Origin: Polyangiales bacterium | Lineage (GTDB): Bacteria > Myxococcota_A > Polyangia > Polyangiales > JADJQN01 | Assembly (NCBI GenBank): GCA_964202905.1 | Contig: CAXNJO010000003.1 | Span: forward strand, 704,001-768,000 | Direction: 5' to 3' | Length of the DNA stretch: 64,000 nucleotides | Part shown: piece after piece, positions 1 to 64,000 of the stretch | Layout: every line of letters begins with the position of its first letter | Position numbering within the stretch: position 1 is the stretch's first letter | Program-made: the position numbers and the translations under genes | The notes under the pieces: generated by a model | What the model was told of the DNA's origin: nothing | The model's database searches: none | Seen by the model: the letters and a program-made list of their open reading frames with translations, nothing else

Positions 1-343
1 CATGTCGCTGCGCATCTCGGTGAAGGTCCCCGGCGCCGCGCTCGCGCTCACGCCCGGCCTCGAGATCACGCCCGTCGAGCTCGACTTCGCCTTCGCGGAC
101 GCGTTCGGCGAGGGGATGCACAGCGCCTACGCGACGCTCTTGCTCGACGCGATGCGCGGCGACGCGACGCTCTTCACGCGCTCGGACGAGGTCGAGGCGG
201 GCTGGGCCCTCACGGACCCGCTGCTGCATCTCTGGGAGCAGAGCGGGGACACGCAGGTGCCGACCTACGCGGCGGGCTCGTGGGGCCCGCACGAGGCCGA
301 CGAGCTGCTCGCCGCCGACGGCTTCGCGTGGCGAAAGCCCTGA
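1..343 (+). CDS. zwf: glucose-6-phosphate 1-dehydrogenase, C-terminal part (5' truncated by window)
   Basis: AYATLLLDAMRGDATLFTRSDEVEAGW...YAAGSWGP matches the G6PD C-terminus. Confidence 0.9.
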   Translation, partial: MSLRISVKVPGAALALTPGLEITPVELDFAFADAFGEGMHSAYATLLLDAMRGDATLFTRSDEVEAGWALTDPLLHLWEQSGDTQVPTYAAGSWGPHEADELLAADGFAWRKP

Positions 344-432
344 GCGGGCACAGCGCACACGAACGCAGCGCGCGACGGTGCGTTGCAGCTTGACGAACGC
401 GTGCGGTTGACGGTGTATTGCCGCCCATCGCC

Positions 433-1467
433 ATGCCCTACGCGTACATCTCCGGAACCGGGTTCTTCGCTCCGCCGCGGGTCGTCACCAACGACGCTCT
501 CGTGAAGGAGTTCGGCATCGACACCACGCACGACTGGATCGTGCAGCGCACCGGCATCGAGGAGCGCCGCTTCGCGGACGACGGCGTCGGCTCGGCGGAC
601 CTCGGCGCCGAGGCCGCGCGCATGGCCCTGAAGAACGCCGGCATCGAGGCGCACGACCTCGACATGATCATCTTCGCGACGCTCTCGCCGGAACACTGCT
701 TCCCCGGCTCGGGCGTCTACCTCCAGCAGAAGCTCGGCCTCTGCGACGGCCCGAAGGCGAAGTTCGTCCCCGCGCTCGACGTCCGCAACCAGTGCTCGGG
801 CTTCCTCTACGGGCTCAGCACGGCGACCTCGATGGTGAAGTCGGGCGCATGCCGCCACGTGCTCGTCGTCGGCGGCGAGGTGCACTCGCACGCGCTCGAC
901 CTCTCCACGCGCGGCCGCACCGTCGCCTGCCTCTTCGGCGACGCGGCGGGCGCCGTCGTCGTGAGCGCCACCGACGAGGACCGCGGCGTGCGCGCCTGGA
1001 AGCTCGGCGCCGACGGCCGCTACGCGGACAAGCTCTCGCAGAAGGTCTGGGACATCCGCAAGATGCCCTTCATCCCCCTCGACGCCGAGGGCGTCGGGCA
1101 GGTCGCGCCCGAGGCGATGTGGGCGCAGATGGACGGCAAGCTCGTCTTCCGCCACGCGGTCGAGCGCATGGTCACCGTGTTGATGGAGACCTGCATCGAG
1201 GCCGGCGTGACGGGCAACGAGATCGACCTCTTCGTCTTCCACCAGGCGAACCTGCGCATCAATCAATACATTCAGAATGAGATTCTGAAACTCCCCGACA
1301 GCAAGTTCATCCACAACATCCAGCGCTATGGGAACACCACCGCTGCGACGATCCCGAGTCTGCTGCACGAAGCGGTCGAGACGGGGCGTTTGCAGCGCGG
1401 AATGAAGGTCGCGTGTGTGGCGTTTGGCAGTGGGTTCACTTGGGGGGCGGCGGTGATTGATTGGTAG
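433..1467 (+). CDS. fabH: 3-oxoacyl-ACP synthase III (FabH family)
   Basis: WIVQRTGIEERR, catalytic Cys (NQCSGF), His (FHQAN), Asn (YGNT), GSGFTWG; ATG at 433 chosen as start. Confidence 0.92.
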   Translation: MPYAYISGTGFFAPPRVVTNDALVKEFGIDTTHDWIVQRTGIEERRFADDGVGSADLGAEAARMALKNAGIEAHDLDMIIFATLSPEHCFPGSGVYLQQKLGLCDGPKAKFVPALDVRNQCSGFLYGLSTATSMVKSGACRHVLVVGGEVHSHALDLSTRGRTVACLFGDAAGAVVVSATDEDRGVRAWKLGADGRYADKLSQKVWDIRKMPFIPLDAEGVGQVAPEAMWAQMDGKLVFRHAVERMVTVLMETCIEAGVTGNEIDLFVFHQANLRINQYIQNEILKLPDSKFIHNIQRYGNTTAATIPSLLHEAVETGRLQRGMKVACVAFGSGFTWGAAVIDW

Positions 1468-1475
1468 GGAGACTG

Positions 1476-1543
1476 CCCTCCCACTCCCAACCCTCGCCCT
1501 CCCTCGGGAGGGCGAGGGCTTTGGAGGGGCGGCGCGTCAGGTG
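1476..1543 (+). repeat. REP-like palindromic element, copy 1
   Basis: CCCTCCCACTCCCAA followed by inverted repeat CCCTCGCCCTCCC-TC-GGGAGGGCGAGGG (1491-1518); similar to 8341-8410 and 12005-12073. Confidence 0.7.
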
Positions 1544-1679
1544 GCCGCCTGGACGCGAGGGCCGGGGGCAGGTGGGGATTCCTTGGAGGCAGTTTTGGGA
1601 GGGATTCCCATCAGAAATGGAGGCGATGCCAGGTAGAGATTCGTTGAGATGGGACGTTGGGGGCTGGTAGCCTGGTGGG

Positions 1680-4600
1680 ATGTCCACGTTTCGCCGGGCG
1701 GAGGGGCTTCCGGAAGGGGTTTACGACGAGATCGTGTCGGAGGCGCTGGCGCGGCGGCTGTCGGAGTTGGCGCCGGCGCAGGTCGATGTGCGGGAGCTTC
1801 GGGACGACGCGGAGATGGATGCGCAGCTCGTGGTGCGCGTGCGGGACGCCGTGCGCATCGCGCTCGGGGCGCGTCGGCACCGCGACGACAAGCTGGCGCT
1901 CGCGCGCGGCCTGCTCGAGCTGCTCTCCCGCGAGCCCGCCTTCGCGCCGGGCGAGCTCTCGTTGCAGCCCCGCCTGCTGCGACGGATCGACCCGCTCGTG
2001 CACGGCGAGGCGGCTGAGTCCGGAGGGACCCCGCGCGGCTCGCTGCTCTGCTCCGGGCTCATCACCAACGCCCAGGGCGAGAGCGTCCTCGATCACCTGA
2101 CGAGCGAGTTCGCGAGCGCCGATCGCATCGATCTCCTCTGTTCGTTCATCAAGCTGAGCGGGCTCGATCGCATCCGTCGGCTCATCGAGCGCCACCGCGC
2201 GCGCGGGCGTGCGCTGCGCGTGCTCACGACGACGTACATGCGCGCGACCGATCGCAAGGCGATCGAGCTGCTTCACCACCTCGGCGCCGAAGTGCGCATC
2301 TCCTACGACGACAGCCACACGCGTCTTCACGCGAAGGCGTGGATCTTCCACCGCGAGAGCGCCTATTCCACGGCCTACGTGGGCTCGTCGAATCTCTCGC
2401 ACGCCGCGCAGACGGACGGCCTCGAATGGAACGTCCGCATCGCGCAGGCCGACCAGCCCGCGCTCGTCGAGGAGATGGCCGGCGTGTTCGAGTCCTATTG
2501 GTCGGACGCGGACAAATTCGAGCCTTTCGACGGCAGCGACGCCTCGCGACGACGCCTCGCGCGCGCGCTGACACCCCCCGACACGCGGGATGCGCTGAGT
2601 GCCTACGATCTCGAGCCGCGCGAATGGCAGAAACCCATTCTGCGCGAGCTCGTCGAAGCCCGGCGCGCCGGACGCCACAAGAACCTGGTCGTCGCCGCCA
2701 CCGGCACCGGGAAAACGCTGATCGCCGCCTTCGACTTCGAGAGGCTCTTTGGCGATGCGACACGCGCAGACGCTGCTCTTCGTCGCGCACCGCAAGGAGA
2801 TCCTCGAGCAGGCCCGGAAAGCCTTCCGCGACGTCCTGCGCCTGCCGAACTTCGGGGAGCTCTGGGTCGATGGCCAGCGCCCCGTGGACTTTCGGCACGT
2901 CTTCGCGTCGATTCAGTCGCTCGACCGTTCCGCAATCGAGGGGGCCGCGCTCGATCCCGCGCACTTCCACCACGTCGTCGTCGACGAGGTCCACCACGCG
3001 GCCGCGCGCACGTACGACACGCTTCTCAGGCACCTCGCGCCGCGCGAGCTCGTCGGGCTCACGGCGACCCCGGAGCGCGCCGACGGCCGCACGTACGACG
3101 CCCATTTCCCGCCGCCGTTCATCGGCAATCTCCGCGTCTGGTCGGCCATCCCGGACGTGCTCGTCCCCTTCCGCTACTTCGTCCTCGACGTCGACGGCGT
3201 CGACCTGACCGACGCGAAGTGGAACGGCGGCTACGTCGACGCCGATCTCTCGCAGCGCCTCATCACCGCCGCCGAGCTCTGGATTCGCACCGTCCTGCGC
3301 GCGCTCCGCGATCACGTCGCGCGCCCGGAGCGTGTCCGCGCGCTCGCCTTCTGCGTCGACAAGGCGCACGCCGCCGTCGTCGCCGAGCGGCTCTCGCGCG
3401 ACGCCGGGCTCACCGCGCGCGTGCTGACGGACGACACGCCCCGCGAAGAGCGCAGCCGCGCGAAGGAGGACCTACGGACGGGGCGCGTGCAGGTGCTCTG
3501 CGTCGTCGACCTCTTCAACGAGGGCGTCGACATCCCGGACGTGAATACCCTCTTTCTCTTTCGCCCCACCGAGAGCGCGACGGTCTTCTTGCAGCAGCTC
3601 GGCCGCGGTCTCCGGCGCACGCGCGACAAAGACCTCCTCACCGTCTTCGATCTGACGGGCCGCCAACACCCACGCTTCCGCTTCGACCGCAACCTGCGCG
3701 CGCTCCTGGGGCACACACCCCGTGAGCTGCGCAGCTTCGTCGAGAAGGGCCTCGGACGCCTGCCATCGGGGTGCGTCGTCGCCTTCGAAGAGCGCGCGCA
3801 GCAGGATCTGCTCGAGCACCTCCGGCGCGCCATTCCCTCGAACGTTCGCGGCATGCGCGAGCTGCTGAGCGCGCACCGCGACGAGGGTTGGACGCTCGCG
3901 CGCTTCCTCGAAGAGACGGATGTCGACGTCTTCGACCTCTATCGCGACGGCCGCACCTGGCACTCGCTGCGCGCCGACGTCGGGCTCACCACGATGCCCG
4001 CCGACGCCGCCGAGCGCGCCGCGCTCTCCAACGTGCAGAAGCTCCTCGAGGTCGACGACCCGATCCGAATCGACGCCTGGCACCGCTTCGCCCGGGGCGA
4101 GTCACCACGCGACGCGCGCGAGCGTCGCCTCGCCGCGATGCTCTTCGTCACGCTCTATGGCCGCTTCGCGCAGGCACGCCTCGACGAGCGTTTCACGGCG
4201 TGGCGCGCCCACGCGTCGCTGCGCGCGGAGGTCGAGGCGCTCCTCCCCGTGCTCGCGCAGCGCACGGAGTGCCTGCCGCGCGGATTCGCGCTCGACGACG
4301 ACATCCCTCTGATGCTCCACGCGCGGTATCTCGATCTCGAGCTCTCCGCAGCCTTTGGCGTCGTCTCGGGAAACAAGGGCGAATTTCGCAACTTCTACAC
4401 CGGCGTCGAGCCGGTCTGTGGCGGCCGCTACGATCTCTTGCTCGTCACGCTCGAGAAGAGCGACAGCACCGACGAGCACCTCCGCTACAAAGACTATCCC
4501 CTGCAAGAGGCGCTCTTTCATTGGCAGTCGCAGTCGGACACGCGCCAGTCCGATACCCGCGGTCGCCGCCACGTCCAGCCCGCTTCACAAGGCGTGACGC

Positions 4601-4776
4601 CGCTGCTCTTCGTCCGCGAACGCAAGAAGGACGCGCGCGGCGTCACCTGCGCGTTCCGCTTCCTCGGAGCGGTGACGCCCGAGCGCGTCGAGGGCGAGCG
4701 GCCCATTTCGATCACCTGGCGCCTCGGCACACCGCTCCGCGCGGAGTGGGTGCGACGCTGGGGTCAGGTCGGCTGA
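1680..4776 (+). CDS. PLD nuclease - SF2 helicase - DUF3427 protein (SauUSI-like type IV restriction enzyme); one apparent frameshift near 2750-2765
   Basis: HKD-type motif RLHAKAWIF...YVGSSNLS and Walker A ATGTGKT in frame 1680; DEVHH, TATPER, FNEGVDIP, QQLGRGLR and C-terminal YKDY...FHWQSQ in frame 2749. Confidence 0.85.
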
Positions 4777-4989
4777 CGACGCGTGCGCGCAACGCGACGA
4801 AGGCCGATGTGACGAATCCCCCTGTCACGCCGGCGCGCATCACGTGGGGGGTTGTTTGGACGGATATCGCTCAGGGGGTTGGCCGCACCCGCCGGAGCGT
4901 CCATGGCGCGGGATCGATCACGGGCTCGCGGTCGTCGAGCCGCGCGCGCACGAAACGGCGGCAATCCCCGGGGCCGCGAGCCTTGTTCA

Positions 4990-5175
4990 GCTCGCTGAGC
5001 ACGCCACCTTCGACGCCCACGTTCGCGACGCCCTGCGTGTGGCCAGCGCAGTCCGGTCGAACCCAGGGCGAAACACGCCCTCGACGCCCGGCGGATGGAG
5101 ATCGCCATTCTCGCCGTCGAGGTCCGCGAGCGCGATTCGTCCGCCGGGGGCGAGGTGGCGCGGTTCATCGGGCCG
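4990..5175 (-). pseudogene. remnant of a class I SAM methyltransferase C-terminus
   Basis: HLAPGGRIALADLDGENGDLHPPGVEGVFRPGFDR resembles the L.PGG.L.IADLD.EDG.FH...GFDR segment; no intact N-terminus seen. Confidence 0.45.
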
Positions 5176-5302
5176 GAACGCGGCGCGCGCGCGGCCCCGA
5201 TGTTCGCGTGCGACGGTCACCCGTGAAGACGGGCGTCCACGCGGCGCCTCTCTGGCGTAGGATGATGGACCGAATTCCCGGAACGCTCGATTTCGCCTCC
5301 CG

Positions 5303-6469
5303 ATGCACCTCGATTTCACGACGCTGCTCACGCTGCAGGTTCTCTCGTCGCTCACGTCCGCCATCGTCCTCGCCTCCGCCATGGGGCCTACCGAGCCCGC
5401 CGGCCTCCGCGATGCGATGCGCTCGCTGCTCTGCCTTGCGGGCGCAAACGGGTTTCTCTTGCTGCGCGACGTCGAGCCGCAGGCGCTGTCGATCCTCGGC
5501 GGCAATCCCCTCTACTGGCTCAGCAGCGCGTTCATGTACCGCGCCCTCGGCGCCTTCAACGGACGCGCGCGCCCCGCACGCTGGCCCTTCGCGCTCGTGT
5601 TCGCCGCGATGCTCGTCTTTGGAGCGGTCGTGGGCTTTGCCGGTCCGTACGGCGTCCGCGCCATCCTCAGCTCGTGGGTCGTGCTCGTGATGCTCTGTGG
5701 CGCGCTCTACGAGCTCGCGCGCGACCGTGGGCTCACCCGCGAGCCGACGCGCAAGATCACGTTCACGCTGCTCGCGGTCGCGGCCACGGGGCTGCTCGTG
5801 CGCGGGCTGCTCCTTCTACCGCGCTGGGCAGAGCCGAGACGTCCTCCGGTGACCGATCTGCAGATCGCGCTCGCTCATCTCCCCGGCCTGCTCGTGGCAT
5901 CGGGCTTCGGCCTCGGCTTTCTGGTCATGCACCATCAGCGCGTCGCCGCACACGCCGCACAAGCGGCCGCCACCGACGCGCTGACGGGATGTGCCAATCG
6001 CCGCGCGCTCGAGGCCCAGGTGCGCGTCGAGCTCGCGCACGCTGCGCGCAAGGGGCGCGCGTGCGCGCTCGTGGTGGGTGACCTCGACCACTTCAAGACC
6101 GTGAATGACCGCTACGGACACGCTGCAGGCGACGCCGTGCTCGTCGAGGTCGCGCGTGTGTTCCGCGCCACGGTGCGTCCGGGTGACATGGTCGCGCGCT
6201 ACGGCGGCGAGGAGTTCTGCGTGCTGTTGCGCGAGGCGGGCCCGGAGGAGGCGACGGTCGCGGCAGAGCGTCTGTGTCAGGCGCTGCGCGGCATCACCGT
6301 CCACGCGTCTGGCGCCTCGATCACGGTTCGAGGCAGCTTTGGTGTCGCCGCTTCACAGAAGGGTGATCCCGCAACATGGGAGTCGCTCTTCCGCCGGGCG
6401 GATACCGCGCTCTACCGCGCCAAGGCACAAGGCCGCGATCAGGTCGTGCTCGACGCGGCGCAGGGCTGA
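5303..6469 (+). CDS. membrane-bound diguanylate cyclase (multi-TM + GGDEF)
   Basis: several hydrophobic helices, then DALTG, DLDHFK, I-site RPGD and GGEEF. Confidence 0.9.
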   Translation: MHLDFTTLLTLQVLSSLTSAIVLASAMGPTEPAGLRDAMRSLLCLAGANGFLLLRDVEPQALSILGGNPLYWLSSAFMYRALGAFNGRARPARWPFALVFAAMLVFGAVVGFAGPYGVRAILSSWVVLVMLCGALYELARDRGLTREPTRKITFTLLAVAATGLLVRGLLLLPRWAEPRRPPVTDLQIALAHLPGLLVASGFGLGFLVMHHQRVAAHAAQAAATDALTGCANRRALEAQVRVELAHAARKGRACALVVGDLDHFKTVNDRYGHAAGDAVLVEVARVFRATVRPGDMVARYGGEEFCVLLREAGPEEATVAAERLCQALRGITVHASGASITVRGSFGVAASQKGDPATWESLFRRADTALYRAKAQGRDQVVLDAAQG

Positions 6470-6539
6470 TCACGCCGACACGCACATCGTCCTTGGCGGC
6501 CCCCGGCGAGACGGCGCGCCACGATTTCGCCAGCGCAGG

Positions 6540-6681
6540 GTGCGACGCAGATCGACGTGCCGTCGAGCGCATGCCAGCCCTCGCGCTCCGTCGGGTCGAG
6601 GCGGGACTCGTCGGGAGCTGCCCGGTCTATACCCTCCTGGGCATCTCCACCTGCCCCCGGAGAACCGTCACCGGGTCGTGA
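6540..6681 (+). pseudogene. remnant of a DUF2892/YgaP-like small membrane protein
   Basis: AGLVGSCPVYTLLGISTC matches the family's C-terminal motif; the TM N-terminus is missing. Confidence 0.5.
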
Positions 6682-6879
6682 GCAACCCGTGCCAACACCT
6701 CACGGGACCCGCCCGCGCGCAAGGAACGCCTGCGTTCGGTCGCGGACGCGCGCTGGCAGGTCGGGCTTCTCATCGGCGCTGGGCTGGATGACGAAGCGGC
6801 GTGATCGACCCGTATTCTGATTCACGACGACGAGGGTGAGCGCGCCATCCCCGGCGGCCGCGACGCGAGCGCAGGAACC

Positions 6880-7230
6880 GCGCCCACGGGGACCACCGAC
6901 GACACGAAAGCGGCATACCCGCCGGGACACGAATCTCCCGACGGGCATGCCGCCCCGATTCCAAACCAACCTCCACGGCGGACGCACGTCCTCCGCGCGC
7001 TTCACCGCGGCTCTGCAACGCTTCGACACGGCCGCAGTGTGTCGATTCCGCGACGACGAGAATCGATGTTCACTGCACCGGCAACAACAGGCCATCGACA
7101 GACACAACGAGGGACAACGTCTCAGGGCATCCACGACAACAGACAACGAATCAACCAGTCATTCGATCCGCGCCGCATCGAACCCACAACGAAGCAACGA
7201 ATCCACGTGATGCGGAGCGAGTGCGCTGCA
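6880..7230 (-). ncRNA. candidate structured non-coding RNA or regulatory region
   Basis: 18-bp stem 6910-6953 whose two mismatches are G.U pairs on the minus strand; further short stems at 7023-7045 and 7042-7066; about ten CAAC motifs; no convincing ORF. Confidence 0.3.
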
Positions 7231-7234
7231 CGGT

Positions 7235-8233
7235 TCAGCGCGCAACACCCACGGAGGCCGTCGAGACCGCCGCGTCGTCCTGCGCGGCGAGGTACGTCTC
7301 CGCGCACGCCAACAAGGTGTTGTCGTGGATCTCGAGCACCGCCGGGATGCTGCCGTCGGGCTTCGTCTGATAGCCGCCAGCGAGATTCCAGACGACGGGG
7401 ATGCCCCTCGCGGCGAGCGTGCGGAAGACGACGGCGTCGCGCTTGCGGAGCTGCGCGGTGGTGAGGAAGCCGCCGAGCGGGTCCTTCACGTGCGGGTCGG
7501 CGCCCGCCTGATAGAGGACGACATCGCAGCCCGTCATCGCCTCGAGCGACTCGGGGAGCCACGACGCGAAGAACTCGGAGGCCTGGCGCGGCGCGTGGAA
7601 TGCGGCGCCGGCGGTGCAGTGCTCGACCCACTGGCTCGCACCGAGCTTGCGAACGATGTCGGTGGTGCCGTCGCCGTAGTGGAAGTCGCAGTCGAGGATG
7701 CCGACGCGCTTCGCGAGGCCCTCGGCATGGAGCGCCGCGGCGGTCACCATCAGCCCGTTGAACGTGCAGAAGCCGCCGCCGTCGTCGTGGCCGGCGTGGT
7801 GGAAGCCCGAGCACGGGGCCAGCGCGACGGGCGCGCCGCTCCGGAGCACGTGCCGCGCCGCGGAGAGCATCGCGCCGCTCGTCCACGGCAGCGAGGCGGC
7901 GACGCGCGCGTCGCGGTTGCCGAAGCCGTTCGCAATGCGGTGGGAGAGGACGCCCTCCACGTAGTCGCGGTCATGCGCGAGGCCGAGCTCGTCGACGGTG
8001 ACGGGCGTCACGGGGTGATCGACGAGCGGGATTCCGCGCGCGCGCCACGACTCGACGACCTGCGTCGGCTTCGCGGAGCTCGGCGAATACGAGGTGCGCG
8101 GCGCGACCATGCGCGGGTCGTAGAAGAGCGGCAGCGCCGCGAGCGGCGTGAACGCCGAGGTGTCGGCGACGCGGGAGAGGCCCCGGGGGGCGGTGCGGGT
8201 GGAGCGGGCGGAGCGGGCGTTGGGGTTCGTCAT
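7235..8233 (-). CDS. histone deacetylase family (Zn-dependent amidohydrolase), paralog 1
   Basis: SGFHHA, GGFCTFNG, DCDFHYGDG, YQAGADPH..DPLG, AGGY motifs. Confidence 0.9.
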   Translation of the reverse strand: MTNPNARSARSTRTAPRGLSRVADTSAFTPLAALPLFYDPRMVAPRTSYSPSSAKPTQVVESWRARGIPLVDHPVTPVTVDELGLAHDRDYVEGVLSHRIANGFGNRDARVAASLPWTSGAMLSAARHVLRSGAPVALAPCSGFHHAGHDDGGGFCTFNGLMVTAAALHAEGLAKRVGILDCDFHYGDGTTDIVRKLGASQWVEHCTAGAAFHAPRQASEFFASWLPESLEAMTGCDVVLYQAGADPHVKDPLGGFLTTAQLRKRDAVVFRTLAARGIPVVWNLAGGYQTKPDGSIPAVLEIHDNTLLACAETYLAAQDDAAVSTASVGVAR

Positions 8234-8258
8234 GGGGTTGAAGATGGCCTTTCAATGG

Positions 8259-8310
8259 CATGACTATCGAGAGCGTGAATGGGGCAGTCTTCGTGACTGA
8301 GATCGTCATG
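8259..8310 (-). promoter_or_regulatory. conserved upstream motif (TGAC-N7-GTCA core) of deacetylase paralog 1
   Basis: aligns by eye with 9956-10006 upstream of paralog 2. Confidence 0.45.
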
Positions 8311-8340
8311 TTTGGAAAAAGGGGAGGGGCCTCCGGCGGG

Positions 8341-8410
8341 CCCTCCCACTCCCCAACCCCCGCCCTCCCTCGGGAGGGTGGGGGCTTGTTCGGAGGGGGC
8401 GCGGCAGGCG
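8341..8410 (+). repeat. REP-like palindromic element, copy 2
   Basis: CCCTCCCACTCCCCAACCCCCGCCCTCCCTCGGGAGGGTGGGGG...TTCGGAGGGGGCGCGGCAGGCG. Confidence 0.7.
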
Positions 8411-8537
8411 AGGGCCGGTGAAGAGGCGCGGCTGCCCGTGGGGCGACTTCGCGGGCGCCGCGGGCGCTGCGGACGAGGAACGTTCAAACGAACGGCGGAG
8501 CGGGAAGGACGTTCAACGTCGACGAATGGGGCTGGAA

Positions 8538-8984
8538 TCAGGGGTCTTCGTCGATCCAGACGAGGTCGGGGTCGGCGGGGCCGGAGTGGAAGGCGAAGGC
8601 GGAGGAGGCGGAGCGCAGGGTGCGCTCGCCGGCGTCGGGGGAGAGGTCGAGGGCGGCGTAGAGGAGCTCGCCGGTGTCGTCGACGAGGCGTGCGGCGTGG
8701 AGGCCGGAGGCGGGGTCGGCGACGAAGAGCAGGTGGATGCCCATGCCGCTCTCGGAGATCGCGTCGCGGTCGATGACGCGCACGCGCGGCAGCGAGCGTT
8801 TCTCCGTGAGCGGGAGGTGGCGCGCCTCGAGCCGCAGGAGCGCGGGCGGCGCGACGCGGAGGGCGTAGACGGTCGGCGCGGTGGAGGGCTCGACGCCGTC
8901 TTCGAGCGCGTATTGCCAACCATCCTCGCGCGCGTCGAGCCAGGAGAGGATGTCGTCGGGGGAATCCTGCGTGTCGTCGCTCAT
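8538..8984 (-). CDS. hypothetical acidic protein (148 aa)
   Basis: AAGGA SD-like site upstream of ATG, GC3-biased codons, starts 18 nt after the stop of deacetylase paralog 2. Confidence 0.7.
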   Translation of the reverse strand: MSDDTQDSPDDILSWLDAREDGWQYALEDGVEPSTAPTVYALRVAPPALLRLEARHLPLTEKRSLPRVRVIDRDAISESGMGIHLLFVADPASGLHAARLVDDTGELLYAALDLSPDAGERTLRSASSAFAFHSGPADPDLVWIDEDP

Positions 8985-9002
8985 GGGTTTGTCCTTGGAG
9001 AA

Positions 9003-9932
9003 TCAGGCCTTCGGCAGATGCACCTCTGCGCAGGCGCGCAGGGTGTTGTCGTGAATCTCGAGCACGCGCGGGATGCTGCCGTCGGGCTCCTGCTGGTAGC
9101 CGCCCGCGAGGTCCCACACGACGGGGATGCCCATCGCCGCGAGGGTGCGGAAGACGATCGCGTCGCGCTCGCGCAGCTGCTCGGTGCGGAGGAAGCCGCC
9201 GAGCGGATCGTCGACGTGCGGGTCGGCGCCCGCCTGATAGAGGACGACGTCGCAGTCCTTCATGGACGCGATCCCCTCAGGCAGCCCGTGCATGAGGAAG
9301 TCGCTCGCCTGACGTCGCTCGCCGTAGGTCGCGCCCGCCGTCCAGTGGCGCACCCAGTCGTGCGCGCCGAGCGTGGTGAGGATGTCCTCGGTGCCGTCGC
9401 CGTAGTGGAAGTCGCAGTCGAGGATGCCGACGCGCTGCGCGAGCCCCTCGGCCCGCAGCGCGGTGGCCGCGACCATCAGGCCGTTGAAGGTGCAGAAGCC
9501 CGAGACGCGCTCGTGGCGTGCATGGTGAAAGCCCGAGCACGGCGCGATGGCCACGGGCGCGCTCGCCGTGAGCACATGCCGCGCGGCCGAGAGCAACGCG
9601 CCGCTCGTGAAGGGCAGCGAGTCGGCGACCGACCGCAGCGTGTTGCCGAAGCCGTTGGGCTTGCGGCACGCGAGCACGTTCTCGACGAAGCGCCGCTCGT
9701 GCGCGCGGGCGAAATCATCGACGGTGACGGGCGTGACGGCGCGCTCGTCGAGCGGCACGCCGAGCTTGCGCCACGACGCGACGACCTGCGCCGGCTTCTG
9801 TGCGCTCGGCGAGAAGGAGTTGTTCTCCGCGACCATGCGCGGGTCGTAGAACAGCGGCAGCGCCGCGAGGGGGGAGGTGACCGTGAGGTCGGTGGCGGAG
9901 GGCTTGGGGGAGCGGCGCGGCGGGTTGGACAT
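9003..9932 (-). CDS. histone deacetylase family, paralog 2
   Basis: same motifs as 7235..8233, with long identical stretches (PLAALPLFYDPRMVA, GILDCDFHYGDGT, DGSIP.VLEIHDNTL). Confidence 0.9.
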   Translation of the reverse strand: MSNPPRRSPKPSATDLTVTSPLAALPLFYDPRMVAENNSFSPSAQKPAQVVASWRKLGVPLDERAVTPVTVDDFARAHERRFVENVLACRKPNGFGNTLRSVADSLPFTSGALLSAARHVLTASAPVAIAPCSGFHHARHERVSGFCTFNGLMVAATALRAEGLAQRVGILDCDFHYGDGTEDILTTLGAHDWVRHWTAGATYGERRQASDFLMHGLPEGIASMKDCDVVLYQAGADPHVDDPLGGFLRTEQLRERDAIVFRTLAAMGIPVVWDLAGGYQQEPDGSIPRVLEIHDNTLRACAEVHLPKA

Positions 9933-9986
9933 GCCCCGAACATGACGTTTCGAGACCTGACGAACGAGAGTTCATTCCGGACGCTC

Positions 9987-10006
9987 TCATGACGATCGCG
10001 TCATGA
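9987..10006. promoter_or_regulatory. perfect palindrome, putative operator in a divergent promoter region
   Basis: TCATGACG-ATCG-CGTCATGA between deacetylase paralog 2 and the divergent gene at 10060. Confidence 0.5.
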
Positions 10007-10059
10007 ATGCGTTCGGAGACGGATCGCGCGCCGGGCCGTCGTCGTATCCTCGAGATCGC

Positions 10060-10887
10060 ATGTCGATCTCGCCGCCGCGCCCGCGTTTCCCCGCGCGACT
10101 CCACGTACTCCTCGCGACGAGCGCGCCGTTGGGCGTGGTCATCCGTCGCGGTCCCGCGGGCAAGGTGGCCACGCTGCTGTGGCACCGCGAGCGCGACACC
10201 TTCGAACTCGGTCAATGGCTCAAAGGCCGCATCTACGAGCGACGATGCGACCTCTCACCCGACGGCAAGCACCTGATCTATTTCGCGATGAGCGGGCACT
10301 GGGAGTCCGAGGCCCGTGGTGCCTGGACGGCGATCAGCCGAGCGCCGTACCTGAAGGCTCTCGCGCTCTTCGCCAAGGGCGATTGCTGGCACGGCGGGGG
10401 CCTCTTCACGGACGAGACACACTACTGGCTCAACGACGGCTACGGGCACCAGGTCATCCGCGACACCCGAGCCGTGACGCGCGATCGCGACCACCGCCCC
10501 TCGCCGAGTTTCGGCGGTGAGTGTCCGGGCGTGTACGTCCATCGGCTGAGGCGTGACGGCTGGACGTTCGTCGAGCACATGCGCTCCGTCGATGTGTTCG
10601 AGCGCCCGCTCGACCATGGCTGGCGCCTGCGCAAGCTCGCGCATGCGGAGGTCCGCCGGGAGCCCGGCAAGGGCTGCTACTGGGACGAGCACGCGCTGCT
10701 CGCACCGAACGGGGACGTCACCTCACTCCCCGACTGGGAGTGGGCCGATCTCGATCGTGGGCGCGTGGTGTGGGCCCGGGGCGGCAAACTCTGGAGCGCG
10801 CGGATCGAGCGCAGCGGGCTCGTGCGCGAGAAGCAGCTCTTCGACTTCGACGGTATGCGCTTTCAAGCGGTCCCCGCGCCCTACTGA
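10060..10887 (+). CDS. hypothetical Trp-rich protein, possibly beta-propeller-like
   Basis: coding-like composition; GQWLKGRIYERRCDLSPDG segment; function not recognised. Confidence 0.75.
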   Translation: MSISPPRPRFPARLHVLLATSAPLGVVIRRGPAGKVATLLWHRERDTFELGQWLKGRIYERRCDLSPDGKHLIYFAMSGHWESEARGAWTAISRAPYLKALALFAKGDCWHGGGLFTDETHYWLNDGYGHQVIRDTRAVTRDRDHRPSPSFGGECPGVYVHRLRRDGWTFVEHMRSVDVFERPLDHGWRLRKLAHAEVRREPGKGCYWDEHALLAPNGDVTSLPDWEWADLDRGRVVWARGGKLWSARIERSGLVREKQLFDFDGMRFQAVPAPY

Positions 10888-10999
10888 GAGCTCAGGATTC
10901 ACCGCATTGGATGGTTCCTGCTTGGGCGATGGGGTCGCGTCGTCGGATGCAGGTTCGAACACCGCCGTGACGGCCGCAGCACGACGGACTCACACCGAC

Positions 11000-11404
11000 T
11001 CAGACGAACGGATCGAGAAGGCGGACGCCGGTTCCCCGGAAGTCTCGAATGTTCCGGGTCACGAGCGTGTGGTCGCCGGACAGCGCACACGCGGCCACCA
11101 GCGCGTCGGGCTGGGAGAGTGCCTGTCCGTGATTCGCGGCGTCCGCGCGGAGTTGGCCCGCGACGCGTGCCACGCGCACGTCGATCGCGACGATGGTCGG
11201 ACGAGAAGCGAGCAGCGCTTCGAGCCACGCAACGAGGCGCGCACGCGAAGTCGGTGGGGCGCGCATCACGACGAAGCTGAGTTCGTCCACCGTGATCGCG
11301 CTCAGGGTCAGGCCCGTTTGAGCCTCGTGCCATGCGAGCGCGCCGGGGTTCGGGCGACGCTTCGTCAGCTCGGAAACGACGTTCGTATCGACCAGGAAGG
11401 TCAT
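11000..11404 (-). CDS. vapC: PIN-domain toxin (VapC family)
   Basis: FLVDTNVVSE...DALVAACA...LVTRNIRDF. Confidence 0.9.
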   Translation of the reverse strand: MTFLVDTNVVSELTKRRPNPGALAWHEAQTGLTLSAITVDELSFVVMRAPPTSRARLVAWLEALLASRPTIVAIDVRVARVAGQLRADAANHGQALSQPDALVAACALSGDHTLVTRNIRDFRGTGVRLLDPFV

Positions 11405-11694
11405 CGCCCGCCAAGCCTCGGGGCCGGGCGTCCGCGGCGCTTGGGCAGGGGCAGCGAAGCGCCTCCTTCCTCCCGAAGGCGGGCCGACGCTGCGAGAAAA
11501 TTCCGCCAAGCCTCCGGGGGACGACCCTCTGCCTGACACATCCGCTCGAATCGCTCGCTGTCGACGATGACAGCCACCACACGGCCCCGGTTTGCGATGG
11601 GCTGTGCCTCACCGGTCTCCCGCGCAGCCGCGACCATCTCGGAAAGGTGCGCCTTCGCCTCGACGATGCTCCGGGGTTCCACGGCTCGCTTCAT
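11401..11694 (-). CDS. Phd/YefM-family antitoxin
   Basis: SIVEAKAHLSEMV...IANRGRVVAVIV; ATGA overlap with the toxin start. Confidence 0.85.
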   Translation of the reverse strand: MKRAVEPRSIVEAKAHLSEMVAAARETGEAQPIANRGRVVAVIVDSERFERMCQAEGRPPEAWRNFLAASARLREEGGASLPLPKRRGRPAPRLGGR

Positions 11695-11731
11695 GGACCA
11701 GTTCCTGACGGAATCTGGACCAACTCGCAAC

Positions 11732-11982
11732 GCCCGCCTGGCCATCCCCCCACCCACCGCGCCCATTACCGACCAACCAACGTCACGCATCTCACCGGCT
11801 GAAGCCGTCGCTGACCTGCCCGCCTCGCCATCCCCCCACCCACCGCGCCCATCACCCACCAACGCCACGCAGCTCACCGGCTGAAGCCGTCGCTGACCTG
11901 CCCGCCTCGCCATTCCCCCAACCCACCGCGCCCATCACCCACCAACGCCACGCAGCACACCGGCTGAAGCCGCCGATGACCT
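11732..11982. repeat. three tandem ~82-86 bp units, each with a CGGC-TGAA-GCCG hairpin
   Basis: units start at 11732, 11818 and 11900; near-identical throughout; C/A-rich on + strand. Confidence 0.9.
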
Positions 11983-12004
11983 GACGCCCTCGCCGAAGCG
12001 CCAT

Positions 12005-12073
12005 CGCCTGTCGCGCCCCCTCCGAAAACTCCCCTCCCCTCCCGAAGGGAGGGAGGGGCCGGGGGTGGGAGGG
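12005..12073 (-). repeat. REP-like palindromic element, copy 3 (inverted)
   Basis: reverse complement CCCTCCCACCCCCGGCCCCTCCCTCCCTTCGGGAGGGGAGGGG...TTCGGAGGGGGCGCGACAGGCG. Confidence 0.7.
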
Positions 12074-12081
12074 AAAAAGCT

Positions 12082-13002
12082 TTAGCACCGCGGCGTCCCC
12101 GTCCCCGGCGGCCGCGTGGCGCGGGCGAGGGGCTCGGGGATCGCGTTCCAGCCACGGACGGGGGCGAGGCGGTTGACGTGGCGACGCAGGAAGCCGGGGA
12201 TGACCTCCTTGTGCGCGCGGTCGATGCGCTCGGGGTGCTCGATGGTGCGCATCATGCGCTCGTGCGTGAGGTGGCCGTACGTCTCTTTGAAGGCCGCCTC
12301 CGACTCGGGCTTGTCGATCCACACGCGGATGCCGGCGCGGTCGGCCTCGGGGTGGAAGAGCGTGGTCTCGATGCCGGGGCCGATGTGGAGGGAGGTGATG
12401 CTCTCGCCCTTGTCGTTCGCGCCGGGGCGGCTCTCGGCCGCGAGGACGGCGCCGGAGAGGGCGGCGAGCTTCGCGGCGTCGGGCTCGAGCGCGTCCCAGT
12501 TGCGGTGTTCGAAGGCGAAGATGCGGTCCTTGAACATCGCGAGGAGCGGGTGCGCCTGGCCCGCGGCCGTCGTGTACTGGGGCTGCACGCCGAACTTCTT
12601 CTCGGCGCGGTGCGCGAGGCGCGCGACGCCGAAGTGCAGGACGATCAGCTCGAAGGAGTAGCAGATGGGCATCAGGCCCGGCGCGTCCTCACGGCGGCGG
12701 TCGTGGGCCTCGTAGAGCGAATCGAGGAAGGTGCCGTACGCGGCCCCCCACGGGGTGCCCAGCGAGTCGAGCGGCGAGCCGGGGCCGCCCGACGAGAGGT
12801 AGACGTCGTGGCCCTCGGGGATCGCGTCGCCCTTGTCGCGCGGGGACACCGCCGTGAGGTCGACCGCGACGCCGGGGTTCGCGTAGCGGAGCTGGCGCTC
12901 GAAGATCGCGAGCGTCGCGTGCAGACAGCGGATCGCCTCGTTCTTGACGCCGGCGTTCATGTCGATGAGGCAGACACGGACGGGCGGGGGTGCAGCAGGC
13001 AT
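12082..13002 (-). CDS. class I glutamine amidotransferase-like protein
   Basis: SGGPGSP, nucleophile ICYSFE, FHPEA His-Glu pair. Confidence 0.8.
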   Translation of the reverse strand: MPAAPPPVRVCLIDMNAGVKNEAIRCLHATLAIFERQLRYANPGVAVDLTAVSPRDKGDAIPEGHDVYLSSGGPGSPLDSLGTPWGAAYGTFLDSLYEAHDRRREDAPGLMPICYSFELIVLHFGVARLAHRAEKKFGVQPQYTTAAGQAHPLLAMFKDRIFAFEHRNWDALEPDAAKLAALSGAVLAAESRPGANDKGESITSLHIGPGIETTLFHPEADRAGIRVWIDKPESEAAFKETYGHLTHERMMRTIEHPERIDRAHKEVIPGFLRRHVNRLAPVRGWNAIPEPLARATRPPGTGTPRC

Positions 13003-13162
13003 CGGGCGCGCGACCGTACTGCATCCGGGCGTCGATCGCGAGAACGACGCGCGGCGCGCAGGCGTCGGACGTGGCGCGGGTGCAGGACGCGCGGCGTGCG
13101 TGCGTGACGATCGCGTGGCATGGCCGCGGCGTTTCAGAGCTCCAGCAACGGCGAGGTACGGC

Positions 13163-15084
13163 ATGAAGCGGTTCGGGACGAGTGGGTGTGTGATCCTCCT
13201 GGCGCTCGCGGGCGCGGTCGGTTGTGGCGGCCGCGAGCGCGGCGTGGTGCTGCCCGACAGCGGGTTCCCAGGCCTCGACGCGGCGGTCGACAGTGGTGCG
13301 ACCGATAGCGGCGCGACCGATGGCAGTGCAGCGGACGGCGGCGCGAGCGATGGCGGCCCGGCGGACGGCGGTACAAGCGGATGGCGGCCCGGTCGACAGC
13401 GGTGCAAGCGATGGCGGCGCGGCGCGATGGCGGCGCGCGCGATGGCGGCGCGCGCGATGGCGGCGCGGCGGACGCGGGCCTGGTCGACGCGGGACCCATC
13501 GAGGTCGTGTTGCGCATCGACACGCTGGGCAGGACCGGTTGCACGACGGTCGATCACGACGCGGTCACGGGCGACGATCACGGCGGGGTCGCCGTGTCGG
13601 GGCGCAGCGTGTTCGTCGTCGGCGATGACGCGACGGGCATCTACGACCTCGACCTCGCGTCGGGGGTACCCATCGCCTCGGACCCGCCCGCGCTCGTCGA
13701 CAACGCGCGCGACGTGATGGTGAGCGACGTCGGCAGCGGCGGCGCCTTCTTGCTCGCGGATGACACGGGGCCGATCGGGCCGATCGACCGCTTTTTGGGG
13801 CTGACGCCGACGTTGACGCGCCTGCTCCCGATGGGTGCGGACGGCGGGCCAGCGACGGGCGAGGTCGTGCTCTCGACGCCCATCGCGCTCGACGCCTCGC
13901 TCGACGTCGGGCTCTTCGCGGGGCGCGGCGAGATCGGCATCCACGACGGCTCACTCTTCTTTATAATCAACACCGCGACGGGCACCGTCACGGAGCTCGG
14001 CCTCGTGACGCTGCCGCGGCCCTCGACCTGCGAGAACTGGGCGTACTGGGGCCTGCTCGAGCGCGTCGGCGCGACGCGCAGCGTGGTCTTCGTGCAGAGC
14101 GGCGGCCTCGATCCGAACGAGCTCGTGCGTGTCGACGTCCCGAGCGGCGCGGTCTCGCCGCTGCCCAGCCTCGGCGGCCTCGACGACATGTGCTCGATCG
14201 CGGCGGACACGATGCGCGGGCGCTGGTACTTCCACCACGAGGGCAGCTCGGATCTCGTGACGACGGGCAGCGAGATCCTCGGCTACTGCGACGCGACGTA
14301 CGCGCTCAGCGGCAGCGATTTCGCCGTGACGGAGCTCGCCGGGACGGGCTGCATGGGCATCGACGGGATCGATACCCTCATCGGCGACGACCGGGGCGGC
14401 ATCGCGCTGCGCAACGGCGACGTCTTCCTCGCGGGGGACACGGGGCTCGGCCGCTGGGACGGAGCGCTCGGCATGCCTGCGACTTCGGCAAGCAATGCCA
14501 TCGTCTACGAGGGCATCTTCTCGAACATCGCGACGGGCGAGGTGTGGTCACTCGCCGACGCGGGCGGCGCGCTCGTTTCGTCGTCGTCGACGACGGTGAC
14601 GCGCCTCGTGAAGCTCGACCCGGACACGGCGCTCGCGACGCGCGAAGAGATCGCGTTGTCGCGGCCGATCGACGTGTTCACCGGCGACCTCGGGGTCTTC
14701 GCAGGCTGGGACGAGGTGCTGTTGCACGACGGAGCGCGTGTGTGGCGCGTCGCGCTGCCGAGCGGCGCGGTGACCGATCTGGGCGCGCTGACGCTGACGC
14801 CGCGGAGTTTCTGTGAGTCGAACACCTTCTGGGGCGTCGCGGAGAACTTCGGCGGCAAGTCCTACCTGACGCTCGTCGACGGCAACGACGTGGTGCGCGT
14901 CGAGGTGCCGGGCGGGCGGCGCACGACCGTCGCCACCTTCGGCGACCTCTCGGACATGTGCTCGTTCACGCTGTCGGCCGCGCTCAACCGCTGGTACTTC
15001 CACCACGAGGGCGGGTCGGACCTCACGACGGGCTCGCCTGAAGAGACGCTCGGCTACTGCCCGGCGACGCTCACGCACCGCTGA
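13163..15084 (+). CDS. large lipoprotein with Asp-Gly-Gly linker and duplicated Cys-containing domain; two apparent frameshifts near 13380 and 13422
   Basis: signal peptide ending AVGC; D-G-G repeats spread over three frames; two copies of GDD.GG.A...CE...WG...DMCS...RWYFHHEG.SDL...LGYC. Confidence 0.75.
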
Positions 15085-15180
15085 GCGAGCGGATCGACCG
15101 CGCGGGGCGCGAGCGGGGCGCCCGGCTACGGATATTCTGTGCACGCGCGGCGCGGCGCGCTGTACAAGGATCGCACCCCG

Positions 15181-16308
15181 ATGCCGTCCGACAGCAAGCA
15201 CCCCGCGCGCCCGGTCGCGACGCGCCTCGACGCCGACGACCGCTACACCGGCCGCGGCGTCACGATCGCCTTTCTCGACTCGGGTTTCTACGCGCACCCG
15301 GACCTGACCGCGACGCGGCACCGCATCAAGGCGCACCACGACGTCACGACGGGCGTGACGCTCAAGCGCGCGGTGCCGAAGCCGGACGTCTCCTCGTGGC
15401 ACGGCATGATGACCTCGGTCGTCTGCGCGGGGGATGGCTCGCTCTCGGGCGGCAAGTACCGCGGCCTCGCCTCGCAGGCCGACCTCGTCCTCGTGAAGGT
15501 CGGCACCTCGGCGCGCATCCGCCACGAGGACATCCAAAAGGGTTTCGAGTGGATCCGCGCGAACCGCGAGGCCTTCGGCATCCAGATCATCAACGTGTCG
15601 TGCGGCGGCGACTGGGAAGCCAGCTACCTCACGGATCCGCTCTCGCGCATCGCGGAAGAGTGCGTGCGTGAGGGGCTCGTCGTCGTCGCAGCCGCAGGAA
15701 ACTCGGGCGATCAGCGCGGGCACCGCGTGCTGCCGCCAGCCAACTCCCCCGCCGTGATCACGGTGGGCGGCCTCGACGACGCCAAGCACGGGCAGCTCGA
15801 TCGGCGCGGGCTCTACCACTCGTCGCACGGGCCCACGAGCGACGGCTTGCAGAAGCCCGAGATCATCGCGCCCGCGATCTGGGTCGCCGCGCCGATCCTG
15901 CCGGGCACGCCCACCGCCGAGCAGGCGAAACTCATCGCGGACCTCTCGCGCACCGAGGACGACGACACGCTGCGCGCGATCCTGCACGCGAGCGGCGGGG
16001 TCGACGCCGAGCTCGACGCGCTGCGCGAGGCGCCCGGGCCGACGCTGCGCAGCCTCGTCGAGCTGAAGCGACGCGATCAGAAGGTCATCAACGAGCACTA
16101 CAAGCACGTCGACGGCACGAGCTTCGCCGCCCCGATCGTGACGTCGGCGGTGGCGCAGTTGCTCGAGGCGCGCCCCTCGCTGACGCCCATGGAGATCAAG
16201 CGCGTGCTGATCGACACCGCGGCGCGCATCGAGGACGTGAGCCCGGACAAGCAGGGCTGGGGCATCGTACAGCCAGCCTCCGCGCTGCAGCGCGTGCTCG
16301 GGCGCTGA
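15181..16308 (+). CDS. S8 (subtilisin-family) serine protease, AprX-like, no signal peptide
   Basis: FLDSG, WHGMMT, AAGNSG, GTSFAAP catalytic motifs. Confidence 0.9.
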   Translation: MPSDSKHPARPVATRLDADDRYTGRGVTIAFLDSGFYAHPDLTATRHRIKAHHDVTTGVTLKRAVPKPDVSSWHGMMTSVVCAGDGSLSGGKYRGLASQADLVLVKVGTSARIRHEDIQKGFEWIRANREAFGIQIINVSCGGDWEASYLTDPLSRIAEECVREGLVVVAAAGNSGDQRGHRVLPPANSPAVITVGGLDDAKHGQLDRRGLYHSSHGPTSDGLQKPEIIAPAIWVAAPILPGTPTAEQAKLIADLSRTEDDDTLRAILHASGGVDAELDALREAPGPTLRSLVELKRRDQKVINEHYKHVDGTSFAAPIVTSAVAQLLEARPSLTPMEIKRVLIDTAARIEDVSPDKQGWGIVQPASALQRVLGR

Positions 16309-16357
16309 CCGCCCCTACCGCACTTTTTCCAAGGTTTTTTGGCCTTTTCGGCGCGGT

Positions 16358-17290
16358 TCACGGCGGCGCTGGGCCCGCGACGTCGGGTGCGCTCGCCGGG
16401 TCGGGGGTCGTCGCCGCGACGAGGGCCGCGACGAGCAGCAGCGCGCCGCCAGCGCCGAGCTGCCAGCGCCACACGTCACGCGCGAAGAGCAGCGAGAGGC
16501 CCGCGGCGACCGCGGGCTCGAGCGTGTAGAGGACGCTCGCCTCGACGGGCGCGACGACCGTCTGCGCGCGCGTCATCACGGTGAAGGTGAGCGCGGTGCA
16601 GACGACGCCGAGGTAGGCGACGGCGAGCAGCGTGGGCGCGGCGAACGCGAAGCGCGGCGTCTCGAAGACGAGCGCGCACGGCACCGCGAGCGCGGCGATG
16701 CCGAGCGACTGCGCGAGCACGAGCGCGACGGCGTCGAAGCGCGGCGCGGCGCGCGCGACGGCGGAGACGTAGTAGCCGAAGGTGACGGCCGAGAGCAGCG
16801 TGAGCGTGTCGCCGAGCCGCCACTCGAGGCCGACGGGGTGAAAGAGCGCGAACACGCCGAGCGAGGCGAGCAGCACCGCGCCGAGCACGCGTGGGGACGG
16901 GGCGCGGCGCGTGTAGAGCACCTCGAAACCGGGCACGAAGACGACCATCAACGACGTGAGGAAGGCCGAGCGCGCGGGCGTCGTCGTCTGCAGGCCTGCC
17001 GTCTGCAGGCCGAAGCTGAGCAGCATCGTGAGCGTGAGCGGCAGCGCGGGGACGGTGGCGCGGAGCGCGGGCACGAGCGCGCGCGGGCGGAAGGCGACGA
17101 GGGCCGCGGCCGCGATCGCGAAGCGCACGGCGATGAGCGCGAAGGGGCTCGCCCCGCCGAGGCCGGCCTCGATGACGACGAAGGTCGAGCCCCAGAGGAC
17201 CGTGAGCAGCACGAGCGCGATGCGCGCGCGGGCGAGCGTCGGCGCGCCTGCCGCGGGGCGCGCAGGGAGCGACGCGACGGGCGCGCTCAA
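16358..17290 (-). CDS. EamA/DMT-family transporter
   Basis: LWGSTFVVI, about 10 TM helices, LYTLEP; TTG start overlaps the upstream stop. Confidence 0.85.
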   Translation of the reverse strand: MSAPVASLPARPAAGAPTLARARIALVLLTVLWGSTFVVIEAGLGGASPFALIAVRFAIAAAALVAFRPRALVPALRATVPALPLTLTMLLSFGLQTAGLQTTTPARSAFLTSLMVVFVPGFEVLYTRRAPSPRVLGAVLLASLGVFALFHPVGLEWRLGDTLTLLSAVTFGYYVSAVARAAPRFDAVALVLAQSLGIAALAVPCALVFETPRFAFAAPTLLAVAYLGVVCTALTFTVMTRAQTVVAPVEASVLYTLEPAVAAGLSLLFARDVWRWQLGAGGALLLVAALVAATTPDPASAPDVAGPAPP

Positions 17291-18451
17291 GAACGCTCGC
17301 CCCGGTGCAGCGCGAGGACCTCGGCGTACACCGCGAGGAAGCGCTCGAACACCGGGTCCCAACCGTGGCGCGCGGCGATGACCGCGTGGCGGCGGGCGCG
17401 CTCGGCGGCGTCCGCGGGGCGCGCCTCGCGGATCGCGCGCACGAGACCGTCGATCGACTCGCCCTGCATGGGCGCGAGGCCGACGAGGCGCGCGAGCTCC
17501 GGGGCTGCGCCGCGATCGCGTGTGACGACCGTCGTGCCGGTCGCGAGGGCCTCCGCGGTGAGCAGTCCGAAGGTCTCGCCGCCGCTCAACGAGAGCACGA
17601 CGTCGGCGCTCGCGAGGAGCGCGGCGACGCGCAGCGGGTCGGGCTCGTACGGCAGGCGGATGACCTCGGGGAACGCGCGCACGAGCGCGTCGACGCGGCC
17701 CGCGAGCGGGCCATGACCACCGATCGCGAGGCGGAAGCGCGATGGATCACGGAGCGCGGGATACGCGGCGAGCACGTGGTGCAGGCCCTTCTCGGGGACG
17801 AGCCGCGCGAGGAAGAGCACGAGCGTCACGCCGGGCGGCACACCGAGCTGCGCGCGGAGCGATTCGTCGCGGCGGGCGGGGTGGAAGCGCGCGAGATCGA
17901 CGCCGAGCGGTGTGAGAAACGTGTGCCGTGACGCCGCCCGCGCGGAGCCGCGCGAGCGAGTGCTCGGACGCGCCGAGGGCGGCCGTGAAGCCGCGGTACT
18001 GGAAGCCCACGTGGCGCTCGGCGAGGCGCTCGGCGCGCGCGGCGAGGCGCGCGCCCACGTAGGCGAGCGGCTGGCGCGCGAAGAGCTCGGGATAGTCGGT
18101 GTGGAAGAAGCCCACCGACGCCGCGCCGACGCGCGCGAGCGCGGGCCGTAGGAGGTGCGGGAGCAGGTACGGGCTGCCGACCTCGACGAGCTCGGGGCGG
18201 AAGCCCTCGATCGCGCGCGCGAGCGCCCGCGGCGAGAGCATCGCGCGGTAGCCCGCGCCGACGGGCACGCCGCGCAGGCGGATGAGGTGCGCGCGCGGCC
18301 CGTGCGACTCGACCTCGTCGCGCGCGCCCGGAATGACGAGCGCGTAATCGTGCTCGGCGCGGGACGCGAAGAAGGCGAGCTTGCGGTCGTGGTAGGTACG
18401 GATGCCGCCGCCCGTCGGCGAATAGCCGTTGTCGACGTCGAGAATCCGCAT
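17287..18451 (-). CDS. GT4 glycosyltransferase; apparent frameshift near 17925
   Basis: YSPTGGGIRTY in one frame; LGVD...RLVPEKG...ETFGLLTAEALA in another. Confidence 0.8.
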
Positions 18452-18500
18452 GGCGCGGCGGGTGTAGCACGCGGCGCGGGGCAGCCGCGGGGCGCGGGCG

Positions 18501-19559
18501 TCACCGCAGGATCGTTGCGGCTCCGAGCGTTCGGCGCGCGTCGAGGAGGCGCGCGACACAGGCGAGCGCGACCTCGTCCACGGGCGGCAGCGCGGACGCG
18601 AGGTCGACGCACGCGAAGCCGCCCTCGCCGGCGCGACGCGCGAAGCTGCGCACGACCTCGGCGTCGAGCGCGTCGAGGCGCGACGCGACACCGACGCCCG
18701 CCTGCGCGACGAGCGCGGCGTTGAGCGCCTGCTCGTGATGGCGTCCCGTGTGCAGCGCCAGCATCGGGCGACGCGCGAGCACGCACTCGGCGAGCACGTT
18801 GCTGCCCGCCGTCGCGACGACGCCCGCAGCGCGCGCGAGGTGCGCCGCGAAGCGCGCACGCGACACCGGCTCGACGCGCACGCGGCCGCGCGGCGCGAGG
18901 CCTTCGCCGAACACCACGACGTCGACGTCGGCCGCAGCGAGACGATCGAGCGTCGCACCGCGATCCCCGTCCGACAGATAAGCCAATAGATACGGGCATG
19001 TAGGCGCCTCGATGCCGCTCGTCTCGACACGCTCCGGGGGGCGCGGGCGCGCAACGAGCGTACCCGGTCGTGCGGGCGCGATCGGGAGGAAGTGCACGGC
19101 GATGCGCGCATCGCTGAGGCGCGTCGGGACGAGTGAATTCGCGCGCTCACGGGCGAGGCTCAGGGCGGGCAGGCCGGGGGGCAGCGCGCACGCGGAGAAG
19201 ACGAGGTCGTGTCCGATCGCGAGCGAGCGCACCCCCGCCATGCGCGCAGCGAGCAGCAGCGCCTGGTCGCCGTCGCTGATCACGAGCGCGGGGCGCGCCT
19301 TCCGCAGCCGCCGGAAGTCGGCCTGTGCGCGCCCGAGCAGCGTAGGGATGGCGTCCGGCCCGGGGAGGATCGGCGTGCGCGGTGTGAGCGTGACGGCGTC
19401 GCGCGAGGCGTCGACGAGCTCGGTGAGCAGCGAGAGTCCATCGCCGCCGGCGAACAGCGCAACGCGATGCCCCGCCCCGACGAGCCGCGCGACGACCGCG
19501 CGCGCACGGCTCGCGTGGCCGCGCCCGTGGCCGTGCACGGCGTAGACGATCGACGCCAC
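18501..19559 (-). CDS. GT-B glycosyltransferase (MJ1255/GT28-like)
   Basis: IVYAVHGHGRGHASR, VISD, TAG...E, HEQALNA. Confidence 0.8.
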   Translation of the reverse strand: MASIVYAVHGHGRGHASRARAVVARLVGAGHRVALFAGGDGLSLLTELVDASRDAVTLTPRTPILPGPDAIPTLLGRAQADFRRLRKARPALVISDGDQALLLAARMAGVRSLAIGHDLVFSACALPPGLPALSLARERANSLVPTRLSDARIAVHFLPIAPARPGTLVARPRPPERVETSGIEAPTCPYLLAYLSDGDRGATLDRLAAADVDVVVFGEGLAPRGRVRVEPVSRARFAAHLARAAGVVATAGSNVLAECVLARRPMLALHTGRHHEQALNAALVAQAGVGVASRLDALDAEVVRSFARRAGEGGFACVDLASALPPVDEVALACVARLLDARRTLGAATILR

Positions 19560-19570
19560 CGCAGGGCCGC

Positions 19571-20320
19571 TCAGGGCAGGCCCCAGCGCGCGTCGTTCTT
19601 GCGCAGCTGGTACTTCGTCAGGTGAAAGCGCGCGTCGTTGAGGAACTTCAGGAACGGCCGCTGCGTGCGCATCGTCGGATGCCACTGGTGCAGCATGCTC
19701 GTGCGCTCCTCGATCCAGATCGGCTGCAAGCCGTAGCGCAGGGAGCGGCGCGTCATGTCGCCGTCCTCGGCGCCCCAGAAGACGAACTTCTCGTCGTAGC
19801 CGCGGACCTCGTGGAAGAAGCTGCGGCGCGCCATCTGGCACGCGCCCGTGCCGAGCCGCGGGCGGAACGCCGCGCGCGCGAGGAGCTGCGGATAATCCGC
19901 GAGCTCCCAGCGCTGCTCGGGCACGTCCTCGGGGAGATCACGGCACTTGCAGAGCACCATCGCGCGGCCGCCTGCGTCGGTCTGCGCCGCGAGGAGCGTG
20001 GAGACGAAGTTCGCCGCGAAGATCATGTCGGCGTCGGTGCAGAACACGTATTCGCCGCGCGCCGCGCGGATGCCGAGGTTGAGCGCGCGCGAGCGGTTCC
20101 AGATCGCGCGCGTGGGCGTGTGCACGACGCGGGCGTCGACCTCGGCGGCGAGCGCGCGCAGCGCCTCGAGGGGCTGCGGATCGCTGCCGAAATCGCTCAG
20201 CATGACCTCGAAGCTGCCGGGCGGCGCGTCCTGCCGGCGCAGCGAGCGCAGGCAGTTGCCGACGCGATCGCCGCCGCGATTGCGAATGGGGATGACGACG
20301 CTGATCGTGGGCTCGGACAT
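19571..20320 (-). CDS. GT2 glycosyltransferase
   Basis: ISVVIPIRNR, WNRSRALN, TDAD, GYDEKF..WGAED. Confidence 0.88.
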   Translation of the reverse strand: MSEPTISVVIPIRNRGGDRVGNCLRSLRRQDAPPGSFEVMLSDFGSDPQPLEALRALAAEVDARVVHTPTRAIWNRSRALNLGIRAARGEYVFCTDADMIFAANFVSTLLAAQTDAGGRAMVLCKCRDLPEDVPEQRWELADYPQLLARAAFRPRLGTGACQMARRSFFHEVRGYDEKFVFWGAEDGDMTRRSLRYGLQPIWIEERTSMLHQWHPTMRTQRPFLKFLNDARFHLTKYQLRKNDARWGLP

Positions 20321-20440
20321 CGCGGCGCGGCGCAACCATGGCGTGCGCGCGCGGGGGCGGCAACGGCGTCGGCGCGGACGCGCGGACACCCTCGACGCGG
20401 CGCAGGGCGCGGGCCACGGTAGCGACCTCTGGAGGGCCGC

Positions 20441-21601
20441 GTGGCATCGTTTCTCCCCTACGGACGCCAGCTCATCGAGGACGACGACGTCGCGGCGGTC
20501 GCAGCCGCGCTGCGCTCGGATTTCCTCACGACGGGCCCCGCGATCGACGCCTTCGAACAGAAGCTCTGCGAGGCGGTCGGCGCGACGTACGCCGTCGCCG
20601 TCGCGAACGGCACCGCGGCCCTGCACGCCGCGTGCTTCGCAGCCGGGCTCGGCGACGGCGACGAGGCGCTGGTGCCTGCCGTCACCTTCCTCGCGACGGC
20701 GAACGCCGTGCGCTACTGCGGCGCGGAGCCCCGCTTCGTCGACGTCGACCCGCGCTGCGGGCTCTCCCGCCCCGCGCACTTCGAGGCCGCGCTCACGCCG
20801 CGCACGCGCGCGCTGCTGCCGGTGCACCTCACCGGTCGTCCCGTGGAGTTGCGGGCGATCCGCGCGCTCGCCCGCACGCGCGACCTCGTCGTCATCGAGG
20901 ACGCCGCGCACGCGCTCGGCGCGCGCTACGAGGGCGCGCCGATCGGGGCGGGCGTGCACTCGGACATGGCGATCTTCTCGTTCCACCCCGTCAAGCACAT
21001 CACGACGGCCGAGGGCGGCGCGATCACGACGAACGACGCGACGCTCGCGAAGAAGCTGCGCAGCTTCCGCTCGCACGGGATGGTGCGCGAGGCCGCCGAC
21101 CTCGTGAACACGAAGGACGGCCCCTGGTACTACGAGCAGCAGGAGCTCGGCTTCAACTACCGCCTCACCGACGTGCAGGCCGCGCTCGGTTCGAGCCAGC
21201 TCGGCAAGCTCGGCCGCTTCGTCGAGAGACGCCGCGCGATCGCCGCGCGCTACGACGCGGGGCTCGCCGGCGCGCGCAACGTGCGGCCCATCGGCGCGGG
21301 CAGCCCCGGCGCGGAGAGCGCGTATCACCTCTACGCCGTGCTCTTCGACTTCGACGCGATCGGGCAGACGCGCGCCGAGCTCGTCGCGGCGCTCCACGCG
21401 CGCGGCGTCGGCACGCAGGTGCACTACATCCCCGTGCCGCAGCAGCCGTATTACGCGGCGCGCGGCCATCGGGTGAGCGACTTCCCCGGGGCGCAGCGCT
21501 ACTACGCGCAGACGCTGTCGTTGCCGATGTATCCCGCGCTCACCGACGACGACGTCGACCGCGTGATCGCGGCGGTGCGCGAGCTCGCCGATCCCCGATG
21601 A
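20441..21601 (+). CDS. pseC: UDP-4-keto-sugar aminotransferase (PseC-type, DegT/DnrJ family)
   Basis: LPYGRQ.I..DD, EDAAHALG, FSFHPVKHITT.EGG, QQELGFNYRLTD. Confidence 0.88.
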   Translation: MASFLPYGRQLIEDDDVAAVAAALRSDFLTTGPAIDAFEQKLCEAVGATYAVAVANGTAALHAACFAAGLGDGDEALVPAVTFLATANAVRYCGAEPRFVDVDPRCGLSRPAHFEAALTPRTRALLPVHLTGRPVELRAIRALARTRDLVVIEDAAHALGARYEGAPIGAGVHSDMAIFSFHPVKHITTAEGGAITTNDATLAKKLRSFRSHGMVREAADLVNTKDGPWYYEQQELGFNYRLTDVQAALGSSQLGKLGRFVERRRAIAARYDAGLAGARNVRPIGAGSPGAESAYHLYAVLFDFDAIGQTRAELVAALHARGVGTQVHYIPVPQQPYYAARGHRVSDFPGAQRYYAQTLSLPMYPALTDDDVDRVIAAVRELADPR

Positions 21602-22863
21602 GCGACGCCGCGCCCGTCCGCGCCCGCCTCGCGTGGGAGCACACGCACCGCGAGCTCCTGCCCTCGCTGCTCACGCTCCGCGCGCTCGAGGCGCGCGGTG
21701 TTCCCTGGCAGCTCCAGCACGTGCGCAAGCTCGATCGGCAGCCGGGCCGCGAGGTGCTGCTCCTGCCCTTCTACTACGACCCGAGCGACGTCGATCGCTA
21801 CCTCTTCCGCACGGGCGTCGCGGGGAAGGTGCTGCTCAACATGCTCTACGAGCAGATGCACTTCGCGTGTGCGCGGCGCTACCTGCTGCCCGATGGCGCG
21901 CTCGCGCACGCGCACATGACGCACTGCGCGTGGGGCCCTCGCTTCGTCGAGCTGCTCGTCGCGCACGGCGTCGCGCCCGAGCGCATCCGCATCACCGGGC
22001 ACCCGCGCTTCGACGTGTACGCGCACCCGGAGCTGTTGCTGTCGCGCGAGACGATGGCCGCGACGTACGGCCTCGACGCGGGCAAGCCGTGGATCCTCGT
22101 GCCCTACAACTTCAACCTCGCGTACATCCGCGACGATCTGCGGTCCTCGCTCATCGCGCGCGGCTACGCGCTCACGCAGCCCTTCATCGACGGCGTGCGG
22201 GACGCGCGCGACGCTTTCACCGCGATGGTGCGCACGCTCGCCGCCGCGGTGCCCGGCGCGGAGCTGATCCTGCGCGTGCACCCCGCGGGCTACGAGGCCG
22301 CGTCGCTCTACGCGGGTGACGCCAAGCGCTTCGAGAACCTGCACGTGATCGCGCAGTACGACATCGCGAACTGGATCCGGCAGAGCGCGCTCACGATCGT
22401 GTGGAACAGCACCTCCGCGATGGAGTGCATGGTCGCGGGCACGCCCGTGATCGGCTTCGAGCCGGAGCCCTTCGGCGAGCGCTTCGACTACGACGTGAAC
22501 CGCATTTTGCCCACGTATCGCACCGTCGACGAGGTCATCGACCTCGCGCGGCGCGCGCCGGACATCACGCTCCGCTACGACTGGGCGCTCTTCGAGCGGT
22601 GGTACGCGCACCGCGACGGACGCAACGCCGAGCGGCTCGCGGACGTCGTGACCGAGCTCGCCGCGCAGTACGACGCGCACGCCGCCCCCACGGGTTTCGA
22701 GCCGCCGCTGCGGGGCCGTGTGCGCGCGGCGCTCGAGCGCACGCCGGTGGCCGAGAGGCTCGTTCGTTCCAAGCGCCACGTCCCGCCGCAGCCCGGCCCG
22801 GAGGCGGTCCGCGAGGCCGTCCGGCGTGGCTCCACGGAGCCGCTGCTGGGCTGGCTGAAGTGA
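21598..22863 (+). CDS. surface carbohydrate biosynthesis protein (GT-B-like, candidate nonulosonate transferase)
   Basis: REL N-terminal motif, CAWG, ITGHPRFD, RVHP, NSTSAMEC; translationally coupled to pseC. Confidence 0.65.
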   Translation: MSDAAPVRARLAWEHTHRELLPSLLTLRALEARGVPWQLQHVRKLDRQPGREVLLLPFYYDPSDVDRYLFRTGVAGKVLLNMLYEQMHFACARRYLLPDGALAHAHMTHCAWGPRFVELLVAHGVAPERIRITGHPRFDVYAHPELLLSRETMAATYGLDAGKPWILVPYNFNLAYIRDDLRSSLIARGYALTQPFIDGVRDARDAFTAMVRTLAAAVPGAELILRVHPAGYEAASLYAGDAKRFENLHVIAQYDIANWIRQSALTIVWNSTSAMECMVAGTPVIGFEPEPFGERFDYDVNRILPTYRTVDEVIDLARRAPDITLRYDWALFERWYAHRDGRNAERLADVVTELAAQYDAHAAPTGFEPPLRGRVRAALERTPVAERLVRSKRHVPPQPGPEAVREAVRRGSTEPLLGWLK

Positions 22864-24233
22864 GCGCCGCAGCGCCGCGCTTCCCGGCGCTCCGCGCCCT
22901 GCGCGACAAGCTGCGCGGCGATCGCTCGTCCTTCTGGGTCTACCTGCTCGCGCAGATCGTGCCGGCGCTCGCGAGCGTCTACACGATCCGCGTGCTCGTC
23001 GCGCTCATGACGCGCGAGGAGTACGGCGAGTGGGGCTATCTCGGCACCGTCGCGCGGATGATCGTGCCCGTCGCGAGCCTCTCGCTGCCGGCCGCGATGA
23101 TGCGCACGTACTTCGATCACCCGCGCGACGACCACCGCGCGCACGCGTCGCTCGCGACCACGGTGCTGCTCCTCGTCGCGGGCGGGGCGGCGCTCGTCGC
23201 GCTCGGGGCGGGGGCCGCGTGGCTCGTCGGGATCTCGACGGCGAGCGCCGCGCTCTACCTCGGGACGATGGGCCCGGGGCTCATGCTCGCCGGCTTCTTC
23301 GAGTACCTCGCGCGCGCCCGCAACGACTACGCCCTCTACCTGCTCGGCCGCCTCGCGAACAGCCTCGGATTCCTCGCGGTCGCGGCCGTGCTCGAGCGCA
23401 CGCTCTCTGGTCTCCCGGCGCCGGAGCGCGGCGCGCTCGTGAACGCGACGGTCGCCGCCGCGGGGTGCGCGTGGGTCGCGGTCGTCGTGAGCGCCTCGTT
23501 CTACGTGCGACGCCGGCTGCTCACCCGCACGGTGCCACGCCTCGACGGCGCCGCCGTGCGTGCGCTCGTGCGCTTCTCCGCGCCCATCTCGGGGACATTC
23601 TTCCTCGGCTGGGTGCTCACGTCGTTCGCCGTGTGGGCGCTGCGCCACCGCAGCACGCCGGCCGAGGTCGCGGACTTCGTGTTCGCGCTCGGGATCGTCG
23701 GCGTCGTCTCGCTCGTGACGCAGTCCGCGCTCACCGACTGGCCGCGCTTCTACTACGCGGAGATGCGCGACGCGCGCCCCGACCGCGACGCACGCATCGC
23801 CCGAAAGATGCGTGCTTTCTTATGGATGCACGTCGGCGCGTTGGTCGTGCTGCGCCTCGTCGCGCGCTTCGGCTACGAGCTGCTCGGGGCCGAGGCGTAC
23901 GCAGGCGGCCTCGCGTACGTGCCGTGGCTCGCGCTCGGCAACTTCTTCTTCCTCGCGGGGAACATGCTCGCCGCGGGCCTCGGGCAGGCCAAGCGCACGG
24001 GCCTCGCCGCGCTCACCTTCGCGGTCCCGTCGGCCATCACCGTCGCCCTGCAGCTCGCGCTCGTGCCGCGCTTCGGCGCCCGCGCGGCCGCGCTCGTGAG
24101 CGTCGGGGGCTATGCGATGTTCGCGCTCTCCTCGTACCTGCTCGGGCGCCGCTTCTACGCCTTCGCGGAGCTGCGCCGCGCGCTCGTGCCGATGTCGGTC
24201 GCCTGCGCGGTGACGCTCGCGCCGCTCGGCTGA
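22860..24233 (+). CDS. Wzx-like polysaccharide flippase
   Basis: 12 or more TM helices, EEYG motif, located in a glycan operon; GTGA overlap. Confidence 0.75.
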   Translation: MSAAAPRFPALRALRDKLRGDRSSFWVYLLAQIVPALASVYTIRVLVALMTREEYGEWGYLGTVARMIVPVASLSLPAAMMRTYFDHPRDDHRAHASLATTVLLLVAGGAALVALGAGAAWLVGISTASAALYLGTMGPGLMLAGFFEYLARARNDYALYLLGRLANSLGFLAVAAVLERTLSGLPAPERGALVNATVAAAGCAWVAVVVSASFYVRRRLLTRTVPRLDGAAVRALVRFSAPISGTFFLGWVLTSFAVWALRHRSTPAEVADFVFALGIVGVVSLVTQSALTDWPRFYYAEMRDARPDRDARIARKMRAFLWMHVGALVVLRLVARFGYELLGAEAYAGGLAYVPWLALGNFFFLAGNMLAAGLGQAKRTGLAALTFAVPSAITVALQLALVPRFGARAAALVSVGGYAMFALSSYLLGRRFYAFAELRRALVPMSVACAVTLAPLG

Positions 24234-24319
24234 CGCCGCCGGGCGCCCCGCGCAGCCCGGACGCGCCCTCCCCGCACGCTGGCCCGCCCGCGCGGCCCGT
24301 GGCAGAACCGCGGCGCGCC

Positions 24320-25341
24320 ATGACGCTCACGAACTCAAGCCGCTCTTCGACGCCCCGCCCGACCTCGACGGCAAGGTCATCCTCGTCACCGGCGGGACGG
24401 GCTCGTTCGGGCAGGCGTTCGTACGGCGGCTGCTCTCGGCGCACAAGCCCGCGAAGGTCATCGTCTTCTCGCGCGACGAGCAGAAGCACGTCGTGATGGA
24501 GCAGAAGCTGCGCGACCCGCGCGTGCGCTACTTCGTGGGCGATGTGCGCGACCGCGAGCGCCTGATGCGCGCCTTCGACGGCGTCGACATCGTCGTGCAC
24601 GCGGCGGCGATGAAGCACGTGCACGTCGCCGAGTACAACCCGATCGAGGCGATCCGCACGAACGTCGACGGCGCGGCGAACGTCATCGACGCCGCGCTCG
24701 AGCGGCGCGTGTCGCGCGTGATCGCGCTCTCGACGGACAAGGCCGCGTCGCCCGTGAACCTCTACGGCGCGACCAAGCTCTGCATGGAGAAGCTCTTCGT
24801 CGCGGCGAACTCGTACGCGGGCGGGCGCAAGACGCGCTTCGATCTCGTGCGCTACGGCAACGTCGTCGGCAGCAACGGCAGCGTGGTCCCGCTCTTCCTC
24901 GAGCAGCGCAAGACGGGGAAGCTGACGATCACCGACGCGTCGATGACGCGCTTCTGGATCGGGATGGACCGCGCGGTCGACCTCGTGCTCCTCGCGCTGA
25001 AGGAGGGGCTCGGCGGCGAGACCTTCATCCCGCGCATTCCGGCGTGCACGGTCGAGGTGCTCGCCGAGGCGCTCGCGCCGGGCAAGCCGCGCGAGATCAT
25101 CGGCATCCGCCCCGGCGAGAAGCTGCACGAGACGCTCATCACGCCGGACGAGTCGCGCTCCGTCGTCGAGTACGACCAGTACTACGTGATCAAGCCGAGC
25201 TTCCCCTCCTGGGGCGGACCGGTGCGCACGCACGGGGCGCCCGTCACGCCGGGCTTCTCCTTCTCGAGCGGCGGCGCCTACGCCCTCAGCGTCGACGAGA
25301 CGCGCGCGCTGCTCGAGCAGCTCGGCTTCGCGATCGGCTGA
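24320..25341 (+). CDS. pseB: UDP-GlcNAc 4,6-dehydratase (inverting); apparent frameshift just after the ATG
   Basis: ILVTGGTGSFG, FSRDEQK, HAAAMKHV..AEYNP, STDKA..PVNLYGATK, RYGNV, GIRPGEKLHE. Confidence 0.88.
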
Positions 25342-25439
25342 GTCGCACGCGGCCAGCGCGAAGAGCGCGAAACCCTTGTTTCGTCGGGAGACGCGCCTCT
25401 TGACGCAGCGCGTCAAAGCGCATCCCTTCGACGCCTGAT

Positions 25440-25914
25440 TCAGAGCGCGCGCTCGAAATGCAGCGCGGGGGCGCCCTCGATCGTGGCCTCCGCGACGCGC
25501 GCGTAGCCCGTCGCGACGAAGGCCCTCGCGCTCGCGACGTTGGTCGCCTTCACGAACGCGCGCAGCTGCGTGAAGCCGTGTGCGCGCGCCTCGTCTGCGA
25601 GCGCCTCGAGCAGCGCGCGACCGACGCCGCGACCGCGCGCTTCGGGGGCGATGTTCAGGCTGACGACGGCGACGCGCGCATCCTCCGCGTCGCGATCGAG
25701 CCGCGCGGTGCCGACGGCCGAGCCGCCCTGCTGGGCGACGTAGAGGCGGCGGCGCGGATCGGCCAGCGCGGTCGGTGAGCCAGGCGATGTGCGTCTCCCA
25801 CGCGATCGGCGCGTTTCGGAAGGAGACGGCGCGCGCGACGGGGTCGTTGGCCCACGCGAACAAGCGCTCGGCGTCGTCGAGATGCGCGGGTCGGAGCACG
25901 ACCGACACGCTCAC
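25440..25914 (-). CDS. GNAT acetyltransferase (PseH-like position); apparent frameshift near 25770
   Basis: LFAWANDP.AR.VSF...I.WETH..W, then in another frame RGRGVG...NVASARAF. Confidence 0.75.
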
Positions 25915-26969
25915 GCGAGGCCTTCGACGTCTTCGACCGCGAGCAGCGCCTCGGCCTCGAGATCACGCGCCGCGGGTTTGCCGAGCACGTCGTCGAGGCG
26001 CTCGGGGGGCAGGCCATCGCCGCGCTTGCCGCGCCGGAGCACGTCGAGGTTCTCGCGCGTGAGCGGCTCGCCCTTCTTCACGGGGCGCGTCGTGAAGAGC
26101 GCGCGCCGCGCGAACTGGCGCAGCTCGTCCTCGACGGGTTGCACGATCTTCTCGCCGGTGCCGAGGGACTGCTCGATCGCGCGCACGCCGCGCACGAGCT
26201 CGGCGAGCCCGGCGGGCTCGATCGCGAAGGCGTGATCGGGGCCCGGCAGGCGACGGCTGAGCGTGTAGTGCTTCTCGATGACGGAGGCGCCGAGCGCGGC
26301 CGCGGCCATCGGCGCGATCGCGGGCTCGCTCGAGTGGTCGGAGAGCCCCGTCGGCACGCCGAGCGCGTCGCGGATGGTCACGAGCGCGCGCACGTTGATG
26401 GACGCGAGCGGCGAAGGGTACGAGGCCGTGCACTGCAGGACGACGAGCGAGCGGCAGCCCGCGTCGCGCACGGCGGCGACGGCGCGCTCGACCTCAGCGA
26501 GCGTCGAGGCGCCCGTCGACATGATCACGGGCTTGCCGGTGCGCGCGACCTCGCGCAGCAGCGGGACGTGCGTCATCTCGTAGGAGGCGATCTTGAAGGC
26601 GTCGACGTAGGGATCGAGGAGCGCGACGGCCTCCTCGTGGAAGGGGCTCGAGAGAAACGCGAGGCCGAGCCGGTGCGCGCGCTCGGAGAGCCCCGGCCAC
26701 CACTCGCTGGGCGTCTCGAGGGACGCGATGATGTCGTAGATCGAGCGCGCGTCGCCGAGGTAGTCGCTCGTGCCCGCGGAGCGCGGGTAGAGGCGCTTGG
26801 CGCTGAAGGTCTGGAACTTCACCGCGCAGGCGCCGGCCTCGGCCGCCGCATCGATGAGCGCGTGCGCCTGCTCGAGGCTGCCGTTGTGGTTGGAGCCGGC
26901 CTCCGCGATGAGGAAGCAGGGCGCCCCCGCGCCGACGGGCTTGCCGAAGATCTCGAATCGCTGGTTCAT
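25911..26969 (-). CDS. pseI: nonulosonic acid synthase (PseI/NeuB family) with SAF domain
   Basis: IAEAGSNHNG, VKFQT, KIASYE, STG, GLSDH, IEKH; symbol assigned from pseB/pseC context. Confidence 0.8.
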   Translation of the reverse strand: MNQRFEIFGKPVGAGAPCFLIAEAGSNHNGSLEQAHALIDAAAEAGACAVKFQTFSAKRLYPRSAGTSDYLGDARSIYDIIASLETPSEWWPGLSERAHRLGLAFLSSPFHEEAVALLDPYVDAFKIASYEMTHVPLLREVARTGKPVIMSTGASTLAEVERAVAAVRDAGCRSLVVLQCTASYPSPLASINVRALVTIRDALGVPTGLSDHSSEPAIAPMAAAALGASVIEKHYTLSRRLPGPDHAFAIEPAGLAELVRGVRAIEQSLGTGEKIVQPVEDELRQFARRALFTTRPVKKGEPLTRENLDVLRRGKRGDGLPPERLDDVLGKPAARDLEAEALLAVEDVEGLA

Positions 26970-28834
26970 CCGCCGTCCTCCGCTGCGTGCTTCTGCCCCT
27001 GCGCGCGCCGCGCGATCGCGTCGGCGAGCGCGTCGATCACGCGTAGCACGCCACGCCCGTCGACGAGCCCGCGCGCGGTCCTCGCCATGGCGGCGAGGCG
27101 CGGCGCGTCGTCCCAGAGCGCGAGCGCCTGCGCGACGAGCGCGGCGGGCGTGGTGTCCGCGGCATCGCCTGCATCGACGCCCGCGCCCGACGACGCGAGC
27201 CCCGCGCACACGACGCGCTGGTTCGGCGCGACGGACACGCACACGCTCGGCACGCCCGAGCGCGCGAGCTCCCACACCGTGCTCCCCGCGGCGACGAGCG
27301 CGAGGCGCGCACGCAGGAAGAGCGGCACCACATCGCGCACATCCTCGTGCACGCGCAGCGGCGCGCCGCCCGCGGCGAGCGCATGCAGCGCAGCGACCGC
27401 AGCGCGCGGCACGCCCGCGCCACACAGCACGTCCACCTCGGGCGACTCGGCGTTCGCACCGCGCCCGGCGAGCGCGGCGAGGAGCGCCTCCGCGACGGGC
27501 AGCGTGAGCCCCGCGGGATCGCTGCCGCCGAACGACAGCAGCAGCGACGGACGCGGCCCCTCGGGCAGCGCCGCGCGCAGCTCCGCGCGCAAAACGACGA
27601 AGGGCGCGCCGACGAGCAGCCGCGTGCCGGGCGCGACGTCCGTATAGCGCGACGCGTCGAAGCCCACGTTCTGGTTGAGCACCAGGTCCGCGCGCTGCGC
27701 CTGCGCGGCCTCGTCGTCGAGCGCGAGGAGCGGCGCGAGCGCGCGGAGCCGCGCGTGATCGACCGGGCCGAGCGCGTAATCGTCGACGACGAGGGCCGCG
27801 GCGCCCGCCGTGCGCGCCGTCTCCTCGAGCACGTCGAGCGCGCCGGGCTCCGCCGCGACGAACGCGATGTTTGCCGCCGCGAGTCGCTCGGCGGCGGCGC
27901 CCGTCACACCGCTGCCGACGAGCCGCGCGCGGCCGCCGAGCTCCGTCCACGCCGCGAGGATCGCGCCGACCCGCGCCACGTGCCCCGCCCCGAGCTGCGG
28001 CGTCGCGTGCGCCCAGCCGACGAGCAGCGTCCCGCGCACACGGCCGGCGCGCCGGGCGTGCTCATCGTCGATGCCCTTCTGCACGACGCCCGCGTTTTTC
28101 GCGGCGATCTCGGGGTGCGCGTCGAGAAAATCCGCGACGGCGTCGGTCGTCGCGTCGTCCCCGAGCGCGCGGAACACCGCGTCGACGACCTCGAGATCGT
28201 CCGGGGTGTCCACGGTCAGGCGCAGGTGATCGCGCGCAGGGCCCTCGGGATCCGTGACGCGCGTGCGCAGCCGCCCCGGTACGCGATAGAGCCACGGCGT
28301 GACGTGCTCGCGATCGCCGGGCTCGGTCGCCTCCGCCTGCGCGCGCACGAGCGCCGCCCGCGAGAAGACCTCGACGTCGAGGCCGCGCGGGATGCGCCGC
28401 ACGAGGCCCGCCTGGTTCGTCACGTAGTCGAGCGGCGCGCCCGCGGCGGCGGCGTCGCGGAACACGGCGACGACGCGCTCGAGCTCGCCCGGATCGAGCA
28501 GCGGGCAATCGGCGGTGACGCGCACGAGCACGTCGCTCTCGAGCTGCGCGAGCGCGCCCGCGAAGCGCGCGAGCACGTCGTCGACGGGCCCGCGGTGCAC
28601 GCGCGCACCGAGCCGCGCGGCCTCGTCGGCGAGCGCGTCGTCGGAGGGCTCGACCGTCGTCGCGACGAGCACCTCACGCACCGAAGGCGCACGCCGCACA
28701 CGCCGCAGCACGTGCGCGAGGACGCTCGTGCCCGCACGGCCCGCGACGCGCAGCACCTTCCCCGGGAGCCGCGACGAGCCCATCCGGGCCTGCACGATGA
28801 CCGCGACCCCGGGCTCGCTCGGCGTGCTCGACAC
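26966..28834 (-). CDS. fused SpsF-type cytidylyltransferase and PseG-like UDP-sugar hydrolase
   Basis: N-half QARMGSSRLPGKVL, RVTADCPL, REHVT, RLTVDT..D; C-half LGAGHVAR, VVDDY, SFGGSDP, AAGSTVWE, NQ, VDGRG. Confidence 0.82.
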   Translation of the reverse strand: MSSTPSEPGVAVIVQARMGSSRLPGKVLRVAGRAGTSVLAHVLRRVRRAPSVREVLVATTVEPSDDALADEAARLGARVHRGPVDDVLARFAGALAQLESDVLVRVTADCPLLDPGELERVVAVFRDAAAAGAPLDYVTNQAGLVRRIPRGLDVEVFSRAALVRAQAEATEPGDREHVTPWLYRVPGRLRTRVTDPEGPARDHLRLTVDTPDDLEVVDAVFRALGDDATTDAVADFLDAHPEIAAKNAGVVQKGIDDEHARRAGRVRGTLLVGWAHATPQLGAGHVARVGAILAAWTELGGRARLVGSGVTGAAAERLAAANIAFVAAEPGALDVLEETARTAGAAALVVDDYALGPVDHARLRALAPLLALDDEAAQAQRADLVLNQNVGFDASRYTDVAPGTRLLVGAPFVVLRAELRAALPEGPRPSLLLSFGGSDPAGLTLPVAEALLAALAGRGANAESPEVDVLCGAGVPRAAVAALHALAAGGAPLRVHEDVRDVVPLFLRARLALVAAGSTVWELARSGVPSVCVSVAPNQRVVCAGLASSGAGVDAGDAADTTPAALVAQALALWDDAPRLAAMARTARGLVDGRGVLRVIDALADAIARRAQGQKHAAEDGG

Positions 28835-29128
28835 GCGCGCAGGGGTAGCACGCGCGCGCCGGAATCTTCGCCCCCGCGGACGCGTGGCGTAGGTTCGCGG
28901 GAAGTGGGCGCAGGTGTGAATCCTGCGCACACCCCCCGGCCTCTCACCGTATCCGGACTGCCACAGTTCGCCGTGCCGCGGCCCCGGCGGGCGCGACGCG
29001 TGGACCTGCGCCCACGCCGCGCTGCGTCGAGAGCGCGCGCACGAAGACCTTTTTCTTCAACAAAATCAGTCACTTCTGCGTCCTGATAGCGCGCCCCTCC
29101 CTCGCACCGCGCGGCCCTCCCCCGCCGC

Positions 29129-29144
29129 TGGCACTCCCTGTGCT
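29129..29144 (+). promoter_or_regulatory. sigma54-type -24/-12 promoter
   Basis: TGGCAC-N5-GTGCT with GG-N10-GC spacing, just upstream of ATG 29160. Confidence 0.5.
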
Positions 29145-29159
29145 CCCGAGGCCCCCGAC

Positions 29160-30805
29160 ATGCCGTCCATGCGCCCCGACGACCTCCCCTCCGCCCCGCC
29201 CGGCAACGCCCTCCCCGGGCCCGCGCGCGCCTTCCCGAAGCGCATCGGCATCCTCAACGACTACGTCCGCATCCCCTACGCGAACGGCTCGTCCTTCGCG
29301 TCGCAGTTCTTCTACCGGGAGTTCACGCAGCGCGGCCACGAGGTGACGATCGTCGGCCCGCACGACCCGGTCGCCGAGGCGCACGAGATGCCGCGTCGCT
29401 ACGTCGAGCTGCCGAGCGTCCCATTCAAGAACCACCCGGGCGTGCGCCTCACGCTGCCGTCGAGCGCATCCTTCGAGGCGCTCGCGGCCGCGCGCTTCGA
29501 CGTCGCGCTCGGCCAGTCGAACACGCACCTGCTCCAGGCGGGCGTGTGGCTGCGGCACACGCACGACGTGCCCTTCCTGCCCGTGCACACGGTGCACCTG
29601 CCGAGCGTCTACAACGTCGTCCTTCCGGACGCGCTGATGAAGAATCCGGTCGCGAACAAGGTCTTCTCGGACGGCCTGATCCCGATGCTCGAGCGCCAGA
29701 GCGCGTCCGTCTACAACCACTCGGACGGCCTCATCGTCCTCGCGGGCGGGCTCAAGCGCTATTGGGAGCAGCGCGGCGTCACGGTGCCGATCCACGTGAT
29801 CCCGCGGCCGATCGAGCCGAAGATCTTCGACGTCGCGCAGCCCGAGGACCCGTATCCGGCGCACTTCGCGCGCGGCGGTCGTCTCATCGTCGTATGTCGG
29901 CACACCCGCGAGAAGAACGTGTCTCGCGGCTCCTCGAGATCTTCGCGCGGCACGTCGCGCGCACGGTGCCCGAAGCGACGCTCACGCTCGTCGGCGACGG
30001 GCCCGATCACGATCACTTCCGCGCCGAGGCCGAGACGCTCGGCATCGCGGCGCGCTGCCACTTCCCCGGCGAGATCGCGCTCCGCGACGTGCCCGCCTGG
30101 TACGCGCACGGCGACGTGTTCGTCTACACGTCGCTCTCCGAGACGTACGGGCAGGTCGTGAGCGAGGCGCTCTGGTGCGGGCTGCCCGCGGTCGCGCTCT
30201 CGGACGGCATGGGCGTCGACCAGCAGGTCGTCGACGGCGAGAACGGCTGGCTCGTGCCGCAGGGCGACGACCCGCTGCGCGCCGACGCGCAGTTCGGACG
30301 CGACGTCGTCGGCCTGCTGCAGAACGCCGACAAGCGCCGCGCGATGGGGCGCCGCGCCGCCGAGATCGCGCGGGATCGCTCGGATCCGTCGCGCTGCATC
30401 GATCGCTTCTACGACGCGTTCGCGGCGTCGCGGCGGCACCTCGAGGCGACGCGCGCCGAGCGCGCGCGCGCGGGCTACCGGCGCCGCCTCGCGCTCGTGA
30501 ACTGGACGGGCATCCACCTCGCCGCCGCTGCGCTCGGCCTCGTGCGGCAGCCCGCGAAGGTCAACCGCCACGGCCGCAAGCCGCCGACCTGGGACGAGCT
30601 GCTCCACGCGGCGGCGCCGGCGACGCAGGTCGCAGCCACGCCCGCGGCGACGCCGGCCGATGCGGGCGGCGAGTCGATCGCGCGGGGCGTCGCCTTCGCG
30701 CAGAAGATCGCGGCGCGCGAGGTGCGCCTGCGCGCACGGGCCGCGAGCGCGGCGCGGGCGTCGCTCGCCGGCGAGGCGCGGCGGCGCGCGGCGGCCGCGG
30801 AGTAG
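29160..30805 (+). CDS. GT4 glycosyltransferase; apparent frameshift near 29925
   Basis: RH.REKN, VGDGP, SETYGQVVSEAL motifs split across two frames. Confidence 0.8.
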
Positions 30806-30829
30806 ACGCGACGCAGTGGCTGGGCACCA

Positions 30830-30862
30830 CGCGCAAAGACTTGCAAAACAAGGCTTTGCGCG
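30830..30862. terminator. hairpin between convergent genes
   Basis: CGCGCAAAG-A-CTTG-CAAAA-CAAG-G-CTTTGCGCG. Confidence 0.5.
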
Positions 30863-30867
30863 ATGGG

Positions 30868-31651
30868 TCAGCGACCGCGTGGCGGTCGGAAGCCGGCGCG
30901 GCGCGCTTCGGCTTCCGTGCAGAACCAGCGCTCGCCGTGCGCCTCGTCCACCCGCGTCGCCGCATACGGGCGCGTGCCGGGCAGGTGGTAGATGCGCTCT
31001 CCGCGCGCGCTGACGTTGCCCTTGATGAGGCAGTCGGGGCGCGGCGGCGTGCTCGCGCGGGGCGGCCCGTCGGCGCGCGTCTCGCCCGCGCGGCGGGCGC
31101 GGCGCCACTCCCACGGCGGCTGGCACTGGCCTGGCCCAGAGCCCGCGGCGTGCGCGGCGCGCGTCGTCTTCGGCGGCGACGTGGTCGAGTCCGTAGCTGC
31201 GGTACGCGAAGGCGAGGCCGGAGCGCACGAGCCACGCGCCGAGGTCTTCGCGGCCCATCGCGCACGACGCGACGGTGCGACCGTGCACGTCGTTGCCGCC
31301 CACCGTGCAGCGCAGTTCCTGCCCGGCGATCTTCGCGTCGAGCGCGAGGCGCGCGGCTTCGCCCGCGAGGTGCGGCTGGCCGCGGGCGTCGGTGCACGCC
31401 TGCGAGCGCTCGGGCGCGTCGACGGCCCGGAGGCGGATCCGCGCGCCGCCGACGTCGAGCGTGTCGCCGTCGATGACGCGCGCGACGCCGCGGATCACGC
31501 CGGGCTCGGCGGGCTGCGCGGACGCGGTGCACGCCGCGCACGGCGCGAGGCCCGCCGCGACGAGGGCCGCCACGAGGGCACGGACACCGCGCTGCCGCGG
31601 CCGCGCGTGACGCGCGACGCCCTCCGACCCAACACGCCGAGACGCCTGCAT
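30868..31651 (-). CDS. secreted thermonuclease (SNase family) with C-terminal CxIKGN...WFC domain; apparent frameshift near 31135
   Basis: VIDGDTL...IRLRAVDAPE, GLW, then CLIKGNVS...IYHLPG...ERWFCTEAEA in another frame. Confidence 0.82.
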
Positions 31652-31768
31652 CGGCCCATGGTCCCAGACGCGCGGCGACTTGCCCAGCGCCGTCCCCGCA
31701 GCCCCGCACGCCGCGCGATCTTTTGAGCACCAACGGGCACGCGCGACGTGATTGAATCTCCAGCGCGA

Positions 31769-33115
31769 ATGAACGCCATCGTCCGAGAGCGCACACACCG
31801 GGACGCAGGGCGCGGCCGTTCGCGCGTCACCCCCACGGCCCACGCGCGGCCCGCGGCGCCGCCCCGCCGGGGCATCGCGGCCCTCTGCGGCATAGCCCTC
31901 TGCGCGGCCCTCCTCGGCGGCCCGCAGCGGGCGGCCGCGAGCCCGCCGGACCTCTTCGGCTTCGGCTCGCGCAGCCCCGCGATGGCGGGCACCGGCGTGT
32001 CCTTCGCCGACGACTACGAGTCGACCTTCGTGAACCCGGCGGGCCTCGCGCGGGCCCGGCAGCGCGGGCTGACGTTCGGCCTCCAGGGCGGCGCCTACCG
32101 CTACGAGCTCGACGGAGAGCGGCTCCCGCTCGCGCCGGTGAAGGCCAACGTCATCGGCGGCACCATCCCGCTGCCTTTCGGCGGCGTGATGGAGGACCGC
32201 CTCACGCTCGGGCTCGGCTTCTACACGCCGCTCGACATCGTGCTCGTCGGCGACATCGGCTACGCCGACGTGCCGCGCGCCATCGTGCTCGACCGCGCGC
32301 AGTCGCTCGCGATCCAGTTCGGGCTCGGCCTCGACCTGCACGGCGTGGTCGACGGACTGCGCGTCGGCGCCGGCGTCACCGCGCTCGGCTCGTTCGCGGG
32401 CTCGATCCTCGCGGGCATCGACGCGACGGGGAAGTTCGGCTCCGTCGTCGAGACACAGGTGATCGCGACGTTCGCGCCGATCGTCGGTGCCAGCTACGAC
32501 GTCGGCGAGTTCTCCTTCGGCGCGGCGTGGCATGGCGAGATCCGTTCGGAGTTCGTCTTCCGCATCACGACGCGGGACCTGCCGCTGACGGTGCCCGTGC
32601 TGAACATCGGCGGGATCGCGCAGTACGACCCGCAGACCTTCGTGCTCGAGGCGTCGTGGCGCGCGACGCCCGCGCTGCGCGTCGTCGCCGGCGCGTCCTA
32701 CGCGCTGTGGAGCGACTACCCGGGGCCGCTCATCTCGACGAGCCGCGGCTCGCCGGCGCCGCCCGCGATGAACTTCGCGAACACGCTCACGCCGCGCGTC
32801 GCCGCGGAGTACACGCTCCGCACCGGGCGCACCGCGATCCACCTGCGCGCGGGCTACGCCTACGTGCCGACCCCCGCGCCCCCGGCCCGCGCCGAGGCGC
32901 GCTACCTCGACAACGACAGGCATCTCGTCACGGGCGGCGCCGGCCTCGATCTGACGCTCGGCGACGACGGCGCGCGGCTGCTCGTCGACGCCTACCTGAG
33001 CACGAGCCTGCTGGCGTCGCGCACGCACGATGCGCCGGCCGAGGGGCGGACGACGAACATGGAATCGAGCGGCTTCGTCGTCGTCGGCGGCGGGTCGGTG
33101 GGGGTCGCATGGTGA
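31769..33115 (+). CDS. FadL/OmpP1-like outer-membrane channel
   Basis: signal peptide, FGFGSR..AMAG...NPAGL hatch motif, YLDNDR, C-terminal aromatic residue. Confidence 0.75.
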   Translation: MNAIVRERTHRDAGRGRSRVTPTAHARPAAPPRRGIAALCGIALCAALLGGPQRAAASPPDLFGFGSRSPAMAGTGVSFADDYESTFVNPAGLARARQRGLTFGLQGGAYRYELDGERLPLAPVKANVIGGTIPLPFGGVMEDRLTLGLGFYTPLDIVLVGDIGYADVPRAIVLDRAQSLAIQFGLGLDLHGVVDGLRVGAGVTALGSFAGSILAGIDATGKFGSVVETQVIATFAPIVGASYDVGEFSFGAAWHGEIRSEFVFRITTRDLPLTVPVLNIGGIAQYDPQTFVLEASWRATPALRVVAGASYALWSDYPGPLISTSRGSPAPPAMNFANTLTPRVAAEYTLRTGRTAIHLRAGYAYVPTPAPPARAEARYLDNDRHLVTGGAGLDLTLGDDGARLLVDAYLSTSLLASRTHDAPAEGRTTNMESSGFVVVGGGSVGVAW

Positions 33116-34515
33116 CGCGCACATCGGGTCGCACGGCCACGCGCAGCACGACGGCGCGCATCGTCTTCGGTCTCGGGACGCTCGGCGCCGCGCTCGCGCT
33201 CGCAGCCCTCGCGCCCATCCCGACCGCGCGCGCGAATCCGCCCGACACCTTCGGCCTCGGCGCACGCAGCGCCGCGATGGGCGGCGCCGTCACGGCCGAC
33301 GTCTCGGATTTCTCCGCGAGCTACTACAACCCCGCGGGCCTCGCCGAGACGGGTGATCTGCGCCTCGAGGTCGGCTACTACCGCGCGCACCCCGAGCTGC
33401 GCATGGCAGGGCGCGACAACGAGCTCGACGACATCCGCGCCGTCGTCGGCGGGCTCGTCGTGCCGGGCCGCATCGCGGGCACGACGTTCGCGTTCGGCCT
33501 CGCGCTGCAGCTCCCCGACGAGCGCATCTCGCGCACCCGCTCGCTGCCGCTCACGCAGGCGCGCTGGGAGCTCTACGACAACCGCCCGCACCGGCTCTTC
33601 CTCGGCGTGAACCTCGCGTGGAAGCCGCTCGATTGGCTCTCCTTCGGCGGCGGCATCTCGTTCATGTCCACGAGCGAGACGCGCCTCGAGGTGACGGGCG
33701 AGATCCCCGCGATCGGCGCCGCGACGCGCTCGCGCCTCGAGCACGCGCTGCGCACCGATCTGCTGAGCGTCCGCTACCCGCAGGCGGGCGTGCAGGTGAA
33801 GGCGAGCGACTCGCTCAGTTTCGGCCTGAGCTACCGCGGCGAGTTCCAGCTCGGCCTCGCGCTCGACGCGAACGTGACGGCCGACATCACGCTCGGCGCC
33901 GACGCCATCCCCGTCTACTTCCAGATCCTCACGGCGAGCATCAACGCCTTCCTCCCGCAGCAGCTCACGCTCGGCGCCGCGTGGCACCCGCTGCCCTCGC
34001 TGCGCATCGGCCTCGATCTCACCTGGGTCGACTGGTCCGCGTACCGCGCGCCCGTCGGCAAGACGGACGTCGTGCTCGACCTGACCGTGCCGCCGGCCTT
34101 CTCGATGTTCGTGACGCAGCCCGGGCCGATCAGCGGCTCCCGGCCCGTGCCCGCGAACTTCACCGACCGCATCGTCCCGCGGCTCGGCGTCGAGTGGCTC
34201 GCGGCCGAGACGCGCTACGTCGACGTGCGCGTGCGCGGCGGCTACTTCTACGAACTCTCGCCGGTGCCCGTGCAGAGCGGGCTCAGCAACTTCGTCGACA
34301 CCGACCGGCACGCGTTCTCGACGGGCTTCGGCGTCGCGCTGCACGACCTCGGCGCGGGGCTGCCCGGCACGCTGCTCTTCGACGCCTATTTCCAGGGCAG
34401 CTACATGGTCCCGCGCACCATGACGAAGGCCTCGCTCCTCGATCCCACAGGCAGCTACGTCGCGGAGGGCGCGATCTGGGCGGCCGGCGCGACGACGGGA
34501 GTGACCTTCGAATGA
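33109..34515 (+). CDS. FadL/OmpP1-like outer-membrane channel, paralog
   Basis: FGLGARSAAMGGA...YYNPAGL, VDTDRH, C-terminal F. Confidence 0.78.
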   Translation: MVTRTSGRTATRSTTARIVFGLGTLGAALALAALAPIPTARANPPDTFGLGARSAAMGGAVTADVSDFSASYYNPAGLAETGDLRLEVGYYRAHPELRMAGRDNELDDIRAVVGGLVVPGRIAGTTFAFGLALQLPDERISRTRSLPLTQARWELYDNRPHRLFLGVNLAWKPLDWLSFGGGISFMSTSETRLEVTGEIPAIGAATRSRLEHALRTDLLSVRYPQAGVQVKASDSLSFGLSYRGEFQLGLALDANVTADITLGADAIPVYFQILTASINAFLPQQLTLGAAWHPLPSLRIGLDLTWVDWSAYRAPVGKTDVVLDLTVPPAFSMFVTQPGPISGSRPVPANFTDRIVPRLGVEWLAAETRYVDVRVRGGYFYELSPVPVQSGLSNFVDTDRHAFSTGFGVALHDLGAGLPGTLLFDAYFQGSYMVPRTMTKASLLDPTGSYVAEGAIWAAGATTGVTFE

Positions 34516-35741
34516 CGCGCCGCGTTACACCTCCGCGACCCCTCGTTTTCGGCATGTTCTCGCGACCGGCGACGCTCGCCCGCGTGGCACTGACGGCCGC
34601 GCTCGCGCTCGCGCCGTCCGCGTGCGGCACGGGCGGCGAGGAGAGCCGCGGCGGCATGTCGGGGCTGCCCGGCGCGGGGCTCGGGCCGTATCGGCGCCTC
34701 GACACCGACGAGGTCTCCGGCCGCCTCGCGCTGCGCCGCATGGCCCTCGTCGAGAGCGGGATGGTGCTCCGCGGCGCGGGCCCGCAGCCCGCGCTGTTCT
34801 ACACGGCGGCCGACCTGCCGCCCGCTCCGCTGCCGCCGCTTCCCGACGCGGGCATGGCCGTCGATGCGGGCGCCGACGTCGATGGCGGCGTCGATCTCGA
34901 CGCGGGCATGGCCGCCGATGCGGGCGCCGACGTGGATGGCGGCGTCGATCTCGACGCGGGCATGGCCGTCGATGCGGGCGCCGACGTGGATGGCGGCGTC
35001 GCCGATCCGCTCGCGGGCTTCGCGCCGCGCCGCATCCTGCGCAGCAACCCCGGTGATGGCCCCGCCTTCAGCGGCGGCGAGCCGGTGCTCGAGGCGCGCG
35101 AGGCGTGGGAGGGCGACGCCGTGTTCGATCCGTGGGCGGTCGCGCTCGCGGACGGGCGCGTGCGGCTCTATTACGCGGCCGCGGGCGGGCTCGGCGTCGC
35201 CGAGGCGGCCAGCGTCGCCGGGCCCTTCACGCGCGTCGGCGCGGGCCCGATCCTCGCCGGGCTGCGGCGCCCGACCGTCACCGCGCGCCCCGACGGCGCG
35301 CCCGGCTTCCTGCTCTACGCCGAGGACGCAGGCACGATCGTCGTCGCCACGTCCGCGGACGGACTCGCCTTCACCGCGCCCGAGGCCGTCGATCTCGGCT
35401 TCCCGCCGGGCGACGCGGGCGTGCCGCAGGTCGCGGTCGGCAGCCCCGGCGCGGGCCTCCAGATCCCGACGCTCGATCCGCCCCGCGTGGTGCTCTTCTT
35501 CGAGTCGCGCCGCGCCGACGGCTCGCAGACGCTCGGCATCGCCGCCTCCCGCGACGGGCGCACCTTCGAGCGCGCGACGTTGCCATCCTTCGGGATGGGG
35601 TTGGCCGAAGGCTTCCCGGCGCCGGACTTCGTCGATGCGCAGACGACGCTGCTCTACTTCACGGTCGCGGCCGTCACGGACGACCGTCCCTCGCGCGCGC
35701 TCACCGTCGCGGTGAGCCCGGGCACGCTGCGCTTCGACTGA
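34512..35741 (+). CDS. lipoprotein with acidic tandem-repeat linker and a glycoside-hydrolase-like beta-propeller
   Basis: lipobox-like PSAC; WE...VFDP.A...RLYY, S.DG..F blade-like repeats. Confidence 0.6.
   Translation: MTRRVTPPRPLVFGMFSRPATLARVALTAALALAPSACGTGGEESRGGMSGLPGAGLGPYRRLDTDEVSGRLALRRMALVESGMVLRGAGPQPALFYTAADLPPAPLPPLPDAGMAVDAGADVDGGVDLDAGMAADAGADVDGGVDLDAGMAVDAGADVDGGVADPLAGFAPRRILRSNPGDGPAFSGGEPVLEAREAWEGDAVFDPWAVALADGRVRLYYAAAGGLGVAEAASVAGPFTRVGAGPILAGLRRPTVTARPDGAPGFLLYAEDAGTIVVATSADGLAFTAPEAVDLGFPPGDAGVPQVAVGSPGAGLQIPTLDPPRVVLFFESRRADGSQTLGIAASRDGRTFERATLPSFGMGLAEGFPAPDFVDAQTTLLYFTVAAVTDDRPSRALTVAVSPGTLRFD
34845..35000 (+). repeat. intragenic 54-bp tandem repeat, about 3 copies (DAGMAVDAGADVDGGVDL)
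   Basis: direct reading of the sequence. Confidence 0.9.
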
Positions 35742-35768
35742 GCCGCGTCGCGCGCCCACAGGAGCCCC

Positions 35769-36566
35769 ATGGAGAACGACCTCGACCGCGCCACGCGGCT
35801 CACCGCGCTCGGCGGCGGCACCTTCGCCGCGCAGATCCCGGACGGCTGGCAACAAGGGCGCGGCGCCTACGGCGGCCTCGTCGTCGCGGCGCTGCTGCGC
35901 GCCGTCGAGCACGCGGAGTCGGAGCCCGAGCGCACGCTGCGCGCGATCTCCGCGGAGATCTGCGCGCCGGTGGGCGTCGGCGACGCGACGATCCGCGTGG
36001 AGCCGCTGCGCCGCGGGGCGGCGGTCGGCTACTACGACGCGCGGCTCGTGCAGCAGGGCGAGGTGCAGGCCCGCGCGAGCGTCGTGCTCGGCGCAGCGCG
36101 GCCCGTCGACTCGGCGGTGCCGGCCCCGACGCCGCCCTCCCCGCCCGCGTGGCGCGGGCTCCCGGTCATCGCGGTCGCGCCGCCGCTCGGCCCGCAGTTC
36201 GCGCAGCACTTCGAGTACCGCCCGACGGGCGTGCCGCCGTTCAGCGGCAGCCCGGAGGCGAGCGCCTCCGGCTTTCTGCGCGAGCGCTCCCCGCGCACGC
36301 GCTTCGACGCCCCCGCCGTGCTCGCGCACCTCGACGCGTGGTGGCCCGCGCTCTTCGCCGTCGAGCGCGCGCCGCGCCCCTGCGCGACGGTGTGCTTCAC
36401 CGCGCAGCTGCTCGTCGATCCCGCGACGCTGCCCGCAGGTGAGCCGCTCTTCCACCGGGCCCGCGTCGAGGCGCTGCGCGAGGGCTATTTCGTCGAGTTT
36501 CGCGAGCTCTGGAGCGGCCCGACGCTCGTCGCGCTGAACCAGCAGACCTTCGCCGTGCTGCGATGA
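35769..36566 (+). CDS. acyl-CoA thioesterase (double hotdog, TesB-like)
   Basis: W.QGRGAYGG, DAWWP motifs. Confidence 0.8.
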   Translation: MENDLDRATRLTALGGGTFAAQIPDGWQQGRGAYGGLVVAALLRAVEHAESEPERTLRAISAEICAPVGVGDATIRVEPLRRGAAVGYYDARLVQQGEVQARASVVLGAARPVDSAVPAPTPPSPPAWRGLPVIAVAPPLGPQFAQHFEYRPTGVPPFSGSPEASASGFLRERSPRTRFDAPAVLAHLDAWWPALFAVERAPRPCATVCFTAQLLVDPATLPAGEPLFHRARVEALREGYFVEFRELWSGPTLVALNQQTFAVLR

Positions 36567-36632
36567 GCGGGGCCCCGCGCCCGCCCGGCACGCCGACGCC
36601 CCGCGCATCGACGCCCGGCAACGCACGCGCCC

Positions 36633-37418
36633 TTGGCGCCCGGTGTCGAGGCGGCCGAGGTCGAGGCGGCCGAGCGCGCCGTCGCGCGGCTGCCCCGCTT
36701 GCGCGCGGGTTGGGTCGGGCGCGCCCTCTTCCTCGGGCTCTTCCTCGCCACGCCGATGATCGCGATGCGCTTCCCGGCGTTCCGCGCGCAGCTCGCGTCC
36801 CTCGCGTACGGGCTGCGCGACGGCGGGGTCGGGGCGCTCGCGATCTACTGGGTGGTCTGCGCGTTGAGCGGCGTGCTCGCGACGCCGGTCGTGCTGTTCG
36901 CGGGCGTCGCCGGCTTCGCGTTCGGGCCGGTCGGCGGCGTGGGCGCGGCGCTGCCGGGCATCACGCTGCACGCGTGCAGCGCGTTCCTCGTCGGGCGTAC
37001 GTTCCTGCGCGCGCGCGTCGCGCGGCGCCTCGCGGGCAACGCGCGCTGGTCCGCGATCGAGGGCGCGCTCCGGGCCGAGGGCTTCCGCATCGCGCTGTTG
37101 CTGCGCCTCACGCCGTTCATGCCGCAGAACCTGCTCAGCTACGCGTTCAGCGCGAGCCCGCTCCCCTTCGCACGGTTCGCGCTCGCGACGACGCTCGGCC
37201 TCGCGCCGATCGTCGCCGTGCAGGCCACGCTCGGCAGCCTCGTGCAGGACGCCGCGCAGCTGCTCGACAGCGACGGGGACGCGTCCAGCCAGCTCGCGCT
37301 GCTCGTCGGCAGCGCGGTCGTGTCGCTGGTCGCGCTCTACGCCGTCACGCGCGTCGCCTCGCGCGCGCTCGGCCGCGCGATGGCGCGGCACGACACGCCC
37401 CCGCCACCCGGTCCATGA
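36633..37418 (+). CDS. TVP38/TMEM64 (VTT/DedA) membrane protein; start uncertain, possibly ATG 36563 with a frameshift
   Basis: AGFAFG, FLVGR, LLRLTP.MPQNLLSY. Confidence 0.8.
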   Translation: MAPGVEAAEVEAAERAVARLPRLRAGWVGRALFLGLFLATPMIAMRFPAFRAQLASLAYGLRDGGVGALAIYWVVCALSGVLATPVVLFAGVAGFAFGPVGGVGAALPGITLHACSAFLVGRTFLRARVARRLAGNARWSAIEGALRAEGFRIALLLRLTPFMPQNLLSYAFSASPLPFARFALATTLGLAPIVAVQATLGSLVQDAAQLLDSDGDASSQLALLVGSAVVSLVALYAVTRVASRALGRAMARHDTPPPPGP

Positions 37419-37503
37419 CCGCAAGGTCCTTGCGGTGTTCGGTCGAGCACCCCTGATTTTCTGGGCACATCGCAGGCTCGCGCGCTGGAGGTCCCCGCAG
37501 GCG

Positions 37504-38163
37504 TCAGCGCCTCACGCCGAGCCAGACGTGCTCGTGGAACGTGGTCACGCCGCGCTCGCGGTAGCGTGGGCTCTCCGGGAGGATGTCGTGCCGGCCGAGC
37601 AGCGTGAGCGCGAACGAGGCGTCGAAGAGCGCGCGCACCTCGTCGTCCGGGACGCTGTGCGGCGGTCCGACGGGCGGGCCATCGAAGACGAAGGTCACGA
37701 GCAGGAGCCGCCCCGCGGGCCGCACGAACGACGCGAGGTGCGGCGCGTAGCGGCTGCGCAGCGCGGGCGGCAGGGCGACGAGCGCCGCGCGATCCCAGAC
37801 CGCGTCGAACGTCCCGAGCCCCGCGGCGTCCTGCGCGAAGAAGTCGCCGACGACGATCGTGATGCCCCGCGCCGCGTAGCGCGCGACGCCGTCCGCGCGC
37901 GTCACCGCCGGCGTGAGCCCGCGCTCCGCGAAGAAGGCCGAGGCCGCGTCCTCGACGAGCTCGACGCCGACGACCTCCGCGCCCTGCGCGGCGAGGAACT
38001 CGAGGTCGACGCTCTTGCCGCAGAGCGGGACGAGCACGCGCCGCGGATCGGGCCCGGCTCCGAGCAGCGCGTCGAGGTGCGCGCGCAGGAAGGGGTTCAC
38101 ATCCCCGCGGTGAAAACCGATCTGCCCGCTCCGCCAACGCTCCCGCCAGAACTCCGGTTCCAT
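37504..38163 (-). CDS. tpm: thiopurine S-methyltransferase family
   Basis: FWRERW...IGFH, VLVPLCGKS.D, WDRAALVALP, GPP.SV. Confidence 0.9.
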   Translation of the reverse strand: MEPEFWRERWRSGQIGFHRGDVNPFLRAHLDALLGAGPDPRRVLVPLCGKSVDLEFLAAQGAEVVGVELVEDAASAFFAERGLTPAVTRADGVARYAARGITIVVGDFFAQDAAGLGTFDAVWDRAALVALPPALRSRYAPHLASFVRPAGRLLLVTFVFDGPPVGPPHSVPDDEVRALFDASFALTLLGRHDILPESPRYRERGVTTFHEHVWLGVRR

Positions 38164-38193
38164 GCGCGCGAGCATGGCACCGCGCAGGTCCGC

Positions 38194-38712
38194 TCAGCCA
38201 GCCGGCACCCGCACGAGCAGCGCGTCGAAGCGCTCGCACAGCGTCGCGAGGCTGCGCTGGTCGTTGAGGCGATGGCCCGCATCGACCAGCGTGAGCTCCA
38301 CGCGATGCGCGTCCGCGAAGCGCAGCACGTTCGCCGACGGCACGACGTCGTCGCCCCAGCCGTGCACGACGGACACGTCCGCGGGCAGCCCTAGAAACGT
38401 CTTCACCTCAAGCCCCGGCTTGTCGAGGTAGACGGCGGGCGCCATCAGAAAGAGCGCCGCCGGCCGGACGTGTTCGCACGCGACGAGGGACACGTAGGCG
38501 CCGAGGCTCGATCCGACGAGCACGACGGGACGCGGCAGGCGCGTCGCGTGGGCGACCAGGCGCTCGACGCGATCCGCGGGCGAGCGATCCGCGCGGTAGT
38601 TGAGCGCGTCGACGTGCGCGCCGCGACGCCGCGCGACCTCGGAGAGCGCATCGATCTTGGAGCCGGTGGGACCGGACTCGAGCCCGTGCGAGAAGACGAC
38701 GTTCAGCGCCAT
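38194..38712 (-). CDS. small alpha/beta hydrolase (YqiA-like)
   Basis: FSHGLES, GSSLG nucleophile elbow, HGWGDDVV, GH.L. Confidence 0.85.
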   Translation of the reverse strand: MALNVVFSHGLESGPTGSKIDALSEVARRRGAHVDALNYRADRSPADRVERLVAHATRLPRPVVLVGSSLGAYVSLVACEHVRPAALFLMAPAVYLDKPGLEVKTFLGLPADVSVVHGWGDDVVPSANVLRFADAHRVELTLVDAGHRLNDQRSLATLCERFDALLVRVPAG

Positions 38713-38813
38713 CGGGCGGCGATAGCACGAACCGCGACCCACGCGGGGCGGGTCGGCCCGGGCCGCACGAGCGCCCCCGACGCGCGCAGGCGCGCCGCTG
38801 CTATCGTCGCCCG

Positions 38814-39479
38814 ATGACGCGCGGCTGGCTGCGACGCACGTACGACCGCGAGGTGCTCGGGCGGCTGCTCGACGCGGGCATGCGCGGCGTCGCGCCCGTG
38901 CGCGCCGAGCTGCTCGCGCCGCTCCGCGGCCGCGTCGTGGAGCTTGGGTTCGGCACCGGCGCGAACCTCCCGCATTACCCCGCGGCGGTGACCGAGCTCG
39001 TCGCGGTCGAGCCGAGCGAGGGACTCGCCGCGCTCGCCCGCGCGCGCCTCGCGGCCGGGCCGCTCGCGCACCGCGTGGTGGTCGGCAGCGCGTCACGCCC
39101 GCTGCCCCTCGACGCGGGCTCCTTCGACGCCGCCGTCGTGACCTTCGTCCTCTGCAGCGCGCGTGACGTGGCCGCGCTGCTCGCCGAAGCACGCCGACTG
39201 CTCGCGCCGGGCGCCCCGCTCCATGTCGCCGAGCACGTCGCGGCGCCGGGGCCCGCGCTCGCGATGACGCAGCGCGTCATCCGACCTGCATGGCGCGCGG
39301 TGCTCGGCGGCTGCGACCCGGCGCGGGACAGTCGCGCCGCGCTCGAGGCCGCGGGCTTCGACACCACGGGGCTCCGCGACGTGCGCCTCGCGCTGCCTTT
39401 CCCCGTCGGGACGGGGCTCGTCGGGCGCGCAATCCCGCGCGTCGGGGCGCCCCCCCGGGACGGGCCCCAGGGCGGGTGA
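38814..39479 (+). CDS. class I SAM-dependent methyltransferase
   Basis: VELGFGTGAN, FVLCS, L.PG...EH. Confidence 0.85.
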   Translation: MTRGWLRRTYDREVLGRLLDAGMRGVAPVRAELLAPLRGRVVELGFGTGANLPHYPAAVTELVAVEPSEGLAALARARLAAGPLAHRVVVGSASRPLPLDAGSFDAAVVTFVLCSARDVAALLAEARRLLAPGAPLHVAEHVAAPGPALAMTQRVIRPAWRAVLGGCDPARDSRAALEAAGFDTTGLRDVRLALPFPVGTGLVGRAIPRVGAPPRDGPQGG

Positions 39480-39488
39480 TCGCGCCCG

Positions 39489-41459
<1,971 letters not shown>

Positions 41460-41531
41460 CGCGGCGGCCTCTAGCAGCAAGCGTCGCGCGGCGCGACCCG
41501 CAAGTCTTGCGCGCGACGCGGGAGGCGCGCG

Positions 41532-42728
<1,197 letters not shown>

Positions 42729-42971
42729 CGCACCTCACGCCCCGCGAACGGCGGGACCTCTGCTGCCTGAACCCGTGCGGGAGCTTACCGAGCCGCGCGC
42801 GTGTCGTCTTGCGTTTCCTGCTTGGACCGATGGCGCCCGTCGTGCAGAGTCCCGACGCGCGCGTCGAGCGCGCCGCGGGAAGAAAATGCCCGATGACCGG
42901 CGGTGTACGGCACACCGCGCGGGAGACGCGCATGGGCGCCCGGCGCGGCAGACCGAGATGAGACAATCCCC

Positions 42972-42999
42972 TCAAGAGTTCGCCCGATCCTGCCGATGG
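42972..42999 (+). promoter_or_regulatory. sigma28 (FliA)-type promoter of motA
   Basis: TCAAG-N15-GCCGATGG. Confidence 0.7.
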
Positions 43000-43022
43000 C
43001 GACCGGGAGGCACGACACACCC

Positions 43023-43883
43023 ATGATGGTCCTGGTCGGAGTAGTCGTCGTGATCGTCGCCGTCCTCGGCGGGTTCACCATTGCAGGCGGACACATCCCC
43101 GTCCTGTTTCACATTTCCGAGTTCGTCACGATCGGTGGCGTCGCGCTCGGCGGCATCCTCATCTCTACGCCCGTCAAGGTCATCAAGGCGACGATCGCCA
43201 AGATGAAGCACCTGCTCCGCAAGGACCCGTTCGACCGCGCCCTCTACCTCGACGCGCTCAAGCTGCTGTACGAGTTCTTCCAGATCGCCCGCAAGGACGG
43301 CCTCGTCGGCGTCGAAGGCCACATCGAAAACCCCGACAAGAGCGCCATCTTCGCGAAGTACGCGAAGGTCATGGAGCACCACCACGCCGTCGAGTTCTTC
43401 TGCGACTCGATGCGTCTCGTGATCGCCGGCAGCGTGCCGCCGCACGACCTCGAGGCGATGATGGACGAGGAAATCGACGTGCATCACCACGCCGAGGCCG
43501 CGACCGTCGGCGCCGTCCAGAAGGTCGGCGACGCGCTCCCGGGCATCGGGATCGTCGCCGCGGTGCTCGGCATCGTCGTGACGATGAGCGCGATCTCCGG
43601 CCCCGTCGAAGTCATCGGCGAGAAGGTCGGCGCGGCGCTCACCGGGACGTTCCTCGGCGTGCTCGCGGCGTACGGGTTCCTGAACCCGATGGCGACGGGC
43701 ATGGAACACCTCAACGACGCGGAGTCGCGCTTCTACTACTTCTTCAAGTCGGCGGTCGTCGCGAGCGCGAAGGGCTTCCCGCCCATCGTCGCCGTCGAGT
43801 TCGCGCGGCGCGCGATCAGCGCGGACGTGCGCCCCACGTTCGCGGAGATGGAGACCGCCTGCACCGGCAAGGCGAAGGACTGA
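43023..43883 (+). CDS. motA: flagellar stator protein MotA
   Basis: ARKDG...E, DALPGIGIVAAVLG, GAALTGTFLG, VEFARR. Confidence 0.95.
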   Translation: MMVLVGVVVVIVAVLGGFTIAGGHIPVLFHISEFVTIGGVALGGILISTPVKVIKATIAKMKHLLRKDPFDRALYLDALKLLYEFFQIARKDGLVGVEGHIENPDKSAIFAKYAKVMEHHHAVEFFCDSMRLVIAGSVPPHDLEAMMDEEIDVHHHAEAATVGAVQKVGDALPGIGIVAAVLGIVVTMSAISGPVEVIGEKVGAALTGTFLGVLAAYGFLNPMATGMEHLNDAESRFYYFFKSAVVASAKGFPPIVAVEFARRAISADVRPTFAEMETACTGKAKD

Positions 43884-43884
43884 C

Positions 43885-44958
43885 ATGGCGCGTCCTTCCC
43901 GCGACACCCCGATCATCATTCGCAAAAAGAAGGTCGCGGGTCACGGCCACCATGGCGGCGCGTGGAAGGTCGCGTTCGCGGACTTCATGACCGCGATGTT
44001 CGCGCTCTTTCTGGTGCTCTGGCTCGTCAACCAGAGCGCGGACGTCAAGAACGCCATCGCCAACTATTTCCGCGATCCGATCGGCTTCGAGCAGGGCGGC
44101 AACATGCAGCTCGCGATCGGCGGCGCGGACTCCCCGCAGGCCGAGCGACAGATCGTCGATGCCGTCACCGCGCGGCGCCGCGCCCAGCTGAGCGCCGCGG
44201 GCGACCGGATCCGGCGCGCCCTCTCGCAGAGCCCCGCGCTCGCCGCGGTCGCCCGGAACGTCGCCATCGAGATGACGCCCGAGGGGCTCCGCATCTCGAT
44301 GGCCGAGGACGAGGGCGCCACGTTCTTCGAGTCGGGCAGCCCGCGCCTCGAGCCGCACGCCGTCGAGGTGCTCGGCGTCGTCGCACACGAGCTGGGCGAG
44401 TTGGGCAATCCGTTGCTCGTCGAGGGCCACACCGACGCCCGTCCGCTGCACCGCGGCGACGGCTACTCGAACTGGGAGCTCTCGACGGACCGCGCGCATC
44501 AGGCGCGGCGTCTCCTCGCGGAGGCCGGGATCGCGGAGGACCGCATCCAGCAGGTGCGCGGCTTCGCGGATCGCGACCTGCTCGTGCCGGACGACCCGCT
44601 CTCACCGCGGAACCGCCGCATCACGATCACCGCGCTCGACGCGCCGTCGCCGGGCAACGCCAACCTCGATGTCAACGTCCAGCTCGACGACGACGACGGC
44701 GGCGGCGCCGAAGCCGCGGGCGACGCGGGCGTCGCGCCCACGGGCGAGCGGGACGCCGCCACGCTCGCCGAGCCGGCGGCCGACGCCGGCAGCCGCGCAG
44801 CGGCACCCGCGCACGGCGCAGCCCACGACGGACACGCCGCGCCTGTGGACGGCGCCATGGCCCACGACGACCCCGCAGCGCCCGCACGCGGCGCTGCTGC
44901 GCACGACGAACACGCGGGCCAGGGCCCCGCGGGCGCCGGCCATGGAGCCACACGATGA
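43885..44958 (+). CDS. motB: flagellar stator protein MotB with long Ala/His-rich tail
   Basis: HGGAWKVAFADFMTAM, EGHTD, NWELSTDRA, RNRRI. Confidence 0.95.
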   Translation: MARPSRDTPIIIRKKKVAGHGHHGGAWKVAFADFMTAMFALFLVLWLVNQSADVKNAIANYFRDPIGFEQGGNMQLAIGGADSPQAERQIVDAVTARRRAQLSAAGDRIRRALSQSPALAAVARNVAIEMTPEGLRISMAEDEGATFFESGSPRLEPHAVEVLGVVAHELGELGNPLLVEGHTDARPLHRGDGYSNWELSTDRAHQARRLLAEAGIAEDRIQQVRGFADRDLLVPDDPLSPRNRRITITALDAPSPGNANLDVNVQLDDDDGGGAEAAGDAGVAPTGERDAATLAEPAADAGSRAAAPAHGAAHDGHAAPVDGAMAHDDPAAPARGAAAHDEHAGQGPAGAGHGATR

Positions 44959-46136
44959 GTCGCACAGAACCTGTTGTACTCGTGGTCGACGACGATCCGG
45001 ACCAGCTCCGGATGACGTCGACGTTGTTGCGGCTCACGGGCGGTTGCCGCGTCGAGTTGGCCGAAGACGGGCAACGCGCACTCGAGGTCGCGCGCACGCT
45101 CGGCCGCGCGCTCGACGTGGTGCTCTGCGACTACTCGATGCCCATCCTCGATGGTCTCGAGACGTGCCGGATCATGCGGGCGGAGCCCGCCCTCGAAGGC
45201 GTGATCTTCGTGATGCTCACGGCGCACGCGGAGACGCAGCTCAAGATCCGCGCGCTCGACGCGGGCGTCGACGACTTCCTCGCGAAACCGGTCGGGCAGG
45301 CCGAGTTGCTCGCGAAGACGCGCTCCGCCCTGCGCACGAAGGGCCTCTTCGACCGCGTCCGTGAGGAGAAGGCGAGCGCCGAGGCGCAGCAGGTCGCGAC
45401 CTCGCACAGCTTCACGCAACTCGTGGACATCCTCGGCCACCTCGTCGAGCTGCGCACACCCGGCGCCGCCGACCGCGGCGCCCGCCTCTCGCGTGCGGCG
45501 GAGGGGATGGCCGAGCGCCTGCAACTCCCCGTGGAGCAGGCACGCGCGCTCAAGACCGCGGCGCGGCTCTTCGAGGTCGGCAAGCTCATCGAGGTCGAGG
45601 CCACGGGCGGCGAGCGCGGCGCCATGCTGAGCGTGCAGCGGCGCGGTACGCTCGCGGCCGCGGTGCTCGAGCGCGTCGTCGCGCTCCGCCCGGCCGCGGA
45701 GGTACTCACCTCGGTCGGCGAGACCTGGGACGGGACGGGCGGCCCGGAGCGCCTGCGGCAGAGCGTCATCCCGCTGCCGAGCCGCATCCTGAGGCCGCTC
45801 GTCGATTTCTTCTCCGAGCAGGACCGCACGAACGTCGCCAAGGCCATGGACGTCGTCTCGACGCGCGCCGGAACGACGTACGACCCACTCGTCGTCGGGC
45901 ACCTCCTGCAGCTCGCGCGCGCGCCCGAGGCCCGCGCGTGGCGCGCCCACGGCGATCGCGTCCCCGTTCATGCGCTCATCGAGGGCATGACGCTCGAAGA
46001 GGATCTGCTCACCGCGTCCGGCCTCAAACTCGCGGCTTCAGGCACGCTTTTGACGCGCAGCGTCATCGACATCATCCGTCGCCGCCACGAGAACGAGCCG
46101 TTCCTGCACGGCGCGCTCGTGAGGCGCAACGTCTGA
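44955..46136 (+). CDS. response regulator with degenerate HD-GYP-like domain
   Basis: REC (VVDDD, CDYSMP, LAKP); AARLFEVGK and ETWDGTGGP at the HD and GYP positions. Confidence 0.8.
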   Translation: MSRTEPVVLVVDDDPDQLRMTSTLLRLTGGCRVELAEDGQRALEVARTLGRALDVVLCDYSMPILDGLETCRIMRAEPALEGVIFVMLTAHAETQLKIRALDAGVDDFLAKPVGQAELLAKTRSALRTKGLFDRVREEKASAEAQQVATSHSFTQLVDILGHLVELRTPGAADRGARLSRAAEGMAERLQLPVEQARALKTAARLFEVGKLIEVEATGGERGAMLSVQRRGTLAAAVLERVVALRPAAEVLTSVGETWDGTGGPERLRQSVIPLPSRILRPLVDFFSEQDRTNVAKAMDVVSTRAGTTYDPLVVGHLLQLARAPEARAWRAHGDRVPVHALIEGMTLEEDLLTASGLKLAASGTLLTRSVIDIIRRRHENEPFLHGALVRRNV

Positions 46137-46215
46137 CGCCGCGCCCGTGAAGCGCGGAGTCTGACGGCGCGGGCGGACCGCGCGCGATCCAGCGATCTTC
46201 GTGGGCCCCGCGCGC

Positions 46216-47040
46216 TCAGCCCTTCGTCATGAGCCCCGCGCGCTCAAACTCTTTCACGCCGCGGGCCAGCCACTCCGCGGCGAGGCCCCCGTCGATGCCG
46301 ATCGCCGCGAGCGCCGCCTCGGGCGAGCGCGCATCCGGGGTCCCGTCTGCGGCGTGGACCAGGATGTCCGCGGCCGCGACGATCGAGGGGAGTTTGCGGT
46401 CGCCAGGCTCGTGGTGATGCAGGCATACCTCGGCGATCTCGTCCGGGAGCTGCCACTTCACGACCAGCGCGTGCCCCGCCGCCGCGTGCAGCGCATCGAC
46501 GACGGCGAGCGCCTCGGCGTCGTCGCCGCCCGACGTCGGGAGCCGCTTCGCGACGAGGCTCCAGCAGCGCGCGCGCCCGAGGTCGTGGAGCAGCCCCGCG
46601 AGGAAGGCGTCATCGGGGTCGGCCGGCGCGACACGCGCGAGGGCGCGGGCGAGCGCAGCCGTCGCGACGCTGTGCACGAAGTCGGCGGCGACCGCCTTCG
46701 CGAAACGCGGCACGTCGACGATCATCGAGGCGTACGCCGTCTGATAGAGCACCTCGCGCAGCGCCGCGCCGCCGATGTGCGCGATCGCGCGGCGGGGTGA
46801 CACATGCCGAGCACCGCGCGCGTAAAGCGCCGAGTTCGCCACCGCGAGCACGCGCGCCGCGAGCGGCGGATCGTTCTCCGCAAGCGTCGCCGCGGCGTCC
46901 ACGTCGAAGTCGGCCACGCTCGCGAGGCGCAGCGCCTCGGCCGCCCCCTTCGCGAGCTGCGGCAGATCGCTCGTGCCCCGCTGCAGATCGCGCTCGACCA
47001 GTTCCAGGAGCCCCGCGCCCGCGTTCTCGCTGACGGTCAT
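46216..47040 (-). CDS. HDOD-domain protein
   Basis: DPPLAARVLAVANSALY, AGLLHDLG, WQLP. Confidence 0.88.
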   Translation of the reverse strand: MTVSENAGAGLLELVERDLQRGTSDLPQLAKGAAEALRLASVADFDVDAAATLAENDPPLAARVLAVANSALYARGARHVSPRRAIAHIGGAALREVLYQTAYASMIVDVPRFAKAVAADFVHSVATAALARALARVAPADPDDAFLAGLLHDLGRARCWSLVAKRLPTSGGDDAEALAVVDALHAAAGHALVVKWQLPDEIAEVCLHHHEPGDRKLPSIVAAADILVHAADGTPDARSPEAALAAIGIDGGLAAEWLARGVKEFERAGLMTKG

Positions 47041-48053
47041 TCTTCGCCTCCCTCTGCCGCGTTGGTCGAGGCGGCAGGATACCGACTCCCTCGCGCGAGC
47101 ACGACACGGTCGCGGCCGCCGCGCTTCGCGTCGTAGAGCGCGCTGTCCGCGGCCTCGAGGAGCACCGCGCGCGTCAGGCGCGCCCCGGGCGGCCCGTCGC
47201 AGAACGACACGCCCACGCTCGCCGTCACGCGGGAGACGCCCGCCTCGGGCGGCAGCGTCAAGTCGCGGATCGCGCTCCAATAACGCTCGCCGATCGCGAC
47301 CGCCGCCTCCGGCCGCGCGCCGCGCGCGATCACGACGAACTCTTCGCCGCCGTAGCGCGCCGCGATGTCGCCGCTGCGGGCGCGCGCGCCGAGCCGCGCG
47401 GCGACTTGCTTCAACACGCTGTCGCCCGCGGCGTGGCCGTGCGTGTCGTTGACCGACTTGAAGAAGTCGAGGTCGAGCATCACGACGACGACCGGCTCGC
47501 CGCTCTGCAGCGAGGAGTCGAGCGCCTCGTCCGCCGCGCGGCGGTTCGCGAGCCCGGTGAGCGGATCGCGGAGCGCTGCGGCGAGCAGCGACGCGCCGCG
47601 GCTGCGCACCCAGGCGAGCAGCTCGCGCTCGCGGCGGTTGCGCAGCTGCACGTGGACGCGCGCGCGGAGCTCGGCGATCCGCGAGGGCGTGACGATGTAG
47701 TCGTCGGCGCCGCACATCAGCCCGCTCACGACGCTCTCCTCATCGCCGACGCCGCACGTCACGAGGATGATCGGCGTCAACATCATCTCGTCCATCATCC
47801 GCAGATCGGCGCAGATCGCGAGCCCCGACGCGCCGGGGAGCAGCACGTCGAGCAGCACGAGATCGGGCGGGCGCGCCTTCACGAGCTCGAAGAGCCCCTC
47901 GCCGTCCGGCAGCAGATCGACCTCGTACCCCTCGGACTCGAGCACGCGCGCGAAGAGATACCGACGCGCTTCGTCGTCGTCGACGACGAGCACCCGGCGC
48001 GGCCGATCGGGCGGGGGTGGGAGACTCAGCGCGGTCGGGGGGATGGTGGCCAC
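47037..48053 (-). CDS. REC-GGDEF diguanylate cyclase
   Basis: VVDDD, LLDVLLP; DPLTG, I-site RSGD, GGEEF. Confidence 0.88.
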   Translation of the reverse strand: MATIPPTALSLPPPPDRPRRVLVVDDDEARRYLFARVLESEGYEVDLLPDGEGLFELVKARPPDLVLLDVLLPGASGLAICADLRMMDEMMLTPIILVTCGVGDEESVVSGLMCGADDYIVTPSRIAELRARVHVQLRNRRERELLAWVRSRGASLLAAALRDPLTGLANRRAADEALDSSLQSGEPVVVVMLDLDFFKSVNDTHGHAAGDSVLKQVAARLGARARSGDIAARYGGEEFVVIARGARPEAAVAIGERYWSAIRDLTLPPEAGVSRVTASVGVSFCDGPPGARLTRAVLLEAADSALYDAKRGGRDRVVLARGSRYPAASTNAAEGGEE

Positions 48054-48288
48054 GAGACCTCCGCGGGGGGCTGGGGGATGCGCGAGCCCGGGGCCCGCTG
48101 CGCGGCCGGGGAGGTAGCACGCCCGTGGGCATGGACGATGGGACTTCGGGTTCGCATCCGGAGTCGTTGGGGGCTGGGAGGAGAATCGACGGGTCGACCG
48201 AGTTTCTTGAGCGGTTCCCCTCCTCGCCGCCGGCAGTGTGCCGGGACCGACCCGCGAACGCGACGGGAAAGAAGGTTCGATTTTCTGC

Positions 48289-48316
48289 TCAAGGCCGGAT
48301 CGCCCCCGACCGAAGA
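48289..48316 (+). promoter_or_regulatory. sigma28-type promoter of fliC
   Basis: TCAAG-N15-ACCGAAGA. Confidence 0.65.
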
Positions 48317-48366
48317 GATGTCTGCGGCGGAGATGTCGCCCGGACGTCAAGACGACGACCGGTTAC

Positions 48367-48378
48367 CTCAAGGAAGAG
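48367..48378 (+). promoter_or_regulatory. putative CsrA-binding hairpin over the fliC ribosome-binding site
   Basis: CTC-AAGGAA-GAG, with ANGGA in a hexaloop 8 nt upstream of the ATG. Confidence 0.45.
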
Positions 48379-48386
48379 AGAACACC

Positions 48387-49226
48387 ATGGCCATCAGCAT
48401 CAAGACGAACGTCGAGTCCCTCGGCGCACAGCGCAACCTGAACCAGACGCAGAAGGCCCTCGCGGCGAACTTCGGGCGTCTGTCGAGCGGCTTGCGTATC
48501 AACACGGCAGCGGACGACGCCGCCGGCCTCGCGATCAGCGAGCGACTGAAGTCGCAGATCCGCTCGATGACGCAGGCCGAGCGCAACGCGAACGACGGCA
48601 TCAGCCTCCTGCAGACCGCCGAAGGCGCGATGAACGAGAACAGCGGCCTGCTCATCCGCATGCGTGAGCTTGCGATGCAGTCCTCGACGGACACCGTCGG
48701 CACGGCGGAGAAGGCCCTGCTCCAGACGGAGTTCAACGAGCTGACGGAGGAGATCGGCCGCATCGCGTCGGTCACGCAGTTCAACGGCGTGACCCTCCTC
48801 GACGGCACGACCACCGCCTTCAATTTCCAGGTCGGCATCGGCACCACGGCGTCGGACACCATCACCGCCGACATGGAGTCGCTCACCAGCACGTCCTACG
48901 GCGCGAGCGGCAGCGACCTCACCACGCTCGACATCTCGACGACCACGGGCGCGCAGGCGGCGCTCACCATGCTCGACACCGCGATCTCCGACACCTCGCA
49001 GTCCCGCTCGACCCTCGGGTCGGTGCAGAACCGCCTCCAGGTGACGACCGCGAACCTCATGAGCACGCGCGAGAACCTCAGCGCCGCGAACTCGCGTATC
49101 CGCGACGTCGACGTGGCGGAGGAGAGCTCCGCGATGACCCGCAACAACATCCTGATGCAGGCCGGCGTCTCGGTGCTGTCGCAGGCGAACCAGGCTCCGC
49201 AGACGGCTCTCTCGCTGCTCCGCTGA
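48387..49226 (+). CDS. fliC: flagellin (279 aa)
   Basis: RLSSGLRINTAADDAAGLAIS, ANDGISLLQTAEGA, SRIRDVDVAEE, QAG.SVL.QAN. Confidence 0.97.
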   Translation: MAISIKTNVESLGAQRNLNQTQKALAANFGRLSSGLRINTAADDAAGLAISERLKSQIRSMTQAERNANDGISLLQTAEGAMNENSGLLIRMRELAMQSSTDTVGTAEKALLQTEFNELTEEIGRIASVTQFNGVTLLDGTTTAFNFQVGIGTTASDTITADMESLTSTSYGASGSDLTTLDISTTTGAQAALTMLDTAISDTSQSRSTLGSVQNRLQVTTANLMSTRENLSAANSRIRDVDVAEESSAMTRNNILMQAGVSVLSQANQAPQTALSLLR

Positions 49227-49353
49227 TCCCGCGTCGCAGGGAGGCCGGGCGCGCTCACTCGGTGCATCGGCACCGGGCTGAGGCGTCGGGCCTCCCCTCG
49301 GCCCGTTCTGCGTCCCGCGCGTCTTCCCCGGCCTCTGCGAAGGGAGTTCCACC

Positions 49354-50697
49354 GTGCCTGTTGCCTCATTCAGCGGACTCGCCTCGGGCATCGACTCGAC
49401 CGCCCTCATCAGCGGCCTCGTGGGGATCGCGCGCCAGCCGATCACGCGGCTCCAGAAGGAGCAGTCGACCCTCAGCCAGCAGGCCGCGCGCGTCGACGAT
49501 CTGCGCTCGAAACTCTCCACGTTTCGCACCGCCGCGCAGGCCCTGAACTCCACGCAGGAGGTGCTCGCGACGAAGGCGAGCTCCGCGGACGCCACGATCG
49601 TCAAGGTCACCGCCGGCGCGGACGCCACGACGAGCGCGTACGACATCCACGTCACCTCGCTCGCGACCTCCACGCGCGCCTACGCGAATCCCGTCGCGGC
49701 GAAGGACCAGACCGGCCTCTTCGGCACGGGCACGCTCTCCCTCACGATCGGCACGACCACGACCGACATCACGGTCGACGCGAGCGACACGCTCGCCTCG
49801 GTCGCCGGCAAGATCAACGACGCCGACATCGGCGCGGTCGCCGGCCTCTTCTTCGACGGCACGAACTGGCGGCTCTCCGTGAACGGCACGGCCACCGGCG
49901 CGGCCAACGCCGTGGGCTTCGCCGAGGCGGGCGGCCTCACGCTGGGTCTCTCCGGTCCGGCGAACCTCGTGCAGCCCGCGCTCGACGCGGTCTTCGAGGT
50001 CGATGGCTTCGGGGTGACGAGCGCGTCGAACACGGTGAGCACCGCGATCGAGGGCGTGACCCTCGAGCTCGTGAATGCGTCGCCCACGACCGCCTCGACC
50101 GGCGTGAAGATCGACCGCGACCCCGCTGCGCTCGAGACGAAGGTCAACGACTTCGCCAAAGCCTACAACGACGTGATGGCCGCGATCGACGCGGAGACGC
50201 CGAGGAACGGCGTCCCGCGCGCGGGCGCGCTCAGCGGCGACGCGACGCTGCGCAGCATCCAGGCGCGCCTCCGAAACGTCGTCGGGCAGGACGTCGCCGG
50301 GCTCACCGGCAACTACAAGACGCTCGCGTCGGTGGGTATCTCGCTCGGCCGCACCGGCACGATGTCCGTCAACGCCACGAAGCTCACTGCGGCCGCGGCC
50401 GCCGACCCGATGGGCGTCGCCTCGCTCTTCGCGGCCGAGGGCACCTCGACCGGCCTGATGCGGACGATCGACACGACGCTCGAGGGCTACGTCAAGACCA
50501 GCACGGGCGTTCTCTCGACCAAATCGAAGGGCCTCCGCGACCGGGCGAACACCCTCAACGACCGCATCGACGGGATGGAGCGCCGCGTCTCGAAGTACGA
50601 GGACACCCTGAAGCGGCAGTTCGTCTCGCTCGAGCAGCTCGTCTCCGGGCTCAACGCGCAGAGCAACCAGCTCGCCAGCATCACCCGGAATCTCTGA
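49354..50697 (+). CDS. fliD: flagellar filament cap
   Basis: SGLASGIDS, SNTV...IEGVTL.L, LKRQF..LEQ; follows fliC. Confidence 0.93.
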   Translation: MPVASFSGLASGIDSTALISGLVGIARQPITRLQKEQSTLSQQAARVDDLRSKLSTFRTAAQALNSTQEVLATKASSADATIVKVTAGADATTSAYDIHVTSLATSTRAYANPVAAKDQTGLFGTGTLSLTIGTTTTDITVDASDTLASVAGKINDADIGAVAGLFFDGTNWRLSVNGTATGAANAVGFAEAGGLTLGLSGPANLVQPALDAVFEVDGFGVTSASNTVSTAIEGVTLELVNASPTTASTGVKIDRDPAALETKVNDFAKAYNDVMAAIDAETPRNGVPRAGALSGDATLRSIQARLRNVVGQDVAGLTGNYKTLASVGISLGRTGTMSVNATKLTAAAAADPMGVASLFAAEGTSTGLMRTIDTTLEGYVKTSTGVLSTKSKGLRDRANTLNDRIDGMERRVSKYEDTLKRQFVSLEQLVSGLNAQSNQLASITRNL

Positions 50698-50766
50698 TCC
50701 GCATGCCGAACCCCCTTCCCATCCCGCCCCCCAACCACCCACAATCGACACCCACGAGGTGAGGCG

Positions 50767-51141
50767 ATGTCGTTCGCAGTCGCTCAATATCAAGCCAGTC
50801 GCATCGAGACATCCTCACCGGTGCAGATCGTCGTCACCCTCTACGACGGGGCGCTCCGCTTCCTGCGCACGGGCATCAACGCCCTTCAGGTGGGCGACAT
50901 CGCGGGCAAGGGCATCGCCCTGACCAAAGCCCACGCGATCATCACCGAGCTCCTCGTGACGCTGAACCACGAGGCCGCCCCGGAGATCTCCGGGCAGCTC
51001 GAGGCGATCTACTCCTTCGTCCTCGACCGCATCCTCCGCGCGAACGCGGAGTGCGACGAGAAGCTGATCGACGAGGCCATCCGCGCGCTGCTCCCGCTGC
51101 GCGACGCCTGGGCGCAGCTCGCGCGCACGGGCCACCCATGA
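50767..51141 (+). CDS. fliS: flagellin export chaperone
   Basis: SSP.Q....LYDGA, II.EL...L, LRDAW. Confidence 0.93.
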   Translation: MSFAVAQYQASRIETSSPVQIVVTLYDGALRFLRTGINALQVGDIAGKGIALTKAHAIITELLVTLNHEAAPEISGQLEAIYSFVLDRILRANAECDEKLIDEAIRALLPLRDAWAQLARTGHP

Positions 51142-51500
51142 CCCAAGGCGGCGCCGCCGACGCGCAGTTCCTCGCGCTCGTGACCGAGCTCGAAGCGCTG
51201 ACGTTCGATCCGGCGGGCGCCGACCTCGAGCCCCTCGTCGAAGACTTGACGCGGCGTCAACGGATCCTCGACGCCCTCGCGGAGACCGACACCACGCAGC
51301 TCGCCGCCGAGACCCGGCGCACGGCGCGCGCGCGGATGGAGGCCGTGCAGCGCCGGGATGCCGCGGCCCTCGCCGCCCTCGCGTCGCGACGCGCGGAAAT
51401 CCTCGAATCCCTTGAGGATTCGGGCCGTGCTCGGGAGGCCGCGCGGGGCTATCGCGCGGCCGCCGCGGACGAGCGCACGCCGAGCCGCGGAGCCCTCTAG
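51138..51500 (+). CDS. helical protein, FliT-like by position
   Basis: ATGA-coupled to fliS, about 120 aa, helical, C-terminal GY. Confidence 0.55.
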   Translation: MTQGGAADAQFLALVTELEALTFDPAGADLEPLVEDLTRRQRILDALAETDTTQLAAETRRTARARMEAVQRRDAAALAALASRRAEILESLEDSGRAREAARGYRAAAADERTPSRGAL

Positions 51501-51517
51501 CGGCGCAGATTTCGGGC

Positions 51518-51533
51518 AGGCACGGCAGTTGCT
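51518..51533 (+). promoter_or_regulatory. sigma54-type promoter
   Basis: AGGCACGGCAGTTGCT with GG-N10-GC spacing. Confidence 0.6.
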
Positions 51534-51545
51534 TTGATGCCCTGC

Positions 51546-52286
51546 ATGCCCACGATGCTCCGCCACTTTCCGACGCATCCCTTCTACGACACCGACACGT
51601 TCGCGGCCTCCGAGCGGGACCCGCACTTCCGCATCACGCGCGCCCTCGAGCGCTCGCGGACGGAGCTGGAGACGGTCCTCATCGAGGTGAAGCGGACGAC
51701 CTCCGCGACCCGACGCCTCGAGCTCGTCGACCGCGCGCTGCGCCTGCACTTCCTCGGCTCGCGGCTCGGGCGCCGCCTCTCGCTCCTCGGCGACGGCGGG
51801 CTGCTGACGCTCTCGGCGATCCGCGAGGCCGACGTCGCGAGCGTCATCCGCGAGTGCGCGTTCGAGATCGCGCCGGAGTGCCGCCGGCGCCACATCGTCC
51901 TCGAGCTGCGCCTCGACCCGAGGCTGCCCTCGACGTGGATCGACACCGAGCAGTTCGCCGAGGCGATGCGCTGCATCCTCGACGACGCGATGGCCGCGTT
52001 GCCCGAGCAGGGCACGCTCTTCGTCGAGGCGCGCAGCGACGGCTACGGAATCGCCCTGATGGTGCACGACGACCGCCCGCGCGACGGGGGCCTCAGTCTC
52101 GACGCCGGCGAGCTCTACGTCGCGGCGCGGTTCGCGGACGCGCTCGACGGCGACCTCGAGCGGCGCGTCATCGGTTCCGGCGCGTCGGCGCTCACCGAGA
52201 CGATCCTCCGCATCCCCGAGGTGCGCGCGGTCGGGCTCACGGCCGAGACCGCGCCGCCGTCCGCCGGCTCGTCGAAGGCGGCATGA
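51546..52286 (+). CDS. degenerate HATPase_c-like (histidine kinase-like) protein
   Basis: D..Q...A...ILDDA..A, GTL.V, L.VHD; canonical H, N and G boxes missing. Confidence 0.55.
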   Translation: MPTMLRHFPTHPFYDTDTFAASERDPHFRITRALERSRTELETVLIEVKRTTSATRRLELVDRALRLHFLGSRLGRRLSLLGDGGLLTLSAIREADVASVIRECAFEIAPECRRRHIVLELRLDPRLPSTWIDTEQFAEAMRCILDDAMAALPEQGTLFVEARSDGYGIALMVHDDRPRDGGLSLDAGELYVAARFADALDGDLERRVIGSGASALTETILRIPEVRAVGLTAETAPPSAGSSKAA

Positions 52287-52804
52287 GCCGCGCGCTCCCG
52301 CCGCTCGCGCTCGCAGCCTTCCTCGCGACGTTCGCGCTCCCCGCCGGCGTCGATGCGCAGACGCGCTCGTACGCCGCGTCGCTCACGGGCGGCAGCGGGC
52401 TCTCCATCGGCAACGGCGCGCAGACCGCCGTCCTCGCGCGGACGCCCGTCTTCGTCGACGTCGCGCTGCGCACGACGCGCAGCGACGAGCCCACCTTCGC
52501 GTGGGGTGGCGCGTTGCGCGTCGAGGTCGACGGCCGCGTGGGCATCGGCGGCGTCGCGCGCGCCGAGCTGGTGCACCCCCTCGGGCCGGTCGCGCTGCGC
52601 GCCGGGATCGGCGTGCCGTTCTTCTTCGCGCCGTACGTCTTGCTCGGCGTCGAGGGCTCGCTCACGCTGCGGTGGCCCGCGACAGCCCCCATCGCCGCGA
52701 CCGCGTCGATCCTGCTCGATGCCTTCTTCGCCGGCAGCGACCTCCCGCGCAACAGCGCGCTCTTCATGGCCAACGGAGCCCTCGGTGTCGACTTCCTCTT
52801 CTAG
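52283..52804 (+). CDS. secreted or outer-membrane beta-strand protein, hypothetical
   Basis: signal peptide, amphipathic strands, C-terminal F. Confidence 0.6.
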   Translation: MSRALPPLALAAFLATFALPAGVDAQTRSYAASLTGGSGLSIGNGAQTAVLARTPVFVDVALRTTRSDEPTFAWGGALRVEVDGRVGIGGVARAELVHPLGPVALRAGIGVPFFFAPYVLLGVEGSLTLRWPATAPIAATASILLDAFFAGSDLPRNSALFMANGALGVDFLF

Positions 52805-52805
52805 C

Positions 52806-53171
52806 GTGCCTGTCGACCCGCGGGTCACGGTGGGCTTCGCGTGTGCCCCACGCTCGCCACACCGCCGCCCGCTGCGTCGTGCGTTCAGCGCCGCCGCGTG
52901 GCTCGTCGCGGCCGCCGTGTGCGCCATGCTCGGTGCGTGCACCCCCGACGCGTGCCTCCGCGAGAGCGACTGCGCCGCCGGCTTCACGTGCACGGCCGGC
53001 GCCTGCACCGAGGACCCGGTCGACGCCGGCCGCGCCGATGCCGGCACGCTCGACGCAGGCCCCCGCGACGCCTCGGCCGCCGACGCCGGCCCGCGCGACG
53101 CCGGCCCCACGGACGGCGCGACGACCGAGGTCGACGCAGGCACGGACGCCGGCAGCGACGCAGGCGCCTGA
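52806..53171 (+). CDS. small Cys-rich lipoprotein with Asp-Ala-Gly tail (start uncertain)
   Basis: LGAC lipobox, C...SDC..GFTC..G.C motif, DAG repeats. Confidence 0.6.
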   Translation: MPVDPRVTVGFACAPRSPHRRPLRRAFSAAAWLVAAAVCAMLGACTPDACLRESDCAAGFTCTAGACTEDPVDAGRADAGTLDAGPRDASAADAGPRDAGPTDGATTEVDAGTDAGSDAGA

Positions 53172-53257
53172 CCCCCCGCCGCGCTCAGCCCCGCGGTGGC
53201 GCGCGCCAACCGCCGCGCAGCCCGGGCAGCACGGCCAGGCGCCCGCGACGTTCGGTT

Positions 53258-53328
53258 TCGCGGAACGTCGCAACGAGGTTGCGACATCGCGGAACGTCGC
53301 AACGGGGTTGCGACATCACGGGGTTGCG
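53258..53328. repeat. two 29-bp tandem palindromic units plus a partial third
   Basis: TCGCGGAAC-GTCGCAAC-G(A/G)G-GTTGCGAC-A at 53258 and 53287. Confidence 0.85.
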
Positions 53329-53355
53329 GTGTCGTCGCGCGTGGCGACGAGGGCG

Positions 53356-53958
53356 CTACATCGACGCGAGCAGCGCCTTGTCGGCGACTTCGTCGAGCGG
53401 GGCTTGCGGCGACAAGCCGGAGGTGTCGAGCACCACCTGCACGCCGAAGCGCTCGGTCATCGAGATGACGACGGGCGCGAGCAGGTTCGCGCTCGGCGGG
53501 CCGCCATCGCCCGGGATGACGAGCACGACCGCCACGACCGCGGACTCGAGCGGGATGCCCGACGCGGCGCACGCGGCCTCGAGCGGATAATCGGGGAACC
53601 ACGTCGCCGCGTCCGCGACGACGAAGCGGATGGCCGGGTCGTCCTCGGCGACGAGCAGTCGCAGCGAGGGCGCGCCGGGCACCTCGCAAGGGAAGAAACG
53701 CGTGTAGACGCGGAGGCCGAGGAAGCCGCCGCGAATCTCGAGCACTTCTTCGCCGGACGGCACGGACAGGGCCAGGGATTGCAGCGCGCGGCGGTTCTCC
53801 GCTTCGATGCGCTCCACCACCTCGCCGCGATGGATCGAGACCGTGCGCGGCGCCGTGACGCCGACGCGCACACGCCCGCCCCCGACGTCGAGGATGGTGA
53901 CCTCGATGTCACCGCCGATCACGATGCGCTCGCCTGCGCGGCGCGTGAAGGTGAGCAT
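53356..53958 (-). CDS. csrA-fliW: CsrA-FliW fusion protein
   Basis: aa 1-60 MLTFTRRAGERIVIGGDIEVTIL...VRVGVTAP..V.IHRGEV...I..EN (CsrA); remainder GFLG...F...D.P...F.V.D...FPDY...ANLLAPVVI...Q.VL (FliW). Confidence 0.85.
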   Translation of the reverse strand: MLTFTRRAGERIVIGGDIEVTILDVGGGRVRVGVTAPRTVSIHRGEVVERIEAENRRALQSLALSVPSGEEVLEIRGGFLGLRVYTRFFPCEVPGAPSLRLLVAEDDPAIRFVVADAATWFPDYPLEAACAASGIPLESAVVAVVLVIPGDGGPPSANLLAPVVISMTERFGVQVVLDTSGLSPQAPLDEVADKALLASM

Positions 53959-54842
53959 CAGCGACCGCCGCCGACGAGCCCCGGGAAGGGCAGGCGCGAC
54001 GCCACGGCGACCGCCGCCTCGAGCGCGCGCTCGGCGTTCAACAGCTCGGAGTATGCGCGGTACGGGTCAACCTCGACCTGCTCCGCGCGCGACGCGGCGC
54101 TGCGATCCTTCACGAGCTCCGCCGTCGACAGGGTCACCTCGAAGCCGCGGATCTGCCCGCCGAGCTCGACGCGCGAGCCGTTGACCTGCTGGGCCGACGC
54201 GTCGAGGCCGGCGATGGTCGCGCGCACGGCGTCCGGGTCGTTGGCGTCGAGCGCCGTCGCGAGCTGCTCGAGCGTCGCGAGGACGTCCGTCCCGGTGCCG
54301 GCGCCGAACGTCGTCGCGCCGGACACGCTCATGCTCAGCCGGAGGTAGGGCGCGACCTCGGCCTCCTTCACCTGACCGTCGCCGCTGTAGGCACCCGTCA
54401 CCGCGTCGAAGGGCGGCGCGCCGTCGCGGTAACCACCGAACACATACGTCCCATCGACCTCGCGGTTCGCGGCGTTGACGATCTCGAGACGCAGCTCCCG
54501 CGCAGCCGCAGCCGCGAAGGTGCGCTCGTTCGCCGTGTACGTGCCGTTCGCCATCTGCACGGCGAGCTCGCGGGCGCGGGCGAGCGCCTCGCCGGTCTCG
54601 GCGAGGGCCTGGTCGGCACCGATGGCGACCGACATCGCGTATTCCGAGGTGCGCGCGCTGGCGGTCGCCGTGGCCTCGCGCGCCGTGTCGCGGCGGCCGA
54701 GGGCGAACGCGACCGGGTCGTCCGAGGGTTTCTGGACACGCAGCCCGCTCGACGCGATGGACGTCGCGGCGGACGAGCGCTCGCGCGCGTTCGCGATCGC
54801 GCGCTGCCCCAGCTCGTGGACCATACCGTCGGATACACGCAC
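53958..54842 (-). CDS. flgL: hook-associated protein 3
   Basis: SSGLRVQKPSDDP, ANGTY, YVFGG...PF; follows flgK. Confidence 0.9.
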   Translation of the reverse strand: MRVSDGMVHELGQRAIANARERSSAATSIASSGLRVQKPSDDPVAFALGRRDTAREATATASARTSEYAMSVAIGADQALAETGEALARARELAVQMANGTYTANERTFAAAAARELRLEIVNAANREVDGTYVFGGYRDGAPPFDAVTGAYSGDGQVKEAEVAPYLRLSMSVSGATTFGAGTGTDVLATLEQLATALDANDPDAVRATIAGLDASAQQVNGSRVELGGQIRGFEVTLSTAELVKDRSAASRAEQVEVDPYRAYSELLNAERALEAAVAVASRLPFPGLVGGGR

Positions 54843-54844
54843 GG

Positions 54845-56230
54845 CTACCTCCTGAGGGCGAGTAGGCTGCTGAGCATCTCATCCGCGACGCGGACGACCT
54901 CGAGCGATCCTTGGTAAGCGCGCTGGTAGCGGGTCAGGTTCATCATCTCTTCGTCGAGCGTCACACCGGAGATCGAGGACCGCAGCGCTTCGATCTGGAC
55001 CTTCGCGTCGTCAGTGTACGCGCGATCGCGGATGGCTGTCCGCACCAAAGTTCCCACCTCCGCGCCCGCGTCGGAGAAGGCGTCGTTCGCGGTGCGCGTT
55101 CCGCCCGAGGCGAACGCGGTCGACGCGAGGGCCTGCAGCGCGAGGGCGTTGCGGTTGTCACCGGGCAGCGAGGTGACGTCCGTCGCGGCCGCGAGGCGCC
55201 GCGGCTGGCCGGCGATGCTGGCCGAGAGCGTGATGTTCCCGGCCGCGCCTGCGGATGTGGCGGGCACGTCGAAGAGGTCGTTGCCGGTGCCGCCGTCGAG
55301 GTCGAAGCCCGTGGACTGCACGGCGTTGTAGGCGGTCGCGACGTCGAAGGCGAGCTGGTCGAGGCGCTGGGCCGCCGTGGTGATCGCGCCGTCGCGGGCG
55401 GCGACGAGGCCGGCGATGGTGCCGCCTTCCGCGTAGCTCGTGACGTCGACGGGCGCGCCGGCCTGGATGGCCGTGACGCGCATGTCCCCCGAGCCGGGGG
55501 CCAGCGAGGCCGTGAGCAGGTGCGCCTGACCGTCGCGCGAGACGAGTTCCGTCCGGCCGCCGAGCAGCACCGTGAGCTGGCCGTCGTCCTGCGCGATCGT
55601 GGTGATCGTGATCTGGGAGGCGACCTCGCGGACGAACTGATCGCGGCGGTCACGCAGGTCGCCCGCCTCGCGGCCGTCGACCTCGGCCTTCGAGATCTCG
55701 GTGCCGAGCTGCGCGATCTGAATCAACCGCTCGTTGATCGTGCCGACCTCGTCGGCGAGCTTGCCGTTCGCGTCCGCGCGGGCCTCGGAGACGCGCGCGG
55801 AGGCCTCGTTGAAAGCGCGGGCGAGCCCATCGGCCGTCGAGAGCGCCGCCACGCGGGGGGCGTACTCGCCGGGCCGCGACGCGACCTCGGCGATCGCGGC
55901 CTGGAACGCGTCGAGCTGGACGCCGAGCCCGGAGTCGCCGAACACCTCGTCGACCGTCGTGAGCGCCTGGGCGCGGGCCGCCGCCTCGCCCGCGCTCGCG
56001 CGGACCCCGAGGAGGCGCTTCTCGACGAACGCGTCGACCACACGGTGATAGCCGACAGCGCGCGCGCCGTTGCCACCCGCTGGCGCCGGGCCGAGCGGCG
56101 TGAGCATCGCGATGCGGCGGGTGTAGCCCTCCGTCGCGACGTTGGACGCCCCCTGCGACGCGACGTTGGCGCCGAACGTGCCGGCCGCCATCCCGTTGGC
56201 GCCGACGTTCAGGAGGCTCATGACAGTCAC
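54845..56230 (-). CDS. flgK: hook-associated protein 1
   Basis: SNVATEGYTR, DLRDRRD, GDNRNA, SGVTLDEEM.NL..YQRAY. Confidence 0.93.
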   Translation of the reverse strand: MTVMSLLNVGANGMAAGTFGANVASQGASNVATEGYTRRIAMLTPLGPAPAGGNGARAVGYHRVVDAFVEKRLLGVRASAGEAAARAQALTTVDEVFGDSGLGVQLDAFQAAIAEVASRPGEYAPRVAALSTADGLARAFNEASARVSEARADANGKLADEVGTINERLIQIAQLGTEISKAEVDGREAGDLRDRRDQFVREVASQITITTIAQDDGQLTVLLGGRTELVSRDGQAHLLTASLAPGSGDMRVTAIQAGAPVDVTSYAEGGTIAGLVAARDGAITTAAQRLDQLAFDVATAYNAVQSTGFDLDGGTGNDLFDVPATSAGAAGNITLSASIAGQPRRLAAATDVTSLPGDNRNALALQALASTAFASGGTRTANDAFSDAGAEVGTLVRTAIRDRAYTDDAKVQIEALRSSISGVTLDEEMMNLTRYQRAYQGSLEVVRVADEMLSSLLALRR

Positions 56231-56589
56231 AGCGCCCCCCGCCTCCGCGGCGCGATCGACGGAGCACGGCGGCCCGCGGGGCTGTACATCGGCTCTTCGT
56301 CACCCACCAGCGAGCGGAGGCAAGAGACCAGGTGGCGGAGCAACATCAGGTTCTCCCGCGCGACATCCGCGAGTCGCCCGGCATTCGGGGGAAACACGCC
56401 AGCATGCTCGCCGAGCACCGCGTCCACCGCGCGCTGCTTTTCCGCTTGGATCGCGAGGAGCCGGTCGACGTCGGCCGAGAGGGCCGCGGCGCGCTCGGCG
56501 TCGAGCAACTCGGCGAGGCGCGCGACGGCATCCGGCGGCTCCACGGCGGCGAGCGGTGCTGTCCCGAAATCGATGGCGGCGGCGAGCAT
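56227..56589 (-). CDS. flgN: FlgN-like export chaperone
   Basis: between flgM and flgK; L..E..AL, K, N..LL and C-terminal Y...G pattern. Confidence 0.6.
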   Translation of the reverse strand: MLAAAIDFGTAPLAAVEPPDAVARLAELLDAERAAALSADVDRLLAIQAEKQRAVDAVLGEHAGVFPPNAGRLADVARENLMLLRHLVSCLRSLVGDEEPMYSPAGRRAPSIAPRRRGAL

Positions 56590-56591
56590 GG

Positions 56592-56846
56592 TCAGGTCTC
56601 CTCTCGCAACATCGCGTCGGCGATGCGGTCCAGGTCGATCTTGAAGGTGCCCTTCTCGAAGGACTCCCGGAGGCGCGCGACCTTCTGGGAGTCGACGGAC
56701 TCAGGAGCCCGCGCATCCGCGAGCGCTTGGGCCTGACCGGAGATGCGGACCCGCTCCGCCGACGTCGTCGTGCGGGCGTCCTCGCTCTTGAGCGTGCCCC
56801 GGGGCTCGTAGGTGGCGGTGGTGCGTGACGGGCCGTTGACCTTCAT
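56592..56846 (-). CDS. flgM: anti-sigma28 factor
   Basis: V.IS...KVARLR.....G.F.ID..RIAD.M; AGGAG SD. Confidence 0.88.
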   Translation of the reverse strand: MKVNGPSRTTATYEPRGTLKSEDARTTTSAERVRISGQAQALADARAPESVDSQKVARLRESFEKGTFKIDLDRIADAMLREET

Positions 56847-56864
56847 GGCGTCTCCTGATGGGTA

Positions 56865-56892
56865 ACTTCGGACGTTGGTGATCGAAACTTGA
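56865..56892 (-). promoter_or_regulatory. sigma28-type promoter of flgM
   Basis: TCAAG-N15-TCCGAAGT on the minus strand, preceded by an A-tract. Confidence 0.7.
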
Positions 56893-56912
56893 GCGGTTTT
56901 TTTGGTTTTGTG

Positions 56913-58061
56913 TCAACGGTGATCCTGCACGCTCGGGCGTGCATGCCGGCTGGTCGGCGTCTCGGGGCCCTCGCCCTCGGTCGGGCGCCTCAACTCGAGG
57001 ACCTCGATCTGGGACAGCCCGTTCCGCGCTCCCCGCTCGGCGTGGCCCGCGCGGGTCCAGACACGGCCCTCGAGGCGCTGCGCGCCACGTGCGCGCGCCT
57101 CCCAGCCATCGAACACGACGCGCTCGACCTGGCCTTCCGCGTCGTAATCGACCGCGTGGATGCGCTCGACGACCGCCATGTGCCCGGCGTGACCCGCCGA
57201 GCCGCTGCCCGCGAGCACGAAGGCGCGCTGCCCCCGCTCCCCCGCGGCGACGAGCGGCGACTCGCCCTCGCCCGTCACGATGCGCGCCCAGTCCTGCTGC
57301 ATGCGCCCGTCGGATGCATCACGAACGACACCATCCGGGTTCGGATAGCCCCAGCCGTGCTGGCGGGCCTGGAGGGGGACGGCGTACCCCGCGCGCCGCG
57401 CCGCCTCGAGCGCGAAGAGGTTGCACTTGTAGTGGCCCTCGAAGCCGTTCGCGTCCTCGACGTTGAAGGCCGCGACGCCACCATCCGGCGTCGGCGTGGC
57501 GAAGTCGCTCGCGAGATCCGCCCGGGTCAGCGCGCCATCGCGCGCCCAGTGCTGCGCGGCCTCGCCCGCGCTCATGCGCGCCGCGGCGCCGGCCAGCGCG
57601 CCGGCGGCCCCCGGGATACCGGGGTGCGCGGCGCCCGAGGCGTGGAGGGCGGCGAGCCGCCCGGCCAACGGGTCCTGCGCGAGGGGCGCGAGGCCTCCGC
57701 CGCGGCCGGGCGTGACGAGCGGCTCGCCCCCGAGTTGCGCGGGGTCGGCGCCGAGCGACGGCCCGATGACGCGCGCGAGACCGATGCCGCCCCCGTCCGC
57801 GAGGCGCTCGGCGAGCACCTCGTCGAACATCGAGAGGTACTGCTGCGACGCGCCGGACACCTCGGCGCCGCCGGACTGCGCGGTCTTGCGCAGGACCTGG
57901 ATCATCTGCTGGAGCAGCACGCTCTCGAAGCGGCGCGCGGCCTTGGCCGCCTGATCGGGGCCACCGGGGCCGGTGCGCGCCCGCTGCGCCGCGAGCTCGG
58001 CGGCGCGCGTCGGACCATCGATCGTGGCGTCCTGACCGGTGCGCGGGATCACGGCGACCAT
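56913..58061 (-). CDS. flgJ: FlgJ rod-capping protein with non-canonical C-terminal domain
   Basis: AARRFESVLLQQM...LRKT...Y.SMFD..LA......GIGLA; located between flgI and flgM. Confidence 0.8.
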   Translation of the reverse strand: MVAVIPRTGQDATIDGPTRAAELAAQRARTGPGGPDQAAKAARRFESVLLQQMIQVLRKTAQSGGAEVSGASQQYLSMFDEVLAERLADGGGIGLARVIGPSLGADPAQLGGEPLVTPGRGGGLAPLAQDPLAGRLAALHASGAAHPGIPGAAGALAGAAARMSAGEAAQHWARDGALTRADLASDFATPTPDGGVAAFNVEDANGFEGHYKCNLFALEAARRAGYAVPLQARQHGWGYPNPDGVVRDASDGRMQQDWARIVTGEGESPLVAAGERGQRAFVLAGSGSAGHAGHMAVVERIHAVDYDAEGQVERVVFDGWEARARGAQRLEGRVWTRAGHAERGARNGLSQIEVLELRRPTEGEGPETPTSRHARPSVQDHR

Positions 58062-58113
58062 GGGCGGAGTCCTCCTCGTCCGGCGGGGCGGCCGGGCATG
58101 CGGACCGACAACG

Positions 58114-59250
58114 TCACTGGGACTCGATGCGGGCGCGGAGCGCGCCCGCCGTGTGGAGGGCTTGCAGGATCGGCACGAGGTCGCGGGGCCGCGCGCCGAG
58201 GGCGTTGAGCGCGGCGACGACCTCGCGCAGCGACGCCGCGTTCGGCACGAGGGCGACGGCGCCGCCCTCCGACCGCGCCGTGACCTGCGACTGCTCGACC
58301 GTGGTGGTCGTCCCCGCGGCGAGCGGCGCTGGCTGCGAGACGGTCTGCTGCTCGACGATCTCGACGGTGAGGTTGCCGTGGGCGACGGCCGCCTCCGTGA
58401 TCCGCACCCCCGCGCCGAGCACCACCGTGCCCGTCCGCTCGTCGACCACGACGCGCGCGACCGAATCTGCCTCGACCTCGAGCAGCGAGAGCTGCGCGAC
58501 GAGCGCCACCGGGCGCGTGCGGAACGCCTCGGGCACCGTGACCTTCACGAGCGCGTGGTCGACCGCCTCCGCGCTCCCCTCTCCGAGCGAGGCGACGATC
58601 GCCTGCGCGATGCGCTCGGCCGTGACGAACGAGGGCTCGCGGAGCTGCAGAAAGATGCCGTTTGCGCCGAGCGCGGGCGACTCGACCGGGCGCTCGACGA
58701 TGGCGCCGTCGGGCACGCGGCCCGAGGTCGGGTGGTTCTGCTGGACGCGGGAGCCGCTGTTCCCCGAGGCCGCGAACCCGCCGACGAGCACGGGCCCCTG
58801 CGCGACGGCGTAGACGCGGCGGTCCGCGCCGTAGAGCGGCGTTTGCAGGAGCACGCCGCCGAGCAGGCTCTTCGCGTTGCCGAGCGACGCGACCGTGACG
58901 TCGACCCGCACGCCGGCGCTCGCGGACGACGGGATCGTCGCCGTCACCATCACGGCAGCGGCGTTGCGCATCTGGATGTTCTGGATGGTCTCGATGTCGA
59001 CCGTCGCGCCGAGGCGGCGGAGCATCGCGGCGGTGCTCTGCACGGTGAAGCGATCCGGACCACGGTCGCCGCTCTGGTTCAGGCCGACGACGAGGCCGTA
59101 GCCGACGAGCTGGTTGGGACGCACGCCGCCGACGTCGCAGAGGTCCTCGATGCGGGTCGCGCGGGCGCGGGGGACCGGGCCGAGCGACGCGAGCGCGAGG
59201 AACGCGAGCGTGGGAACGAGGCGGAGGACGGCCGTGCGTGTGCGTGACAT
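58114..59250 (-). CDS. flgI: flagellar P-ring protein
   Basis: GVRPNQLVGYGLVVGL, NAAAVMVTA, SL.GG.LLQTPL, ERTGTVV, LQAL..AGAL. Confidence 0.96.
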   Translation of the reverse strand: MSRTRTAVLRLVPTLAFLALASLGPVPRARATRIEDLCDVGGVRPNQLVGYGLVVGLNQSGDRGPDRFTVQSTAAMLRRLGATVDIETIQNIQMRNAAAVMVTATIPSSASAGVRVDVTVASLGNAKSLLGGVLLQTPLYGADRRVYAVAQGPVLVGGFAASGNSGSRVQQNHPTSGRVPDGAIVERPVESPALGANGIFLQLREPSFVTAERIAQAIVASLGEGSAEAVDHALVKVTVPEAFRTRPVALVAQLSLLEVEADSVARVVVDERTGTVVLGAGVRITEAAVAHGNLTVEIVEQQTVSQPAPLAAGTTTTVEQSQVTARSEGGAVALVPNAASLREVVAALNALGARPRDLVPILQALHTAGALRARIESQ

Positions 59251-59260
59251 GGGCGGTTCC

Positions 59261-59980
59261 TCAGAAGGGGTTGATCGCGTCGAGCAGCTTCACGAGCCAG
59301 CCGCGGTCCTGGTTGTCGGTGAGCGCGCCGCGCCCCGTCAGCTCGATCTCCGCGTCGGCCACCAAGCTCGAGCGCACGGAGTTGTCCGGCTCGATGTCCT
59401 CGGGGCGGATCACGCCGGAGATGTAGATGTGGAGCTCCTCGTCGTTGACGAGCACGACCTTGGTTCCCTCGACGAAGAGGTCGCCATTCGGCAGGCCCTG
59501 CTTCACGCGGACGGCGATGGCGGCGCGCACGCGGCTCTCGCGCGTGGTCTCGCCGCGCCCGTCGAAGTTGCGCTGGCTCATCAGCGAGACGAGCTCGTCG
59601 GGGTTGATGTCGGGGTAGGCGCGCTGGAGCGCGGTGCCGAGGCCGAGCATGTCGCCGCCGAACGTCATCGAGGAGTCGCGCTCGAGGCGCGTGCTCGCGT
59701 CGCCGCTCGCGTTCGCCGTCTCGTCGATCCGGATGGTGACGATGTCGCCGACGCGGTTCGCGCGGAAGTCCGCGAAGAGCCCGCGCCCCGAGTCCGGCCA
59801 GAGCGAGCCGCGGCTCGTCGCGCGCGGCGCGGTCGCGTACGCGTCGGCGTCGTAGACGCGCGTGCGCGGGACGCGCGGCGCGACGTGGCGGACGCCGCCG
59901 CACGAGGCGAGCAGCGGCGGGAGCAGGAGCGCAGCGGCGATCGCGTGCGCGCGGCGGCCCGCGGAACGGGGCGCGGTCAT
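59261..59980 (-). CDS. flgH: flagellar L-ring lipoprotein
   Basis: LASC lipobox, LF.D.RA..VGDIVT, LPNGDL, SGVIRPEDI, GWL. Confidence 0.94.
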   Translation of the reverse strand: MTAPRSAGRRAHAIAAALLLPPLLASCGGVRHVAPRVPRTRVYDADAYATAPRATSRGSLWPDSGRGLFADFRANRVGDIVTIRIDETANASGDASTRLERDSSMTFGGDMLGLGTALQRAYPDINPDELVSLMSQRNFDGRGETTRESRVRAAIAVRVKQGLPNGDLFVEGTKVVLVNDEELHIYISGVIRPEDIEPDNSVRSSLVADAEIELTGRGALTDNQDRGWLVKLLDAINPF

Positions 59981-60759
59981 GGGCTCACCTCGACGGTGTG
60001 GGCATCGACGACGCGCCCGCGGAGCTGCGAGCGTGTGTCGAGGTTGGTGACGCGGACCTCGTCGCCCGGTCGTCCAGGTTGGCCGACGATCCCGGGCGCC
60101 GACGCGCGCACCGCGCCGATCGCGACGACGATGCGCACGCGCGCCCCCGCCGTGACGACGGGCGCCGGACACGCGACGCGCGCGCTCGCGAGCACACGCT
60201 GTTCGCGACCCGCGACGCGCACGAGCAGGGGCGCTGCGACGCGGCCACTCGCCCGCGGCGCCTCGGCCTCCACGGAGACCGTCGGCGTGCCGGCGGGCAG
60301 CACGAGCGATGCAGGCAGCTCGAGCGCCTCGACGTCACATGGCGCGAGCGCGGACTCGACGGCGGGGCGCAACAGGCGCTCGACCTCCGCGCGATCGAGC
60401 CGCCGCGCATCGCGGCGCACGCGTGTCGCGCGCGGGATGTCGAGCCCGCGGGCATCGCGGCCCGCGGCGCGGATCGCGCGGCGCACGTCGGAGGCGCGGA
60501 CCACGCGCACCTCGCCGGGCGAAGGCGCAGCGCCGAGGTCGAGGGCGCCGAGCGCCGAGCCCGCGAGCGCCGGGAGCACCTCGGCGAGCGTCACGCGGTC
60601 CGGGGCGTCTTGGGCGGCCGCGCGGGACGCGGCGCCGACGCCCGCCGCGATCAGGGCCGCGGCGAGGAGCGGGGCGACGCGCGCCGCACGTGCGGCGGCG
60701 CGGAGCGCGACCGGCGGGGCAGCGCCGCGGGAGAGCGCCGGGGTGACTTCGTGGGCCAT
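59977..60759 (-). CDS. flgA: P-ring assembly chaperone
   Basis: signal peptide; C-terminal G..GD.VRV.N..S; between flgG and flgH. Confidence 0.75.
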   Translation of the reverse strand: MAHEVTPALSRGAAPPVALRAAARAARVAPLLAAALIAAGVGAASRAAAQDAPDRVTLAEVLPALAGSALGALDLGAAPSPGEVRVVRASDVRRAIRAAGRDARGLDIPRATRVRRDARRLDRAEVERLLRPAVESALAPCDVEALELPASLVLPAGTPTVSVEAEAPRASGRVAAPLLVRVAGREQRVLASARVACPAPVVTAGARVRIVVAIGAVRASAPGIVGQPGRPGDEVRVTNLDTRSQLRGRVVDAHTVEVSP

Positions 60760-60771
60760 CTCCCCGTGATG

Positions 60772-60787
60772 AGCATGCGCCGTGCCA
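60772..60787 (-). promoter_or_regulatory. sigma54-type promoter of flgA-flgH-flgI-flgJ
   Basis: TGGCACGGCGCATGCT on the minus strand, GG-N10-GC spacing. Confidence 0.6.
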
Positions 60788-60883
60788 GATCCACATCCTC
60801 GAAATCACTGGGTTTTTCAGGCATCCCCCGCGCGCCTCCGTCGGAGCCCCGACACGAGCGGCGGAAGCCTGACACCCGTCCGC

Positions 60884-61666
60884 TCAGCGCTCGGTCGCCT
60901 TGCGGAGCATCTCGTCCGCCGCGCTGATGACGCGCTGGTTGATCTCGTAGGCGCGCTGGCTCGCGATGAGGTCGATCATCTCGGTCACGACCTCGACGTT
61001 CGAGCCCTCGATGAAGCCCTGCGCGAGGGTGCCTGTCCCCTCCTCGCCCGGGGCAGCGACGATCGGGTTGCCGCTCGCCGCGGTCTCGAGGAAGAGCGAA
61101 CGCCCGGCCTGCAACAGGCCCGCGGGGTTCGCGAAGGTGGCGAGCTGCAGCTGACCGACCTCGGTCGTCTGTGCGCTCCCGGGCTGCGTGACCGACACGA
61201 CGCCGTCTGGTGCGACGGTGATGCTCGTCGCATCGACGGGGATCTGGATCGACGGCTCGACCGGCAAGCCATCGACGGTGACGAGGCGCCCCTCGGCGTC
61301 GGCCTTGAGGTTGCCAGCGCGCGTGTAGGCGAGCGTCCCGTCCGGGCGCTGCACCTGGAAGAAGCCCTTGCCCTCGATGGCGAGGTCGAGCGGGTTCCCG
61401 CTCTGCGCCATCGTGCCCTGCTCGAAGATCGTCGTGGTCGCGACCGTGCGCGTTCCCTGCCCGATCTGCAGGCCCGTCGGGAGCGTGCCGCCCGCGGCCG
61501 TCTGGCCGCCCGGCTGCCGCATCGTCTGGTAGAGCAGGTCCTGGAACTCGGCGCGGCTGCGCCGGAAGCCGTTGGTGTTGACGTTCGCGACGTTGTTCGC
61601 GACGACGTCGATGTGGAGCTGCTGAGCGGCCATTCCCGTAGCTGCGGTGTTGAGCGCTCGGAGCAT
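60884..61666 (-). CDS. flgG: distal rod protein
   Basis: ANNVANVNTNGF, FQDLLYQ, YTRAG, SNVEVVTEM. Confidence 0.96.
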   Translation of the reverse strand: MLRALNTAATGMAAQQLHIDVVANNVANVNTNGFRRSRAEFQDLLYQTMRQPGGQTAAGGTLPTGLQIGQGTRTVATTTIFEQGTMAQSGNPLDLAIEGKGFFQVQRPDGTLAYTRAGNLKADAEGRLVTVDGLPVEPSIQIPVDATSITVAPDGVVSVTQPGSAQTTEVGQLQLATFANPAGLLQAGRSLFLETAASGNPIVAAPGEEGTGTLAQGFIEGSNVEVVTEMIDLIASQRAYEINQRVISAADEMLRKATER

Positions 61667-61721
61667 GGGTGTCCTCGTGGGGGCTGGGGGTTACTGCAAG
61701 GGGAGAGGAGGAGCCCGCCGA

Positions 61722-62465
61722 TCAGCCGCTGCGGCTGCCGACGTCACGCGCGGTGCGGTTGTCGAGCTCCGAGAACGTGTGGATGACGCGCTGAAAGGCG
61801 TCGAAGAGCCGCGTGACCGAGATGAGTTCGTTGAGACCCGCGACGGCGTTGACGTTCGACTGCTCGAGCGCGCCCTGCACGACGGTGGTGTTCGCAGGCG
61901 GGGCGATCGGCGGGGCGACGGCGCTGAAGCGCGACTCACCCTCCTTGCCGACGGTGGCGGGATCCGCGAAGGAGACGACGCGGATGCGGCCCACGTCGGC
62001 GCCATCCGCGAGGACGGCACCATCACTGCCGATGGTCACGTCACGCACGCCCTCCGGGATGCGGATGCGCTCGTTCGGGCCGCCCTCGGCGATGAGTTCG
62101 AGTCCGTCCGGCGTGCGGAGGATCCCGTCCGCGCCGGGGATGAACGAACCGGTGCGCGTGTAGCGCTCGCCCTGCGGGGTCGCGAGCGCGAAGAAGCCGT
62201 CGCCGCCGAGCGCGAGATCGTAGGGGTTTCCCGTGATCCGATGGGCGCCGGCGGAGGTGTCGATGACGACGCGCTCGGCGACGGCGTAGCGCAGCGACGG
62301 CGGCTGCGCGGTGCGCGCGCCCGCGGTCGCGAGCGCCTCGTCGAAGGCCACGCGGTCCGCGCGGAAGCCGATGGTGTTCGCGTTTGCGACGTTGTTCGCC
62401 GTGACGTCGAGCGCCCGCTGCTGGGCGACCGCGCCGCTCGTCGCGCTGTAGATACCGTGGGACAT
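61722..62465 (-). CDS. flgF: proximal rod protein
   Basis: ANNVANANTIGF, TGNP.DLAL.GDGFF, YTR.G, LEQSNVN; upstream of flgG. Confidence 0.88.
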   Translation of the reverse strand: MSHGIYSATSGAVAQQRALDVTANNVANANTIGFRADRVAFDEALATAGARTAQPPSLRYAVAERVVIDTSAGAHRITGNPYDLALGGDGFFALATPQGERYTRTGSFIPGADGILRTPDGLELIAEGGPNERIRIPEGVRDVTIGSDGAVLADGADVGRIRVVSFADPATVGKEGESRFSAVAPPIAPPANTTVVQGALEQSNVNAVAGLNELISVTRLFDAFQRVIHTFSELDNRTARDVGSRSG

Positions 62466-63205
62466 CAGGCCTCCATGAACGCGCGCAGGCGCACCGTGGC
62501 ATCACCGAGGATCTGGCAGACGCGGCTCTCGGTCACACCGAGGATCCGACCGATCTCCGACTGGGTGCATTCCTCCTGGTAGTAGAGCGCGAGGACCTGC
62601 TGCTGCCGCTCGGGCAGGCGGCCGAGCGCCTTGACGAGGCGGCCGCGGAGCTCGGCACCGAGGAGCGCCTCGGGCGGGCCGGCGGAGGCGCTCGGGAGGG
62701 CGTCGGGGTCTTCGCCGACGCGACCGAGCGCGGGGCCGCGGTTCAGGTCCTCGGAGAGTTTCTGGTAGGCCTCGAGCGTGAGGCCGAGTTCCTTCGCGAT
62801 CTCCTCTTCCTCGGGGGCGCGACCGAGCCGCTGCTCGAGCGCGCGCACCGCGTGCGCGGTCTCGGTGAGGCGACGCCGGCCGTGGCGCGTCATGACGTCG
62901 GAGGCGCGGAGCTCGTCGAGGATCGCGCCCCGGATCCGCGCGTCGAGGTAGGCCTCGAAGGAGGGAGCGCGCGTCGCGTCCCAGGCGTCGATCGCCTTCA
63001 GCATGCCCTCGCTGCCGGCGCCGATGAGGTCGCCGACATCGACGTTCGGCGGGAGGCGGCGCGCGAGGCGGAAGGCGACACGGCGCACGATCGGCAGTCC
63101 GACCGCCATGAGCTCCGCGCGCGTCGGCCGCGGCACCGCGGCGAGCGTCGGCTCCGCCGAGGCGCCGCCCGAGCCCTCCGCCTCGTACGCCGCCGCTCTC
63201 AGCAC
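62465..63205 (-). CDS. fliA: sigma28 / FliA
   Basis: RLPPNVD..DLI, RIRGAILDELR, LYYQEE.T..EIG..LGVTESRVCQI. Confidence 0.94.
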   Translation of the reverse strand: MLRAAAYEAEGSGGASAEPTLAAVPRPTRAELMAVGLPIVRRVAFRLARRLPPNVDVGDLIGAGSEGMLKAIDAWDATRAPSFEAYLDARIRGAILDELRASDVMTRHGRRRLTETAHAVRALEQRLGRAPEEEEIAKELGLTLEAYQKLSEDLNRGPALGRVGEDPDALPSASAGPPEALLGAELRGRLVKALGRLPERQQQVLALYYQEECTQSEIGRILGVTESRVCQILGDATVRLRAFMEA

Positions 63206-64000
63206 GGCCCCGCCTCTTTGGGTGCGGGCGCGAGCCGCCGCGCGACCTCGCGGATGGCGCGCGACGGCTGGCTCTCCGGCGCGCCGATCACGAAGGGAAG
63301 CCCTGCGCCGACCGCACGACGCACCGCGTCATCACGGCGGATGCAGCCCAGGTAGTCGACCTTCAACGCGAGGAAGCGCTCGACGATCCCAGCGAGGCGC
63401 GCGTGCACCTCGCGGCCCTCGAGGTCGCTGCCGACCTGGTTCGCGAGCACCCCGATGCGCTCGAGCCCGCCACGCCGGTGGAGCACCTTGGCCATCGCGT
63501 AGGCGTCGCGGAGCGAGGTCGGGTCCGGCGTCGCGACGAGCACGACCTCGTCGGCGAGCGTGGCGAAGGCGACCGAGTTGGTGCCGATGCCCGCGCCCGT
63601 GTCGATGACGAGCACGTCGAAGTCGCGGGCGATGTTGTCGACCGCCGCGACGAGCCGGTCGCGCTCGGCGCCGCCGAGGTTCGCCATCTCGTAGCGTCCG
63701 GGGCACGCGGGCAGGAGCATCACGCCCGCCGGGCCCTCGACGAGCACCTCGGCCGACGTCGCGCCGCGCTCGAGCAGCGCGAGGAGGTCGGCGTGCGGCC
63801 TCACGCCGAGGACGAGGTCCTGGCTCGCGAGGCCCAGATCCGCGTCGAGTACGAGGACACTGTGGCCGAGCCGCGCGAGCGAGACGGCGAGGTTCGCGGA
63901 GACCTGCGTCTTACCGACGCCGCCCTTCCCGCTGGTCACGGCGATGGAGCGCCGCGAGGCGAACGTGACGCGGCGCTCAGGGGCGCCCGACGTCTCCGAG
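63199..64000 (-). CDS. flhG: FlhG/FleN MinD-like ATPase (5' end beyond window)
   Basis: TSGKGGVGKT, DADLGLA, DTGAGI, P.PTS..DAY; upstream of fliA. Confidence 0.9.
   Translation of the reverse strand, partial: SETSGAPERRVTFASRRSIAVTSGKGGVGKTQVSANLAVSLARLGHSVLVLDADLGLASQDLVLGVRPHADLLALLERGATSAEVLVEGPAGVMLLPACPGRYEMANLGGAERDRLVAAVDNIARDFDVLVIDTGAGIGTNSVAFATLADEVVLVATPDPTSLRDAYAMAKVLHRRGGLERIGVLANQVGSDLEGREVHARLAGIVERFLALKVDYLGCIRRDDAVRRAVGAGLPFVIGAPESQPSRAIREVARRLAPAPKEAGPC

Follow-up and report, generated by a model that had tools for sequence, protein, structure and literature searches.

A fused csrA–fliW gene at a Polyangiales flagellar locus, a candidate one-polypeptide flagellin-sensing switch

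A flagellar locus of a Polyangiales bacterium carries an open reading frame in which CsrA appears to run on into FliW, the protein that inhibits it. This raises the question of whether the two genes are truly joined and, if so, whether flagellin, FliW and CsrA could still act as a partner switch when two of the three share one chain. We addressed this in a 64,000-nt stretch of the genome (the window), in related genomes, and with structure and RNA models. A 2020 study described the inhibition of CsrA by FliW as mechanistically unclear and proposed two steps, the second of them allosteric.

A continuous csrA–fliW frame

The original prediction placed a single 200-aa ORF directly after flgL. This is borne out, and the ORF lies on the minus strand, which the prediction had left unnamed (Table 1). 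The flgL ORF and the fusion ORF share base 53958, giving a one-base overlap between the flgL stop and the fusion ATG. The Pfam scan proposed for this ORF places both domains above cut-off: CsrA (PF02599) at aa 1–52, covering profile positions 1–52 of 53 with 73.9 bits against a cut-off of 27, and FliW (PF02623) at aa 75–187, covering positions 3–121 of 122 with 49.5 bits against 25. Two NCBIfam CsrA equivalogs are also above cut-off (74.4 against 73 and 70.8 against 70.1), and the CsrA domain aligns to the CsrA structures 1y00, 2bti and 5dmb_D but has no tail beyond approximately residue 60. The NCBIfam equivalogs for FliW match below their cut-off (best 51.7 against 165).

All the FliW motifs that had been named are in the translation: GFLG at 78–81, FPDY, NLLAPVVI from 158 and QVVL from 174. 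The FliW N-terminal strand is missing, as had been proposed. Every NCBIfam FliW match begins at profile position 8–21, leaving the first 7–20 positions unmatched, and the alignment to 5dmb_A starts at chain residue 19. The same alignment reproduces the reported replacement of LQS by LVA. In a profile search of the 5.68-Mb genome, the fusion was the sole CsrA match and the sole FliW match. Its source annotation reads only "carbon storage regulator", and the FliW half is thereby hidden by annotation pipelines.

Table 1 Features of the csrA–fliW locus, in window coordinates
Feature	Coordinates	Strand	Description
csrA::fliW fused ORF	53356..53958	minus	200 aa + stop, ATG start
CsrA domain, aa 1–58	53785..53958	minus	Five strands and a helix bearing I51, N55 and A58; Pfam 73.9 bits
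Linker, aa 59–72	53743..53784	minus	Variable sequence, unconserved columns, low model confidence
FliW domain, aa 73–200	53359..53742	minus	Without the usual N-terminal strand; Pfam 49.5 bits
flgL (hook-filament junction protein)	53958..54842	minus	Flagellin_N Pfam match; directly upstream of the fusion
flgK	54845..56230	minus	FlgK_D1 and Flg_bbr_C Pfam matches
flgM (anti-sigma-28 factor)	56592..56846	minus	Pfam FlgM match
Flagellin 5' leader	48341..48389	plus	CAAGGAAG over the Shine-Dalgarno in a CUC/GAG mini-hairpin
Flagellin gene, 279 aa	48387..49226	plus	Flagellin_C match; likely the sensed ligand and the regulated target
fliD (filament cap)	49354..50697	plus	Pfam FliD_N and FliD_C matches
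fliS (flagellin export chaperone)	50767..51141	plus	Pfam FliS match

The genome that contains the window is a 19-contig draft, and one public contig (depth 4.67) has a 1-base deletion at 53438. Both would fit an assembly or sequencing artefact in which two genes are joined through a frameshift or the loss of a stop codon. However, the same frame recurs in 42 of 301 genomes at 31–84% identity, and contigs from two public runs cross the junction gap-free (53582–53870 and 53670–54300), including the interval 53740–53800 that had been singled out for checking. As predicted, aa 59–75 contain neither a stop nor an ATG. GC3 is 0.915 throughout the frame and the GC content of the gene is 0.713, indicating strongly coding sequence. 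Both Pfam families are matched by all 18 aligned members of the fusion family. We rate the chance of an artefact as vanishingly small, and conservation in independent assemblies rules out an assembly error. The CsrA–FliW fusion is real, neither artefact nor read-through.

The setting is conserved. FlgL is encoded directly upstream of the fusion in 10/10 related fused loci, and a flagellin match was found in 12 of the 13 relatives with CsrA/FliW. A scan of 53100–58300 for sigma-70 promoters and terminators returned nothing above shuffles. The public runs listed as carrying the locus included no RNA run. Separately, a 29-nt palindromic tandem repeat follows the fusion stop. The idea that it is a REP-like element spread over the genome was rejected, as the fusion locus is the one place in this genome where the palindrome occurs.

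The search for the same architecture elsewhere was productive. Within the order, the 42 genomes with a continuous frame (41 full length, one ended by a contig edge) are spread over 11 family codes, and 40 of the 42 have no other CsrA/FliW match. The architecture was also present in 52 of the best 150 cluster representatives (from 1.84 billion). A single-protein search for related loci gave four CsrA-only matches, in MAGs of Polyangiaceae, Myxococcales, Chthonomonas and Opitutaceae. Outside the fused lineages, relatives have separate genes, often adjoining and in the order csrA then fliW, and one split relative from the same order has the FliW N-terminal segment before the shared motif. Nineteen other fusions retain this strand; they are probably independent of the strand-less family (tree of 84 rows and 125 columns, quick search, midpoint root). 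Repeated fusion events suggest that linkage itself is selected. By these comparisons, the fusion is old and under selection. The original prediction knew of no characterised example, and our literature search likewise found no paper describing a natural CsrA–FliW fusion.

In the strand-less family the two domains are joined by a linker of 13–23 residues without a start codon. An internal start or cleavage in this linker could in principle release two proteins and restore an ordinary two-protein switch; the model shows a disordered linker, and the window gene has an in-frame GTG at V72. However, position 72 is V, T, A or P across the family and is thus unconserved as a possible start, and no family member has a Met in the linker. 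The loss of the N-terminal strand of free FliW proteins and the apparent selection for linkage also speak against release, which we consider highly improbable.

Conserved contacts and the predicted flagellin complex

Residues L2, R6, R7 and E46, in strands 1 and 5 of CsrA, bind RNA. Among 18 fusions, L2, R6, R44, E46 and A58 are invariant in the CsrA half, and R7 and N55 are at least 90% conserved. Across 59 fusions, R44 is kept in 58 and E46 in all 59. R44 of CsrA is crucial for RNA binding according to an excerpt of PMC7829508. The CsrA helix that faces FliW is also conserved, with N55 in 52/59 fusions, A58 in 54/59 and mostly I, V or L at position 51. N55 is needed for FliW binding in Bacillus subtilis. 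Campylobacter jejuni CsrA needs both V51 and N55 to bind FliW and can do without its last 15 residues (PMC7829508, excerpt).

The original prediction had allowed that the divergent FliW half might be degenerate, which our results do not support. In the AlphaFold single-chain model the FliW part has pLDDT 85–96, and the CsrA part with the linker has 53–74 (56–74 for the CsrA part, 53–58 for aa 51–70). Foldseek matched the FliW part to the crystal structures 5dmd_A, 5dmd_B, 5jak and 5dmb_A (E 7e-8 to 7e-7), with target-normalised TM scores of 0.71–0.73 over 126–132 aligned columns. G78, G81, P125, N158, L159, A161, P162 and Q174 are invariant among the 18 fusions, and the contact residues N158 and Q174 are each kept in 58 of 59. 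Degeneration of the FliW half was rejected on this combination of a confident FliW fold and near-invariant key contact residues.

Four of the five residues in the CsrA-contact cluster of B. subtilis FliW (P26, F58, N108, A111 and Q124) are kept in the fusion, as F112, N158, A161 and Q174. The equivalent of P26 is L80, and just 6 of the 40 family members have proline there. The K123–D41 salt-bridge pair is absent, with V173 and S41 at these positions; it was proposed for the allosteric step, and its authors describe it as confined to Bacillales. Judging from the sequences, the CsrA–FliW contact is presumably kept in the fusion.

We also modelled flagellin (chain 1) with the FliW domain (aa 62–200). 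The complex scored 0.66, against 0.00 for the best of three controls; the score expresses how confident the model itself is, and it may reflect recall if PDB entry 9p4g (FliW) contains flagellin. The score mark is reached by 116/157 solved complexes and 2/215 mismatched pairs, counts that apply only roughly here because the run used our own alignments. Runs of the complex had at least 56% contact agreement and partner pLDDT of at least 81. The predicted interface covers FliW residues 79–84, 109–113, 158, 160–161 and 174, which form the surface used for CsrA. On flagellin it covers residues 35–64, 149–159 and 211–234, corresponding to the D1-N and D1-C regions. In B. subtilis, both flagellin regions were shielded by FliW in HDX, and FliW residues 3–11 were shielded by flagellin (PMC6070490, excerpt). 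The fusion family is without the FliW segment matching these residues, which is part of the flagellin-protected surface. The complex model supports flagellin binding by the FliW domain, on its putative CsrA-contact surface.

The conserved FliW residues are thus also in the predicted flagellin interface, so it is only the CsrA residues N55, A58 and I51 that argue for a kept CsrA contact. Flagellin binding by itself can account for conservation of the FliW residues, which fits an alternative in which the fusion is a tether rather than a switch. FliW would then not inhibit CsrA, and flagellin and CsrA-bound flagellin mRNA would meet in one particle, which could have a role in co-translational feedback on the same mRNA, or in localisation or hand-over of flagellin to the export gate. 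The split system keeps flagellin–FliW apart from CsrA–mRNA, whereas the fusion necessarily joins both; the allosteric pair is unconserved (V173 and S41), and the FliW N-terminal strand is lost. However, N55 and A58 are unneeded for RNA binding and needed for FliW binding in two species, and they are kept (52/59 and 54/59). The linker is also short, 13–23 residues, which fits a need for the two domains to stay within reach of one another. We regard a pure tether as unlikely.

A GGA element in flagellin leaders

If CsrA in the fusion regulates flagellin, its sites may lie in the flagellin leaders. We compared 18 distinct leaders from 10 fused-gene genomes. The motif CAnGGAnG lies at the Shine-Dalgarno in 15 of the 18, and 14 have a GGA-loop hairpin upstream (500 shuffles: mean 5.8, maximum 11). 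The upstream helix has compensatory changes in 5/7 pairs.

An RNA model of this two-hairpin element, R1, was trained on 10 rows that were chosen because the hairpin was visible. Searched against 151 genomes of the order at E <= 0.01, it had matches in 19; all 19 are fusion genomes, and 11 of them lie outside the training set. Among the genomes sampled, the element was thus matched only where the gene is fused; these genomes are related and hence non-independent samples, and diverged leaders of split-gene genomes may escape R1. Nineteen of the 20 non-training matches examined are directly 5' of a flagellin start, and the 20th is ended by a contig edge. R1 did not find a match in one genome of the same genus.

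In the genome studied here, the two best R1 matches are its two flagellin leaders. The window flagellin leader is the best non-training match genome-wide, a weak one (E 0.05, 23.4 bits), and it is without the canonical upstream hairpin. The third-best match (contig 13, E 0.16) was rejected as chance: no start codon follows it and it lies inside long ORFs. These observations are consistent with the leader GGA hairpins being candidate CsrA sites, and the two-hairpin element is itself a candidate new cis-regulatory RNA motif.

The leaders bear on a further alternative, that CsrA in the fusion is permanently self-inhibited and the protein serves as a FliW-type flagellin binder, with the CsrA half left as a relic or used as a handle for dimerisation. 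A partner bound within the same chain should be very difficult to outcompete, and one FliW is enough to inhibit the B. subtilis dimer (PMC6529632, excerpt), where the fusion dimer has two. However, a CsrA-type two-site GGA element lies on flagellin leaders precisely in fused-gene genomes. R44 (58/59) and E46 (59/59), together with L2 and R6, are kept over a deep family, and the fusion is the only CsrA of the genome. We consider permanent self-inhibition very unlikely.

A candidate switch in one chain

Our preferred reading, which we hold to be reasonably probable, is that the fused gene encodes a one-polypeptide flagellin–FliW–CsrA partner switch, that is, a self-contained, flagellin-sensing translational control. 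The CsrA domain would dimerise and bind GGA motifs that the flagellin leader displays in two small hairpins. One of these hairpins would lie over the Shine-Dalgarno, and CsrA on the leader would block flagellin translation. By default, the FliW domain would swing on its flexible linker of approximately 14 residues and dock on the CsrA helix (I51, N55 and A58) through L80, F112, N158, A161 and Q174, turning RNA binding off. Unexported flagellin would take the same FliW surface via its D1 helices and detach the FliW domain from CsrA. The freed CsrA would then repress further flagellin synthesis. Once flagellin is exported, the FliW domain would redock and translation would restart. Docking within the chain, flagellin competing with CsrA, RNA binding as such and the direction of regulation are all inferences.

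With FliW tethered, its concentration close to CsrA goes up, and flagellin may for this reason fail to displace it. Stoichiometry is the other consequence of the fusion. The original prediction of a fixed stoichiometry holds in that the fusion does fix it, but the value differs from that of B. subtilis: two FliW per CsrA dimer in the fusion, against approximately one in B. subtilis, where one FliW inhibits a dimer (PMC6529632, excerpt). CsrA of the fusion dimer may therefore be released only once both FliW domains have bound flagellin, and the threshold would then be sharper than that of the split system.

We also propose, more speculatively and with considerable doubt, that the fusion and the RNA operator form a co-evolved closed module. 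Flagellin would be a stoichiometric co-repressor within the repressing particle: two flagellins would load the two FliW domains of the dimer, and only then would the two CsrA faces clamp the two GGA hairpins. Such feedback would be cooperative and near-digital, beyond the split 1:1:1 system of Bacillus.

The closest known system is Hag–FliW–CsrA of B. subtilis, with the Geobacillus thermodenitrificans complex 5DMB, which uses the same two protein families. CsrA N55 is shared, and N108, A111 and Q124 of B. subtilis FliW correspond to N158, A161 and Q174 of the fusion. Both systems are set in a late flagellar operon and, in the excerpted description of B. subtilis, both have a flagellin leader with two GGA sites, one over the Shine-Dalgarno. 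The predicted binding of flagellin via D1-N and D1-C is also like that seen by HDX in B. subtilis (PMC6070490, excerpt). Unlike B. subtilis, the fusion has one polypeptide, in the order CsrA then FliW, in place of separate exchangeable partners. It also has no FliW N-terminal strand, no CsrA tail past approximately residue 60 and no K123–D41 pair, and two FliW are forced on each CsrA dimer instead of the approximately 1:1 arrangement (PMC6529632, excerpt).

In the FlaA–FliW–CsrA system of C. jejuni, V51 and N55 are needed and the fusion keeps I51 and N55; the C-terminal 15 residues of CsrA are dispensable there, and the fusion has its linker in place of this tail (PMC7829508, excerpt). C. jejuni differs in having separate proteins and a wider CsrA regulon (PMC4894983, excerpt), whereas in the fusion genome R1, which is limited to training-like elements, finds only flagellin leaders. 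CesT–CsrA of enteropathogenic Escherichia coli (PDB 5Z38) resembles the fusion in that a protein, and not a small RNA, antagonises CsrA. It differs in the unrelated fold of the antagonist, in having separate proteins and in having no flagellin link.

The mechanism by which FliW inhibits CsrA is debated, and a natural covalent CsrA–FliW offers a ready single-chain object for a structure of the inhibited state. The family also indicates that FliW can do without its N-terminal strand and CsrA without its tail. A main claim of the B. subtilis work concerns how the flagellin threshold is set by stoichiometry (PMC6529632, excerpt), and the fusion is a natural experiment in which FliW:CsrA is fixed at two per dimer. 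The fusion is widespread: within one order it is carried by 42 of 301 genomes, and it recurs in 52 of the best 150 cluster representatives. If the co-evolved 2:2 module is true, the repeated independent CsrA–FliW fusions would represent selection for a covalent 2:2 design.

Conservation of the fused csrA-fliW gene

The CsrA-FliW fusion is real and conserved. Pfam profiles placed CsrA at aa 1-52 (73.9 bits, cut-off 27) and FliW, matched over positions 3-121 of its 122-position profile, at aa 75-187 (49.5 bits, cut-off 25), so both domains named in the original prediction were recovered above cut-off. The CsrA half also passed the NCBIfam cut-offs for two CsrA equivalogs, and the FliW half scored far under those for FliW (best 51.7 against 165). 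All NCBIfam FliW matches began at profile position 8-21, so the initial stretch of FliW has no counterpart in the fusion, and the N-terminal strand is missing as had been claimed.

This ORF supplied the single CsrA match and the single FliW match in the entire genome, an assembly of 5.68 Mb in 19 contigs with 94.5% completeness. A word-indexed protein search returned 10 further proteins at 48-84% identity; nine had about 200 residues and both Pfam domains, and the tenth was a 154-aa fragment from a contig of 1,082 bases. We searched 301 genomes of the order with a profile (A1) built from 18 fusions, all 18 of which match both Pfam families. Matches were found in 89 genomes: 42, distributed over 11 family codes, carried one continuous fused frame (full length in 41 and truncated where the contig ends in 1), 45 had separate csrA and fliW genes (41 in family f17 and 4 in f11), and 2 gave marginal matches only. 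The fusion was the sole CsrA/FliW match in 40 of the 42 fused genomes. Conservation across this sample is the strongest argument for a genuine fusion and bears out the earlier reading of a real fusion rather than read-through. Cleavage or internal initiation would make it an effectively split protein, which we regard as very improbable.

Contigs from public sequencing runs crossed the junction with no gap, at the point where the original prediction could have failed. One spans 53670-54300 with 2 substitutions and a second spans 53582-53870 and is identical to the window; the two runs come from one study that possibly includes the source of the assembly, and are not independent. A contig from a third run (X3) had a 1-base deletion at 53438, within the FliW half, at depth 4.67. 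The deletion was absent from the covering contigs of runs X1, X2 and X5 and probably reflects either an error or a rare variant. An assembly artefact was ruled out, as the frame is conserved and the junction bridged. The runs that best matched the locus were labelled lake-water metagenomes.

Features of the fused-gene locus and the flagellin genes
Feature	Position	Strand	Remark
csrA-fliW fusion ORF	53356..53958	minus	ATG start, 200 aa
flgL	53958..54842		stop codon shares base 53958 with the fusion ATG
flgK		minus	upstream of the fusion
120-aa ORF	56227-56589	minus	upstream of the fusion, between flgM and flgK; no Pfam match at E <= 0.01
flgM		minus	upstream of the fusion
rod-binding-domain protein gene		minus	upstream of the fusion
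29-nt repeats, two in tandem	53258-53315		directly after the fusion stop codon
29-nt repeat, weaker third copy	53332-53360
flagellin gene	48387..49226	opposite to fusion
fliD, fliS		opposite to fusion
flagellin leader	48341-48389		weak match to the leader covariance model

The one-base overlap suggests that flgL and the fusion are translationally coupled. flgL lay immediately upstream in all 10 fused loci examined, and likewise in one split locus. The fusion frame has a GC3 of 0.915, compared with a whole-gene GC of 0.713. Judged by position, the 120-aa ORF could encode a FlgN-like chaperone. Each 29-nt repeat contains a perfect 8-bp palindrome (GTCGCAAC, three bases, GTTGCGAC) with no other occurrence in the 5.68-Mb genome; the repeats may be operon terminator hairpins or a protein-binding site.

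Distribution and origin of CsrA-FliW architectures

Among split genomes of the order, csrA was followed directly by fliW on the same strand in 14, and the two genes lay about 30 kb apart in 12. At the level of the phylum, 8 of 401 sampled genomes had full-length fused matches, and all 8 belong to the order; outside it the genes were separate, often adjacent, with csrA first. In a few genomes the two genes abut: a single in-frame stop separates them, or the csrA match continues past one stop into the neighbouring gene. Examples from outside the order are G399:C49:19127-19797 (one in-frame TAA), G540:C28:31292-31970 and G595:C419:2214-2913; their gene layout looks like one that preceded fusion. 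In the split relative G032, flgL is followed by a 74-aa csrA and then by a fliW that starts with the N-terminal strand typical of FliW. Set against this arrangement, the fusion is missing the CsrA tail past about residue 60 and about the first 15 FliW residues. The interdomain linker of the strand-less fusion family is 13-23 residues long and variable in sequence.

A profile search over 1.84 billion cluster representatives gave 52,446 matches at E <= 0.001 (41 at E <= 1e-30), and we classified the best 150 (P0012-P0160) solely with two domain HMMs made in this analysis. The same architecture as in the window recurs elsewhere, with csrA-fliW in 52 of these 150 as well as in the 42 genomes of the order. 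The others were csrA-csrA tandems (64), fliW-fliW tandems (12), FliW alone (10), the reversed fliW-csrA (5), four CsrA repeats (4), and three CsrA repeats, CsrA alone and csrA-csrA-fliW (P0041), with one each. The csrA-csrA tandems are possible single-chain dimers. The N-terminal strand of FliW persists in some csrA-fliW fusions, whose linkers measure 19 to about 55 residues.

The FliW-domain tree that we built from 84 rows and 125 columns, by a quick search with midpoint rooting, is small and has many poorly supported forks. One clade (98% SH-aLRT) held 33 strand-less fusions and 3 rows labelled as split, of which at least 2 (P0010, and P0065, whose match begins at profile position 53) are N-terminally cut pieces. 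Strand-retaining fusions fell in other supported clades, one of which (99%) includes the split FliW of G032. The strand-less family may therefore have a single origin, and fusion of CsrA to FliW probably arose several times. Four genomes of the order (G005, G016, G018 and G034) have flagellin genes and gave no CsrA/FliW match with these queries, so flagellin control free of this system exists in the order.

The original prediction knew of no characterised CsrA-FliW fusion, and among the titles and abstract openings listed in the literature searched there was no description of a natural one; the same literature gave no paper on FliW-CsrA in Myxococcota. The fusions described in passages of the CsrA-FliW papers followed up were engineered tags or reporters. 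Databases already show both Pfam domains on fused proteins, which their source names only 'carbon storage regulator'. As far as this literature shows, the fusion is a genuine, conserved and as yet uncharacterised variant of an established system.

Conserved contacts and the modelled flagellin interface

In the CsrA half, the alignment of 18 fusions shows no variation at L2, R6, R44, E46 and A58 and at least 90% conservation of N55; the wider set of fusions kept R44 in 58/59, E46 in 59/59, N55 in 52/59 and A58 in 54/59. R44 is reported as crucial to RNA binding by CsrA (PMC7829508). N55 does not belong to the RNA-binding residues; in B. subtilis its substitution is reported to abolish the binding of FliW (bioRxiv 10.1101/2020.07.02.184341). 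C. jejuni CsrA is described as needing V51 and N55 for FliW binding, with its last 15 residues dispensable, and E. coli CsrA as controlled by small RNAs, not FliW (PMC7829508). In our alignment, E. coli CsrA has K where the fusion and B. subtilis CsrA have N55.

We mapped FliW residues through a phmmer alignment to 5dmb_A, the FliW chain of the Geobacillus thermodenitrificans FliW-CsrA crystal structure. The B. subtilis 'CsrA N55-proximal cluster' of FliW, given as P26, F58, N108, A111 and Q124 (bioRxiv 10.1101/2020.07.02.184341), corresponds to L80, F112, N158, A161 and Q174. N158 and Q174 were each kept in 58/59 fusions and P162 in 59/59, and the P26 equivalent is proline in just 6 of 40 strand-less family members. 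The B. subtilis K123-D41 salt bridge is replaced by V173 and S41; that pair is reported as confined to Bacillales (same preprint). An AlphaFold model from the 18-row alignment had a mean pLDDT of 81 (FliW part 85-96, CsrA part 56-74, linker surroundings 53-58). Its top Foldseek matches were FliW crystal structures (E 7e-8 to 7e-7, target-normalised TM 0.71-0.73), followed by CsrA structures. With a confident FliW-like fold and most of the contact residues kept, the FliW half is not degenerate, and that earlier suggestion was set aside.

We modelled the window flagellin (alignment A2, 23 flagellins) with fusion aa 62-200 (from A1). The complex scored 0.66 (runs 0.68, 0.66 and 0.65), with at least 56% contact agreement and partner pLDDT of at least 81, whereas none of 3 controls rose above 0.00. 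This score is the model's own confidence and no measurement; 116/157 solved complexes and 2/215 mismatched pairs reach 0.66, counts that are approximate as we used our own alignments. The modelled FliW-side interface comprises residues 77, 79-84, 89, 91, 101, 109-113, 145-150, 156, 158, 160-161, 174, 176, 178 and 184-185, and includes L80, F112, N158, A161 and Q174, whose equivalents in the solved complex are grouped around CsrA N55. On flagellin, the predicted interface (residues 35-38, 50-64, 149-159 and 211-234) lies in the D1-N and D1-C regions. It fits the reported HDX data, in which residues 11-34, 50-72 and 240-260 of B. subtilis flagellin (304 residues) are shielded by FliW (PMC6070490). 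Flagellin in turn is reported to shield B. subtilis FliW residues 22-28, 95-115 and 3-11 (PMC6070490); segment 3-11 is the one lost in the strand-less family.

Flagellin binding by the FliW half is thus supported by the model. One FliW surface for flagellin and CsrA, as predicted here, is a requirement of a partner switch. Since both partners share it, conservation of this surface alone is no proof of a retained CsrA contact. The FliW half as a tether without inhibition of CsrA is a reading that we hold to be unlikely. We also consider it improbable that the fusion is a permanently self-inhibited protein. E54-N55-x-x-A58, a motif of the CsrA helix, has a counterpart in the D1-C helix of flagellin, E229-N230-x-x-A233, and flagellin Q214-N215-R216 resembles CsrA E54-N55-R56. 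Both stretches (214-217 and 229-233) lie within the predicted interface, and we speculate that flagellin and CsrA may offer similar motifs to one FliW pocket.

The flagellin leader and a candidate single-chain switch

Flagellin genes were sought in 40 relatives and the window genome and matched in 16 of these 41. The 18 distinct leaders from 10 fused-gene genomes had CAnGGAnG at the Shine-Dalgarno in 15 and an upstream GGA-loop hairpin in 14; the 10 from 6 split-gene or CsrA-less genomes had them in 1 and 5. The 14 hairpins compare with 5.8 on average and at most 11 in 500 mononucleotide shuffles, and the 5 were loose and scattered in distance. Leaders of the four genomes without a CsrA/FliW match lacked the two-site element, bar one CAnGGAnG in G016.

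Two hairpins are common to ten leaders, which come from 8 fused-gene genomes. In the first, a GGUC/GACC-type stem closes an nGGAn loop some 35 nt before the flagellin start, and the second presents A(A/C)GGA(G/A) on a CUC/GAG mini-stem over the Shine-Dalgarno. In their alignment 85.9% of cells pair and 5 of 7 pairs of the first helix changed on both sides, values that just 2-3 of 500 shuffles matched; the count is partly circular, as the rows were chosen for showing the hairpin. A covariance model of this alignment (R1) had its best match in the window genome at the contig-11 flagellin leader, a training row (E 8.6e-6). The window flagellin leader, outside the training set, came second and weak (E 0.05, 23.4 bits), and no start codon follows the third match (E 0.16).

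With a threshold of E <= 0.01, R1 matched 19 of the 151 genomes searched in the order; the fusion is present in each of the 19, and 11 lie outside the training set. It matched none in the split-gene families f17 (0/23) and f11 (0/9), or in f7 (0/10) and f3 (0/15), which include some fused genomes. Of 20 non-training matches fetched, 19 adjoin a flagellin start on its 5' side and the remaining one runs off the end of its contig. Within the limits that related genomes are not independent and that training on one clade biases the model towards it, the element behaves like an operator of flagellin leaders that accompanies the fused gene.

We consider it fairly probable that the fusion acts as a single-chain flagellin homeostasis switch. 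Its CsrA dimer would bind the two leader GGA hairpins and block the ribosome-binding site. The short-tethered FliW domain of each subunit would dock at the CsrA helix near N55 and turn RNA binding off. Unexported flagellin would take the same FliW face, freeing CsrA to repress flagellin translation, and export would reverse the repression. We infer FliW-CsrA docking, flagellin/CsrA competition and RNA binding by analogy with the separate proteins. B. subtilis is reported to have about one FliW per CsrA dimer, which is enough to inhibit (PMC6529632), whereas the architecture of the fusion fixes two. Both FliW domains may therefore have to carry flagellin before the dimer becomes active. Unlike the Bacillus system, the fusion would bring flagellin, regulator and mRNA together in one particle.
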